Part shown: piece by piece, positions 1 through 64,000 of the stretch
Layout: the number at the start of each line of letters is the position of its first letter
Position numbering within the stretch: the stretch's first letter is position 1
Position numbers and translations under genes: made by a program
Notes under the pieces: generated by a model
Databases searched by the model: none
What the model was told of the DNA's origin: nothing
Seen by the model: the letters and a program-made list of their open reading frames with translations, nothing else
From: Ascidiella aspersa
Lineage: Eukaryota
Length of the DNA stretch: 64,000 nt
Assembly: GCA_963924565.1 (NCBI GenBank)
Contig: OZ004612.1
Coordinates: forward strand, 13,020,001 to 13,084,000
Reading direction: 5' to 3'

Positions 1-40
1 AATTAAGCGCTCAGACTTAAACTTCAGTTCTTGTCGTAAT

Positions 41-171
41 GGAGCCGGAGCTGGAGCCGGAGCAGTGGTATCAATAAGCTCCGGAGCTGGAGCTGTAGCT
101 AACCTATGCAAAAGAGAGCTCCGGAGCTGGAGCCGGAGCCGTTTAACATTTACGACTGCTCCAAAGCCCTA
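41..171. repeat. GGAGCC/GGAGCT hexamer-array repeat (end of a MITE-like element); related sequence at ~44803-45100
   Basis: ggagccggagctggagccggagc arrays; reverse-orientation ctccggctccagc motifs near 44836-44860 and 45058-45100. Confidence 0.6.
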
Positions 172-1726
172 GTCACAACCTCAAGGTCTAAAAGTCTAGA
201 CTTTTCTGCCATTGGATGCCCTAATTGTCGTAGACGTTTTTGCTTAGAAATGCACTAATTTCTAACGGATCGGGTGTAAGGTTCGGGTGAACCCCCCAAA
301 ATCGGTTCATTTTCGTTTTACTCCTTACCTTTTGTAAAATACGGTTCAGGTTCGGCTACAGGTCGGGTAAAACTCTATGTAACATCATTTCTGCACGATT
401 GAATCATTTTATAACACCGTTTGTTTTTCACTTAAACATTTCAATAATAACTGAGATAATATAACACATGAACAAACACGGCAAAATATATCTTTCTTAT
501 CTTTAGAAAGTTAACTTTAGTTTTAAACCAGGCATGACAAGCACCTCTCCTGCTAGACGTTGTTATTGCCAGTTAACCGTTAGTTCGCGCGAAATGTGAT
601 TTGATTGTTTTCATTTTTTGCAAAAAATACTGAAACTAGCCGATATTCAGCCAAGATTTTTAAGTTTTATTTTGGCAAACGATAGAAAAAGTTTGAAGGA
701 CTACAACTATTTCATATAGTGCCAACCCTTATATTCTCTGCTGTAGGTACAGCTGTATTTTGAGAGATCGTTAAGAAAATTGAAAGGCTCGATTTCGTTT
801 CCTCGGAAAAATATGAACACTGTTTGTGTTTTATTTTTAAAAGTGCCATGAAGTGCAAACTGGCTAGGTCCTAGGTTGAATAAATATTTGTTTTCTCATT
901 TAATACCTATGATTATCTGTTAATATAAATTAAAAATATTCATAATATTTTACAATGATATATAAAATGGAAAGTTGATTGATGTTGTGGAAATCTACAA
1001 ATGTGATAATAATGAAACGGCTATTACAGATACTAAAAATGGCTTTGCCTAATTGCCATCAAATTATCTTGTCGTTATATCCCACTCAAGTGACTCAACA
1101 TGCTATTATAGCTTAGTTGTTTGTTAAATACTGAAATAGATCCTAATAGGAAATTTTGTGATTTAGTTTCAAATGGAAACCCTTTGGAATATAAAAAATA
1201 TGTTTAACCTTAACTATGGGTAACAAAAACAGTGAGACTGGGAACATTAAACAGTGATACATCTGTGTTTAAGTAATTAGGCAAGTAATTTACTGCAAAT
1301 CAGCATTGAAGTTTTTTAGATTTGGGTGTGCAAACAAATTCAAGAACAGCAAACACTCTTGTCTGCCTTGTGATGTTGATACTTATAGCCTGTTTGTATT
1401 TGTTAGCAGTGTCTGATTTATAAAGTGCACTTTTTAGTAGTGTTCAATATTTTGTAATCGTTTGTAAAGTTTTCTTTTTGTCCATCGAACTTTTATTTGA
1501 CATGTTAAACAATCAAAAAATTTGGTTTATAAATTTTAATTATGTACACAGACATTTTTTTAGGGACCAATTCATTTTTAAATGGCATTGATTGTTTACT
1601 CTTTTTTTCAAACTATGTTTAATTACCTTTTACCTATTTAGATTCATTCAAAAAAACAATTGCATTTTTATTTGGAAGTTAGGAATAATCTAAGCGCATT
1701 TATACTTTACTCACTTAATCGCTAAT

Positions 1727-3767
1727 ATGCCAAGAGAAATAATTACTTTACAAATTGGCCAATGTGGCAATCAAATTGGATTTGAATACTGGAAACAGCT
1801 TTGTCAAGAACATGGAATAAGACCTGATGGCATACTTCAGGATTTTGCTACTGATGGTACAGATAGAAAAGATGTTTTTTTCTATCAGGCTGACGATGAT
1901 CATTATATCCCAAGATCAGTATTAATCGATCTCGAACCAAGGGTCATTAACTCGATCAAAAACTCTGAATTTGCTCAGCTGTATAATCCAGAAAACATCT
2001 ATTTATCGGAGCATGGAGGGGGTGCTGGAAATAATTGGGCAGCAGGATTTCACTCCGGCGAAAAAATCCATGAAGAGTTGTTTGACATAATTGACAGAGA
2101 GGCAGATGGTTCAGACAACCTTGAAGGATTTATGCTGTGCCATTCGACTGCTGGTGGAACCGGTTCTGGTCTTGGTTCTTACATGTTAGAGAACCTTAAT
2201 GATCGCTATCCCAAGAAGCTAATTCAGACATACAGTGTTTTTCCCAACCAGGATGAAGTGTCAGACGTTGTGGTGCAACCATACAACACCATGCTTACAA
2301 TGAAGCGACTAACGCTGCACGCAGACGCCACTGTAGTCTTAGACAATACTGCCCTAAATAGCATTGCCACTGACCGTTTGCACATTCAAAATCCTTCCTT
2401 TTCGCAAATCAACAAGATGGTGTCGACAATCATGTCCGCCAGTACAGCCACTCTTCGCTATCCAGGCTACATGAATAATGACTTGATTGGGCTTGTTGCC
2501 TCACTTATTCCAACACCAAGGTACTTATTAAAAGCTTCATTTTTAAACATCTCTTTGGTATACATAGTTGATTTGCGTATTTTAATCTATTACTCTGTTA
2601 GACTTCAATCATCCTATTTTAGTATCCTGTTAATATAAACGTGCATTTACTTGTCTCAAGTTGTTTTGTGACGTAGTCTTACAGCTAGCAATGTTTGACC
2701 ATTTAGGCTTCATTATTTGATGACTGGTTACACTCCACTCGTCACTGACCAAGCCCAGGCATCAGTCAGGAAAACAACAGTGCTAGATGTGATGCGGCGT
2801 CTACTGCAACCCAAAAATATGATGGTGTTCACCGGGCGTGAAAGAATGAATCAGCATTGTTACATTTCTATCCTGAACATCATTCAAGGTGAAATTGACC
2901 CAACTCAGGTTCACAAAAGTTTGCAACGCATCAGGGAAAGGAAGCTGGCCCAATTTATTCCATGGGGACCAGCTAGCATACAGGTACAATTAGTTGAAAT
3001 AAACACATTTAATTTATTCTATAAGCTCTTATAATTTTATTTTTGGGCTTGTGATGTGTTTACATATATTATATATGTTTGAATATAGTGCAACTACATT
3101 TCATAAGGCCTGAAAGACTGGCCTAAATTTGTTGAATGTAAAACAGCAAATCAAAAACGAACAATTTATTTAAATCTATATTGTTTTTCAACATAGTAAT
3201 TGACTAGTTCAAATCTGTCTTGTTTAAGCCAAAACATACCAAGAATACCAAATCTTTTGCAAAAATACCAGTTTCTAGGACTTGGGCATGCTTTCTGTAA
3301 TCCAAAGTCAGCAAACCTTTTTTTCTTTTGCTTTTTTCGATAAAGCCAAGGAATAAACAAAAGTATCATCCCTGGTGATGTTCCTAAGGGTGTGCTCGTA
3401 ATACTACAACCGTTATCAATTGTTGTTTTCCACCAAACATCACCTTGCAGTTACATATTTTTTATTCTGCTTCCGTCAGGTGGCGCTGTCACGCAAGTCG
3501 CCCTACGTGCCGTCGGCTCATCGCGTAAGCGGCCTTATGCTGGCCAATCACACCAGCATCAGCGCACTGTTCAAGCGAGCCGCTCGCCAGTTCGACAAGC
3601 TGCGAAAGCGCGAGGCCTTTCTCGAGCAGTTTCGCAAAGAGGCGATGTTCACTGAAAACCTGGACGAGATGGACGCTTCGCGCGAAATTGTCCAGCAGCT
3701 GATCGACGAGTACGAGGCCGCAGCCACGCCCGACTACCTTAACTGGGGCGAGGGCGGCTCCACGTAA
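1727..3767 (+). CDS. TUBG1: Tubulin gamma chain, 3 coding exons (1727-2520, 2707-2983, 3480-3767)
   Basis: [19 protein letters not shown]-terminus, tubulin signature [16 protein letters not shown] and VVVQPYN motifs, C-terminal [18 protein letters not shown] introns join in frame. Confidence 0.97.
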
Positions 3768-4581
3768 ACTGCCTAAAATATCGGCGGCGATTTGCCGTTG
3801 TTGTTTTTTCTTTGTTTTGAACCTTATTTCGTAGCGTTAGTTTGCGATCGACGACTGTCGGCGCTGGTGCGACGAAAAGCCAAGTGTTTGTTGTCTGCAA
3901 GTTCGAATAACGTTGTGAACTTCTTGCTTGCTTTTTTAATGTAAACATTACAAGTATTTTCTAGAAAACTATTGTGATGATTTTGAAGTTTTGGTATCAT
4001 AAAATTATGTTTTTTTGGACTTTGGGTTCAACTGTTGTAAAAAAGGGACATGCGCTTAACTATGAGTTTTGTTTTATTTTAAATAGCAAATTAAAAAGTT
4101 AGTAAATCTATGTGCAATACAAACACAATAGAGAAACGATATATCAAGCTCATCACGCAGAAAATAACAGACAAAAACAAATGGCGAACAACTAAACTAG
4201 CGACATCACGAAAACGAACTTTTCTAAAACAAACAACCTGTTGCAGCATTTCGTTAGTCAAATTCCAAGGCAGAAATTTTGTTTCCCTCGAAAGTTGTGC
4301 AATCATCTGCGTTTCTGTTTCCACAAATATTAGGCGATATGCTTTCAATATTACATTTGTTTACCATGTTTTACGAATCCAAACAATTTGAAGTTTAAGT
4401 TATATGTTAATCTATTGGCCTTTTCTTCCAGGCTCCACTGATATAGATTTAGTCAACTCGTTTGATTAATGCGCCATGTTTAAAGTTTACACTCGTACCA
4501 CGGGGTGCAGCCGTTGTTGTCTGTATTCACAGCAACAAGCACTATGAGTGAGGTGAAAAAGGACTATCCATAGGGTAGCCT

Positions 4582-7500
4582 TCAGGAGGCCGATCCCTCC
4601 CTTAATACTGTTTCGCCTTGCTGGCCAGATTTTGTGATTGAAAACGGCTCTTGCGACGTCAAATCACTTCGATCCGTTTTTGATCCGCTACTGGAGTTGT
4701 CTACATTTCCTTTTTGCTCGTGACCTGTGCACTTTCCGCACGCCAAGAGGTTTTTAGCCGCCACTCTAAACTTGGGATCTGCAACGCTGTACACCAGCAC
4801 GTTCACCAGACTGAAAAAAAAAAGTCGTAAAAAAACTATAGCGTTAACAAACCTCCCGAATCAGTCCCAAGTTATTTACAACAAACAGCAATTCAAGCAC
4901 AAATGACTAGTGAACCACTTTTTTGTGCATATCATTGCTATGGCAAATTAAGTCCAAGTGAGGTCATGTGTATAAAAAAATATTTAAAAAAAATCGTACA
5001 AATTAAATATACTCAATCCATTCCGATCAAAATTTTGCACAAGAATTTTGATAGACAATATAATAAGATTACAACAAATAATCTCAAAATATTTAAGTAA
5101 AGCACTTAACTTTTAGTCATGTTGTTTTTAAATGAGTTGTGTTCAAGTCTACAGGCAAATAAAAATGATTTCAACACGGGTTGAAACTTGGTGCCAAATT
5201 ACCTACTGCCAAAAGTGTATGTTAAGTGGAAAGTGACTATTTGTGATTTCGATTTTTGCTAGATTAAAATAAGTTGTTACGTTGTTCGCAAGATCCCCTT
5301 AAATCCCGATTTTCGTTATAACCTTTACTTTGCTCGGTGCAGCCGACACCGTACTAGTTCGGGGAATTCTGGGTTGTTATCGACCAAATTGGAGTGACAC
5401 TGCAGAAATTCTCCACACAAGTAGTTTTCAGAATAGCCACGATGGAAGAGAACGGCAGCCCACGCACTAATTAGGTTTGCCGGAAAGCAGATTATTAGCA
5501 GTCGCCTACGACCGCTTTTGTATGACCGCATTTTGGTGAAAAGCAGTGAGCCAACGTTGGGATTTTTGGCCTTATTTCAAACTGTACAAATTTGCCCGAG
5601 GTGATGGCTATAAGCGGCACCGGAAAACTTGCTAGGATAAGTCGCTGCGCATAGCTTGTGACGCAACTTTATAGTAAACAAACCACCGTACGTCGATTAT
5701 TATATTTGACAATACAATGGCCATAATTTACAAAAAAACTTTCCCCATTAACAAAGTTCCACTTATTTTATTACCTGTTCGCCATAGACAAGTAGAAGCA
5801 AATGACGTATGGAATTGCGACAGTGAATGGCGTGAAAGCTCCGGAAAACGACATCGACATTACAACCACAACAGGAACTGAAATAAAAATCATAATATTA
5901 AACCAAGCAGCAAACGACTACTTACTTGCATCAACTAAATGCAGACTAGTGTTTTTTCATTTGCCAGTTTACATCCTTTTAACCCAAGGAACACCATCAA
6001 AATAATTGTTTAAAGTTTAGGTTTGCCTAGCTTAAATTACGACAATTTTATCCAATAAATCATAAAACACCAGAGTCGTTCTGCAAGACATGACCTTGTT
6101 GGCACAGATTGCCGTTTTGATATGCTTTTTGCGTATATCAAAATCGAAGTTAGCCAATAAAATCTTGAAAAATAATTTTAAAATTTCGAAAATTTTTGTT
6201 TATTAGTGTAGTCTTACTAAGAGTAATAGTGAAGCCAACTTGCATGGATCCCATGGTGGCAAAGACCTTAACTTCTTCTTTTAGGTTAGCGCCAAGTTTG
6301 AGTTGAGGGCCCTTTTTCACATGTCTTCGAAGGTAGCAGGCCGTTGCTATCGTCAAGCACGACTATAGCACATATCAAAACTGAAAGTTCGGTGGTAAAA
6401 GTTTTTATTTAAAACTACTGGTATCTGCCTAACATTTTCACGAGTTTGCTGATGAATTTTGAGGAAATTTATTAACCGTTGTTGTCACCAAACCAAGTTA
6501 CAGCATGAAATCATCGGATTTAGTATGCCACACATATATGTTACAAAACTTTTCTAGTTGAAAATACTTATGTTACAAAACTTTTGTAGTTGAAAATACT
6601 TTGACCGTCAAGCGATCTATTTTAAACGCCTGCCGTTACACAGCTTCTCACCATTGCGATAAAGGGTACAACATAAATGATGATGACCGCAATTATTATT
6701 GGAGTGTAGTCGGAGCGCGTGCGGTCCGTCAACATTAAGCTGTACATGTGGATGACGTGTTGGTAAGAAAACCTGAAAATCCCCGGGAACCACACTGTAA
6801 TAAAAAAAACTTGTAGGTCACACGTGCGTGTCTATTTGTGGATGCTTACTTTTGTCATATTTTATTATTTTATATACTCATAGCAATCTGACTCTTAGTA
6901 AGAATATCAAAGCCCATACATAAATAGGTAGCATTTTGAACGTTTCGAATAACTCTTTATTCATTTTCAACATAGTTCTGTATGGGCTTTGATATTCTTA
7001 TTACGTCTTACTACAACCTCCAACCATTATGCTCAAAAATTTGACTCTTCTTTTTAAACAGCCAACCTTATTTAAACAAATGGCCTAAATGTTTATGGGA
7101 ACCTTGTAACACACTTTAAAGTCAAAGCAAAAATGCTAAAGACACACTTATTTAACTTTGTGCTTTTTACGAATTTTAAGTATAAAATAAAAACACGGGC
7201 AGCATGTCATAATGTGTAGTCGAGCAAAGCACAAATCACCCGCGACATTAAACTTACGGGTAGCTACGGAAAGGACAAGGGCCAGCAGCCAGATAACCAC
7301 AAGGCCAAAGTTCACGACCCTGCCGCTCTGCTGCTGGTAGAGGATCGGCCATCTGACCGCCACCAGGCGCTGTTGGGCGAGCAGGACGAGGTGATAAAGC
7401 GACGAGGAGAAAATGAAGAGGTAGAATACGCCGCCGACGCTTGATTCCGCCGTACCGAAAGAGGCAAGCGAGCGTTGAAGAATCTGCTCCGGCGTCGACA

Positions 7501-9200
7501 TAACGGTGCGACTGAAGTTGGGCAGCACGACGAAGAAAATCAAAACACCTGCGCCATTTGGAAAAACACAAAAGGTATTAACCGAAGATCTGGCTCCCCT
7601 AATATTGCTGTGACCTTTAATCTGGCCAGCAATTATTAGCCTGTGTACATAAAGGGTTGTGCAGTTTCGAGCACAAATATATATTTACGGTCCGAAAAGC
7701 AAGCAACTCCGTGTTGAAGTTGCTGAACGTGCATTACAATATTACAGTTGAATTCAAATTGCAGTTTTTTTGTGATGCGTATTGATTCCAGGTTGTACAT
7801 CCTTTAAGCAGGTGGTTACCAAAATTTCCGACCGCGTTCCACCTAGTTGTGTATAACTGTCAGTAAGTAGGGAAATCAACTGAAACATTTATTTCCGTTC
7901 GCAAAGCAGTCATCATGTACGAAAAACATCATTTCTGTTCAAGAAAAAAACGCTCACGGCGCTGCGTCTGTTTACTTTTGCGCACGACGCAATATAGCGG
8001 GTGGCCGAAAACTGGCAAAACAGGCGTGGAAACTTTACGCAAATCCTGTTGTCGCTAAACAATTCTTCTTCCTTGTGGTCCCCGAGTTTGTTTGGCGCGT
8101 AACGTTGTACAAGACTTAATACTTCCTTAATGTTAATTCGCTAAATCACGTCGCGTGGCGCTTCCGACTGGAGCTAAATTGAATTTTCGATCAAGTAAAT
8201 TTAAGTTTTGGTTCGCTTTCGCGCTTTGCGTCAACCTATATGGAATTTTTGAGAAAAAACGTTTGTCATGTTGCCTTCTTTATTACATATAAAATGTTTA
8301 AACCTTCTTGATCTAACATCATAAAAACAGACAGGTTTTGTGCCATTGTTAACAAGCATTGTTAATTTCACACCTAAAGGAATTATTTGTTATAAACTTG
8401 TCCATGTAGTATTTTAAAAGTTGATCCATTTTTTATATTACGATTTGACCTTTACTGAAAAAATTGCGCCCCTATCCTACGAACTCGTTATTGACCTCCT
8501 CACCTGTCAGCAGGTCGGCGCACGACATCGACACTTTGATTTTGCCGTAGGTGCCACGAAACATTGACTGGCCCCTGGCGAACAGCCAGATTACCATTAC
8601 GTTGGCTAAGACGATAGCCAAGCCAAGGACAGCCACGACCAAAACGAATACTGCGGCTCCGGCCATGCTGCATTCCTTGCAGTGGATTAAGCTCACGTTG
8701 GAGCACGTTAGTACGGCAGAGTAGCTGCAAAATGCCGCCAGGCCGTTCAGTGCTGGCACTCGTGAGCTTATGGTTTGCCGTGTGTCGTTGTTCGGGGAAG
8801 AATTGTTCGCGGTAGAGGACCTGTCGGTTTTCGCGAAGTGAGTTTCTTCCGTTGTAGACGGCGGGTAAAACACTGGGTTCACCATGTAAAGTAGCGGGTT
8901 TATCATGCCGACCGTGGGCCGGTATATGAGACGGTTTATTATGACAGGAGGCCGAAAGGTATCTTCTTTAGTGTCATTTGAGCGAATATCATTAGCGTTC
9001 TTGGCATTGGCGAGCTGCGTGGTGTTTTGCGCTGCAACAGATGAAAAATTCTCGCTAACCAAAGCTGCGTTCGTGGTAGACGAATTTCCGCCGATAACTG
9101 CAATATGTGACGTTATACTCAAAGGAGTTGTAGAAACAGGAAGGGCGTTAATATGTTGAAGCATCGTCGTCACAACAATTAGATACATAGGCAAACTCAT
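4582..9200 (-). CDS. Orphan rhodopsin-like (class A) GPCR with long N-glycosylated N-terminus; coding exons approx. 9200-8504, 7548-7258, 6794-6652, 6362-6218, 5877-5775, 4810-4582
   Basis: Signal peptide-like MSLPMYLIVV; Ser/Thr/Asn-rich ectodomain; TM1 (LAIVLANVMVI), TM2 (SMSCADLLTG), TM3 end (LAQQRLVAVRWP), TM4 (VIWLLALVLS), TM5 (IIIYVVPFIAM), TM6 (GFTITLIPVVVV), TM7 (SMANSLVNVLVYS), helix 8 (DPKFR). Splice phases are consistent. Confidence 0.85.
6537..6601. repeat. Two-copy 32-bp tandem duplication in a GPCR intron
   Basis: tatgttacaaaacttttStagttgaaaatact twice. Confidence 0.85.
6898..7033 (-). mobile_element. Shorter copy of the same Penelope-like family (tail - hammerhead - inverted tail) in a GPCR intron
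   Basis: Near-identical to 16997-17075 joined to 17371-17430. Confidence 0.8.
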
Positions 9201-11171
9201 GTTAGCTAATTGGTCTGCAAAGAACGCTAACAAATTAAACCAATAAAACGCCATTAGGTTATTGTAACTTAAGAGAGTGATTTATATTATATATCATATT
9301 TTTTACAAAGCCCCTTAAATACGTCTGCATATAAACCCTCGTATTTCCAATGTATAATTTCCCTTTATCGCAAAATAAAATTTTAAGGACTTTTGTACCG
9401 TTCCCTTGGTGTAAACGTTATTGCAACAATATATAACTTTTCGAAAATTTTAATGGATTTAAAAGAAGTTTACGAAATCTTTTCACGGCCATTTCTAACA
9501 AACGGCCAGTAAAACTCTTTTCCACCTCTGAACTAAGCAAAAATTGCCTAATTTTCATTACAGATCTCTCCGGTTGCGCATAACAACAATTTAACACTAT
9601 TTTAGGATTTTGCAGGTGGCTATCTAACATTGTCCTACGCAGCAATTTCGGCTACCTGTCGACACAGCTGATGTTTTACACAGAGTATAAAACTTTCCAG
9701 CTTCGTATTAAAAACGAAATATTTCGCCTGCGGCATAATAAGAGTAAGGTTTTCAATGCTCGTCAATCATTTGTCGGTGGTAGTAGTGGGTGTAACTTTG
9801 CATTCACTTAAATCGGGATTAAAAATTAACGTCGAAATTGATCATTAGTTTTCGCATAATAAATCGAAGCATTAAAACGGGCGCTTTAAAAAGAGCGGGC
9901 TTATCGCAAAAGTGTGGACATGACCGTCAACTGGGCGTGTATTGAATATGGTTAACAAAAATGAAATACGAACAAAATAGGAAAAATTCCTAATTTTTAA
10001 AACATGTGTTTTACTATGAAATACGAAGAAATACATACATCACGTCATACCTTGACCACAACCAATTATTCTAAATTGTCGCAAGGATTCCGTTATCAAA
10101 ATTTAATTACATTATATTTGGTTATGCAGTGCGTTTTTACACTGAAGAGCGTTACTTTTTCCTAAAGATGCTAAACTTAAGAAAGATGTTGTACGAACGT
10201 TTAACGGCCCTAGTAGAAATTGTAGGATAAGGTTAGTTCAATATATGAAAAAGTGAAACAAAAGTTAACCTATTTTTGTAAAGCTCTTTAATTACCTACT
10301 GTACATGTTTTACAATCATTCTTCAAAAGCGTAACAGATAAAAAAAAATAGTAGGCCTATAAATTATTGCATGCTCTAGTGTTGTAGTATCTTAAGTCAA
10401 AAACTGACATGTAAATCAATTGACTTGAGTCTTTTAAACAAATGACCTGACTTCTGACTTGTAGCTTTAAGAAATTGGGATGTTTTCATTTTGTTGTTTG
10501 CTATTTAATAGTTTCTTTGTGTTGAGTTTGACAGTTTTAATAACTTAAAAATTTTATTTCAAAGCAAATGTCTTGACTTGCCATGCTTAGACTCACGGAC
10601 TGGGATTTTAAACCCACCGACTGGGTCTTGACCAGATATTTATTAATAATGACTTGACTTGGGTGTAATAAGTTATTTTTTGAAATGACTTGATAGATTC
10701 GTTTTGAAATTACTTGTTTGCAACACTGGAATAATCAATGAACTATTATGGGTTAACGCAGGTCACTTTCACTAATCACGACCTTGAGTTAAACATCGGT
10801 TACGAATCAACTTTGGTCTACAGTCTACACGCAAGTCGTAATTGAACCAGGACTTAACAGGTAAATCGCTTTGAACGAAAACTTAACTTAAAACTGAACC
10901 AGATTCCGCACATAAAACCAAAAAACAATAGTTTTAAGAATAAAATATCTTACCAACCAAATTTTATTATTACGTCATAAGGTTTGAAGAGACAATGGCT
11001 CCAAGTTTCACACATTTTGAATTGCCTAATTTGAGAATATTAAAGTTGTAGAGAGAGGACGCATTTTGAAAAGCTGTCAAAAGAGTTTACTGTTCGACTT
11101 TCAAACGAGATTTTACAATTTTTTTGATACCGCTATATTGTAGTTTATTATTATTTAGCTAGATAGATCTA

Positions 11172-14100
11172 ATGAGTGTTTTTCAGGATCGAAGTTCCGT
11201 TTCGCAGCTGAGAGACAGCATCTTTGGTAAGTATGGAAATAAGTTGCCGATTAGTGGAAGAAGTTTTGGAGGCGCAGAGAATGCCCGGAACAATATGGAT
11301 CAACGAAATAAAGGGAAGATGGACTTCAACGACAAACGAAAGTCATTTCAAAGAACGGATCATCGGGCAAAGGTTGGTGAAGTTTCTTTGCTACTTCTAT
11401 ACAAAAAGGCAATATGATGGTTAATTTGTTGCGCAAAAAAGGTAACTAAATTAAAACTCGCAGAAGAAATGCCAAAGAGCTTGACAATGGGTCTAACATT
11501 TAATTCAAAGGTGTTTTTAGGTTTAATAAAGTCTTTTTAAAGGCAACTATTTTAAGGAATATTTCCATTTTTTTGTACATTTCATTTAATTGCCATGACA
11601 ATGACATGAAGAACTCACGTGATCTAGCATGAGAAAAAATGTATTTTGAAATTGTGACGTTACAATTTATACTAGTTCCCTGCTTATAAAGTTGAATTTG
11701 TCTGAAAACACAGGCTAACTAGTCAAATTGTTGCATTAATAAAATGAACCATTAACTGTAACTTTATCTTCGATCGGAATAAGACCTTTAAAGGTATGTT
11801 TGAACGACCAAAATTTTATATGCTATTGCCCATTGTCACTTTTTTACCATATGTTTTTAAATATCGTTAGTAAAAAAATAGTTTCGCTTGTATTATAGGC
11901 ATATCATTTCGTGAACAAAATAGAGAAAACCGAATGCTCTTATTTGACGCCCTACCTAATTACTGTGTTAGTCTCTGTATCTAAAATACTTTTTTGAGAC
12001 TATAGATAGCATGTTTAGGTTTTTATTTAGCTTATGCCATGTATTCATATAATTGGTTATTCATCCTATTACGCATAAAAAGAGCAACATAAAGAGCAGC
12101 GCAAATACGTTGGAAGAAAAACCAAGACGGGAAGTTAGTCGACATAATCGAGAAAACAGGGTTTCGCAATGTCTTGAAGAAGCCAGAAGAATGGTGACCA
12201 ATACCAAGGGACCTAGAAAGGGTAACTATTTAGTGTTTTTTATATTCACTGGTTTAAGTAAGTTGAATTAACTAAATGTATTTTATAGTTTCCACACCTG
12301 GCAATTCACTTCGGCAAGCAATATCGTCAAGCATGGGAATGAATGAGGGACTTGAGGGAGGCCAGCAAGATTTTAGAAAGCCGATGTATCCAGCAAGTTA
12401 CGGACCGCCCATGCATCCGAGGGATATGCATCAACTACCCAAGCCGGAACAACCTCAGTACGGAATGGTAGGTTTTAAAAAATAAGTCATATTTTTTAAA
12501 AGTATGAAGCTATGTAAAATACCAATATTATTAACGCAGCAGCCGATGTTTACTTTTCATCCAAAACAAGACGATTTCCTTTCACGTGATGAACTGCCAA
12601 GGGTAGGTTGCTTTACATTTTTCCTTAAGCGTGTATTGTTTAATACTAATTCAATATTTTTTACCTACAGAGCTATCAGCATATGCAACCATTTGATACC
12701 GTGGAGACAAGAAAAGAGAGGGAACTGAGCCTAGCCTTGAAGAAGGGACCAAAGAAGAAGCCCAAGAAGAACATAAACTTTGACCTTTCGGAAGTTGATA
12801 AACTTGTTTGCTCCCGTCTCGATCAGCAGCTTGATTCACAGCTGACCTTTAAACCGCTTGGTTCCCTGGTTAACAAAAAAGCTCCACTTGGTGATATTGT
12901 AAAATCTCAAAGTCGCGCTTTAACGCTTTCAGATCACATGCTACCATCGTCTTTTGGCACCCAGGAACACAATATTCACGAAGAATCCTTTTCTAATATA
13001 GACGTAGTCGACCAAACCACTCTTAACAGCAAAATGGCCATGATTAACCAAGAATTCTTTGCCGATGTTATTTCACCAGCGGAATATGCTTTTGATCGTC
13101 CACAAACGCCGCTTAAGGATATCGCTGGCGACTCTCCAAAACACGTTGTATCGCATTCCGATCACATGCTGCCATCTTCTTTTGGCTCGCAAGAAGCCTG
13201 CGTTCGCGAAGAATCATTTTCGAAATTAAACATGGTCGAAAAATCAAAGATGGACGCAGGAGCTTCAATTAACCCAGAAACATTACCTGTCGTCAATTCG
13301 CCATCCGCTGATGCTTTTAAAGTATTCGATGATCAACCTCGTGATAGCAATAACCTCCATACGTTGCCAACCGAAATGCAGCAATCTGTCAGCGAGCGTT
13401 CTTCACTTATAACTCCTGAGAGTTCTCTCAAAGTTGAGGGCGGCAAAATGTGCGTGGCGGAAAGCAAAGTTACTCCTCAAGCGGTGATTTGCGGTTTGTC
13501 GGTTCAAACCCAAACTAATCAGACTGAGGTAGATTCTGTTACCACAAACACACCACTGCGAATCTTTTCTTCGGCGTCAATTCAAATCGATCTACCCTGC
13601 AAATACTGTTCGATCTCTTCAAACGTTGATTCTTCAAACCACCTCGCCACTCGCTCAATGGCAACTCAAACCCTTAATTCAGTTGGCACTCAAACAGACG
13701 AACCATGTTCTTACAGATCCCTTCCGAAACGGAAAACCGGTTCAGCGGCGAAACAATACGAAGTTGTCCGCCACGATCAAGGTCGAATCTTGTTCCGAAG
13801 AATCTGCGAAAAAGGCGACGAACCCAGTATGGACGATATTCTTCGCGCCAGTTATAACGTGTCGCGTCTTATGCCCATTCCTCCGAAGGGAAGGATCCCG
13901 CCTCGCGTAATGTGGTTGGACAGGATGTGTGAAGAACCGCTGATTTCCGAGGAGCACTTAAGCACGACCACTGCTTCGGAGCCTACGGTGGAGCTGCAAA
14001 GCCGTTCAAACAAGAGCAGAAAATCAACAATTTCAGAGCGAATAAAAGATAAATCCTTACTACGGCTAAGATCTAAGAAAAAGGGATCAACAACCTCAGA

Positions 14101-14230
14101 ACCGAAACAAGTTAAATGTGTTTTTGAAGGCAAAAGCAGAGCAGACGTGCTAGAGCACCTGAGAGCCTTGTTCCGTCGTATTAGAAGTAGGCAAAGGGAA
14201 CGTTACTACCGTACACAGACATCAGAATAA
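11172..14230 (+). CDS. Uncharacterised, probably disordered protein of about 710 aa; model 11172-11372, 12083-12221, 12289-12467, 12543-12602, 12671-14230
   Basis: 515-aa open terminal exon; upstream short exons join with compatible phases through GT-AG introns (the first two junctions are least certain). Basic KKGPKKKPKK stretch, internal duplication and TQT motifs. No recognised domain. Confidence 0.7.
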
Positions 14231-16994
14231 ACCACCTGTTTTTTAACGCACAACATATTCGTCATTCTTTTGCTTTTCAACGTCCCTTTTTTTGAAATAT
14301 GCTTTGCGCAATGAGTTTTTTTTTGAGTTTTGTATTTCTTAAAGTTTTGTATTTTCTTTCTTGAGTTTTGTATTTTGGCGTTTTTTACGTGGTTTATTTC
14401 GCAACAAAATTTCGGTGTTCATATTAATTTGCACTTTCCCTTTTTATAAATTGTTTTGACCTTTTCTTTTTATATATTAACTGCAATATTTTTCTTTTTA
14501 AATCGTCGCCGCAACAATTGTGTTGCATAAAAATATTTTTTTTATGATTGTGCGTTTTTCGCAAACTTCAATGACGCCTAAACAAAATAATTTTACTTGT
14601 TACTTGTATAGTTAAACACAGTTATGCTTTACCTCTATTTCTTTTTATTTTTCGGAATTTTTATAGCCTTCTCGAATTTATCTTCTAAAAATTGTATTTT
14701 GTTATATGTTCTAACTATTTCTCTAAATTGTACAGTCATTCGTAAATGATTTAATTGTGTTAAAATACTACCACGATTTAGTTTACCTCGTTATTGCGTC
14801 TTAAATTAACCCTTATTTTATTTTCCATGATATTTATTTTTCGTGATATGTTATGAGCTGCCTATTTTGCGTTTAATTGATTACTGCACTTTTGATGAAT
14901 ATAAAAACATTTTAATGTGTATTGCTATCGAGCTGCGTATATGTGCATTGTGTGTTGAGTCATATTGATATCGCTTATATCTTAATCCCAGTTTGGTTTC
15001 CCTCGATTCCGATGCTTGCCTATGGACGTGGGATTCTTCTGGGTTAACAAAAACGAAACCTGAACATAGGGCAGCCCCTTGACGCGGGGTTCAGGCTTTC
15101 CACTAAGACTGCCCGGCAAACCTCGAATAATTTTACGATCTTTTTACGCTGACGAGCTAGCTCAACTATGGCCAAAGGGCGCTTATTTTCTAAACAAGAT
15201 AACTTTTTAGCGCATAAAACTTTATTGTAAGTGTAACACATCGCTGTATAACTGTTTTAAAAATTACAGAAGACGAAGTGACATATTTTATTTTGTGAAA
15301 TCTTCGGGTTGTAAAATATGCCCTTTTTTGCAGATTTCGCGCACGCGTTTGTTATTTATGTTTTTGAAGTCCCAGTTATGTCATTTGTAAAATTTCAAAG
15401 TAAGTTATTTGTAAATTAACTCAGGTCATTTTATATTTAGACAAATAGGATGTTAAGGTCCAGTCTAAGTCATTTGGCAAGAAGTCTCATAATTGACATA
15501 AAAAATAAATCTGCAATTTATTTGAATTGTTGAACACATTATAAAACATCGCAATAACAACAAGTTGACAACTTCTAATCTTAAAAACACCAGGCGTTCT
15601 AAGGGCGAAATATGGAGCTGTATATAAGAGTCAAACCGAGACACTTTTCTGTTCAGGTTCTTTTCGGATTCAAGTGTTTTTTTTGTCAGATGCTGGTTTA
15701 GTTCCGGTTTCGCTTCGAAGCAATCAAAAAATCTCGTTTAGGGTTCGGGTAAAGTTTGCCCAATTACGGTTAAATTTGCCCAAATACGGTTTATAGGTTA
15801 ATAACTCCAGTTCGGGTTCGGTTAGACTCCCTGCAGTTAATAGTCATAAAATATGTACTGTATGCGGATTGAGCCAAGTCACTTTTGAAAAAAAAAACTT
15901 ATTTCCGCGAATTAAAATTGTCTTGCCCGTTTTGTTGAAATCGAATTATAGCCCGTATGCGCCGTAGGCCTACTGTTCTATCGCACCCTCGAAAATAAAA
16001 TTTGGGAACCTTAAACCAAATATATCTAGATTTATTTGGGCTTTTTAAAATTGTAAAATTAGAACATTGTAGTTTTTCTAAATTAGAATAGGAGTAGAGT
16101 TAGATCATTTTACACCAAAATTTGATTGGAGATAGAGTTATCGGTACCTAATTCTTGAAAGCCTAATTTCTTTGAATTAAACTGGAATTCGAACTAGAAG
16201 TAGAAGGCCTACATTTAATTTTTCTTAAAGAATTTAATATAATTGCATTTTTTCTCATTAGAATGTGAATGGTTAATATTTGTGTGATAAAGATTAAACT
16301 AAGTACAGAACTCAGTCACCATTCGGGTTCAGGCAGATTTTGGTATTCGAAAGAAAACTTTGATTATATATTTGTGTGATAGCATTTAAACGTTTTACAT
16401 AGCCTGCGGTTTTCAGTCTGTAAAAGTCGCGTGTATGTCGTTCCAACCTAGCAGTGTTAATTCAACATCATTGTCTCGACTGACAAAAAAGCGGTGGATA
16501 AAAACAAGAATTTTTGTAAAATCCACTAGAATTACAGCACTCAAGCCATTTACAATATAGTCTAGAATTAGAATAGCCCCATTTTGTTTTAATGTATTGA
16601 ATTATAAAACTAGAATTAGCCTATATAGGCTACTTGTCCAAATCTTTCGTGAAAAATACAAAGCCATTTTTTACACTTAAGCGAGAATTTCCTTTTTACC
16701 TTTGTGACGTAACTTGTGATGTCACGTTTTGACACAACTTGGTCACGGAATTCCGCAATGGATTTTCGTGTCACAAGATCTGGAAAACTCTTTGGTGCAA
16801 CCCTATTTTAAATGCAAGTTTTGTCAATTTACATTAAATAAACGCAATTGTTTTCGCGCTTCGAGAGTAGACTGGATTTCGGCTGCATATTGGGATACAG
16901 GCTACATATAGTTGATGTTAATAATAGTACGACTATACGGTACTGCTATTTTTATACCTAAATCCCGTTTAAAAGCTCAAAGTATCATTAAAAT

Positions 16995-17430
16995 GTAATA
17001 AGAATATCAAAGCCCATACAGAAGTAGGTATCATTTTGAACGTTTCGAATAACTCTTTATTCATTTTCAACATAGAGAGAAGTCACAGATGGTAAGTGTA
17101 GGCCTATATATAATGCTAAGGCAGACGTCAGAAAGAAGGAAACGTGGAGAGATACACTATATAACGCCGGGTGTGCGGCGATTAGAAGGTAGGTCGCCGA
17201 TAGCAGATAAGGCCATCCACGTGATCAGATGTTAAAAAGATAGAGTGGTATAGAAGCTTGATCTGCGTTAATTTCCGGGTTGTGCCGTGTTATTTCTACC
17301 GTTTCCTTAATCAAAAGACTACGCCAACACCGACTTGTCGCAAGAATCTTGGGGTTTGAAATGATACCTACTTCTGTATGGGCTTTGATATTCTTATTAC
17401 GTCTTACTACAACCTCCAACCATTATGCTC
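16995..17430 (-). mobile_element. 5'-truncated Penelope-like retroelement: GIY-YIG endonuclease C-terminus, pLTR with hammerhead motif, and inverted terminal tail
   Basis: Minus-strand peptide ILATSRCWRSLLIKETVEITRHNPEINADQASIPLYLF resembles PLE endonuclease C-termini. The tail aaatgatacctacttctgtatgggctttgatattcttattac occurs in inverted orientation at both ends (~16995-17036 and ~17359-17400). Confidence 0.8.
17037..17072 (-). ncRNA. Variant minimal type I hammerhead ribozyme motif (U3/A8 core)
   Basis: Minus strand: UG-UUGAAAA-U-GAAUAA agag UUAUUC-GAAA-CG-UU-CA. Perfect 6-bp stem II and palindromic AACGUU stem III; stem I is very short. An identical copy lies at 6937-6972. Confidence 0.6.
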
Positions 17431-17467
17431 CAAAGTTAATTATCATCAAAATGTTATTCATTAAAAT

Positions 17468-17755
17468 CAGTGCTTCCCAACCAGTAGATCGCGAACCATT
17501 GATGGGTCGCTAAATGGTATAGTTTTCTATTAGATCGGGAAATTATTGTATTATCATCACGTAACAGTTATGGAACAATATCAAACAATAAGTAAAAAAT
17601 TGTTGTGCCGCATTAACTATTTCAGTTTACGTACGCCAGTAGTAAAGAAGCAGGTTTTATTTAACTTCATTTGTTTAGTCATATCTTATAGTGGATCGCA
17701 CAATAAAACTTGCATTAAAAATGGGTCGCGAACTTAAAAAGGTTTGGAAGCACTG
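17468..17755. mobile_element. hAT-type MITE
   Basis: TIRs cagtgcttcccaacc / ggtttggaagcactg; imperfect TSD attaaaat/atttcaat; gggtcgc motifs. Confidence 0.75.
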
Positions 17756-17799
17756 ATTTCAATTATTGTGCGTTTCCAACGCCAACGTAAGCTTTAGTT

Positions 17800-17891
17800 C
17801 AGTGTTTCTGAGCCTTTTATAGCTTGCGGCATCCGTCAAAAATAATAAATACATTGCGGCACCCCTATAAGATTTTTTTTAAGAACCACTG
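17800..17891. mobile_element. 92-bp hAT-type MITE with perfect TSD
   Basis: Ends cagtgtttct / agaaccactg; TSD ctttagtt at 17792-17799 and 17892-17899. Confidence 0.8.
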
Positions 17892-18018
17892 CTTTAGTTC
17901 ATATATTGTTGCCTGCATTTAGGCAATCCGTTGTAAACTTTGTTATAAATCTTCTATTTCAAATGACAAAATACAAAAAAGTTTATTTAAAATTAAGTCT
18001 AAGAAGGTTCGTCTAAAC

Positions 18019-18403
18019 CAGTGGTTTCCAACACGTTTGTAAGGCGACCCATTTTATAACAAAAATTCAGTTCGGTAAAATCTTGCAACCCAAGCAAATT
18101 TTCGTAATATTTTAAAAGCCATACAAGATTGCGTTTGTAGGGGACGTCTAACAAACAGCACTGCAAAATCAGAAAACTGTTAAATGTTTTTGCACTACGA
18201 ACGTGCTACAAAGTTTTCCGATGTCTAGACATGAACGCTTTGTGACTTATATTTAAATTTCTAGTTTTGTGATCTTGTCATGTTTCAAACTTTTTTATTG
18301 TTATTTTTTCGCCCAACTTATGTTATGCCTAAAAAACAAGCGACCCCAAAAAATATTCAAGCGACTCAACTTTGGGTCGCGACCCATGCGTTGGGAACCA
18401 CTG
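18019..18403. mobile_element. hAT-type MITE
   Basis: Ends cagtggtttccaac / gttgggaaccactg; gcgaccc motifs; no clear TSD. Confidence 0.7.
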
Positions 18404-19448
18404 GTTCACAACGCCAGGCGTTGGTCTAAATGCTATTAACTAAAACTAAGGTCTTCTTGTTGAACTCCTTTTTTACCTCTTTAATATTCTAAAAAATATT
18501 TTACCTTGTTTTAAGAGCAATGTCTTTAATAACCCGTAATATAGTTCTTAACACAAAACGGCAAGCCTTGCACGAAAGAAAGGGAGTTTGGAAACACTGA
18601 TAATTGGTAGTCACGATAAAAGTCACGGATGATTGACATTTTGTGGAAACCTCCTTACGCTTTCAATTTACTATCACCGCCTTTCCTTCTTTCCCCGCGA
18701 AAACGGTCGTCAGTTTATTTTGTTTTGCTGTATTGGTTTTAAAGTTTTATTCGAATTGCAATGAATTAGTTGTATATATTAATCGCATTGTTTATTTACC
18801 CCAACATAACTTGTTTATTTATCTCCTTAACTCATTAATTATTATCCAAATCACTCAGAATGGTGTAATGTCATATTGTCCATTTTAAATGAATGGTATA
18901 TTAATAACATCTAAGATGAATGCAGTTATTTATGTTTTTTTAATTATAACGCAGTATAGATCAATTTTTGCTGCCAAAATTTGGACACAATCGTAATTCA
19001 TTATTTAAGGGCTGCCCACTTTTATGTAAAATATTACTTTGTAGTTTGTATAGGTTCAATTATAAATGTTACTTAAAAATATTCAAATGAGTGGTATTTT
19101 GCCTGTGTATTATCCCTAATAAACAAAACCGGTGCTTGTCTAGAATCCTATCACATTTTCGTCCGAAAGTTTATATTTTTTTAACAATTATTTGGGTTAG
19201 GGTTCTAGTTTGGGTGGGTCAAGTATTATTATTATATTTATTTCTTCTGGCGCTTGTGTATAATCCTACAAACGCAGATTATTTGTGTTAGGGTGGGTCA
19301 AGTAATATTATAAATTAATGAATACACCCTAACGCTATAATTTGGTGTATATTATTGTTTTTTACAACCTAAAATTTGCTTCAATTTTATTTTTATTACC
19401 CTTTTATCAGGGTTGTGATATGTTTTGTAAAACTGTGTTTCAAACAAC

Positions 19449-22400
19449 ATGGAAAACATTAAGTGCAAAATCTGCTGTAAAAGATTTTCCATTGAAAGAA
19501 AGCAGCAAACTGGTGATCTGTCGCCAAACGAGAGCTTTCCAATTCTTGTAAAATGTGGCCACACCTTTTGTCAGAAATGCATTATACGCTGTGTATCTGT
19601 GCAAAAAGCATTCAAATGCCCAACTTGCAAGGTTGAAACACAATGCAACTATGATAAAAGTGGTATCAAAGGACTGTTTCCGAACGTTGCAATAGTAGGT
19701 CATCTTTTCATGGACAAAAATTGTCTTCAATTAAGATCTCTTGATAAAAGCCTCCAAGCAGCAGCTGAGAGAGGAAAACCATGGAAGTCAAAAGATCTAT
19801 CTCAAAAATGCTCAGAGTGTATTAAAGATGTTGCATTGTTGAGCTGTCTTCAATGTGGTGTTGGATTCTGTTCGAAATGCTTTGAACAGACTCATAGGAA
19901 TTCCAGAGTGTTTCGGCGCCACCAGGGCATCCCTTTTAACCAGCAATCTGAGAGAGACCTCGCTTCATTAGACTGCCACAAGCACCATTCCCTGATGGAG
20001 CACTACTGTGTTGATGACGAAAAACTGATTTGTAGAGATTGCATCGCGTTTGACCATGCTTCTCATACGGTAAGCCCACTTTACAAATATTGCCTTGCAA
20101 CTGTGGTTCCATCACGATGCATACCACTTCGTCCAAAATATTGAAAATTGTGTGAAATAAAAATAAAATTTAATTGAGGTTTTCTGTCCCTGCTTTATGG
20201 TGTTTTTAACACAAAACCTTTTAAAATGGCCTCTTTTTTAATTATTTGTTTATTATATATTATATTATAGTGATTTGTAATATAAGATTTATATAGTGCC
20301 TATTTAAAGGTGATTTCCCTTCGTGTTAAATCGGAGGAAATGTCTGGTGAAATTCGTCAAGCAGTTCAGTCAGCTTTACCCATCTTACATCAATTGAAAC
20401 TTCACATAAACACCATTGATGAAGAGATGAAGGAGATAAAGCTTCAAGCCCTGGAAAATGAGGCTCTATTGATACAACAGTACTTGTACCTTGCTGGACT
20501 AATGCAGGTGATGTATATGTACTTGTTTTTTACAACTTTAAAAGTGACCATGGCTTATTATATATGCATAAGGTATGTTAAAAATGGGATGTGTATTAAT
20601 CATTAATCCTATCTGACTTAATTGACTTAACTTTGATAACATGGAAGTAAGAATTGAATCCATGTCATTTGCTTCTAGGCAAACTTTTTATTTCTTGTCG
20701 GAGAAATGGACAAGATATCTGCAGTTAATATCAAAAAGTTAATACCTATTAAAGAGGCTGCAAGCAAACAACTTCAAACCTTGCAAAACACAATGTCGGA
20801 TGCCACCATGGTATTATTCCAAATAATTAAAAAAATGTGTTTTAAATTTGTTAAATAACATGTCGCTCTCTGCTGAACTTGAAAAGTGTTATATACGGAC
20901 AATGCCTTTGCTTTATTTGTTTTTACTGGACAAATACTACTGTGAAAACAGACTGAAATTGTAGTGTTAGTAGGATAACAAAAAAGTTAATTTAAGCTCT
21001 GGTTTAACTCTATAAAATATGTTGGATTTTTAAAGGCACGTAAAACAATGTTATTCAACTTGTGTTGTTGCAATTTAGATTATCAACATGGAATCATCTG
21101 GCGATCCTGTTGTTATTGACCCTTTTAAGACATTACTTAATCTAAAGAAAGCCAGTAAGACACCTTGTGTTCTAAAGAAGCTGCCAGTAGACCTTGAATC
21201 AAAAAAAGAATTTTATGACAGTGATGAAAATGTGGACCTGGTAGATGAAGATAGGTATTAAATTTGCTAATAATTATAAATGTTCACAGGTCTTTAACAC
21301 ACTGCAAACATCAGAGAGTGATGTACAAACAACAACCCCTATTGGATCATGATAACAATTAACAATGATAAATTTAGTGTTGTTTTGATATTTATTTGAT
21401 TATAAGGGTCTCATTTTTTGTTTTACCTCTGCACGAGGACAATAAAGGTCATTAGACATTACTAAATGCTGTTTCACTTCCAAGGTTCGTGCTTAGTATG
21501 CATGAAGATGCTATTGAAGCTTGCAAGAAATGGGCTTCAATTGATGAAACTTGCAACTTCAAATATTCTGTTGTTTTGCCCAAAGAAAATGACCTATGTG
21601 AGGTTGAAAAGGATTGTGAGCTAATTAGCAATTCTGATGCATCTTCTGTGGCTTCTGAAAACATACTACAGGTAAAGTCCTACTTTTTACCCAATGCTTA
21701 ACATATAATCATTGCGATAATTTGGTTTATAGTCTTAAGCAGTACAATAACTACAAGGTATGTCTGTAATTTGTATATTACAAAAAATAAAAGGTTTAAA
21801 CAAGCGTATTGCATGTGGTACACATTCCTACAGATTTAGTGGTCTGCTAAACAATCATCAATAGATACAGTAATATTAATTTACCTTGTTTATCTAATTT
21901 CATGAAAAAAATTGTAATTGGCGATAAGTGATTTTAAGGCAAACCGCAAAGGCAACTAAACTTATAGTCATAGGCAATCATATATCAACCACTGTTCAAC
22001 CATCCATCCATGTGTGGTGTGTATTGAATACTTGTCATAGGAAAGTGCAAACAAGGAAGTTATTGCTTGTTCTAGTTATAATACTGAATAAGAACTAAAT
22101 TTACTGAGCTGTGATGTTTCACTTTTTTACTGTTGTTTAAAAAACAGATTGATGTTGGAACAAAGCAAAAGTTGCGGATAATCCAGGTGCCACCAGCCAA
22201 CAACCAAGAGCTGGTCTATGTGAAGTGGATAAAAAGTCCCCTTGACTTCTTTATTCAGCGCTCACAGGATGGCAAGCAAGTCTCATTTATTGAAAGGACA
22301 TTGAAGGTTTGTTTTGTATTTGGAGAAACAGACCTTTTTTCCAGCAGGAGATGTTGCTATTAGTCAATTTTCACTTAATATAAGTGTATGTAGCTAATAA

Positions 22401-25400
22401 TAATTAATTGATTTTTGGTTGTAGCTTGTAACTGAGTATAAGCATGAACAAAAGCATTAGGCATTGCAGTCATAGTTGACAGAACAACTCTCAAATCGTG
22501 TTTTAACAATAAAGTATATTAATTGAGCTTTTTATCTTTGAGATTCAAGTTTAGCTTACCCTTGTTGAAATATCAGAATGATTAAAATTACTCTTCCCTT
22601 GTCCCAAAGTGTATGGTTGGCATACTAATTATCTAAAAAATCCAATAACAGTCCGGCAATGTAAGATAATGTTTCAATACTGGGCGATAGCGTTATCTAA
22701 ATTTGAAATCTCCGTTGCATTTCCATGCTGGAATATTTTTCTTTTGCAATAATGTTTTAATAAATCATATAAATGAAGGATTTTATAGCACTTTTATCTA
22801 TTTTAATCACCTAATCTTACAAGACCCTGCATTTACTTAAACAACGACTTTTCTTCATCCAACTTTTAAAGTAATTCAACTTTAACCTAGTTTAACATAC
22901 TGTTCAACAAAATAGTGAACACAGTACAAGAAACATTATTTAGCATGTTTTGCGTTTCTTCTTGTTTTAGACTTTCACCACTCAGCCGTTTCAGGAGAAA
23001 GATGTTCCCAACTTCCTGCGAGTTGGCGAAATTTGCGTTGCTAACTTTCGAGGAAAGTGGTATCGGTGCAAGGTTGTAGCCGTTTTTAAAGATAACACTG
23101 TCGACATTGAAGACGAAGAACTGATTGTTGATGAGTCAACCGCCGGAATAAGAGATAGTGTAGAAATCCATTATATCGATTATGGAAACAATGACAGGGT
23201 TCAGGTAAGAACGATAGCGAGATATTTTGTGATGAAATTCTGTTGTTAGTGTTTTTCTGACATACATGTTTTGGTAAAATATGGATGGTAGAATGATTGT
23301 GGTCAACTTGTGCTCTTAATGTAGTAAGTTGATGGCGAAAACACTTTGTTAAATTGATTGAATATTAGCTGAAGCTGGCAATCAACTATTCAACATTTGT
23401 CAATTTTATATTAAATAATCATGGTAACACAGTTATTCGTTGGTTAACCTTTGTCACCAAATTGCGACAGGGTTGCCATAAAGTCTTTGGATCTTTTAAA
23501 TGTCTTCGAATTGATTTGTGCATTAGAAAGTTTGCCTTTGACCTGTGTTTTGTTTTAGGTCCAGCTTAAGTTCAGTATTTAAAAAGTGACAGAAAAAAAT
23601 GAAGTTTCAACTATTTGTTTTTAAGTTGTACTATTTTCAGGGTTGTTCCCCTCGCCAGCTGGGCGAGCGGCAATCAATCGGCACTCGCCCGGACGAAATA
23701 ACACTCGCCAAATTTGTTGGCATGCCGTCTGCAAATTTTCGTCCTAGCGCGGTCATTTCTTAGGTTATCATTATTCGGTTTTGTGGGTTTTAACGCAAGT
23801 TGTTTCACGCCACAAACAAAACGCCACATTTCGCCTAACACTATAGTTTGTAGTTACACAAGTAGGCGATATTTTCAAATATCGTAGTGTTCAGTGGAGG
23901 TTTTGGTCACTCATACATAAAAAACACTGCTTACAAATATTATTAGAAGATATTTGCATTGAAACTTATTGTTAGCAAAAACTGTAGCAATTGCTCTTAA
24001 TTTCGTAATACAAACAATTAAATAAACACAAAAAAGTAGAACTATTATCCTGGGTGCATCGCAAGTCCAATAAACTTTTCCAAAGGCGTCAACGACTGGG
24101 TTACACATTTAAAAATTAACAATGTTCAAGTTAAACGAAAAACCTTATAACTATTTGCCAATGCAGCAATGACGTCTATGATTGTTTGCAGTTAAACATT
24201 TTTTTTAAACGGGACAAAGAGTCTTCGAACGTGACTTCGATTAACCGTATTATTTGTGTAGTGTTGAAGGTATTTGCGTCTTAGTGTTTAGGGAAATAAC
24301 TGGCGTTAAGTAATATTTCGCTTAGTAGTGGTGCTCAACACAAGTCGTCCTACACCAACTAATTAGATTTCTCGCCGAAGCCACTCGCCAGTCGGGCGAG
24401 TGGGTGTCAATTGGCTCGCCCGGAGAGATTTGCACTCGCATTGGCGAGGGGGCGAGTGCTTAAGGCCAACCCTGATTTTATTGAATTACATTCAAAAACA
24501 TCAATCCAATTTCAGGTTCTTGAAAAGCTATAAAAAATTTGAATTATTTTTACAGAAAATTGTGTTGAGCCTTGTGTAAGCATCATTAGGTCAACTGCAG
24601 TATAAAGTTGCGCACACAACCAGTGATGTCTATACAATTTTTTCCTCGCCAAGGTCTCGTCTGTTCGTTGCCTGCCCCGCATTTTACAGAGGATCCCTGG
24701 TCTGGCCATTCCCTGCACATTGGCTGGGGTCGAACCGTTCAACGTCGAGGCTGGTTGGAGCAAAGAGGCACAGATTGCCTTCTACAAAATGGTCAAGGAC
24801 CGTCCAGTCCTTATGACCACCCTGACCAGGGAGGCAGGCCGTAGATTTGTGGACTTGCACAAACCCGCACCGGACGAGATCGACGTTGACATTCCTGTGT
24901 CGATTCGAGACGCTCTTCTCTATTTGGAAATGGCCAGGTCGGTAAATGCTGCTTCGGCGTATATATTGAATACGTTGAATATGTTGTCAAACACTGAGAT
25001 ATCATGTTTATTCGGATACCTGTGATCTGCCAGAAAACTTTCCATAAATAGACGTCTTCCTATGCTGTTATGGATCAAACGTGCCACATCAATCGCAATT
25101 AATACCTAAAAGATGATTATAAAAGTTTAAAAATATCGTACAGTAGTTCGTCAACGATAATAATCATACCTGGTGAATTATTCATACATAATAATTTAGT
25201 TCGGTTAACTGTTTGAATCTTCTCTAAATCTTTATTTTTTCAAATCTGTATGGGACACACGGCGCTGCATCAATTAAAATGGTTGATTTTAACTTCCGTA
25301 AAATCCATGTGCCCTTTTGTCAAAAAGTTGATCGAAATTGCGAACTATTTCTGTTGATCGGTTTTCGGGATACTATATGTTTGTTGAGTCGCAATATTTA

Positions 25401-28400
25401 TAACTTTTGACACTCTTGTTTGGAATTAAAAAATCTTCTTTAAACAACTACAGAGCCTTTAACAAACTTCTCAATTGTTTTTATTGCAGGTTCAGCGAAA
25501 AGCAAATCCCAACGTCTGACTTGCAACTTGCCGGGCCCCAGAAATCAGTCGGAAAGAGAAGGTACCTTAATCCTACCACACTCATGCCAAGGGAGTATAT
25601 CAACGTCACTCTAAGTGATTTTCGATCACTTGACAAGTGAGTAACGTTTTGCACTTTTAACTAACTGACCGGGTCCTGGTAGCCATCTAATTCTGCGATA
25701 CACGAACAACAGTATATAAAGAGCAGTGGTCTTGTTTAGTAGTTCCAAACTTTAATACCTACGTGAAAAAATCGTAATAAAATCAACTTATCAAAGAAGT
25801 TAAAATAGAAAGGTGCACTTGCCTTGCTTCAACCAATCTATCCATTGATTTTGGATTTGGTTTGTAAGAATAAGGACATTTTACTCGCAGACCACTTAAA
25901 ACTACAACACTACTTGGATTTCACACTGGGGAAGCCACTGGTTTAGTTAATAATTCATTTTTCCAATACCTAATTATAATTCTTGACTATTTGCCGAAAA
26001 GTAAAGTCAAAGTTATATTTTGTTTACCGTTAACCCATCACCTTTTCATGTCACAGTAGTCAGGTTCAACACTGTTTGAAATAATTAATCTGTCCTGCGC
26101 GCTTGTGCAAGTGTGTTGTCCGTCGCGCCTATGCATACGTGTTTTCTGTGTCAAAGCTTTGTAGCAATACGAATACAGTTAAAATTTTTCGTTGAACAGA
26201 TTTAGCGTCCAGCAGTTGGACAGCAGCGCCGAGTACCTTGAATCGATGACCAACAAGATCCAGCGCTTCGTGGTGGGCAAGTGGCACGACAGACTGGACC
26301 CGTCTGCCCCCTTCACCCTTCTTTTTCCAGCCCCGGGCATGATTTGCCTGGCCAAGTACAAGCACTGCGATGCCTGGTACCGAGCCGTCATAACTCAGAT
26401 TTTGGACGACAAAAAGAAGGTCGGTGATTTTTGTGTGCAAAAAAAGAAAGTATTTTTTAAAGAGCCAAAAAGTTCAAAGAGTATAAATTTGAAACCGCGC
26501 GATGGGCACTGCAATAGCTTTTCCAGGTGTTCCTCAACGTTTTTTACCGCGGACCCCTAAAAAACAATTAAAATAAAAACAAGAAATTTTTAGAGATGAC
26601 GTAATAAATTTACGCCATAATGCAAACAGACTTCGAGAATTTGCTTGTTTCCTGTCCAAAAAATGTGAAATGAAGTCTAAATATATTCAGTGCAAAAACG
26701 TTTTCTTTTTAACTATAGACTAACTTTTTCGTTGAAAAATTATTGCTTAAATATTCACTAATTATAGTTTATTTAGGCCTTCATCGACCCCCTAAAACGA
26801 GTTCACGTACCCCCAAGTGGTCCATGGACCCCAGATAAGAACCCCTGCTCTAGTTACTGACAAAAAAGGAAAATAGTATATTTGTGAATAAATCATGTTT
26901 TGTACCATTAACAAAGTTAAATTAAATTTTCTCAAAGTTTATTTTGGTATGTTTTATAATATTTTTTTGATTTTATGTTTCTAGGTTCGAGTAATGTACG
27001 TGGATTACGGCAACGAGGAAGTGGTCAAGGTGGTGAACACCCTAAAAATACCCGACGAGTTTCTGAAGCTTCCTCAACAAGTACGTTTTTACTAAAGAAG
27101 AAATGAATTGTAAATAGCTCGTTAATCAGAACCAGAAAATACGAAATCTCTGTCATCCGACACAATACTGTCGGGAACGGATTTATTTTTTATGCATTTT
27201 TGCTCCTTTATTCCGAAAAAATAAAATATTTCCGACCTTGAAACAGACTTGGACCAAATACCCCCAATTAATAAAATCTGATAAACTAGATTATTATGAA
27301 TGAAGCGAAAATGATAGTCGTTAGTCAATGAAAACAATAGCCGATTATTTACGCATAACGTTTCACTTTTTGAAATTCTCATTAGATGCTGTAAATCTCT
27401 TTAGGTCATTAAGGTGCTGCATTTGCAAAGGTTGATTGATGTTAACTTTCCGATTTTCCGAATAACCCGTTAAACCGATATTTTACGATGAAAGTGGCCT
27501 GGGTTACCGAGGCCGCACTACATTTAAATTGATAAACTGCTGTAGTTTATATAAGTGCCACCTACTCAAACATACCTGCTAATTTTATTCGTTATATATC
27601 GTTCTCTCAATTTATTGTTGTTTTTCTCATTACTCTTGTGATATTTGATTCCGAGTGTTACCGTTTTAAGGCTTTGAGCTGCAAACTGGCTGACATTAAT
27701 CCGGTGGGTGGTAACGAAGAGTGGGCACTAGAAGTAAAAGAAAGATTCATGGAATTGGCTGGGCAGGATAAGTCCCTGATTATGTACATTCGGTACGTGG
27801 TAACTATTTTTTGTTAAAACTATTTCTTTCAGGTATTTTTTCACATTTCTAAAAAAAAATGGCTTAGACTGTAAGATGATTTTACAATTTATATTAACGT
27901 GTGGGGGGTACTGATAAATTTTTTTAAAAGCGTAGTTAATCAGACCAGATCGTGTAAAATCATTTATTATTCCTTATACGCATGTATAGCTAACATTGCT
28001 TTTTATCATGTTGGCTTACTGATATCTGTTATATTTTAGTACAAATAGTTCTTGCTGAAATGTTATTATAATATAGGCACGTAATGAAGTCAACAAAGTA
28101 AGTAAGTACGACAAAAGGTTGATTTTTGCACGGTCGGTTCTAACTGAGATGCTTCCCTAATTGCGTTTTTCTGGTTGTTATTTTAGTTCAAGGTCGGATT
28201 TTCAATATAGCGTCGAATTATTCGATGCCAACGACTACCAAGAAAAGAGTGAGAATCAAGTTGTGTCTGTCAACGAGAGGTTGGTTTACGAGGGACTGGC
28301 TACCGGAATAACAGTACGCAATATTGCCCGCCTGGATGAAAAAGGTTTGTCGTGCGCATTTACCCTAAAATGTTCGTTAGTCATATAGGGTTAAACTTAT

Positions 28401-31400
28401 ATAATATATTTTCTAAAAAGAGAATATGTTTTACCCCATTTCGTGTCACCGCGAGACAAGTGGATCTATAAATGATCTAACCTATTATTATAATTTCGTA
28501 GATTTTACAAGAGCAAAATAACGAGCCATTGAACAACTCATATGAATAATTGCGTCTAAAAAATAGATATATAATCGTCTCTACTAATTTTGACTGTCCG
28601 ACTTTGCACTATCTTTATGTAAAAGCGCTATTTCAATCATTTTCTCAAACGCATGCATGTACATTGTACAACTAACGCACAAATTTATTCGCTCACGCAC
28701 ACACATACAAAAGAAAACCAAACCTTTTACGACACGACTAGCAGCGAAATGAAACACACACATGCAGACTGACACATTCGGACAAACACGGAAACACGCG
28801 GCCACACACAGATACAAACGAAAACACACAGACATCAACGGTCACACACACCAGGCTTTTAAATGATAATTAACTTACGCATTATATTATCGTGAGACCT
28901 TATTAATAGTTGTATCTTGTATGTTTACATGTGGGATGGACCATTATTTTGAAACCTTATATATAAAACAACCAGCAGCGGAGTCCAAGCAAGAGCAAAT
29001 CGCCGTGGAAGATCTGCTGGATACTCCTAACGGTTCGCCAGCATCCAGCGAGAAGCAAGATGAACCAGAGCAAGAGGAAGAAGTGGACACATGGGTTTCT
29101 GTCTCATTCGTCGAGTCTCCCGCTTCTTTCTTTGTACAGACCAAGGAGCAGTGGCTTGCGTGTAATCAGCTGATTCGCGATCTTCACAAGCACTTTGCAG
29201 ACGTTGTTTTAGAGGTGCTTATCAATGCGAATTAGTGGAACGAAAAGCCTGATATGGTTTTAATTTCATTAAAATGGTTTTAATTTGGATATATTTATGG
29301 TTTGAGTGACTAAACCAAACAGTCATTTAGCAGTTACAAGTTATCAGACTGCAACGTTCTACAAAATGAAACCACGTAATTTGCATATTAAAAATCTTGC
29401 AAAACCATTAATTTTAAGGCTATAGACTATTTTAAGGCTATAGACATTGCGTATAATTAATATTCTTCTTTTTCTAACGATTCCTCTTAAAGCTATCGAA
29501 CGCCTGAAATTTCCAACTGGGCCATATCTTTTCGATTAATCATGTTCGCCAAATGACATAACATTATATTCACCCAACCTAATTGATCACCGCAATCACC
29601 ATGAACCTTTTGCCCAGGTCGAAGCTGACGAAATGCTATGGAAAGCAGGCGACAGTTGCGCTGTACTTTCCAAGCTAGAGAAGCGTTGGTGCCGCGCACG
29701 GATCGAGAAGGTCTTGAAGGAAAATGTAAGGTTCTTGAAAGTATTACGAGTTGAAAAAATCTTTGGAAAACTGAAAGACGCCTTTTTGAACAAAGCGTCG
29801 ATTAAGTGTTGCAGTAAATTACAAGCACTTTATTCCTAAATATTTAAAAAAACAGTTTAATTTGAAACACGGTAGTTTATTTTCTAACAAAAGGTTTCCA
29901 ACATTAACTAAAGGTCTTTAGGTTTTCGGTTAAAAAGCTATTCGTCTGCGCTTTTTAGTTGGCAATTAAATGCTCTGCCTATTCCTTATTAAAAATACGC
30001 GTAACCTTCGCCTATTTAAATTCCGAAGTATTGCTGTCTTGATATCATTCCGTATGCAGAGCTGCGAAGTACGACTGACCGACATCGGAACAAAAGAAAC
30101 CTTGCCAGTTGTCAATCTACGCCCGGTGCCGGAGCAATACTCGCACCAGGCGGCCACCGTTACAAGATGTCGCCTGATAGACATTTCGCCCGCCGGAGGG
30201 AGCAAGTGGACCATGACGTCATGTGACACCTTGAAGGTTTGACCAATTAAAAAAAAAATTGACGAATTTGGGCCATTATTTGGTGCACTCTCCAAAATAA
30301 CGTTAACGGAGGTCAAAAGCAACCTCTGGAATTGCAAAAAAATATGTCTTGCTGGGATCGTAAATTTCAATAATATATGGACTTGCCTGAAACACATTTT
30401 TGACTTAACAACCCTAGGACTATAGTTTCCGTTTTCTAATTTTCTTATAAACCTAATGTTTTTTTCTCTAAAAGAGTGGTCACCAGCATTTTTTTATAAA
30501 TCTAAGAAACAATTCTGTTAATAAACTAATATTAACCTTGTAGTAAATATCACGCAGGCCAAAATAATTAAATCGACGGGCCTTAACCTTAAGGAAACCT
30601 GGCGTTCAACTAAACAAAACAAAAAAATATAACGTGCGAACTTCGTGATATGAATTCGTTTTCGCTGGGTACACAACACCCCTTACCCGAACCCTTACCT
30701 GACAGGAGATGATATCCGGAAAGGAATGTCGGCTGGATGTGGCTACGGGTTCACGGGAAGACGCTCCTCTTCCGTGCAAGCTCTTCCTTCCTCCCGAAAG
30801 AGAAGGAGGCGAGGAGAAGGATGTGGTGAAGGAGTTGGTCATCAAGGGAGTCGCGCTCCCCGTAAGACTTGGCATGTTTAAAAGGCAAGTCTCACTTAAA
30901 GTCCCACCACAATCGCAAGCCCTGGTCGTTAGTCATCAGTAGGGCCATTTTTATTTTAACCTAAAAAAAAATGTTTGACTTTATTTTTATCAAATTTTAA
31001 CTTTATTTTAACCTAACGAAATCGCTTATTTGTAGAGGCTACAGTTCTTCCTTGAAATGATGCCAGTTACCCAAACTTTACCAAGTTACCCAAACATAAT
31101 ATTTTGTCGATTTCAGACGCAAACGTAATATTTTGTCGCAAAGTAAAGTTGTTTTATGGATTTAAAAAGTGCGTCGTGTTTTCTGGCGATAGATTTAGCT
31201 TGCTTAGGCATTTTTGTATTACAGAATATCAGTAGGCTATTCCTAAAATCCAAACTGTTGATCTTCGAAAAGACCACGTTTATGAAGACGAAGTGTTTTA
31301 TAAGAATTATTTAAATGCGTAACTATGAATAAAAAAAATAGACAATTTGCGATAAAAGTTACTGCTGATCCAAGTGGGCTTTGTGACATTTTGTCTGGTT

Positions 31401-34011
31401 TTATGGGTTAATATGGTTTAATTGTGTCGCAGTTCCTGACTTACAATACTTCAACGATGATTTAAAAAAAAATTACTCTCAACAAACACAAAAACTTTGT
31501 CAAAAGTCATTATTTGTCAAATTTGACTTTATTAAAAATTTTGACTTTATTGTAAATTTTAACTTTATTTTGACCTATAAACTTAGAAACAGTCCCCTAG
31601 GTGCTGGAAACAACTTTATTCTTTGATTCGTGGACAGACGAGCTCCTTAAAATTTTTTAACTTTATTGACTTTTGCGGGCCCTAGTCATCAGTTAATAAA
31701 TGCACTCAAGATACGTATACTGTACATCCTTGTTGCTGTTGATAGGTTATAATGACACAAAAGTTTTGTCATATACCAATAGCAAGATGTACACTGACTT
31801 GACAAATTCGAAACCCTGTATTTAATATACACTGTAAAATTGTATTTCTAGTGCACGCGACGCACCTTCACAGGATTACTTCGAGCTCGCAGAAAGCCCG
31901 GAATGTTTTCACGGCAACTTTACCAGCAGACCTCTACTCGAAACTCCAAAGTCGTCTGCCAAAAAGAAGCTGGACCTCGTTCGAACTCCGAGCGCTGAAT
32001 CACCGCCGCGAAAGAATCCGAGTCCTCTGAAGAAGAAAAAGTGCATCAGCGACCTCCAGGACCCTTGTTCATCTGCAGAGGTTTTAAGCACGAAGGAAAG
32101 TGAAAACGTTGAGGACAGTAATATCTCTCAGTCAATGGCGCACGATAGGGAGATAATACGTAAAGAGGATGCTCAAAACAATCTACAAACCCAATCTCTG
32201 ATTGTAAATACCAAATCAGAACTTAAAGACGCAGAGAAGAAAGCGTCTCCAAAGGTCGAAACGAAGCCAGAATTGGATTTAGAGGACGTATTTGCCGACG
32301 CGGAGGAGGGTGCCGCCCATTTGGCTCCGGTGTCGGATCAAACGCCGCCCCATTCTTCCACCTCGTCTACAAACGATGTCGCCACCTGCAGCCAGCAATT
32401 GATCCATCACGACGATAGCACTCTCCAGCGGCGCGCGCCTCATGCAAGTCGTTCGACAATCCGGGCCAGAATCCCGGCGGCCGAGCTCCCAGCACCAGGC
32501 TCCACTTTCCCGTGCATCGTCACACACATAGAGAGCCACAACGTAGTGTACGTGCGACGACTGCCGGCCAGCCAGTGCGGTCCGTCGGATGACGACATCC
32601 GCTATCTGCCGCCACTCGAGGTGATCGAACCCGGGGCGCCGTGCGTTGCTCGCTACTCGGTCGACGGCCGCTGGTACCGCGCTGAGGTAAAGTAGATCTG
32701 TTGATCTGTGCTTGTTAATTTTTATGTAACATATAAAGTGCGAAAGGAATTGCGTTCGCGAATTGGCCAGCTTTTAGGTCGGTGTAGAAATATTCGGGAC
32801 TGGTATCGGAGATCAGTAGATCAATACTTCCCAACCTTTTTCAGTTCACGACCCACTTTAAATGCATGTTTTATTGTTCGACCCACAATGAGGTATGGCC
32901 AAACAAATAAGGCTACACTAGTGCATCTTTACTACTGGCGTACGTACTGAAATTGTTAATGCAACAACACATCTAATTGTTAAGTATTTGTGATATTGTT
33001 GCATAAATGTTACGTAAGTGTAATGTAATAATTTCCCGATCTAATAGAAAACTGTAACATTTAGAAATGCTTCGCGATCCGCCTGAAATAGCTTCGCTTT
33101 CGCGACCCACTAGTTGGGAAGCACCTCAGTAGATTACATAACGGCCTGATGCATATGGAGAAACGCTGGTTTACATTGATATATATATTCACTTCTGGGT
33201 GTTCGCACCAGAGCATGCCGGGGAAATAGCTAATATACACTTCCTGAGTCTATTCACCGATCTAACAAATAACCTTTTTAACTGAATTAGGAAATTAATC
33301 TGGAAAACGATGCCAAACTCGTGAAATTAGTTTTATTTAAACCATCAACCGCTACACCAAACCCTGAATCAATATAAAATAGCTGTATACTATGTGCCTC
33401 ACATATGTGTACCTGTGCCATCCGACCAAATAGCCAATTCCGCAATTCAACTGTACTTGTACGAACGCTATTCGGCAGACAACGCTTTTGTTGTTTTCAA
33501 ACTTTGTCGTTTACTAACTCAACTTCCATATCTGTAGAACAAAATAAATCTGTAGAGCAAAGATTTGAGTCTCCATTTTTAACATCCACGTCCCCATCCT
33601 GCATTTCCTACAGTATAAAATAGGTAATTTTATATTTACTTTCAGGTGATCAAGTATTACCGCGGCCAGGGCCTCGCCAAAGTGCTGTACGTCGACTACG
33701 GCTTGCACGAGGTGGTTGCGGTACAGGACATGGTACGCATGCTGACCGCCGAATACAGCCGCCGACCCGCCCAGGCAATTCAGTGCACGCTCTTCGCAAT
33801 GCCACAGCCAGCTGACTTGATGCTAGCCGAGGCTGTGCTTTTAAATGCGCTAGCAGCCCTCATAGGCAACCAGGAGCTTGAGTGCCGCGTCCACTCGGTT
33901 AATAATGATATGTGGGATTTTGCCCGTCTCTGCGTCAACCTCTATTCGGGCAAACCACGTCGTCTGCTTACCGACCAGCTTATGGAGGCTCTTTTTGGCG
34001 ATGTGGAGTAG
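19449..34011 (+). CDS. RNF17: RING finger protein 17 / TDRD4-like (RING, B-boxes, coiled coil, multiple extended Tudor domains), about 19 coding exons
   Basis: Exon 19449-20068 has RING (CKICC...CGHTFCQKC...CPTC) and two B-boxes (CSEC...CLQC...CSKC; CHKH...YCVDD...CRDC...HASH). Tudor motifs: KWYRCKV/YIDYGN (~22970-23203), WYRAVI (26200-26419), YVDYGN (26985-27080), WCRARI (29618-29724), DGRWYRAEV (to 32686), YVDYGL (33646-34011). Confidence 0.88.
23638..24474. mobile_element. Non-autonomous DNA transposon with CTCGCC/GGCGAG subterminal arrays
   Basis: TIRs cagggttg / caaccctg; flanked on both sides by atttt; many ctcgcc/ggcgag motifs near both ends. Confidence 0.75.
26524..26847. mobile_element. 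hAT-like MITE
   Basis: Ends caggtgttcctcaac / gataagaacccctg; ggacccc motifs. Confidence 0.6.
30940..31684. mobile_element. hAT-type MITE with 8-bp TSD
   Basis: TIRs tagggcc / ggcccta; TSD gtcatcag at 30932-30939 and 31685-31692; repeated tttRactttatt subterminal motifs. Confidence 0.85.
32822..33126. mobile_element. hAT-type MITE, reverse-complement relative of 17468-17755
   Basis: Ends caatacttcccaacc / gttgggaagcac; TSD cagtagat at 32814-32821 and 33127-33134; internal similarity to 17468-17755. Confidence 0.8.
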
Positions 34012-34433
34012 CCTCTCCTGGCGTCACTGCCCGCGTGGTTGACTCTGGACCTTTATCTTATTTTTGTTCGAGTTCCAAATTCGTTCCCCCGCCGCTTGTT
34101 TTAGTTTCATTTCTTCATTTTTCTTCTTTGTTATAAGTGATTCTTGCTTTATCGTGTCCCTAACTTGATTTTGTTTTGCCCGAATGGTGCCTTGGTCGAC
34201 CAATATATTCTTTCGTACTAAACATGTGCTATTTGGTGATGGTTAAGACAAAAAAACTATCAAAACACAATTTTAGTAGCGTAGCATCTAACTCCGCTTC
34301 GCTTCAGTGTGAAAGATAAAAGAAAAGTTGCGACAAAAACTATATTAGACGAGATTAAAGTATTTAAGTACCGGTAACTGTTAAGTAAAAGGGTAGTTTA
34401 ACCGTATGTCACAACCTTGAATATAATGTTAAC

Positions 34434-35103
34434 TAGGGCTACCATATTTTCAACACCCAAAAAGAAGACATTTTTTGCCGGCAAGTAAAACGAAAGTAGA
34501 ATTGTTACATTTGAGTTTGATGATGTTTTACATTTCCTTTGTTACAGACACAAAAACACAAAAACCACAAATCAAATTTATTTTTCCGGTTCAGCCCACG
34601 AATACTTTGCGGTTCCCTTAACTTTTGCCAATAAGGAACGATCATTTTTAACGAGATCGTGAAAATATTTGCACGAAATATCATTGAAATTATATACAAC
34701 TGTCAAGATGCTCGAAACTCGTCAGTTTACTAAACATTTCTTCGGTTCTGGAATGCTGGACATACAATGACACTGATAGTAGGCTAGGCCTACAAAACTC
34801 ACACCTCTGCTTTATTAATGGGCCTTTTTACATGTGAGGTTCTGTTGCAATTTTTCTGGTATAATGTTTGTAACAATGTTTTCAATTACAATCAAGAAGG
34901 TAGGGCTGATAGGGCAATTTGTTGGAAAACCTTTTTAAACCAGCAATTCAGTATGTTTCATGGCTACAGTATTTTTTTGGAAAGAAATACGTCTCAAGTT
35001 TTGTTGAAAGTATAAGCAACTAACTCGAAATGCGAAAAAGAGGACATTTAGGCATTTTTAAGCGTCCTCGGATCCTCCTAAAAGAGGACATATGGTAGGC
35101 CTA
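34434..35103. mobile_element. MITE with TAGGG..ACCATA termini
   Basis: tagggctaccatat / atatggtaggccta; imperfect 8-bp TSD atgttaac/atgatgac; aaagaggaca motifs. Confidence 0.7.
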
Positions 35104-35341
35104 ATGATGACCATGGCGGGTTGATGGTTCGTCAGTAAGGCTATCCAAGGCCAGGTGGTAAAAAAGACTTATTTGCAACAAATCTAAATTTGTTGACAAA
35201 AGGGATGTCAAGGCTGCCACTCGTAGGGATAATCCCCTACAGTAGGGTATTCTCGACTGAAGTAGGGGATTGGGAATACCTACGGGGAAAATTGTACTTT
35301 CTAGAAATTTTGTTAAGAACAAAATATTATTCGGTTTAGAC

Positions 35342-35371
35342 CACTGATCTCTATCTTCATAGAAATCAGTG
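35342..35371. mobile_element. 30-bp palindromic mini-element with 8-bp TSD
   Basis: cactgatctctat-cttc-atagaaatcagtg flanked by gtttagac at 35334-35341 and 35372-35379. Confidence 0.75.
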
Positions 35372-35680
35372 GTTTAGACACGTGCAGGTAAACATAAAAA
35401 ACGCAAACTCTATTTTTTTTTAGCAGAAATGCATTTCAAACTATGAACGCGAATCCAACTATAAAAATATACTAAATTAAATTTTTTTTAAATGATTTTA
35501 AAATGGAAAAGTATAATTATGTTAGGGGGTTCACCTGGTTGCAAATAACAAAAAACATTTTGTGTGGCGGGAACAGGATAGTGTTTTGGTTTTTTTTTTT
35601 ATTTTTCGGAACCATAGAGGTAAAATTTGTTTGTAGTTAGATTTACCTGCTGAGCTAGAAATTTTGTGAGCATATATAAA

Positions 35681-38600
35681 ATGGCTGAATCTGAATCTGC
35701 ACCCAATCTACCATGGGTTGAAAAATATCGCCCTAAGTCTTTGGACGACCTCATATCACACGAAGATATTTTAAAAACAATTCGACGCTTCATGAAAGAA
35801 AATCGTTTGCCGCACTTGCTATTCTATGGACCACCTGGTACCGGTAAAACGTCGACAATTTTGGCTTGCGCAAAACAGCTCTATTCACCAAAACAGTTTA
35901 ATTCCATGGTGCTTGAACTGAATGCCTCTGACGATCGGGGTATCGGCGTAGTGCGTAACCAAGTAAGTCTGTTAAGCTGTTTACAATGTCTCAAGAGCAG
36001 GGCCGGGGAACCTATTCCAGCGCGCCAAGTTCGCACAGGTGGCCGGGGGCACTGGTCTAGAATCCTACCACAACACACATTATTTGGGTTAGGGTGCTGG
36101 TTAGCGATTGAGTTGTGGTAGGTCAAATATTATTATTAAATAATCAATATAAAAATACTTAAACCCAAACGTTAACCATCACCCTAACCATATACGCGTT
36201 GATTTAATAATTGTTTCAACGCACTTTTATTTTAACACCAACGAAACGAGTTGTCAAGGTTTAAATTGCAAGGAAGGTGAAACATATGAGAATAACTGTA
36301 ATAATAATTATACTTGATCCTAGATCAGCATTCAGGGCTGTAACAATCACCTGTGCGACCCTGAAACGTTGGATTTGTTGTACATCATTGAATTGAAAAT
36401 TAAAATAGACCAATAGCTTAGGAAGCGCACGGCTTCGAACAAAAATCAGTCAGCAAGGTCTAAAACTTTAAATCTAAATATGCATTTCGCCATATAAAAA
36501 TGGCATCATCAGTTTATCTTAAGTATTCAAATAGAATCTATTCTTGCTGACTGATTTTTGTTCGAAGCGGTGTGCTTCCCAAGCCAAAATGAATTTCCTT
36601 GGACTATTTACAAGGCTAACAAAGTAATTAAAATCGAAATAAATCATAAAAGTGATGCAAAACTTGGATGTTTTTAAATTTATTACTACCACCAGCCAAG
36701 CCCTAATCATTGAATAATCACAGATGAGTGCAAGCATAAAAGTGCAATTCCGGCAAATAGCCAATTCAATTTCTTATAGCACTTAACACGTATAACTATA
36801 TTTGTACAACACCGACTAATTTTATATTAGCCTATATGAAGATCCTTGTTTCAAACTCTTAGGTTCTTTTTAACCATATATATATATTGATACTGAATCG
36901 AGCATAATTTTCAAGCTTCACTATTTTGATGTTGTTGGCAATCACAAAATTTAATTAATTTTTTCTGTCTGCAGCTTAGCATCAAGTGCGAAAATGAACA
37001 TAAGTTCTAAATTTGTTTTTCAGGCCAATGCATAGTATTATTAACTGCTCTCTGTGTATATATTTAAAAAAAGAAGCAAAATACAGGTTTATGCACCACC
37101 CCACAATCTTATATTTTGCCTATTCAAATGTTCTTAAAGCAAACATTTTTTTGTTGTGAGAAAAGTAGTTCAAAAAATGGAAGTGGCTTATAGTGGAGTT
37201 TGCACTGTAGTGGAGTCAGCATCCATCTCATGAACATACGGCCCAGCTCAAGAGATTACTAAACATTAAAATTCAGTGCTCACTTATACTATTTAAAATC
37301 AATTAACCTTAAAAGATGAATTCTGTGGCATATTACCACTAAAAGTTGATAGGTTAGTGCGCGTTGTTGCAGAAGAACTTAAAACATTTATTTTTTATAA
37401 CTTACTCTCAACAAGGAAAGTAGGTTTGGATATAAGTTTATGTATATTTTTAAATGACTTAAGGCCCAGTTAAAGTTATTTGCAAAATAACATAATTTGC
37501 CAATCAAGTCATTGGCAAAAAAGAAGAAGAGTCTATTTTTATGACTCCCTTTCTGGTATTATTGCTTAATATAGAATGACTCACTTTCCCAATCACCATT
37601 TATTTTTATAAAAATATTTCACTTATGCTTAACTTGCTTTTGTGTCTCTTAAAAAACTACCTAAGCTTGGACTAAGTTATTTTGTTATGTTTTATTCTAA
37701 GTGCCTTAACAAAGGTGACTAACTAGTAATTTCTTTAGTCTAGTTACTTCTTCGTATTTTTTCTCTGCAATTGAAACTTTACTTTTGTATAGATTTTAAG
37801 TTTTGCAAGTACAAGAACCATCTTTAATCAAGGATTTAAAATGATTATTTTGGATGAGGCAGATGCAATGACAAAAGATGCACAAAATGCATTGAGACGA
37901 GTTATGGAAAAGTTTACTGAAAACACAAGATTTTGTTTGATCTGTAATTACTTAACTAAGGTTTGTCTAATATAAATTTCCATTGTTATAAAGGTATGTC
38001 AAATGTGATATCATTATTTAACTTTGGAGAAGTAAACACTTAATACATAAACTTTACTTCCATATTATTCAGTTTGTAACACTACCTGTATTCACCATCT
38101 TGGCTTGCATATAAATTGTTTAATAAAAATCTATATTCTAAATTTATATAAGTAAGTATGTGTTTTACCTTATTTTTTTGATGGTTTGAAAAGGCCGTTG
38201 TATGATATATTTTAATAGTGGCTTGATATTTTATCTTAGAAAGTTTAAAGGAATGCAACATTTTCTTATATAAACAATAATGAAATAACAGATGTAAATT
38301 ATGTACTTTTCTATTTTTATTGGATTATAATATTTAGATTTTTGCAGCTGAAATGTATAGTTATTTTTTTAGATCCTAGTAAGATTCAAAAATATCTTGC
38401 AGACACTTAAAGCATGTCCTAATTCTATAGATTATCCCAGCTATCCAGTCCAGATGCACCCGCTTTCGTTTTGGACCATTGACAACCGACCAAATGAAGC
38501 CACGTCTTGAGCATGTAATTCAGGAAGAGAATCTTAAAGTGACCGATAGTGGAATGCAAGCAGTTGTCACACTTGCATGTGGTGATATGAGAAAGTCACT

Positions 38601-39170
38601 TAATATTTTACAAAGCACTTCAATGGCCCATAGCGAAGTTAATGAAGACACAGTATACACCTGTACAGGTAAAGAATTAAAAATTAAAATTGATGTGCTC
38701 ATCATTTATTTTTTCTTATAAGGTATATATGTATGTTTGCCTTATTTTCAATGTATTGCTTTAACGATGTACTAAAATGAGTGATATCTCTTTTGTAATA
38801 TTTATATATGAATATTTATTTGTTTGTAAATTAAAAAAAATTAGCATAATTCAATTTTTTCCAAGGCCACCCCAAGAAAAAAGACATAGAAGATATCTTG
38901 GATTGGATGCTTAACAAAGACTTTACTTCGGCTTATCAAAGCGTAATTAAATTAAAGACTGAAAAAGGAATGGCACTTCAGGACATTTTGCAACAGGTCC
39001 ACTTGTACATTCACCGCATTGACTTTCCTGTCAAAGTGAGAATTCACTTGTTGGACAAAATGGCAGAGATTGAAGATCGCATTGCCGCTGGAACAAACGA
39101 GCGCTTGCAAACTAGCTCGATGGTGGCTGCTTTTCAACAAGCCAAGAACATGACTGCAGCTAATGCATAA
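35681..39170 (+). CDS. RFC5: Replication factor C subunit 5; exons 35681-35962, 37793-37960, 38431-38668, 38866-39170
   Basis: [10 protein letters not shown], Walker [19 protein letters not shown], Walker [22 protein letters not shown] motif ([13 protein letters not shown]), RFC5-type C-terminus. Confidence 0.95.
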
Positions 39171-39459
39171 CTTGTTATTTTAAACTAATGTTATTTCCTA
39201 ATTTGTGAAAGCAGATTGACACACAATGGTAATGTGGTAAAAACGTTTTTGTTAAAACACACATGAATATTGACCAACAAAGGCTATACTAAGTAAAAAA
39301 TGTTTGAGTTGTAAATCTGTATTGCCATTTGGAATTTTATTTCAAAATATTGTCGTTTGTACAAAGTAAGACTCGATGATGTCATTTGTGTATAACATTG
39401 CAATCATAAGTTGTTTTGGTTACATTACAATCATACCTTACTTACATTGCAATCTTAAG

Positions 39460-39491
39460 TTGCATTCAACCTTTATTTACCATCTTTTTAG
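39460..39491 (+). promoter_or_regulatory. Splice acceptor (possible SL trans-splice site) upstream of the ASDURF-like ORF
   Basis: cctttatttaccatctttttAG, 15 nt before the ATG at 39507. Confidence 0.5.
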
Positions 39492-39506
39492 AAAATTTTA
39501 ATAAGG

Positions 39507-39701
39507 ATGTCTGAGCAGGCACTAAAGGTGCAGCAAGTGTTGCAAAGTGAATTGGAAAGTCTAAAGGAAGGCGCCAAGGTGTATGAGCGCCAGCATAACA
39601 GCAACATACTTTTTCTGTCTAACAAAAACAAGACACTGTCTGATTGCAAGAAGTTACAAGCTGAAATTAAACAGTCACTGCCACCAAATAAATACACTTA
39701 A
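39507..39701 (+). CDS. ASDURF: ASDURF-like prefoldin-type microprotein (64 aa)
   Basis: ELESLKEGAKVYERQHNSNILFLSNKNKTLSDCK resembles the human ASDURF core as I recall it ([34 protein letters not shown]). Preceded by a pyrimidine tract and AG acceptor at 39490-39491. Confidence 0.8.
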   Translation: MSEQALKVQQVLQSELESLKEGAKVYERQHNSNILFLSNKNKTLSDCKKLQAEIKQSLPPNKYT

Positions 39702-39725
39702 AAAAGGTCACAAACTGTTGAGTTA

Positions 39726-42700
39726 ATGGTGAGGTTCATAGCTTCTTTTTCATGCCATTACTCTGGTAAAAAATTATTTGCTATGCTAAATCCCTTTTTG
39801 TTCAAGTCACGCACTGCTAACTCGCCATTAGCAATTGGAAGGCAAAAGCAAATGTATACTACCAAGCAGCATATGAAGTTATCAAAGCCACCAAATATTT
39901 TGCTTTATTGTCCAATGGAAGATCAAGAATCTGTTAAGACTTTGACAAGTTTTGTTGAAGTTTGTCTTGCTGCAAACCAGTATACTGTGTATTCAGTTAA
40001 CTCTGATGTATTCTACAATGATCCTTGGATTGAAACTACAACCCTCTTGGTTTTGTGGAATTCTAATTTAAATAATCAAAACTTAAATATGGTTAAACTA
40101 AATGCCAGACTTCAACAGTATCTTGGAGCAAAAGGAAAGATATTGAGTTTCATGCCAAGTGTGATGCAAGATGTGAAATTTTGTTGTGTTGAAACAGATG
40201 TTTCTAAAACATCTGAAGTAATAATGGATTGTGGCAATTTTGTTGTAAAGTGCTGGAGTGGTATTTACTTAGAACAAAATTTGAAACAAACTGTGGTTGC
40301 AAGAATTTTACATAAGGAAAGTAAACATATTGTGGCAACTATCAACTCGGAGAAGACGGTGGTTACAACATCGGTAAGAAAGTCTCAAAATTCATAATGT
40401 GAAGTTTGGAAACTAGTTTTCATTTTTATGAAATGAATTTAAAACAATAAACACTAGCTTAATATCTGTTTTTTGGGGGATTTATTTATACTTTCAACGG
40501 TTTATCCAGTTAAATTTTGGACACTACAAGTAATTTCAGTTGGCTATTATTAAGGTCATATGGTAATCTATTTGTGGTGCTATTTACTATAGCTAGTGCC
40601 GTTTAATTAATTTTCACATCCTTATAATTTCACATCCTTAAACATGATTGAAGTTCACCATACACCTACCTTGAAAGTATAACATTAAACTATAATTTGT
40701 TCTGTATTTATTTGTTAGCTGCCCCTGCTAGACTTAACACATAATGATGATGCTACTGACACAGTTAAAGTATTCAAGAGTCTGCTTCAAATGTTGATGA
40801 TTCGAATCAGCACTGAACAAGAAACTGTTGGAATATTAAAAAATACAAATAATGTTCCAGAGGGTGCAGGCTTACTTTTTGCCACTTCGATTAATTTACA
40901 AAACCAGTTTTTGTCATGGTAAGCAGCATTTACGTATTGTGTATCATGAGAAGCATTTTTTTAACAAGAGCTTTTGGCAATTCATAAAAAAAACTTTTCT
41001 TGAGGAGGCTTATAGAAGCTTTATATGTACACTGTTTTATTCAAATTAATTACAAAACTTGATTTTTTTTAACATTAATTCTTTTGTAAGAGATATTTAG
41101 GTCACTTTCACATAAGAAAAGCTTTTTTAAAGTTTTATTTTCTGCTATAGTTCAATTTAGTTTATAAAAACAGTCTTGCTTCCCGTAAAGTGTTCACACA
41201 TTTTTTTGTACAATCTAGGTTTAAACTTGAGCCTCCTGTGTACAATGCTGGAGGATTGAAGCTAATTCCTGCTGTGAATTATCAGAAAACAGGTTCACAT
41301 CTTTAAAACTTAATCAGTCATAATTCATTTTCAATGGCTGTTATGCTATAAAGAAATACAGCAGTGACTGTTTTGCAGATCTGCAACATGAGGAATTCTT
41401 GTCACAAAACAGCTTCACAGTTGGCTACTCTGCCAAAGGTGACCCCTCAGGAGAAGAAGGTGTTTGTTGTGATTTTAACTGGCAATGTTATAGAGATAAC
41501 CTGAAGTCCGATGTTTATGGGCACCATGTTGTATATGCAGATGTTATTGGATCCACTATGACTGTATTTGACGGGTTGGTCATTAATGTTCTATGGGTCG
41601 CACATTGTTTTTGATATATATACAACTAATGTCCTTCCATTTCTAAACAAACATGTTTTTTATAGGTTAAGTTTGAAGTTGCCTGAAAGGTCTGGAGTTG
41701 TTGCCATCGCCAAACAACAAACAAAAGGACAAGGTTTTTAGTTGACAAACAAAAAAAAACTTTTCAAATTATTATTTGTTAAATATAGTACTCTAAATGT
41801 GTGAAGAATAATCCTTTTGTTAATCAAGGTATATACAATGTATTTTAAAATGTTAAGGGGGTATATACAATGTATTTTAAAAAGGTATATACAATGTATT
41901 TTAAAAAAGCAAACTAGCAATTCTGGTCAGACACATTAACCAGATCTTAAAAGATATATATATATTTCGCCAACTAAGGCATCTTCAGTATATCTGAATA
42001 AAAACATATATACTGTTGCGTTTGTTTTTATTCAGATATACTGAATATGCCTTAGTTGGCGAAATATATATACATCTTTTAAGATCTGTTTAATGTGTCT
42101 GACCAGAATTGCTAGCTTTGCTAGATTATTTTGATGTATTTTGAAAGGGCAATCTTTGTATTATCCAAGGAACATTGCCACTTGTTTTAAATTTTATAGC
42201 TATTTATCTATTATTCTTTTCTGTTTTTCTTTTGTTATTACCCTTTTAATTAGAGGGGAAGTAATACATTTAATTAACAGGCCGTGGTGGTAACAAGTGG
42301 CTAAGCCCGGTTGGTTGTGCAATGTTTACTCTGGTTGTGGTGATACCTGTTGCTTCCAAACTTGGAAAAACCTTGCCCTTTATCCAGCATATAACTGCTG
42401 TTGCTGTTGTTCATGCTATTCGAGAAATGCCAGGTCTTGGGGTAGGTTCAAGCAATTAAACAATATTAGTTTTATATTGACGATACCGCTTAAGTGCTAC
42501 ATCTTTTTCAATATTTTGACTTTAAAACAAATGTTAATCACTTGGTATCCACTGTTGTCTGCTGAAGTATAACCACATTAACTTGGTAAAAACATCGGTG
42601 TTGTTGATAATCTAAAAACTTTAGGATAAGTAGTCAAAGGCTCAAAAAACACTATTTTAAAACTATCTACCATCGTCAAAGCTTTAGAATTAATAAACAA

Positions 42701-44587
42701 TTATAAAACAGCAAATAACAAATTTCTACTGGTCCTATTTTTCCAGGACGTCGATCTTAGAGTGAAGTGGCCCAATGACATATATTTTGGAAGTTCACTA
42801 AAGTTGGGGGGCGTCGTTGTAAAATCGACCATGTTCCGAAACAACTGTATTGCTTCAATAGGTGAGCTTTGCGCCAAAAATTTAAACTCGCCTAATAGTT
42901 CGTACTGGACTGCATACAGGTGACTGTTAGACTTACCCATCTTCCAATACACGACGACGTGATTAACTCTTCACAGAATTAAACCATGCAGAACAATTAC
43001 ATATTCAAGTGATAGATACGTTAATTTTTATTATGTATAGTTTCTGGAAGGGATATCCTACCATCAAGTGTCAAGTTGTAATATCGGTGCTAGTCCGACT
43101 AAAAGTGGTATCACTGTTAATCTGATAAGAAATGTTATTTCTTTTCTTACATAAAATTTTTGTAAGGGAAATTAAGGCCGCTTTTACACAATTATAAGCT
43201 TTTTAGCTTCATGTTGTACCACATTTAAATTTAGGTTGCAAAATAGTCTTGGATACCATTAAGTTAACACAATCCGCAGCGATACCATCTATTTTTCTGG
43301 CTGGAGAATAGTAACGTAATTTGCTTCAGTACAGATTACAATTTGGCAAAATATCGGGTTTCGGAAAACAATGTCGTGCATCGGACGTCCTCAATTTCTG
43401 AATTTTTTTAGAAGCTGAAATAATTTCGGTTTTTAACTGGCATCTGTGATATTCTTACAGGATGTGGCGTCAATATTGCGAACGAAAGACCTACAGTCTG
43501 TGTGAATCAGATTTTAGAAGGTATGTAGCAAAGAGTGGTAAACAGCTTTTTTACGATTCAGCTATGGATAATAATGCTTTGAACGAATTAAACTCTACTT
43601 TTATAGACGAATATCACATTGCCCAGAAGCTACAGACCGAAGAAGTTATTGCAAGAACTCTGACGGCCTTGGAAAAGCTAATTTTTGATTTCCAGAAGCA
43701 TGGCTCTGACCAGTTTCTTGAACTCTACTACAAATACTGGCTGCATAGGTTTAAAAAGGCTTTTTGCATTTTTAAAAAATACTTTAACTGGTGGTTGCAA
43801 GCTCGATGGCTTGTCCATGTAGTAATGTCCGTGGTAAAACCAAATTACTTTACGTTTTTACTAAGCGGTCCTTGACATGACAAAATTGCCGCGTAAACAG
43901 AGAACAAGAAAGGATGTCCTTTACTTTTTAAGGCGATTATGTTTGGTCAAGCGAGTGAAAAATAGCAAAAATGCGTTGGGAGCTTTAAATATTGTGCTAG
44001 CAGGCTATGGATGTCTGCTAGCTTTGGACGGAGCCGATACCCAATTGCAAGTGGTAGTATCTATACTCGTCTGATACTACTGTGGTATCCGTGGCGATAG
44101 GTAAACCTAGGCAGCGATTTCTGCCTTAAATGGTTAATTTATGAAAAAATGGTAAGTTTACAACAGACATAATAATTTAATAAACTATTTTTACACTAAA
44201 GCAGAGGGTATACCTAAACTGGGTAAATTCATCTGAACGTTGAGTGACATCTATTTTACTTGTAGAATAGCGAAATAACGTTATTTGGTACCAGATCGGA
44301 CAACGGAGTTTTTTGTCAAATTTCGAGTGTCGGTATCGGAATTAAGTTGTCAAGTATTGGCCATCGCTAGAGCTGGCAATTAATGTTACCTTCTCCTTTT
44401 CGGCAGCGGTTCTTACGTAAACGTGCAGCTGGAAAAGGGGTCAGGAGAAACACTGAACGCGTTGGTGGCTGGCGTGGACGACTGCGGTTACTTGAGGGTT
44501 CGTTTGGACGACGGCAGTGTGAAGACACTACATCCCGACGGAAACAGTTTCGATTTGACGAAGAATCTGGTCATTCCGAAACGTTGA
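39726..44587 (+). CDS. HLCS: Biotin--protein ligase / holocarboxylase synthetase; exons approx. 39726-40373, 40719-40918, 41219-41292, 41379-41574, 41666-41733, 42281-42441, 42747-42861, 43461-43520, 43607-43748, 44407-44587
   Basis: KPPNILLY N-domain motif, [21 protein letters not shown] biotin-binding loop, VKWPNDIY...[21 protein letters not shown]-terminal [19 protein letters not shown]. Confidence 0.94.
41827..41907. repeat. Three tandem copies of ggtatatacaatgtattttaaaa
   Basis: Read directly; abuts the left arm of the palindromic hammerhead element. Confidence 0.85.
41908..42133. mobile_element. Palindromic element with two divergent hammerhead motifs (HLCS intron)
   Basis: Arms of about 95 bp are reverse complements. 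Minus arm 41952-41995: AGAUAUA-CUGAAGA-U-GCC uuaguu GGC-GAAA-UAUA-UA-UAUAUCU. Plus arm 42034-42077 has core CUGAAUA. Confidence 0.85.
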
Positions 44588-46378
44588 GAGTTGTTAAAGA
44601 CGACCAATTTTTCTGCGGCCGATAGCGATTTTACCCGAATTTCTTACCGGAACTATGAAATATTTTGTCACAAGAACTCCTAAAAGATTTTAGACATGCC
44701 GTCACAAAACTACGTCATCCTGGAGAATCACCTTATCTTAAGAAACCTAAGGTTGTCGTTCGGTCTCGTGTGCAAATATGCAACAAATGTGGATCTAAAT
44801 ACCAGGGCTGGGAAGCCGCAGTAAAACAGCATTGACTCCGGCTCCAGCTTCGGAGCCATTAAACAAATAACCAATTGCTCCGGTTTCAGCTTTAGATCCG
44901 TAGCATTATTTTTTTTAAAAGTTGCTTCAACACAGGCTGAATTGAGTTACATTTGCCACACTAAACTCTTCAGTAGTTTTCATTTGAACAGCTTAATATT
45001 GTTTCGAGCTGAAGGTAATTGTCATAGCTTAGCTTTCAAAAGTTAAAAATGCCTTCTGCTCCAGCTCCCGCTCCACTAAAACATTAAAGTTGGCTCCAGC
45101 GAAAATAATTGGCTAAACATGTTTCGCTTTACAAATGTGAGGTTTATACAAGCTTGGTTTGTTTCCGTAAATTTTCTTTGTGAAGATTTGCGTGTGAAAT
45201 TGGTTAGTGTCATTAGATGTAATTTGGAGACTTGTTGACCTTTTTTCAATGAAAAAAATACATCTATGAAAATGTTTGTGTCTGCTTTCGATTTGCAAGT
45301 ATAGAAAACAAATAGAGTGTCGAAAACCTTTAAGTTCACACTACTATGCCTCTTATTTAGTATTTTATTTAATAATAGTGTATTACGTTAACCTAACAAC
45401 AATTACAAACTTATTGTTATGTCAAGATTGTTCAGAATTCCAGATTATGACTTAAAACGTCAAATATAAAGCTTGTTCGTGGTTTATTGTTTTTCCAAAA
45501 ACTGATACTGCTTTTTGTAATATATGTAATAACTTACGCAGTTGATCCTCCGTATTGTATGCCGTATACCGTATAGGCATCAACGCATCGCAATTAATGA
45601 ATTTGGTATATAGGGTGTGTGAAAAATGTAAACCAAATTGTTCTTTGGTGTTTTTGCAAGATTAAAAACTGTCGCGTTTTTGGTATTATACAGTTTGGAT
45701 AAGGTTTTTCTGTTTATGCGATACAGCTGGAAATTTGTTAAATATTTCAAGCTGTAAATTGGCGACTTGTAATTAGCTTGTAAGAATTGTCTACTAAACT
45801 TAACTTTTTTCGTGAAGAATTTTCAACAAAACTAAAAAAAATTCAACAAAATTTAGCTGAGCTTTACGTCTGTTTGCCTCAACGTAATAAGAAGTTTTTT
45901 AGTAGGCCTATCATTTGGAAGTATGGCGAGGGTCAGAATAAGAGTTAAACCGGCGTGCCGTAGTTGGGTGACCCCTGTATTAAACAATCATTATGAAAAG
46001 CCAATCTGGTTTTAACTACAGAATTTTATTAGAAGATCAAAACAATACCAACTTTAGCAAAAAGTTAAAACATGTACAAGTGAACTGAGACGGATCAAAG
46101 TGCAATATCGCGAATACCATTTACACATGTCATTGCCACAGCGTTCGGGCCAGGGATGTTTTGAAGACAGCACGCGGAAATGACATTTTGCTTCCAAAAT
46201 GTTCTGGTGCCAAGTTGCATAGTTCGTTCACACACACGCACACACAGCCGATCGCCGAAGCGCCATAAATTGAAGTAAATGCACGTTAACAATTTAAAAT
46301 CGTTGAAGCTAAAATTTAAGGGATTGACATAATCGTTGGACATTATTTATGTACAGACATCATCTTCAGTCAGGCATT

Positions 46379-49300
46379 TTAATGCAGACAGAGGAACCGC
46401 ACCCTAAAATCGGGGCACAGCTTGCCGTCTTTTTGATCGGAGTTGTCGCAGAGAAGTCCGATGGCGGCATTGTCCGCTCTCAAGATTGGCTTCCAAGTCA
46501 AGCTGTAACGAAAACCATTTGAAGATATCAACAACGCGCACAAATGATACAGAACGACATTGTATTTTTTAAACAAATCGCGTTTGCTTGGCTTAACTGG
46601 TGTAGTATATTTATTATGCTTTTAGATACTTTGTTGTTAGAAAGATCCCTTTTTCGTTTACCCCTCTCACAATGATTCATTTTTAAATAACATGTTTTAA
46701 TATTGAAGAAGATGGTTGTGTACCGATGATTAAGAGAATGGAACAGATATATTGTTTTTATTCGAAAAATAGGCTACTTAAATAGTTATTCGCGACTCTT
46801 AACTGATTATGGGTAGTAGTCATAGTCTCAGAATTCTCTCGACAAAGTTCAACGTATTCTTGTTTCATAATATTGTTGAAAACAAGTTACTCACTCAACC
46901 ATCGGTCCCCTGGTCGACACCACTTCTCTTTGCATGGCAACCGGATGAGCACAAGTTTTCTTTATGGCGGGATACATGTAGGCGATCCTTTCCAAGGTCT
47001 CGTCGTCGCCACACCCGGTCGAGTTGTCGGTGTCAAACCACATCGTCCATTCAACCTTGCACTCTGCACGGAGAAGAATATAATATAGTCACGAACCAGA
47101 CGACCAACTATATGGCCTGATTGCAACAGTCTTCGTTGACGATGTATAAAAACAAAGGCAATGTAGGAACAAACTAAAGCAAGACGATATCCTTATAGCC
47201 AAATTGAGTAAAATAAAGGAAAAACGGAAAATCTTGCCACGTATATCATACCATGCCTGAGAATTAAAAAATACGAGTGATCAGCCTAACTAATTACGTC
47301 AAAGTTTCAGGCACATACAAAATTCCGTTTAGTCAACGAAAAACATCTTTAACTGTCCTTGTATAACGCCAATATTAAGCCAAAATCACTTGTACCTATT
47401 GAAAGAAATAACATGCCAATGTAAAATATTACCGTCGGAAGGTGATTTATTTACATTCGCTTTTAGGCTTTTAAGGCCTCTATGTTTGCAAACAGGCAGA
47501 CTGACACCAAATTAGTTCTGGCACTTACGTGACATGACCGACTCGTCTGGGAAGCTCCAGCTGTCCGGACAGTCGTCAGTGGTCATTTGATGTGCGCCGT
47601 TCTGGTAGGCAACAAACACTTTCTTCCACTCGTTCACGTAGAAATGCTTCCACTCGTTATAGCTCGCTTTCCACTTGGACAGCACGTTCATGCACGTCAT
47701 TCCTTCCACTGGTAGAAAAAACAAAAACAATTGATGCATTATTATCGATATGAGGTTAGAATATTGAAAGAGTTTGTTTGGGCCAAAATGGTAAACGAAA
47801 CAATTGGAATATAAAAACAGGCTTTTGTGACACCTGATTTCATATTTTTTATATGACTTATAGGTCCTATTCAATTTACAGAATGACTTGAGCCAAAGTT
47901 TATATTCCTAAATACCTAGAAAAGTCCCAGATCAAGTTTTTACCACCCCAAGTCATTATTCAGACATTTGCCATAGCTGCACTGCACGTCAAGCGCAAGC
48001 AAAGTCATCAGTATCAAAAATGTTATTAAACTTGTTATATTCAGAAATTTAATTTAAAAGTAACACCCTAAAATAAAACAAACACATTGCAAAGCTGTAT
48101 AGAAAATTGAATTACCCGGTAATAACTATTTTGGAAGAAATTTTGGGATCTGCATTGGACGCATATATATAAAGGTAAAAACATTAAACAGCTCTTTCAT
48201 GTTGAAAAAATTGGCACGTCATAATGCACAACATACTATAAAATCGAAAAAAAATGTAGCATTTTCTTTCAAAATTTTGCGTTTACTTTCGGGTAAAGTG
48301 CAAAAAAGTTGGGGGTCACGCACAGCAACGAAATAAACATAGAGCGAATGCAGACATAAGTGAATTGATCGCAGGCCTAAAAAAATGTTGGCTTCCGGGT
48401 TAATAGTAGTTGGACCACGCTGACTAGAACAGCGATTTTAACTGTCATCATCTGTTTGGAATAATAATTTAAATTTTAATTGGACTGGAATTGCTTTGCA
48501 ACGAGCAAGCTATACACGGCACTCCAAGACCTGCACTGTTTCCATGTAGCAACATTTTTCTATACTTACTGAGCTTTACGCATGTCTTGCCGTCTGCCGC
48601 CAGGCCCTCTCCGAAGTCACACGAGCATTTGACGGTTCCATTCATTGTCTTGCACTTGCCGCCGCAACCTCCGTTATCGTACTTACACTCATCTGTGGGA
48701 ATTAAACAAAAATTGCGTCAAACTGATAAGCAAAGTTCAGTCATAAGAGAACTGTGTACAATAGTCAAACCGTTGCAAATAAATCGTTTTTTGCCAAAAT
48801 TAAGATTGTATTTTTAAAATGTGTGTTTTTCTTGCCTGTTGTGGAAATTCATACAATTGCAAGCAGATAGTTTTTAGTGGTATACCTCGATTACGAAGTA
48901 TCCTAATTAATTTGTAATTATATAAAACTACAATATCTTGAAAGAAGTTTACTGTACTTTTTCAAACGTTACTAGTTTATGCATTTAATACCATGTTGAT
49001 GCACCGTCAGGGGTATTGTTTATCTCAGCAATATTTCAAAACACCTCAGGAAAACTGCATGATAAGATGGTCATTATCCAAAGTTATAAAAATACACAGA
49101 CACTAAACTGGATAAACCTTGGTCTATAGTGCCTAATTGACCTCTTTAATTACAACGAATAAACTTGATCTGCTTTTGACGACACAAACCCAGCAACGCA
49201 CCGTGGTAGTGGCAGCCCCACTCTCCTTCCCGGTTGCCGCAGTACTGGTCAGTTCTGCAAGTGCTTGTCTCACAGTCCCACTCCGAGTTGCGACACTGGC

Positions 49301-52300
49301 ACTTCGTGTGACACATTTCGTCGTACGAACAGAAACCGTGCTGCGGAAACGGAAAAAAGTTGATGACTTTGTATGGTATACCTTAAAGCAGTGGTTCTTA
49401 ACCTTTTTTCAGCCGCGCCCCCCTTTGGTAATTTTCTCATGCCTTGCGCCCCCCTATGAAAATCTTATCACTAAGAAAACAGGAAAATAGTGAAGGGTGT
49501 TGTTGATCGCGCGAAGCGCGTAATTTTGAGTTTTATTTGGTCGAATTGGCTAAACTGCAACCGAAGAGGCGTTTCGCATTGGGCACACAACACATTGCGC
49601 GAGCTTGACACATTGATTTTATCTAGCTGATTTTGACGAACGTGTTGCAATGGCATTTACTCCACAGTTGTAAGAGTTGTATGATGTCGAGCGCAAATAT
49701 TAAACATTGCGTTATCGTGTTTCAAAAGATGTAAAGACACAAAATACAACGGCAATATTGCAAAAACAATATAGTTTCGCGCAAAAAAAGTTCGACTCCC
49801 CCTGTTGCTATAGCCTGTTATCATATATAAAATATGGATGAAAAATAGTCCGAAAGGGCGATAGCTTTTATCGTTTATCTTTAAGTTAATTTAATTGGGC
49901 GGTGATACCGTGGATTTTGTAAAAAGGAATTAAAAGATTCAAAAAAAAAAAAAATTTTTGCAGTTTTAATGTTAAAGTTGGCAAAAAACAGAGTTTGTAT
50001 GTAGGAATTATGCCTAACCCAAACGAAACCATTAAAATCACTGCAAAAAGGTAAAATATTGAAGTCGAGCTCGCGCCCCCCTTAGAATTTCTTGGCGCCC
50101 CCTAGAGGGGCGCGCCCCCCCGGTTAAGAACCGCTGCCTTAAAGCGTCAAAGTTAGTACACCCCGGCAAGAAATACTTGTGACAAAAAACAGATACAGGA
50201 TAAATCACTTGTTAATATAAAATTTCACTAGTAATACCAGTGAAATATAACAGCAGAATACTCCAGCAAAGCTAGCAATTCAGGCCAGACACAATTAAGC
50301 GATCTTAAGATTTGAAGGATATATTTCGCCAACAAATGCATCGTTAGTAAATCTTATTCAAGTAGAATTTTAAAATATTTTAACTGGGTCTTACCTGAAT
50401 TTTAAGATCTTTTAACTGTATCTGACCCAAAGTGATAACTTTGCTAGAGTATTCGGCTGTTACTGGTCAGGAATTAAGGTAAAAATTTATCTTGCAAGGG
50501 TTAAGGTGATTTCTATTTTTACATATTCAGTTCAACAGCAAATTATATTATACAAGTTTAGTATAGGCACAGTAGAAAAACGACCGTACGATAAAGGAGG
50601 TCGAACGATAAGTATGTGACTATGCCAAACAACAAATCTTGAGGAAAGGATTTTAAGATTACCGGATAGTAGAAACCTTCGTAGGTACATCCGCATTTCT
50701 CAGCTGGCACGCATTGTAAACCGCTCCAAACGTAACCGTCGTCGCACACGCAAGCTGTTTAAAATAATTTAACAATAAAATGCTGTTTGCTAATAAGCTG
50801 GCGCAGCGTGCCACGTTGCCCACAATGTTATAATGTATGCCGAGTATAAAAAAAGAGTACGAGGTTATTCATAGGAGTAAATATAACTTCTATATTTCGG
50901 TCCATAAGCAACGTTAAGCATTACTCACGAGACCCAGTTAATTGTCTTGTTCGTGGCTTCGTGCATACCACTTACTTTAGTCAGAAGAGAGACGGACCCA
51001 GATAAGCTAACGCCGCACCTCTGCATCTTATCACAGGATTGGTTTATCCAACAGCCCTATGCCCTACTTGCCATAAAATTGACGTCCGTCTGATTTTCTT
51101 ATTTATATAAGAAGCCCTATACGTACTTTCTTGGTCGGGCATTGAGTTGAACTCCCTGATCGCAAGGCATTTTTTAGTATCCAAATCTGCACATATCGGT
51201 TGGCAGGCTTTTGCTTCTGGGTCGAAGTGAGAATTCGGGAAGCACGGAACAGCTGCAGTACAAAACACAACACAACGTTAAATGCAGTTATTCTGGGAAT
51301 AAAGGTTCAGCTTGAGTCGTATATTTTCATATTCAAATTTAGATAGGTAGAATCTTTGCACATTTTTTTAGGGGATATTGATTGATAGTATGTGAAAAAA
51401 TACAGAAGAACTGGTGACAACAAATTGTATATAAAAATATAAACAATTCAGCGAGAGGAATAGGTTATGTATTGAAACACTCTTTGTTTATACCAGTGGT
51501 GTTATAGTCGAGTTGAAACTAAGTGGGTACAATCGAAAGACGTTTAATGAGCCAAAAGTCGAAAGAAATTAGTCATTTCTAAAGCAGTAGTTTTAACATT
51601 TTTATTGTTCTAACCCTATAAGAAGAAGTTTGTGGATTAATATTACCCTATTTTTGTTTTAAAAAATGACCTGCCATGAATTAATGAACTGTAATGACTG
51701 ATGTGAATTCAATTAAGCATCTCCACATTCAAAATTTTAGGAAATGGGAACTATATTAGAGGACAAGTGTAACACCTAGCATAGTTTACAAAAATACACC
51801 CCAAACTTATAATTCATACCACTTTTGGGTTATTGCCTTTTTGAACCACTGACACCGAGTAATAAATAACTACTGCACAATGCTGGTCAACATTGACACT
51901 CACTCTTCTCCAACAAGTCGTGGATAGAGCCTGGGTTGGGGCCGCCGTGCGTCATGCACTCGGTCATGTAACCGGCCACCATTGTCTCCAAACTGATGAG
52001 CAGATATTTGGCGCCGCACAGTTCCTTTTCGCAGGCCAGCTTCAACGCGCTGGGGTCGACTAGTTTCCTGCAGGTGGCGAAGAACGGCGAGTCGAGAAGC
52101 GCGCAAGCTCGGCTGCCCCTGATGTACCCGAGGAAGCGGTCTTTTTGGCAGCGGGTTTCGTTCAGGGGTAGTCCGCCTCGGCAGCTGCGAGAATACGAAG
52201 CGCGCAGGATTATTCGTTTGCGGCGTTCAGACGTCTTTAACGACATCGGTAAGCAATGCTTGCTGTAGGATCAGCAAAAAACGCAATTCCTACTGAACAT

Positions 52301-55300
52301 TTTACACGCATACGTTTTGAAATTTTTGAAGGAGAATAAAGCTAGACATCACCTAATGTGGCGTTGAGGTGATTTCCTTATCTTTTTCGACATTGCCAGG
52401 TGCGATTTTTGGACTATTACGAAAAAATATTTCGATTATTCATAATTTGGACAATGACACGGAATTGGGAAAGAAGTGCTTCAAATAAGTGGCGAAAGTT
52501 ATAAATTTGTAAGTGACTTCCTAAAGGCGTTATTCCCAATTTAAAAAGATACTTCTGACTCCAATGTTAGTATGACGGCCTGCTTTTTTATTACGCAACA
52601 ATTATGTTATTACGAAAACATGGTGATTGTGGGTAATTATAACTAAAAAAGGTAATATAATCACCAGGAATTGTTTATTTTATTCATATAGGTAATACGA
52701 ACTCTTTAAGTTCTTATCGAGGTTAAAACGTTCCTATCGAGGTTAACGCTAAAAAAACGTCAGAAAAACTATAGTTAGCACACAGCTAGCAAATTGATTA
52801 TTTTTTGAGCAAGTAAGTTTAATACAATGGACCCAATGGCCATGTTTGAATGCCCCAGCATGTGATTAACACTGTTCATGGGTTATATATTTCTCTACAG
52901 GACAGGTTACACCTGGCGCCAGTTAAAAAGTAGATCCAATTGCTTTTTAATATAGAGTAGATCCGATTGCCTTTGCAAGGAAAACCAACACCGGCTGCGT
53001 TTCTCTACTAAAGCGTTTCTCTATACTTACCCTTCCGTGGACCTTGGGTGGAAGACGGCGTTTGCATGCACTTTGTGATCGTCCCACAATACCATTCCGT
53101 CCCACTCCTGCATTGCGTACGCGTTTGCGTCACCGAAGCTGTTGGCATCCCGCGTGATTCCCATTGATGTGTTCATGAAGAGGTCGTTTTCCTTAATCTT
53201 GTCATTGTTGCCGCATAAGCCTCCCACTTGGTTGTGTAGGGCTCCGCTCACCGAGATGACGATTCTACGATTGTGTTATAGTTTCTTCATTGCATGCTAA
53301 GCTTTGTTTGTAAACTAGTACAGGCGAACTAACGTTTGACTTTTAATCAAACAGTTTTTATGCATGGCGTAATATTCGTTTCTTATTTGGAATAATATTC
53401 GTTTTGTATTTGGAAATCAGTGACGGAATTTAAATAATTCAAGGATTATGTTATATCAGGCCTATCCATATTTTCATCGCGCAAAATGAGGACAAAAAGT
53501 CTAATGCAAATGGAGACATGATATCTCTTTTTGGATATTATACGCATATACAACAAAAAAACATGAAAAGGAAGCAAATTTATTTGGCAGCCTCATTTAC
53601 CCTGAGAATTTGATGCTTTCTTTGAAAAAACTAAAACTGCTAAAAAAGAACTTTTGAACAATTGTAAGTGTCAGAGAACCATTTATTTTTATTTGAAAAT
53701 AAAGAAATACCTTTTTTGAAAAAGCGTATGATATAGCCGTATGTTATGCTAACTTCAAATGGATAAATGCGAAGCACAATGAAAATAAACTTGTTTGTAG
53801 TGCGCTTAATTTATGCCACATTCTTTATTTAGGGTGCAGGCCGCAATATACTATATGTTATTCGGATTTGTGTAGCTCAAAGTTTCTCCTAGTATTGACC
53901 GAAATCACAAGGACGATTGTAGCCTACTCGTTGAACAAACCTACGAGAAGTTAACAGGCAAAAAACATCATTTATCTCACCCTCTATGGAAGTGCATCGC
54001 GACAACGAGTCCAAAGTCGAATTTGGCCACCGTTGAAGCTCCCAGGTATCGAACTACCAACCCCTCATATTCGCTGCCAGGAATAATGCGATGTCCGTTC
54101 ACCTGCAATTTTGTCATGATTATAATGATTTACTCAAATAACTCTGTTGTATGAAGCATTTGAGTGAGGTTGTTGTAAACACGGCATCTTTCATTCCAGT
54201 TTACCACCCTTTTAATAACATGTAACTATGGGCCCTTTAAATAATGTGAGCTTTATCAGTAATATGACTTAAAAAGAAGTGACATACTGTATATTTCGCA
54301 AAGTAGTATAATACTGTATATTTGCAGCCGTTTGAAATAACAAATCGCACCATTGGTGTTTGCAACTCCGAAGTCATGGTCACGACCATGCTCTTAAATC
54401 TGTCGCCTTCAGCCATAACGCCGATCGTAACCATCATTCCAACATTGCCGCTCGGTAGCATGTAGCTTCTGTCCACCACAACGCTGAAGTACGGCCAGTC
54501 TTTGCCACCATGAGCGCTGTAAAGTTTGTTTCCAGTAACAAAAATTGCCATCCGCTAAAGGTTGTAACGTGCCCATGCGAGAATCGTCAAAACAAGCGCA
54601 CTTTGGCGTTATTTCATCCATACCATAGTATAATTCTGTGCTGTCTATTCAGCATAAATTTTAAATTGTGAGGTATTCTTGTGAGGTAATTGTGAGGTAA
54701 AGCCGTAATTCAAATTTCAGGGGATAATTTCAAAGGATAGTAATTTATGCTTGACAACAATATCTAAAACAGTATAGACTTTCTTGTCTCAGTCAAAATC
54801 AGTCACTATATAGGTTCTAGTTTATAAAAGAGAAATATATTTCGCCAATCACGGCATCATCAGTCTCTTAATTCGAATGAAACAATATCTATTGCGGCTT
54901 TTGGGTGACTGCCTTTTTTACGTGGCCAAGATAGCAGTCGGGATTATTACAAAAATTGATTTTGGTTTTTACACTTTATACAGTACTTGCCCACGTAAGA
55001 ATCGGCAAAACAATTGCACTTGATAATGTAAAATTTATCATGTACTGTTTACTTGACTGGTTCAAGCACTATTGAAAATCACGCATGAGTGTTCTACCTG
55101 GTGTTTTATAATTTATTAACCTTGTAGTGTTGTGGCATATTTTAGGACGTTTTTTTTATGCTGATTTTGTTCTACTGACGAAAGACAACCAAGCGTTGTT
55201 CTGTTTTAAGGCGTATTATAAAAAATCATTGGTTACTTTATACAAGTAGGCCCTACTGTAAAGATGAAAATGGCCACAAAAAACGCGCGACTTACTGGAC

Positions 55301-58300
55301 GGCCGTATACGTGCACTCCCCGTCAAAGTTGTACTGCAGTTGGTCGAAAGTAGAAATGTAGGTACCGCCCCAAATAACACAGCTCGAAGTCTGCAAAGCA
55401 AACGTGTAGAATAATTTCATTTTTGTGATTGTGAGTTTCAACACTGAAAGGTCAGTATGAACTATTCACTTTCAAAAAGTTAAACTTCAAAGTTAAACTA
55501 ATAACAGAATCGCTTTTAATGATATTGTACCAATTCCTAAAAGTTTAAGTATGAACTAAACTGACTACGTTTACCCTACATAGGTGGTTTTTAACAAGGG
55601 TGCCGTGGCACCCTTGGGTGTCATTTCTAATGCTCAAGGGTGCCGAGAGACATTTAAAAAAACTGATTTCAACTCTTACATTTTTTGTTTAAGATTAGAT
55701 TAGAAAAATCCAATTATAACTTCCTACGTTGTGTAGAGTGGATGTGTGTTGTTCCAGTTCTGATATTGTGACATTCTAGTGAATTACCTACGGTAAAATC
55801 TTGTAGGGGTGCCGCAATTTGTTTAATATTTCTGAGGGGTGCCGTTAGCAATAAAAGGCTGAGAAACACTGTCCTACATATTGGTGTTCGTAAATGTACC
55901 CGCAATACTGTAAACGTTTACGACAATAGAGGCTTTTACATATGAATTATAATGCTCTTAGGTCAATCAATACTCGACATGTTTTTATTAACTTCTTCCA
56001 ACAAAAACTTAATAACAAATAATGTCGATTTTTATTGTTGAGAATGATAGAAAAGTTTACCTGTTATCCAGGGGCCTTACTTTAATAAAAAAAGATGCGC
56101 ATTCAGTCAGGACGCTTTTTGTCACATGTTTATGCATCGTGGTGATGGCTGGCATGCTTTATCTAGCAAGCGCCCAAGTTCACCAGACAGTGACGCAGAG
56201 TCCGACTAGCGTTTCGTGCCCTGCTTTGTCTTCGCGAATCACCCCCGAAAACTTGTATTTATAAGCGAATATACCAACCGGCTCGACGCATTGATACGTG
56301 CTTCCCACTAGCATGCATTCTTCCTCGCCTACGCATGAGACGTCCTCGCATTCCCAGGTGTTAGGTCCGACGCAAGCGCATCTTCTCGTACAATTTTTGT
56401 CCATCTGCACGACTCCTGCGCGAGATGGTTACGTCGTGTTTCATTCGAGTTTTTGCCAGACAAAGTTTTCGAAACGAGTGACACATTTCGCACGAAATAC
56501 TTGTAATATCTCTAGGATTGACAAAATTAAATCGCACTTCTTTTTAATATAGAATAACATTAGGTTTACCAAACGTCCCAATTTCCAAAAAAAATATGGC
56601 AACGTTATTTTTAAAAGATATTGTAAGTGTTTTATATTAGATGCAACCCTTCATCATTAACAAATCGATTTTAACAAATCTAAAAAGGTATTTTGACTAG
56701 GTTTAAACGTGCATTCTATTGCAGGAAGCATAGAACCGGAAAAGCCAAAAAGTAAGAAGGTTTAGCCATTAATAAGGTGGACTTAACCTTTTTAGTGTCA
56801 CCAATTGGATTTTGATGGGTTTTAATTAACACTTTGCAAAAAGATTGTGGGCTGCGAACAGTTCATGAATAAACGTCAACAGAATGGCCTGACAGTTTAC
56901 ATTGAAATGAACACAAAAAAATCGAAGAGAGTAAACGCTGATACGAATATTCGGACTTTAAAGATACCGTCTAATCGCACTGTTTCCCCTTTATATTAAC
57001 TTTCCCTTTATATTAGTTGAGTTGTCCCTCTATATTAATTGTCAAATTCCGCTTTTGAATCTAACTATACCGACAGTGCAACAACAACCGCAGAAAAATG
57101 GTCCAGTTTATAGTGTCCGAATGATATCGGCGGTTTGGTCCGGAAATCAAAACCTTATCACGTTAGGTCAAAGTTTGTCAAAATTTTTTCAATTTAAAAT
57201 CAAATAATTAAAAAAAAAATTATTAAAAAAAACAATAGCCAGCTTTTTGAAATTGATCGTTCATTTTTTTTAATTTATTGTTCAATTTTATGCAAAAAAA
57301 TAAGTTTTTTTTAATTTATATTTAAAGTCATTTCAACCGTATTATATCTTCGTTAGAGCAATATACGGTATAAAAAACGTGTTAATAACGACGCCTAGGT
57401 TATTTAAATCAATGTATTTCTAACAGGTCAAAATTTTATGTTGCACTGAATATGTGAAAAATAGAAATCACCTTGACCCTTGCAAGATAAATGTCGACCT
57501 TAATTCCTGATCAGTAACAGCAAAATAATCTACCAAAGCTAGCAATTCAGGTCAGACACATTAACCAGATCTTAAAAGATATATATATATATATATTTCG
57601 CCAACTAAGGCATCGTCAGTATATCTTAATTCGAATGAATCAGTCTAATTAAGATATACTGACGATGCCTTAGTTGGCGAAATATACATATATTTTTTAA
57701 GATCTGGTTAATGTGTCTGACCTGAATTGCTAGCTTTGCTAGATTATTTTGCTGTTCAGGTCAAAATTTTGTCAGAATAAATTGTTTTTAGGTCAAGGTT
57801 TGTCAAAAATTTATTTCTCGGGTCAAAAAATAATCGCCCTACTTATTACTAAGAGAAGGCAAATTTACCCTGCTCGACTGGGAGCTGACCCTCTGGGTAG
57901 CACATGCATTCGTCCTCGCGAACACAATCTCCGTTTTCCCACAAGTAGCCGAATTCACAAATACAGCGATCAGCAAGACCCGTTAACGGGCATCTGCAAA
58001 GAACAGGTAATGTCTTCGACAAGGCTGAAAAAAAAACGTGACTAAAGCCGCATTCCAACGTATAGTTTCTGAATATCTTATGTGTTCAATTCTATTCTAA
58101 TTTGAACAAAAAGGCAACACCATGTTTAGTCTCTCAATCGGAACGAAGAATTTGAATTAATAATCTTATATGTCAAAAAGACCTAAAGGTCAATTTTAAA
58201 GTTTAAAAGCATTAAAATAACTATACTACCACAGGATATATGCTATTCACATTAATAAAAGAAGATTTATCCTAAATTTATGTTGAACTAATTAAATGGT

Positions 58301-61300
58301 CTTAATTGAAAAAAGTAGATCCTCTAAGTTTAGTGTCGATTTAATTTAAAAAATCTAAAATAAATCTAGTTGTCCAAGTCTGCGGACGTGTCAGAACAGT
58401 TTTGTTTTTATTTTAACACATTTTCCGTATATAGTTACAACTTTGCTAAAACGTTTTTTGCGTGTTATTGTGTAGTATAAGTTCAAGTGTTACAAAACTA
58501 CCAAACGGAGTTTTCATTTGATAGACAGCTTTTCTTTTTATGTTAGGAAGCTTCTCCATTAGTATATAGTCAACAAAAGATCGTACACATTGCCATCCTT
58601 GTCAGAAAAGCGAAGTTAAAGCTATATACATATACAGTGCTAAAATTTCTTACGATTCTGATCTAGTCGGGTTCTGGCAAGTGTTTGGGCACTCCGATTG
58701 GCACGTCTCGAAAGACGAATGTTCCGAGCATGGTGGCTGGGTGATATTGGTATATTCAACCCAGTTGCACAGCACCACATCTTTATCCCTGCAAGCATCC
58801 ACCAAGGATTCAAGGAGCTGTTGAAAATAGTCCTCCTTACAATCTTTCGAATGTCAATTATATTTAACACATTTTTTAATAAATTAACCAAAGCAAAAGG
58901 CTTCCTGTCTTCCCAATTAGGGGTTCAATTCTAACAAAGGCTTCCTATTTGCCTACTATGTCTTAAAAAAAAATTGCTTGATGTGCACTATGCAGTTATA
59001 GCGACGTTTTATAGTTCGTGGAGAAATATTTTGCTGATCGTTTCAAACAAACTGTTAACCCATGTGTCGATTTTATTTTATTTTGGCATTAAAGAGGAAG
59101 CTTGATTTTACACAATTTTTAGGGAAATACGTCGAGTATCTTTTCTCACATCATTTTGACCTTCTAAAATGTTAATAAACCCCATTTGTTAATACAGTAA
59201 GTACATCGTTACCCCTGGTAAGATCAAGGTTCGAATTTTCCTTTATAAAACTGTGGACTGCAATTATTAAGTGGACAATAAAGACTATATAGAGGACCTA
59301 GTGTTTTGCATGTAAATAAAGCAAAATGTGAACAACTAAACAACTGGGTGCAACATTTTTCGATTTAACGGTCAAACATAGCACCTCATATATTTGCCAA
59401 AGCAAACCATTAATTATGTCGAATTTCTTGTTTGGGGATTGTAGCTTACCAAGTTGCGCGTCATCAATCGGCCCATCTGACAGGCGTCAAACAAGCAATC
59501 CTTGAACGCTTGCCTAATCTCGTCTTCTATGTTACACTTGGCAAACAATGGGTTGGTTATGTTAAAGATGCCACAGTTCTCTTCCGTGTACCTGAGAAAA
59601 TAAATATTTGTAATTTCATATACAGCTTGACCTTACGTTGTCTCCTACAATTGCGTTTAAGCATAAATCGTGCGAATTGCTAAAATTGGTTATCGTGGCA
59701 GTGCTGGAAAGAGTAGGCCTTAATAAACCAAATCAAATCGGTAAAAATAATAAAGAAGGGATGACTTTTCCCAATTTCTCACTTAATTCTAATTTTCTGT
59801 CGGGCAATGTGAACTCCCTTACAAGATGAAATGAATATATTGTTAATAAGCTATTTCAACGAGCCATTACCATGGAAGTTTATCGGCCTCCGAACATTCG
59901 ATGGGGGTCGGGGGTACCGGGCTGTCACATGCGCCGTACTGATGACTCTGGCCGAAAATATTGACGTCGGTCGTCACTGTGCCGTTAGACATCTGGAAGT
60001 CATCGGTGGGGTCGCCGTTGTAGTTTCCGCACAGACCAGAAACCTGGACGGAAGATGTTATCTTAAAAGCAATACCCTTAAACAGTTTTTCGGCTCTCTT
60101 AACTCGCCAAGCAAACACGTCACAATAGATTTACGTTTTGGACTAATCAAGCGCCAACTTTTATTAAACATTTTTCACTGACGAAGCAGACAGATTTTGG
60201 TTCCATAGATTGAGTGTGATCGAAGTTTGAACAGCATTCAATATTGATTTATGTGGGTAACTACGATATCGTTTGACGATCACAAAGTGGTTTTATTTGA
60301 GATAAAGAGGCTGCATAACGATACAGGAAAGATGCTTTGAATACATGCTGTATTCAATTGAAGAGTTTCTAGAATAAGACAAAAAACTAATAAAAATGAC
60401 TTACATGCCGGGCAAATGTTCCTGGTACTGTCACCACAAGGGTTCTGCTTTGGAAAGATATTTTAAAGCCGTCGAAGTAGAGTATCGCTCTGTTGTTGAT
60501 TGTTTCGATGCTGAAAATGTCCTTTAATGTCCACGATCTGGTCACGAACCGGTCGTTGGGTGCAAACCAGTCGACAAGCTAAGAAAATATCCTGTCAGGA
60601 ACTGCGCATATTTTGGACTGTATTACCGTACACTGGATGCCAAATTATATCATAACAAGGTTTTGACTGAATTTACTTGTTTCTTGTCACAGTTATTCCG
60701 CCAGGTGCGACATTGGAACTGTGTTCTAAGAATTGTATTTATATCGCTATTAAACTATATACAGCACAATTTTTATATATATAAACTGTGTTGTATATAG
60801 TTTATTAGAGTTGTAACGACGTGCTTATACTTCAACAACAGCCAATAACATACAGCCCGTTTATACAAGCACTGTTTCGAAGTTAAGTAGACTAATGTGG
60901 CTATATTTTGGAAATAGCGGACTTGCAAATTTGGTGTGGTTAACGTCAATTAATTTTTTAAATTATTCAAAACATAGGTTTGGTGTTATGCTCAGGTCAC
61001 ACGAGCTCACAGGACTACGTATCGGTTTGGAATTAAAAAAATCCACTAAATGTATTTGTTTTACTTTACAGATGTATATACATCAAACAGCGATGAACTT
61101 AATGAACAGTCGAACAACGCTATTTAACAGTTTATAAAAAAGCTAACTATAAACCGTACCGTGAAAGACCCGTGGTTGTCAGGTGTGGTATCCAAAATCC
61201 ACTTCATTTCGCGACCGTCAATGTCTAAGGTCACAAAAACGGTCTTGAGCCACGATACATGGTTACGGCCGAACAAGTTCTCGTTTTCGGTGACGATCAG

Positions 61301-63829
61301 CACTCTACGATTGGTGTGCGGAATCGTAGCGTTAAGGAAGACGTACTTGCAGTTGCCCTGGAAGTCGTAGTAGCCACCGTCCAGGGTCATGTAATGCGGG
61401 TCGCCGCTGGCCGTGCACTGGGCCGATTCTAACGTTAAAACAAGAAGTGGCGTAAATGCTGCCTTATGAAAATAGCTATGGATTCGAATATGGATAAAGT
61501 CTAGCACAAAAACGACGCGCGCAAGGGGTTATAAGGAAGAAAGAGTAATTTATTTGGTTTGTAATGCACACTTTGACTTTGTTTTGTTTTAATACCGCTG
61601 GCGTTTCATTTGTAGGCCTACTTGTTCAAAACACGATGTTTAAGGTAATAGCGTTTTTTTTACTCTCAATTGCTAATGTATTTATCGAAAACGTAAAACC
61701 GCTTTTCGTGTATACGGATAACAAATAAGCGCCTACAGTATATTTCGCACATAGTTTAGCTTGAAAGGAATGAAGCGTGGAAAGTTTTACAGATCGTTGG
61801 TTAGAGACCGAAACGTCCTCTCCATACTAATATAACGCCACAAACAAGGCGCAGTGTTTTAAATTTTTGACTTGAAAAAAACTTTAGCTTTTGAAGCTTG
61901 AATAAGCCAAAATGGTCGACATAATCTTGATTAAGACTTTTCGATACGAGAGTGTATTTTATCTTCAGTTAATGTGGCACCCGAAGGTGCTAATTACTGC
62001 CCCGACAAGCTACATTACAGATCCGTGCATAGTAGTGTACTTATTTTAATAAAAAATAAAAAAATGGTATTGCCAAATGCATCAGTTCGAATTGCCTCGT
62101 TCTCGTCGAGCTTACCACTGGCGACGCATTGGTACTGCTTCGTGGCAGGTGACACTTTGCAAACCTCCCCCGCGGCACAGCTGGTTGGCTCACAGGTCAA
62201 CCTGTTGTTAGCACACGTGCATGTCGACGTGCATCCGATCGTTTTGAAAGTTGCTCTATTCTAAAATACAGTAAGTTGTATTAAAAATCAAAGTTTACTT
62301 GACTGTAGCACGACGATCAATTTTGGCGTGGCGCTTTACCGAACCTGGTAAACCTGAAATCAAGTTAGAACAGGCCGCACCAAACTCCGAACTTATGAGA
62401 AGAGGCCAGTCTCAATAGCTTATCTTTAGTTGCTTAATGATTTGCCTGACAACGTTGCCAGTAGAATATCAGTAATAACAACCGGTTATTAGCATACATC
62501 ACTTGAAGTTAAACAAGAAAGTGGGCAAAAGTTTGTTAATATACCTTGTAGTAACGCCCGTCGGACAAGCAACCGCAGTCTTCGCGACGAACGCATTCTG
62601 TTCCTGACAGTACGTAGCCATCGTTACACTGACAACCTAAAGGGCAACAAAATTATGTTACCATCCGAACTAAATAAATTTTAAACATTTGGTGATACTC
62701 ATTTTCGAGGCAAAGAGTAATAAAGCGTTTGTCACAAAAGATGGTCATCTAATGTTTACCATTGTTTACTTATAAACAGAGGCCGGGTTATGCTGTAAGC
62801 CTTGTAAGGCTAACCAGGAAATGTGACAACATCTGATTTTCTTGGAGGAGACAAGCTTCAATATGAACGAAAAAGTAAAAAAAATAACATTCTTTAAAAT
62901 TGACATTTATAAAGGAGAGAAGACACGACCTTTCAGTTCATTTTAAACGTTTCTTCTTTCTTTTTTTGTGTTTATGGCTCTAACGATGGCCTGAGTTTAT
63001 GTCAAAACGTTTGTAGACAGCACAATTAGTCGATTTTATCGAATGTTATGACTTTGTTATTTTTATTAAAATCACGAAGGAAACCCACGTATTATGTTTG
63101 AAAACTACAAATTACTAATTAAAAGGTGCACAGCCCATCTAAAATAGCTTATCGACTCCCCGAAGCGCTGATTTGTTCAATACGTATGTGGTGTAAAACT
63201 AACACAAATAGGTATAATGTATGTTGTTCCTCAGTCATATTACCAGCAGCAAAGTTGCATCCATACCTGATACAGCGAGAGCGATACAGCGTTTGGCAGC
63301 TGTCGGATCCCGGCAAGTGTTGGGACAGGCGCTTCCCGCATGCTCGTAATGCTGGTTGGGTCCGCAAGTTTTGGCTAAAATAACAAATAACCAGTTAATT
63401 GGTAGAAAGGATTGCGTTGGTCATTTCTGTTTAGTTAACGCAATGATGAACTGGTGTGGATCCAGGGGGCTGGGCATCATGCTATGCTCACGCCAAACTA
63501 TATTTTTACCAACTTTTCTTATGTTAAAACAGCAATTTCATTATAAATACTGTACGAGTTTGTTTTATCTGCCTAATGCCTCGCACATATTCTTTCAAAT
63601 TGAAAGCACGGTCCCATTTAAACCAAATAAACGCCTTTGATTGCACTTAGGTGCGGTTTAACTGGATTAAGCTGCATTTCCGCACGAGTTTGCTCTTACG
63701 TATATCGGCTACTTCTCTCCAGTTGCACACTTCGACTCTTGCCTTTAGGCACGACTCGGCGTAATCTTCCAATGCCTGTCCGAGCGCCAGTTTGTCACCT
63801 TCGGTAATGCACATGTCGAAAAGGCAATT
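46379..63829 (-). CDS. 3' part of a large secreted VWD-C8-TIL repeat glycoprotein (FCGBP/zonadhesin/tectorin-like) ending in EGF-like and WxxW (CysD) domains; the 5' end lies beyond the window
   Basis: More than 20 small exons. C8 (CLFDMC, ~63700-63829); TIL (CGKRLSQHLPGSDSC; CQCNDGYVLSGTECVRREDCGC); VWD with CTASGDPHYMTLDG (~61158-61428) and GLCGNYNGDPTDDF (~59870-60050); second VWD (GLCGNNDKIKENDL, ~53030-53260); EGF (ECKYDNGGCGGKC, ~48570-48690); WTMWFDTDNS...GLLCDNSDQKDGKLCPDFRVRFLC* terminus. Confidence 0.88.
49389..50136. mobile_element. hAT-type MITE with perfect 8-bp TSD
   Basis: TIRs cagtggttcttaacc / ggttaagaaccgctg; TSD ccttaaag at 49381-49388 and 50137-50144; subterminal gcgccccc motifs. 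Confidence 0.9.
50247..50545. mobile_element. Degenerate copy of the palindromic hammerhead element, right arm longer
   Basis: The reverse complement of 50400-50545 matches 57432-57578. The left arm has a decayed core (CUAACGA). Confidence 0.7.
54828..54869 (-). ncRNA. Solo minimal type I hammerhead ribozyme with canonical core
   Basis: Minus strand: AAGAGA-CUGAUGA-U-GCC gugauu GGC-GAAA-UAUA-UU-UCUCUU. 6-bp stem I, 3-bp stem II, palindromic stem III. Confidence 0.8.
55581..55871. mobile_element. hAT-type MITE with gggtgccg repeats
   Basis: Four gggtgccg motifs; right end tgagaaacactg; flanks ccctacat/tcctacat. Confidence 0.65.
57432..57757. mobile_element. Palindromic double-hammerhead element (VWD gene intron), left arm longer
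   Basis: Same family as 41908-42133. Cores are CUGACGA on both strands (57576-57627 minus; 57651-57696 plus). Confidence 0.85.
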
Positions 63830-64000
63830 CTGCAAAAGAATAACCCTACGTTATTAAAAATTTGGAGTTTCCTGCTCAATAAGTAATATATATTAGTCTA
63901 ATCAATATATCATCAAATTAGGATAATTTTTCAAAGTTTCTCGCTTTTTCATTGCATGGCCATAAACTTGGATTAGGGATAGCCGATGCTATGTGTTTTA

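Follow-up and report, generated by a model that had tools for sequence, protein, structure and literature searches.

Introduction

Among conserved proteins encoded by uORFs, ASDURF is a standard example, and in the papers we consulted its partner is always ASNSD1. In human cells the protein belongs to the prefoldin-like module of the PAQosome (PMC11009110). Ciona carries 1,310 operons that are resolved by spliced leader (SL) trans-splicing and encompass about 20% of its genes (PMC2760879). In all of 19 Ciona operons the upstream poly(A) site lay right against the acceptor, one apparent exception having been settled by RACE, while alternative upstream ends lay up to 67 nt upstream and unresolved dicistronic cDNAs have also been described.

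Here we examine a locus of the ascidian Ascidiella aspersa at which ASDURF is located between RFC5 and HLCS. In tunicates ASDURF has a different downstream partner, HLCS and not ASNSD1, and in A. aspersa the two probably share a single bicistronic mRNA. An operon by itself would be ordinary among ascidians, and the possible role of RFC5 in driving the other two genes is considered separately below.

Gene content of the locus

The window, a stretch of 64,000 nt, carries RFC5, ASDURF and HLCS on the + strand with gaps of 336 nt and 24 nt, and gene models, Pfam matches and coordinates all agree with the three same-strand ORFs listed in an earlier note on this DNA. RFC5 (35681..39170) starts at ATG 35681, stops at 39170 and encodes 330 aa in four exons (35681-35962, 37793-37960, 38431-38668 and 38866-39170) with GT-AG introns. 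The product matches Pfam Rep_fac_C, and splicing is backed by a spliced RNA contig (X3 record 7) and 13 spliced reads at 38864 (read set X5). Directly 5' of the RFC5 RNA start region lies GGCGGGAA (35566..35573, + strand), which we take to be an E2F-like site; the RNA contig starts by 35610, the reads being cut at a skipped repeat (35579-35609).

HLCS is present in single copy and extends from ATG 39726 to a stop at 44587, encoding 614 aa in ten exons (39726-40373, 40719-40918, 41219-41292, 41379-41574, 41666-41733, 42281-42441, 42747-42861, 43461-43520, 43607-43748 and 44407-44587). All nine introns are GT-AG, the exon 1 donor is supported by seven spliced reads at 40373 (X5), and the protein shows 43% identity to the Clavelina biotin-protein ligase. 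The 3' UTR (44588..45268) is given up to the limit of the RNA contig (X3 record 10). There are two candidate start codons, Met1 at 39726 with T at -3 and Met20 at 39783 with G at -3. The long form, which would begin at the near, weak start, would have a basic, presequence-like N-terminus with a putative role in targeting.

The small ORF at 39507..39701 is intronless, encodes 64 aa and is the only ASDURF of this genome. It scores 37.9 bits against Pfam ASNSD1-SEP (cut-off 27), and the orthologue of a second, distant animal (L028) scores 38.5 bits. The structural model (pLDDT 88.5) shows the helix, hairpin and helix of a beta-prefoldin fold, and the best eight Foldseek rows are all prefoldin chains with TM scores of 0.66-0.78, none at E <= 0.001. 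A HMMER search with ASDURF yielded 66 matches, one of them (P0001) a repeat artefact, and a word-index search with the 64-aa ORF as query gave no match. In the closest homologues the start lies no more than a few residues from Met 39507. ASNSD1 lies on a different contig (G000:C3, near 18.6 Mb), where an ASDURF-like ORF was not found in about 7.6 kb upstream; it was retrieved with PF13537, since PF00733 retrieved three ASNS paralogues only.

Conservation in a second species

The gene order RFC5, strong acceptor, intronless ASDURF, 9 nt, HLCS recurs in L028, and both ASDURF and HLCS are conserved there as proteins. Identity to L028 at the three codon positions of ASDURF is 62, 76 and 36%. HLCS exon 1 shows just 32% identity, yet gene order and junction anatomy have been kept. 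In L028 the RFC5 stop and the acceptor are 1470 nt apart, a CpG-rich patch (o/e 1.14-1.33) precedes the acceptor, and the ASDURF ATG follows it at 29 nt. Two further species probably link ASDURF with HLCS, on indirect evidence, and in Clavelina the two genes probably adjoin one another. Clavelina HLCS has NCBI records, whereas the ASDURF that probably neighbours it was retrieved only as an unnamed Logan/ENA protein, so tunicate annotation may be missing ASDURF. We found no paper in the literature describing ASDURF paired with HLCS in tunicates.

The ASDURF-HLCS junction

The spacer between ASDURF and HLCS (39702..39725, + strand) is in frame, stop-free and without a usable acceptor. Its AGs at 39706 and 39722 match the median AG in score, and those of the L028 spacer score in the worst quarter. 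Mean RNA depth is 7.9 over ASDURF, 7.0 over the junction (6.98 over the spacer) and 5.4 over HLCS exon 1, with neither a step up nor a dip past the ASDURF stop (X5). Because depth is even across the junction, where both species lack an acceptor, the shared bicistronic mRNA that the earlier note envisaged is likely, and the simulations and the unbroken contig described below point the same way; among the X5 reads no single molecule or read pair was seen to span ASDURF and a spliced HLCS junction.

A fusion of the two proteins by stop read-through was considered and rejected because, although the two ORFs share a frame in A. aspersa, the L028 spacer contains a second in-frame stop. Comparison of an ASDURF profile with HLCS proteins gave no convincing match in the five of five scanned (best 2.0 bits). 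A separate HLCS exon 1 query found no match to longer proteins among 403 candidates. A TAATG stop-start overlap from the internal ATG at 39583 was also discarded since it is not conserved.

The RFC5 3' end, gap RNA and the acceptor

The main RFC5 RNA 3' end lies near 39290, about 200 nt 5' of the acceptor. RFC5 depth drops from about 14 to 2.7 near 39285, and successive 56-nt bins at the gene end give 18.1, 11 and 2.2 (X5); the 3' UTR is accordingly drawn at 39171..39320, with the main end at about 39285-39320 and the exact site inferred. A candidate poly(A) signal, AGTAAA (39292-39297, + strand), is present where RFC5 RNA falls off. The earlier note was correct that no AATAAA follows RFC5, in that the hexamer scan found none in 39171-39520, and it omitted both this AGTAAA and an AATAAA in the last ASDURF codons (39687..39692, + strand), after which depth does not drop and which L028 ASDURF lacks. 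However, its use of the absence as an argument for an operon is weak because the scan likewise found no AATAAA at the HLCS 3' end.

A minority of RNA, thin and of spliced type, covers the RFC5-ASDURF gap. This low-coverage RNA (39284..39491, + strand; depth 2-4, against 0 in introns) carries three upstream ATGs and may represent read-through or an outron. A single spliced RNA contig is unbroken from 35610 to HLCS exon 2, but assembly across two genes falls short of proving one transcript, since overlapping transcripts would look the same. The read data comprise 92 reads, drawn from 6% of the run of a single library, and RNA depth cannot separate RFC5 read-through from a private promoter. Depth simulations compared transcript models by their share of accepted simulations: read-through with SL addition took 0.31-0.32, a private start 0.35-0.39 (with the SL-plus-outron form pooled within that class) and read-through only 0.23-0.25, with 6-8% for HLCS trans-spliced separately, 0-1% for an RFC5 end abutting the acceptor and 0% for no gap RNA. 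Depth therefore gives no preference for read-through with SL addition.

The unpaired splice acceptor at 39472..39491 (+ strand), 15 nt 5' of the ASDURF ATG, is a predicted SL trans-splice site. Scored with a matrix built from 12 acceptors of RFC5 and HLCS, AG 39491 ranks first among the 33 AGs of 39171-39790 and belongs to the top 1.2% of AGs across the window, and its counterpart is the best of 84 AGs in L028; the strong acceptor claimed earlier is therefore borne out and conserved. The genome is also of the ascidian type, as had been supposed, with 573 matches to Ciona-type SL genes against one in the control, many of them within a 584-bp array, and the SL sequence is identical to that of Ciona. 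No SL-clipped reads are listed in X5, where only about 0.2-0.4 were expected, hence this comparison has almost no power. A possible relict leader, ATTTTAATAAG at 39495, matches 10 of the 11 letters of the SL end and is the only such + strand site in the window, but it was chosen after sighting and is missing in L028, so it is likely to be a chance match and was rejected.

Proposed mechanism and alternatives

Our preferred reading, which is tentative and stands at slightly less than an even chance, is that a bicistronic ASDURF-HLCS mRNA, with its 5' end generated by predicted SL trans-splicing at 39491, arises by read-through of a leaky RFC5 3' end. RFC5 RNA mostly ends near 39290 and a minority spans the gap. 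It is about equally probable that this gap RNA originates at the RFC5 promoter or elsewhere. RFC5 driving ASDURF and HLCS as a single operon is possible. The 16-nt leader would then probably be joined at 39492, which would remove the three upstream ATGs so that the ASDURF ATG becomes first. Depth and anatomy suggest that ASDURF and HLCS likely stay together, and HLCS might then be translated from Met1 or Met20, reached by leaky scanning or by reinitiation.

Alternatively, the ASDURF-HLCS mRNA may have a private promoter that lies within the RFC5 3' UTR or shortly after it. The transcript would then carry either a short outron, removed by trans-splicing at 39491, or a plain 5' UTR, and RFC5 would be a mere neighbour. 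This is somewhat unlikely, although it draws on RFC5 having its own main 3' end, on the share of simulations taken by the private-start class and on the 1.5 kb gap with a CpG-rich patch in L028. Moreover, CpG islands are absent from Ciona promoters, and putative outrons in Ciona average 438 nt with a peak near 100 nt, so that the gap has room for a private promoter. The CpG-poor sequence that the earlier note described does run unbroken across the junction (o/e 0.25-0.61 over 36661-42440, against about 0.9-1.2 around the RFC5 start), but for the same reason the missing CpG patch argues only weakly against a promoter; in the gap itself o/e is 0.47, and 3 CpGs observed against 6.4 expected is a weak test. 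Conservation of the RFC5 adjacency in L028 and the failure to find a conserved non-coding motif in the gap (best blastn E 0.06) also count against a private promoter. The link between RFC5 and ASDURF has some spliced-type RNA in its favour and is weaker than originally claimed, as most RFC5 RNA ends early. A strict Ciona-type junction, with the RFC5 3' UTR reaching 39491 and abutting the SL site, is the rule in Ciona and was implied by the claim of little or no intercistronic DNA, which is not supported here: depth declines about 200 nt early and the abutting model is almost absent from the accepted simulations. AT-rich 3' ends lose coverage, an effect outside the depth simulation, and a minor abutting end may exist, but as the main form this arrangement is very unlikely.

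An ordinary three-gene SL operon, in which ASDURF is polyadenylated near 39706 and HLCS is trans-spliced alone, appears quite improbable. The AATAAA at 39687 is 14 nt 5' of AG 39706, single-exon genes are frequent in Ciona operons (38% vs 15%), and a 230-nt ASDURF mRNA would presumably be poorly recovered by the library; against this, the hexamer is not conserved, the spacer AGs are mediocre here and poor in L028, and the even depth and small simulation share fit badly. Still less probable is that no trans-splicing occurs and both proteins are made from unresolved read-through RNA starting at RFC5. The continuous contig and about a quarter of the accepted simulations accord with it, but ribosomes would need to get through a 330-codon ORF and past seven ATGs, and a strong unpaired acceptor precedes ASDURF in both species. 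The earlier note also raised cis-splicing from an ATG|gtaatg micro-exon (39226..39228, + strand) to 39492, which would extend the ASDURF N-terminus. Such a micro-exon candidate exists and is in frame with ASDURF in A. aspersa, but it is rejected as the main form and its use is very unlikely, given that no joint is listed against 4-8 reads expected (P 0.015-0.27), the contig at depth 61 is unbroken, the L028 acceptor lies in a different phase relative to the ATG, and the nearest homologues begin close to Met 39507.

Comparison with known systems

As in Ciona SL operons (PMC1488885; PMC2760879), unrelated housekeeping genes are packed on one strand here, the SL is the same, an unpaired acceptor precedes the downstream gene and the upstream gene lacks AATAAA. 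Unlike them, the main upstream 3' end lies about 200 nt from the acceptor, neither abutting it nor within 100 nt, and no acceptor is present at the last junction, which seems to stay unresolved.

The 'gene symbiosis' model of STREMI-SLC35A4 (PMC13303939) similarly involves two older independent genes on one transcript, one of them intronless, but at the present locus the intronless member is the upstream microprotein and retroposition is only putative. Dataset EV6 of that study gave no match for 'Ciona' or 'Styela'. Arabidopsis HCS1 is likewise a holocarboxylase synthetase with a uORF and long and short N-termini, but its uORF is described as small and its isoforms reportedly arise by alternative splicing (Puyaubert 2008), whereas at the present locus a conserved chaperone subunit is the product of the uORF and any targeting of HLCS is putative.

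Another parallel is the vertebrate ASDURF-ASNSD1 bicistronic mRNA (PMC13303939), in which the same microprotein family also lies just 5' of an unrelated enzyme ORF, with a spacer of 22 nt in the hawk transcript compared with 24 nt here and 9 nt in L028. The systems differ in that the partner here is HLCS, with ASNSD1 elsewhere and without an ASDURF-like ORF, that ASDURF is intronless and shorter at its N-terminus where the human gene has four coding exons, and that the mRNA is probably SL-capped. ASDURF may have become an upstream cistron twice, with ASNSD1 in jawed vertebrates and with HLCS in tunicates, the tunicate pair being kept unsplit in an SL operon because ribosomes leaving ASDURF choose between the near, weak and the farther HLCS start; we consider this unlikely, but if true the ASDURF ORF would set the mitochondrial versus cytosolic share of biotin ligase. 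On a shared mRNA, the genome's sole HLCS would need ribosomes to reach it past another ORF, in an animal able to split operons by trans-splicing. A conserved pairing with another enzyme in the sister group of the vertebrates would show that ASNSD1 is not what the pairing depends on, and the tunicate pair provides a natural setting in which to ask why such proteins remain on bicistronic mRNAs.

Gene models of the RFC5-ASDURF-HLCS locus

The placing of RFC5, the small ORF ASDURF and HLCS in the earlier note was confirmed, with all coordinates checking. RFC5 (35681-39170, + strand) encodes 330 aa from four exons and HLCS (39726-44587) encodes 614 aa from ten, with 43% identity to Clavelina biotin-protein ligase. 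The ORF at 39507-39701 scores above the Pfam ASNSD1-SEP cut-off; its predicted structure is a helix-hairpin-helix fold, and the eight structures ranking closest to it are prefoldin chains, with no match reaching E <= 0.001. ASDURF and HLCS each have one true match in the genome, the other two of the three ASDURF matches carrying stops and lying under the cut-off.

Upstream of RFC5, on the same strand and separated from it by repeats, lies a Tudor-domain gene (31838-34011). Introns carry MITE-like inverted repeats at 41911-42118 (96-nt arms, 96% complementary) and 36416-36584 (42-nt arms, 93%), both with high depth in a DNA-like run. A 343-nt segment of the HLCS 3' UTR (44597-44939), missing from the reads of run X5 and the contigs of runs X2 and X3, is a presence/absence insertion; 43874-44231 and 45513-45847 are skipped in a similar way.

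Conservation of the ASDURF-HLCS pair

A metagenome scan reduced 190 pattern matches to two loci, both from one species. In one of these, L028, from a distant species with the same gene order, the last RFC5 exon stops at 1689, the acceptor lies at 3159, and an intronless ASDURF (3189-3419) is separated by a 9-nt spacer from HLCS, starting at 3429. Within L028:3160-3428 a 4-codon uORF follows the acceptor and an ATG-TAG start-stop abuts the HLCS ATG. Between the window and L028, identity is 62/76/36% over the three ASDURF codon positions and 32% for HLCS exon 1. In both species the best-scoring AG of the region lies just 5' of the ASDURF ATG (15 nt in the window, 29 nt in L028), while AGs in the ASDURF-HLCS spacer score at the median or below. 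The window also shows, directly 5' of the ASDURF start (39495-39505), a 10/11-letter resemblance to the spliced leader (SL) 3' end which is not conserved in L028.

Comparison of contig records, covering 28 of the 66 ASDURF-search hits, provided indirect evidence for two further, probable links: ASDURF P0003 and HLCS exon-1 protein P0080, the latter of the Clavelina cluster, are each on a single 2151-nt Logan/ENA contig, and ASDURF P0070 and HLCS piece P0081 have a common longest contig of 9425 nt. The conserved tunicate ASDURF-HLCS pair is the real finding of this analysis.

Transcription of the locus

About 6% of raw-read run X5 was read, yielding 92 reads on 38780-40430; they are stranded, on the + strand, with zero depth in the intron bins checked. 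Mean depth fell from 13.9 at the RFC5 end to 2.7 over 39284-39451, and stood at 7.9 in ASDURF, 7.0 across the ASDURF-HLCS junction and 5.4 in HLCS exon 1. Spliced reads covered RFC5 intron 3 (13) and HLCS intron 1 (7), and no other joint or loose end with at least 3 reads occurred over 38780-40430. These two junctions account for 20 of the approximately 34 reads diverging from the window for at least 20 letters; scattered poly(A) or adapter sequence may account for the others. At this depth 0.2-0.4 SL fragments are expected, too few to anticipate any. A single 2317-nt contig of X3, a run with spliced contigs whose kind is not on record, extends from 35610 into HLCS exon 2, with RFC5 exon 2 inferred from a 166-nt gap among the listed pieces; runs X2 and X4 look like DNA.

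A rough simulation of depth, in which priors were flat and the insert size was assumed, compared six models. Of the accepted simulations, a private start took 35-39%, early poly(A) combined with read-through and SL addition 31-32%, read-through only 23-25%, HLCS trans-spliced separately 6-8%, an abutted junction 0-1% and no RNA in the gap 0%. From these shares and the depth, therefore, RFC5 has a main RNA end of its own, and ASDURF and HLCS likely have one mRNA in common. The earlier interpretation, a single-promoter operon resolved by trans-splicing at 39491, is partly supported: it holds as regards an ascidian-type genome with SL genes and a probable shared ASDURF-HLCS mRNA, but the little or no intercistronic DNA that it assumed between RFC5 and ASDURF is not supported, given the small share of the abutted model.

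Two sources of the shared mRNA come close to a tie. In a leaky operon most RFC5 transcripts would end near AGTAAA at 39292, while a share would read on and be trans-spliced at 39491, which would remove the ATGs at 39300, 39376 and 39379. A private promoter would instead start the mRNA independently. The leaky operon is opposed by findings in Ciona, where passages of PMC1488885 give abutting ends as the rule and parts of PMC4691747 describe short outrons and promoters free of CpG islands, as well as by the long gap of L028 with its CpG-rich patch. Because adjacency to RFC5 is conserved and CpG depletion is continuous, we weakly favour the leaky operon. The three-cistron operon itself is about an even bet and, if real, would be ordinary.

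Spliced-leader genes

The Ciona SL sequence from PMC1488885, with GT added, yielded 573 genome matches and the reversed control one, so the A. aspersa genome is of the ascidian type, with SL genes. Many matches fall within a tandem array of a 584-bp unit (contig C3, 5.22-5.45 Mb), where a spacer of about 7.7-8.4 kb breaks in every few copies. Post-donor sequences of the SL RNA genes vary among loci L013, L016 and L017. A perfect copy of the 16-nt SL at L026:1862-2690 (contig C1, near 20.833 Mb) lies about 50 nt 5' of the ATG opening a frameshifted ORF, which we take to resemble LINE ORF1; this locus seems to be a retrocopy made from an SL-capped RNA.

Origin of the ascidian ASDURF

An apparently intact ASNSD1 gene, identified by motifs which we take to be characteristic, lies on contig C3, away from ASDURF. 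An ASDURF profile gave nothing significant (best E 0.057) in 9.9 kb at this locus, which included about 7.6 kb of upstream sequence. The genome also has three asparagine synthetase paralogues with introns (L005-L012; contigs C3, C5 and C6), and an intronless, GC-rich frame of 538 codons (L019, C3:22153260-22154873) presumably resembles amidophosphoribosyltransferase.

Human ASDURF has four coding exons. Since snail isoforms P0012 and P0016 diverge at the column just past the conserved 'CK/AK', which is also where vertebrate predictions P0021 and P0063 drop out of the alignment, an old intron is indicated there, missing in both ascidians; retroposition would explain the intronless gene, and ordinary tunicate intron loss would do so equally. 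Amphioxus does have an ASDURF protein, and its ASNSD1 model carries an 84-nt leader without ASDURF. On the basis of this one predicted transcript we lean towards two independent origins of ASDURF pairing rather than a partner swap, with the caveat that RefSeq splits the ASDURF-ASNSD1 pair in hawk as well.

Comparison with known systems

No report of ASDURF-HLCS pairing was found in the literature searched, mostly from outside subscription journals; the locus may appear under gene ids in supplements on Ciona operons and TSSs. SL-resolved operons of Ciona are described in sections of PMC1488885 and PMC2760879, the vertebrate ASDURF-ASNSD1 bicistronic mRNA in part of PMC13303939, and a role of ASDURF in the PAQosome in part of PMC11009110.

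In each of the four N-termini of HLCS examined, two Met lie within 20 residues, and the first 45 residues include 5-9 basic and 0-2 acidic ones; in both species with DNA, position -3 is T at Met1 and a purine at the second Met. These features suggest that HLCS may be made in long and short forms, a possible likeness to Arabidopsis HCS1, for which a passage of PMC3820309 citing Puyaubert 2008 reports long and short forms.

Follow-up and report, generated by a model that had tools for sequence, protein, structure and literature searches.

Is the conserved microprotein ORF that lies directly ahead of a biotin ligase gene in the ascidian Ascidiella aspersa translated from the mRNA of that gene, or are the two reading frames delivered as separate messages? 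In the window analyzed here, a 64,000-nucleotide stretch of contig OZ004612.1, a forward-strand ORF of 64 aa (39507-39701) begins with an ATG, ends with a TAA at 39699-39701 and is followed after 24 nt by the first in-frame ATG (39726) of HLCS. The sequence-only reading of this DNA had described the ORF as an ASDURF-like microprotein on a common mRNA with HLCS, and its coordinates, its distance from the ATG at 39726 and the motif ELxxLKxxxKVYxxQxNSNIxFL (which reads ELESLKEGAKVYERQHNSNILFL in the peptide) are all confirmed.

To what family the peptide belongs can be answered with some assurance. It matches the Pfam family PF21975 at 37.9 bits (E 1.9e-9; gathering cut-off 27 bits), with residues 6-56 aligned to profile positions 31-81 of 96, and a phmmer search of 1.84 billion proteins returned 68 matches at E <= 0.001, so that a chance ORF is not a plausible explanation. 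The relatives recovered by phmmer and profile searches carry names such as "ASDURF protein" or "ASNSD1 upstream open reading frame protein(-like)" and come from birds, rodents, amphibians, amphioxus, a hemichordate, sea urchins and molluscs. The top phmmer match, P0001 (1166 aa), was set aside as a tandem-repeat artefact. A word-indexed protein search with the peptide gave no match, and a PDB sequence search gave chance matches only (an LRR protein, BspA and FtsZ). In the family alignment, the invariant residues E15 and F36 are present and the near-invariant L16, K20, V25, Y26, Q29, N31 and S32 are all kept. No tunicate occurs among the named matches within the 44 homologue hits, in keeping with the earlier expectation that annotation would probably miss the ORF, and the ASDURF gene of A. 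aspersa is probably without annotation so far.

The predicted structure points in the same direction. An AF2 model of the peptide (mean pLDDT 87.2; H3-17, E25-28, E35-38, H40-57) has the topology helix, beta-hairpin, helix, and the first nine Foldseek ranks against the PDB are prefoldin beta chains, archaeal and human, with query-normalized TM scores of 0.66-0.78, rmsd of 1.0-2.0 A and E-values of only 0.05-1.1, which are modest because the query is short. The fold is thus predicted to be of the prefoldin-beta class, and from its sequence the peptide is expected to be a small beta-type subunit in the prefoldin-like module of the co-chaperone PAQosome/R2TP, where its partners would be PDRG1/UXT/URI1/PFDN2/PFDN6. 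The genome also has RPAP3_C-domain genes, candidates for the RPAP3 subunit of R2TP. The profile comparison proposed at the outset and a structure prediction of the peptide by itself bear out the ASDURF assignment; with profile, relatives, core residues and fold in agreement, we identify the 64-codon ORF, on the strength of its sequence, as a true ASDURF of an ascidian.

Compared with vertebrate ASDURF (ASNSD1-uORF, ASNSD1-SEP; PF21975), the peptide shows 38-46% identity to the members examined and has in common the ELxxLK...KVYxxQxNSN...F core and the prefoldin-beta topology. The human protein is longer (96 aa versus 64 aa), having an N-terminal extension that is absent here and a longer C-terminal helix, though many invertebrate homologues also measure only 68-85 aa. 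Whereas the human ORF is spread over four exons (PMC10187264), that of A. aspersa occupies a single exon.

A six-frame search of the 308-Mb genome with PF21975 found a match at this ORF only (35.4 bits). This bears on whether the ORF could be a functionless chance ORF or dead retrocopy, as might be suggested by its short, intronless form and by an SL-like 11-mer before the ATG together with an AATAAA and an A6 run at the end, which resemble a processed cDNA. However, the profile score exceeds the gathering threshold, the near-invariant residues are all intact and the fold is predicted with confidence. In addition, this is the sole ASDURF-like sequence in a genome that has RPAP3_C-domain genes, so that even a retrocopy would be a working gene; we consider a functionless ORF very improbable.

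The partner gene is equally recognizable. BPL_N, BPL_LplA_LipB and BPL_C follow one another in that order on one strand (Pfam, exon by exon), by which the downstream gene is identified as the biotin protein ligase HLCS (Table 1). Its exon 1 scores 22.4 bits against BPL_N, just below the 24.2 cut-off, and gave no match in a word-indexed protein search. A glycine-rich motif that opens with QQTKGQG and runs on into the following exon as RGGNKW is what we take to be the catalytic motif, by comparison with human HLCS. The best PF03099 match (29.8 bits) spans 42274-42456, while a six-frame genome search with PF03099 found none because the domain is split over exons. Short introns do occur in HLCS, as one of 91 nt at 41575-41665 demonstrates, and the last exon, in an open frame that runs from 44384 to 44584 before its TGA, begins after an AG acceptor at about 44407. 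A genome search with PF00733 yielded three loci, all ASNS-like by their motifs, and ASNSD1 was not identified among them. In vertebrates the ORF lies upstream of ASNSD1; here the next gene is HLCS, and as the sole PF21975 match in the genome is the one preceding it, the earlier naming of HLCS rather than ASNSD1 as partner stands.

Table 1. Features of the ASDURF-HLCS locus (positions in the window).
Feature	Position	Strand	Evidence
Last coding exon of replication factor C small subunit	38898..39170	+	Rep_fac_C, 84.3 bits
Three copies of 19-nt motif, core ACATTRCAATC	39395..39462	+	3 matches vs 0.13 expected
3' splice acceptor, TAG ending 39491, pyrimidine fraction 0.82	39470..39491	+	sequence, site scan
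SL-like 11-mer ATTTTAATAAG	39495..39505	+	sole match to ATTTNAATAAG in window
ASDURF gene, prefoldin-beta-like microprotein, single-exon ORF	39507..39701	+	PF21975, homologues, predicted fold
AATAAA, candidate poly(A) signal, in ASDURF codons 61-62	39687..39692	+	site scan; use presumed
Spacer, 24 nt, two weak AGs	39702..39725	+	sequence, site scan
HLCS exon 1 open frame; donor GT at 40374	39726..40373	+	BPL_N
Ambiguous 78-nt stretch: in-frame intron, ASDURF 3' UTR, or coding	39729..39806	+	site scan
HLCS exon, start of catalytic glycine-rich motif (...QQTKGQG)	41666..41734	+	frame continuity
HLCS catalytic exon (BPL_LplA_LipB), bounds approximate	42281..42440	+	PF03099, 29.8 bits
Open frame with further HLCS catalytic exon (BPL_LplA_LipB)	42630..42920	+	PF03099, 21.9 bits
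Open frame with last HLCS exon (BPL_C)	44384..44587	+	PF02237, 28.8 bits

Where HLCS translation begins is less certain. The sequence-only reading had placed it at 39726, and an in-frame ATG is indeed found there, but it is only the first of four candidates (39726, 39783, 39852 and 39873); as BPL_N begins near residue 55, both this start and the 24-nt spacer are provisional. The first 64 aa of the HLCS frame contain no acidic residue and could constitute a presequence. Codon-usage log-likelihood is 0.03 per codon across 39726-39851 versus -0.03 in the rest of exon 1, and so does not discriminate between coding and non-coding sequence there.

At the junction itself, the spacer keeps the frame of both ORFs, with 8 sense codons following the TAA. 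Stop readthrough to an ASDURF-HLCS fusion was rejected as no fused homologue occurs among the phmmer and profile matches. Termination at a TAA is strong when the next base is an A, which also counts against readthrough. The two AGs of the spacer, at 39705-06 (AAG) and 39721-22 (GAG), are both poor acceptors, with pyrimidine fractions of 0.35 and 0.41 ahead of them, and to this extent the spacer was correctly described as lacking a pyrimidine tract. The accompanying statement that there is no room for a poly(A) site does not hold, since an AATAAA lies inside the last ASDURF codons, 13 and 29 nt upstream of the two AGs. An ATTAAA is also found inside the ORF, at 39666. Thus, where a uORF or bicistronic mRNA would call for a junction free of processing signals, this one contains the AATAAA of 39687-39692 together with the two spacer AGs that end at 39706 and 39722. 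Further downstream, acceptor-like AGs end at 39806 (pyrimidine fraction 0.76, AAG) and 39831 (TAG, preceded by CTAAC), and the first HLCS ATG forms part of a donor-like ATG/GTGAGG (39726-39734; break between 39728 and 39729) that agrees with 5 of 6 consensus positions. The stretch from this donor through the AAG at 39806 can be read as an in-frame intron, as ASDURF 3' UTR reaching a trans-splice acceptor, or simply as coding sequence; locally, there is roughly one donor-like site with 5 of 6 matches in every 180 nt and one acceptor-like site in every 150 nt. RNA folding of the junction gives nothing unusual in predicted structure (z -0.46), and no Rfam family was found at the junction or in the SL repeat unit.

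What such signals mean depends on whether the organism trans-splices. A genome search for the Ciona SL followed by a GT donor (<=2 mismatches) gave 884 matches against 55 for a reversed control; among the matches listed all are exact, and many stand in tandem arrays with a 584-bp period. The genome therefore holds hundreds of Ciona-type SL RNA genes, and SL trans-splicing should be available; the 16-nt SL sequence was checked against published ones (PMC1488885, PMC7986045). In ascidian genomes with Ciona-type SL trans-splicing, neighbors with so small a gap normally belong to an operon whose transcript is cut into monocistronic mRNAs (PMC1488885, PMC2760879), and the claim that both ORFs share one mature mRNA is, for an ascidian with these SL genes, not supported as it was put. 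Ciona has 1,310 operons comprising about 20% of its genes, in which neighbors abut without intergenic DNA and the upstream poly(A) site falls at the G of the trans-splice AG (PMC1488885, PMC2760879). All 19 of the 19 downstream operon genes with full-length ESTs in a 2006 study were SL-trans-spliced (PMC1488885). The 5'-most gene is single-exon in 60% of Ciona operons, and single-exon genes make up 38% of operon genes versus 15% elsewhere (PMC2760879).

We therefore favor, at somewhat better than even chances, an SL-resolved operon in which ASDURF and HLCS yield two separate SL-capped mRNAs. Their co-transcription is likely; this, the choice of sites and the splitting into two mRNAs we infer from the signals described. 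ASDURF would stand first in a Ciona-type operon made up of ASDURF and HLCS, or in the middle if RFC5 is possibly also part of it (RFC5-ASDURF-HLCS), with a single primary transcript spanning both ASDURF and HLCS. The 16-nt SL would be joined at the 39491 acceptor to give an ASDURF mRNA polyadenylated just after its stop, the site being set by the AATAAA at 39687 or, as in Ciona, coinciding with the G of whichever acceptor AG is used next. HLCS would receive an SL of its own, for which the best AGs are 39806 or 39831 with translation from 39852; alternatively, a weak AG in the spacer would take the SL and translation would start at 39726. The two proteins would thus be made from separate capped mRNAs, linked by shared transcription alone.

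Several observations accord with such an operon: a Ciona-like layout of single-exon ASDURF ahead of multi-exon HLCS; a strong acceptor at 39491, AATAAA in the last ASDURF codons and AGs at 39706, 39722, 39806 and 39831; no Rfam family or unusual junction fold hinting at internal initiation; and an ASDURF that, as a stand-alone gene in Arabidopsis, is not bound to a uORF position elsewhere. Other observations fit less well. Neither spacer AG (AAG, GAG) is a good acceptor, and since the better ones lie downstream of 39726, the operon needs either a weak site or an HLCS start at 39852. The latter would leave the 50-codon open frame 39702-39851 to chance (some 12% of randomly drawn 42-codon windows in this DNA contain no stop), and the donor at 39728/39729, if used, would pair with 39806 in cis and block trans-splicing there. 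AATAAA is absent from 16 of 18 Ciona operon upstream genes, yet present at ASDURF (PMC1488885). The operon rules applied are those of Ciona rather than of A. aspersa, and the 24-nt gap is measured from stop to first ATG, whereas the Ciona criterion of <100 nt refers to mRNA ends.

The same donor and acceptor can be read in favor of a mature bicistronic mRNA. In that case, one exon from the 39491 acceptor to 39728 would hold the ASDURF ORF, the spacer and the HLCS start codon, the 78-nt in-frame intron would be spliced out to the 39806 acceptor or retained, and HLCS would be reached by leaky scanning or by ribosomes that reinitiate once they have translated the 64-codon ORF, with ASDURF throttling the biotin ligase. 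ATG 39726 does stand directly before the donor, a pyrimidine tract and AG follow 78 nt on (a multiple of 3), the frame is open with or without this splice, HLCS has another short intron, and the spacer AGs are poor as acceptors; furthermore, an out-of-frame ORF (39583-39726) ends in TAATG over the HLCS ATG. However, the level at which chance could account for the donor/acceptor pair is roughly estimated as 0.1-1%, which is about as low as the prior for a start codon split at the end of an exon, and the 39806 acceptor is an AAG. A 64-codon ORF followed by a 24-nt gap would be expected to permit only inefficient reinitiation, and the A at -3 of the ASDURF ATG and the AATAAA ahead of the junction, which argues for 3' end formation there, also speak against a shared message. 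An upstream donor normally makes a trans-splice acceptor act in cis (PMC1488885), and vertebrate ASDURF is expressed from a bicistronic mRNA (PMC10187264; PMC13303939); on the other hand, unresolved dicistronic RNAs are rare in Ciona, at 11 among about 680,000 ESTs (PMC1488885). On balance, we hold a mature bicistronic mRNA to be possible but unlikely.

The region upstream of ASDURF offers a further explanation. The preceding same-strand gene, whose stop codon ends at 39170, encodes a replication factor C small subunit, presumably RFC5-like by comparison with the human sequence, and the spacer between it and ASDURF (39171-39506) is unique in the genome. All 3 window matches to ACATTRCAATC lie in this spacer, 29-96 nt upstream of the ASDURF acceptor, and the triple repeat is a candidate cis-regulatory element (promoter or trans-splicing context). 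One promoter here could serve a shared non-coding 5' exon, ending for example at the 39366 donor and spliced either to the ASDURF exon or to HLCS at 39806/39831, giving two monocistronic mRNAs without operon-type resolution, with ASDURF an alternative terminal exon bearing its own AATAAA; in a variant, HLCS would have a transcription start of its own, within the ASDURF ORF or immediately behind it. A donor-like AAA/GTAAGA at 39366 upstream of the acceptor, the AATAAA, the potentially regulatory repeat and an AGTAAA at 39292 that could end the RFC5 mRNA earlier are consistent with such a scheme, but the sites are all weak, single and at chance-level density, nothing supports the promoter, and a transcription start within a 195-nt coding exon would be unusual. 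In addition, the 39491 acceptor, which precedes the ASDURF ATG by 16 nt, is strong and unpaired-looking, and in ascidians an unpaired acceptor is normally trans-spliced. We thus regard a shared promoter as improbable and the 39491 acceptor as a candidate SL trans-splice site of the ASDURF mRNA, which, if RFC5 is in the operon, is also a candidate for the RFC5 poly(A) point.

Between this acceptor and the ORF lies the SL-like 11-mer ATTTTAATAAG, which ends 1 nt upstream of the ASDURF ATG and agrees at 10 of 11 positions with the 3'-terminal 11 nt of the ascidian SL, itself 16 nt long. It may have been left by retroposition of an SL-capped cDNA or may be due to chance; ATTTNAATAAG has 1 match in the window versus 0.86 expected per window. 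Together with the intronless ORF, the AATAAA and the A-run, the 11-mer suggests a scenario in which ASDURF was retroposed behind a former HLCS trans-splice acceptor, which would have brought the start codon of HLCS into the exon of ASDURF (ATG/GTGAGG), and a mature SL-ASDURF-HLCS bicistronic mRNA results. No target-site duplication was found flanking the ORF, and we give this history only a small probability.

Returning to the favored operon, its closest parallels would be those of Ciona intestinalis (Satou et al. 2006, 2008), which share with this locus the 16-nt SL, same-strand genes that nearly touch (here as measured from stop to first ATG), a single-exon 5' gene before a multi-exon gene, a strong, unpaired-looking acceptor before a small gene, and the joining of unrelated housekeeping genes. 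Unlike most Ciona operon junctions, that of ASDURF and HLCS has an AATAAA; it also differs in that its AGs closest to the HLCS ATG make poor acceptors and that the first HLCS ATG carries a good cis donor. In Arabidopsis, the ASDURF orthologue AT1G49245 is a stand-alone gene and not an ASNSD1 uORF (PMC10893143), indicating that the protein is independent of the uORF layout and making it doubtful that a bicistronic arrangement was "kept" in A. aspersa, as had been proposed. AT1G49245 has its own promoter and no abutting coding gene, unlike ASDURF-HLCS. A different parallel is the Arabidopsis biotin ligase HCS1, in which start-codon choice and targeting are reportedly under the control of a small uORF (Puyaubert et al. 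2008). HLCS here is similar in its several in-frame ATGs and acid-free first 64 residues, but the HCS1 uORF is short and regulatory, whereas ASDURF is a conserved protein. As SL trans-splicing can resolve polycistronic transcripts, uORF-type expression of ASDURF is not required.

These observations extend the list of tunicate genes by a conserved subunit of the PAQosome and indicate that the vertebrate ASDURF-ASNSD1 pairing is not kept in this chordate sister lineage. The locus also provides a test case of about 900 bp for whether a microprotein that is "bicistronic" in vertebrates is, in a trans-splicing genome, expressed from a shared mRNA or operonized. If the operon reading is true, this is an ordinary ascidian operon and the gain is chiefly one of annotation, whereas a true bicistronic mRNA would couple biotin-ligase output to translation of a chaperone subunit. 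Retroposition, if true, would represent an independent re-creation, with a new partner, of vertebrate uORF-type ASDURF expression, and would illustrate step by step how a single-exon gene can come to stand at the 5' end of an ascidian operon.

The open reading frame at 39507-39701 (+) spans 64 codons from ATG to TAA, and on re-reading the window we found its coordinates, motif and spacer sequence to be as the sequence-only reading had described them. That reading had also identified the product as ASDURF, which is borne out by a significant Pfam match to PF21975 (ASNSD1-SEP; 37.9 bits, gathering score 27, E 1.9e-9) and by the relatives, core residues and fold of the peptide. Translated in all six frames and searched with this profile, the 308-Mb assembly gave this frame as its sole match; phmmer against 1.84 billion representatives yielded 68 matches with E <= 0.001, almost every one between 60 and 120 aa in length. 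Cluster members and profile matches carry names such as 'ASDURF protein' or 'ASNSD1 upstream open reading frame protein(-like)'; those named span birds, rodents, amphibians, amphioxus, a hemichordate, sea urchins and molluscs, with tunicates absent among them. All of the invariant and near-invariant positions of a 38-sequence alignment (E15, L16, K20, V25, Y26, Q29, N31, S32 and F36) are retained, and an AlphaFold2 model computed from this alignment (mean pLDDT 87) has a helix/beta-hairpin/helix topology whose top 9 Foldseek matches in the PDB are prefoldin beta chains (query TM 0.66-0.78, rmsd 1-2 A). Vertebrate ASDURF is 96 aa long with an N-terminal extension that the Ascidiella peptide lacks, though many invertebrate homologues have 68-85 aa. 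A TAG at 39489-39491, whose AG doubles as the acceptor, closes the frame 5' of the ATG, and a further coding exon upstream need not be postulated. A non-functional frame is contradicted by these conservation data and is very improbable. The ASDURF gene is real and apparently unannotated.

ASDURF is paired here with a new genomic neighbour. By its domain content, the gene downstream is a biotin protein ligase (HLCS), in agreement with the partner named from sequence: with exons searched singly, BPL_N (22.4 bits, slightly under the cut-off, in exon 1), BPL_LplA_LipB and BPL_C all match 3' of the frame. The ATG at 39726, 24 bases after the ASDURF stop, opens a 223-codon frame up to a GT donor at 40374. 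An HLCS intron of 91 nt (41575-41665) with a weak donor, GG/GTTGGT, shows that HLCS makes use of introns that are short and whose donors depart from the consensus; in the intron between 41734 and 42281, short direct repeats, tatatacaatgtattttaaaa, precede a long near-perfect inverted repeat spanning about 41925-42115 (whole stretch 41840-42115). A genome search with PF00733 found three loci, all of them multi-exon asparagine synthetase (ASNS-like) paralogues (G000:C5:20568962-20571984, C3:22393807-22395593 and C6:22360798-22365580; loci L008-L013), and picked up none resembling ASNSD1.

The upstream same-strand gene encodes a replication factor C small subunit (Rep_fac_C, 84.3 bits) and ends at 39170; by comparison with the human sequence we call it RFC5-like. 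Within the 336-nt gap before ASDURF lie an AGTAAA (39292), a donor-like GTAAGA (39366) and, at 39395-39462 just 5' of the ASDURF acceptor, a 19-nt motif in three copies that share the core ACATTRCAATC, two of them also carrying the palindrome ATTGCAAT. The core is matched 3 times in the 64-kb window, where 0.13 matches are expected, and never outside this stretch.

Sequence signals at the ASDURF-HLCS junction and Pfam matches in HLCS
Feature	Position	Strand	Remarks
Strong acceptor, TAG	ends 39491, 16 nt before ASDURF ATG	+	pyrimidine fraction 0.82, site scan
AATAAA	39687-39692, within ASDURF codons 61-62	+	site scan
Spacer AGs	39705-06 (AAG), 39721-22 (GAG)	+	neither with pyrimidine tract
In-frame HLCS ATGs (n=4)	39726, 39783, 39852, 39873	+	
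Acceptor AAG in supposed HLCS exon 1	ends 39806	+	pyrimidine fraction 0.76; better than spacer AGs
Acceptor TAG in supposed HLCS exon 1	ends 39831	+	CTAAC before it; better than spacer AGs
BPL_LplA_LipB	42274-42456	+	29.8 bits
BPL_LplA_LipB	42630-42920	+	21.9 bits
BPL_C	44384-44584	+	28.8 bits

The 16-nt Ciona spliced leader (SL), whose sequence we confirmed (PMC1488885; PMC7986045), followed by a GT donor has 884 matches in the genome at <=2 mismatches, against 55 for a reversed control. All matches listed are exact, many in arrays with a 584-bp period, such as those in both orientations over >200 kb at G000:C3:5218799-5451030 (L006, L007) and those on sequences C1 and C2 (L002-L005). These arrays are presumably SL RNA genes; Rfam gave no match to the repeat unit, and the Ciona Sm motif AGCUUUGG was not found in the 100 bases after the SL, and an AUUUUUG lies about 65 nt past the donor. 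These repeats mark A. aspersa as an ascidian equipped for trans-splicing of the Ciona type, which shifts what is to be expected beforehand of any two closely spaced genes on the same strand. In Ciona, 1,310 operons hold about one fifth of all genes; adjacent cistrons abut with zero intergenic DNA, upstream poly(A) falls at the G of the downstream trans-splice AG, and downstream genes carry the SL (PMC1488885; PMC2760879). The 5'-most gene is single-exon in 60% of Ciona operons (PMC2760879), and ASDURF ahead of multi-exon HLCS has the same layout.

An SL-resolved operon yielding two monocistronic mRNAs would thus fit as the default for such an ascidian pair, with a single-exon front gene, a strong acceptor before ASDURF and a poly(A) signal, and we give it a somewhat better than even chance. 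The spacer had been judged too short for a poly(A) site, which the AATAAA in ASDURF's last codons contradicts, while the reported lack of a pyrimidine tract holds at both of its AGs. The operon has its weak point between the ASDURF stop and the ATG at 39726, where a convincing acceptor is lacking, so that HLCS would have to be either trans-spliced at a poor spacer AG or started at 39852. Initiation at 39852 or 39873 would leave the enzyme complete, because BPL_N begins near residue 55 counted from 39726. Acidic residues are absent from the first 64 amino acids encoded from 39726, which could serve as a targeting presequence or, equally, be translated T-rich non-coding sequence; codon statistics on this N-terminal frame gave no decision.

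The sequence-only reading had instead proposed a mature bicistronic ASDURF-HLCS mRNA, which we rate as less probable. GTGAGG directly after the ATG at 39726 is a good 5' splice site, and 39729-39806 measures 78 nt, a multiple of three and a plausible intron size given the 91-nt HLCS intron. Should an exon really end at ATG/GTGAGG, the ASDURF exon would contain the HLCS start codon, and the acceptor ending at 39806 would serve in cis, not for the SL. However, donor-like and acceptor-like sites of similar quality turn up here every 150-180 nt or so, and this pair may therefore be chance; reinitiation is expected to be poor when a 64-codon frame is followed by a gap of only 24 nt, and dicistronic RNAs that stay unresolved are rare in Ciona (PMC1488885). 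The operon and the bicistronic mRNA may also coexist, since in Ciona the first cis acceptor is often trans-spliced when its paired donor is weak (PMC11155486). Less probable still is that the two genes share a promoter or 5' exon and part by alternative splicing and polyadenylation, or that an internal start site is used.

Several further features lie at the junction. ASDURF and the HLCS exon-1 frame share a reading frame across 39507-40397 (39726-39507 = 219), with a single TAA (39699-39701) plus 8 sense codons between them; this is likely a one-in-three coincidence, and no fused homologue was seen. An out-of-frame 47-codon frame inside ASDURF (39583-39726) has a TAA overlapping the HLCS ATG (TAATG), as in stop-start coupled translation, probably by chance. 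One nucleotide before the ASDURF ATG, ATTTTAATAAG (39495-39505) is identical at 10/11 positions to the last 11 nt of the SL, the sole such match in the 64-kb window, where 0.86 are expected. A retroposed cDNA could have left it behind as a relic SL; a target-site duplication around the frame was not found.

Overall, an ordinary ascidian operon, which may include RFC5 as a further cistron, is the likelier class of explanation, ahead of the proposed uORF mechanism. The locus adds a member to the ASDURF family and would, if the operon reading is right, add one to the operons of Ciona type.
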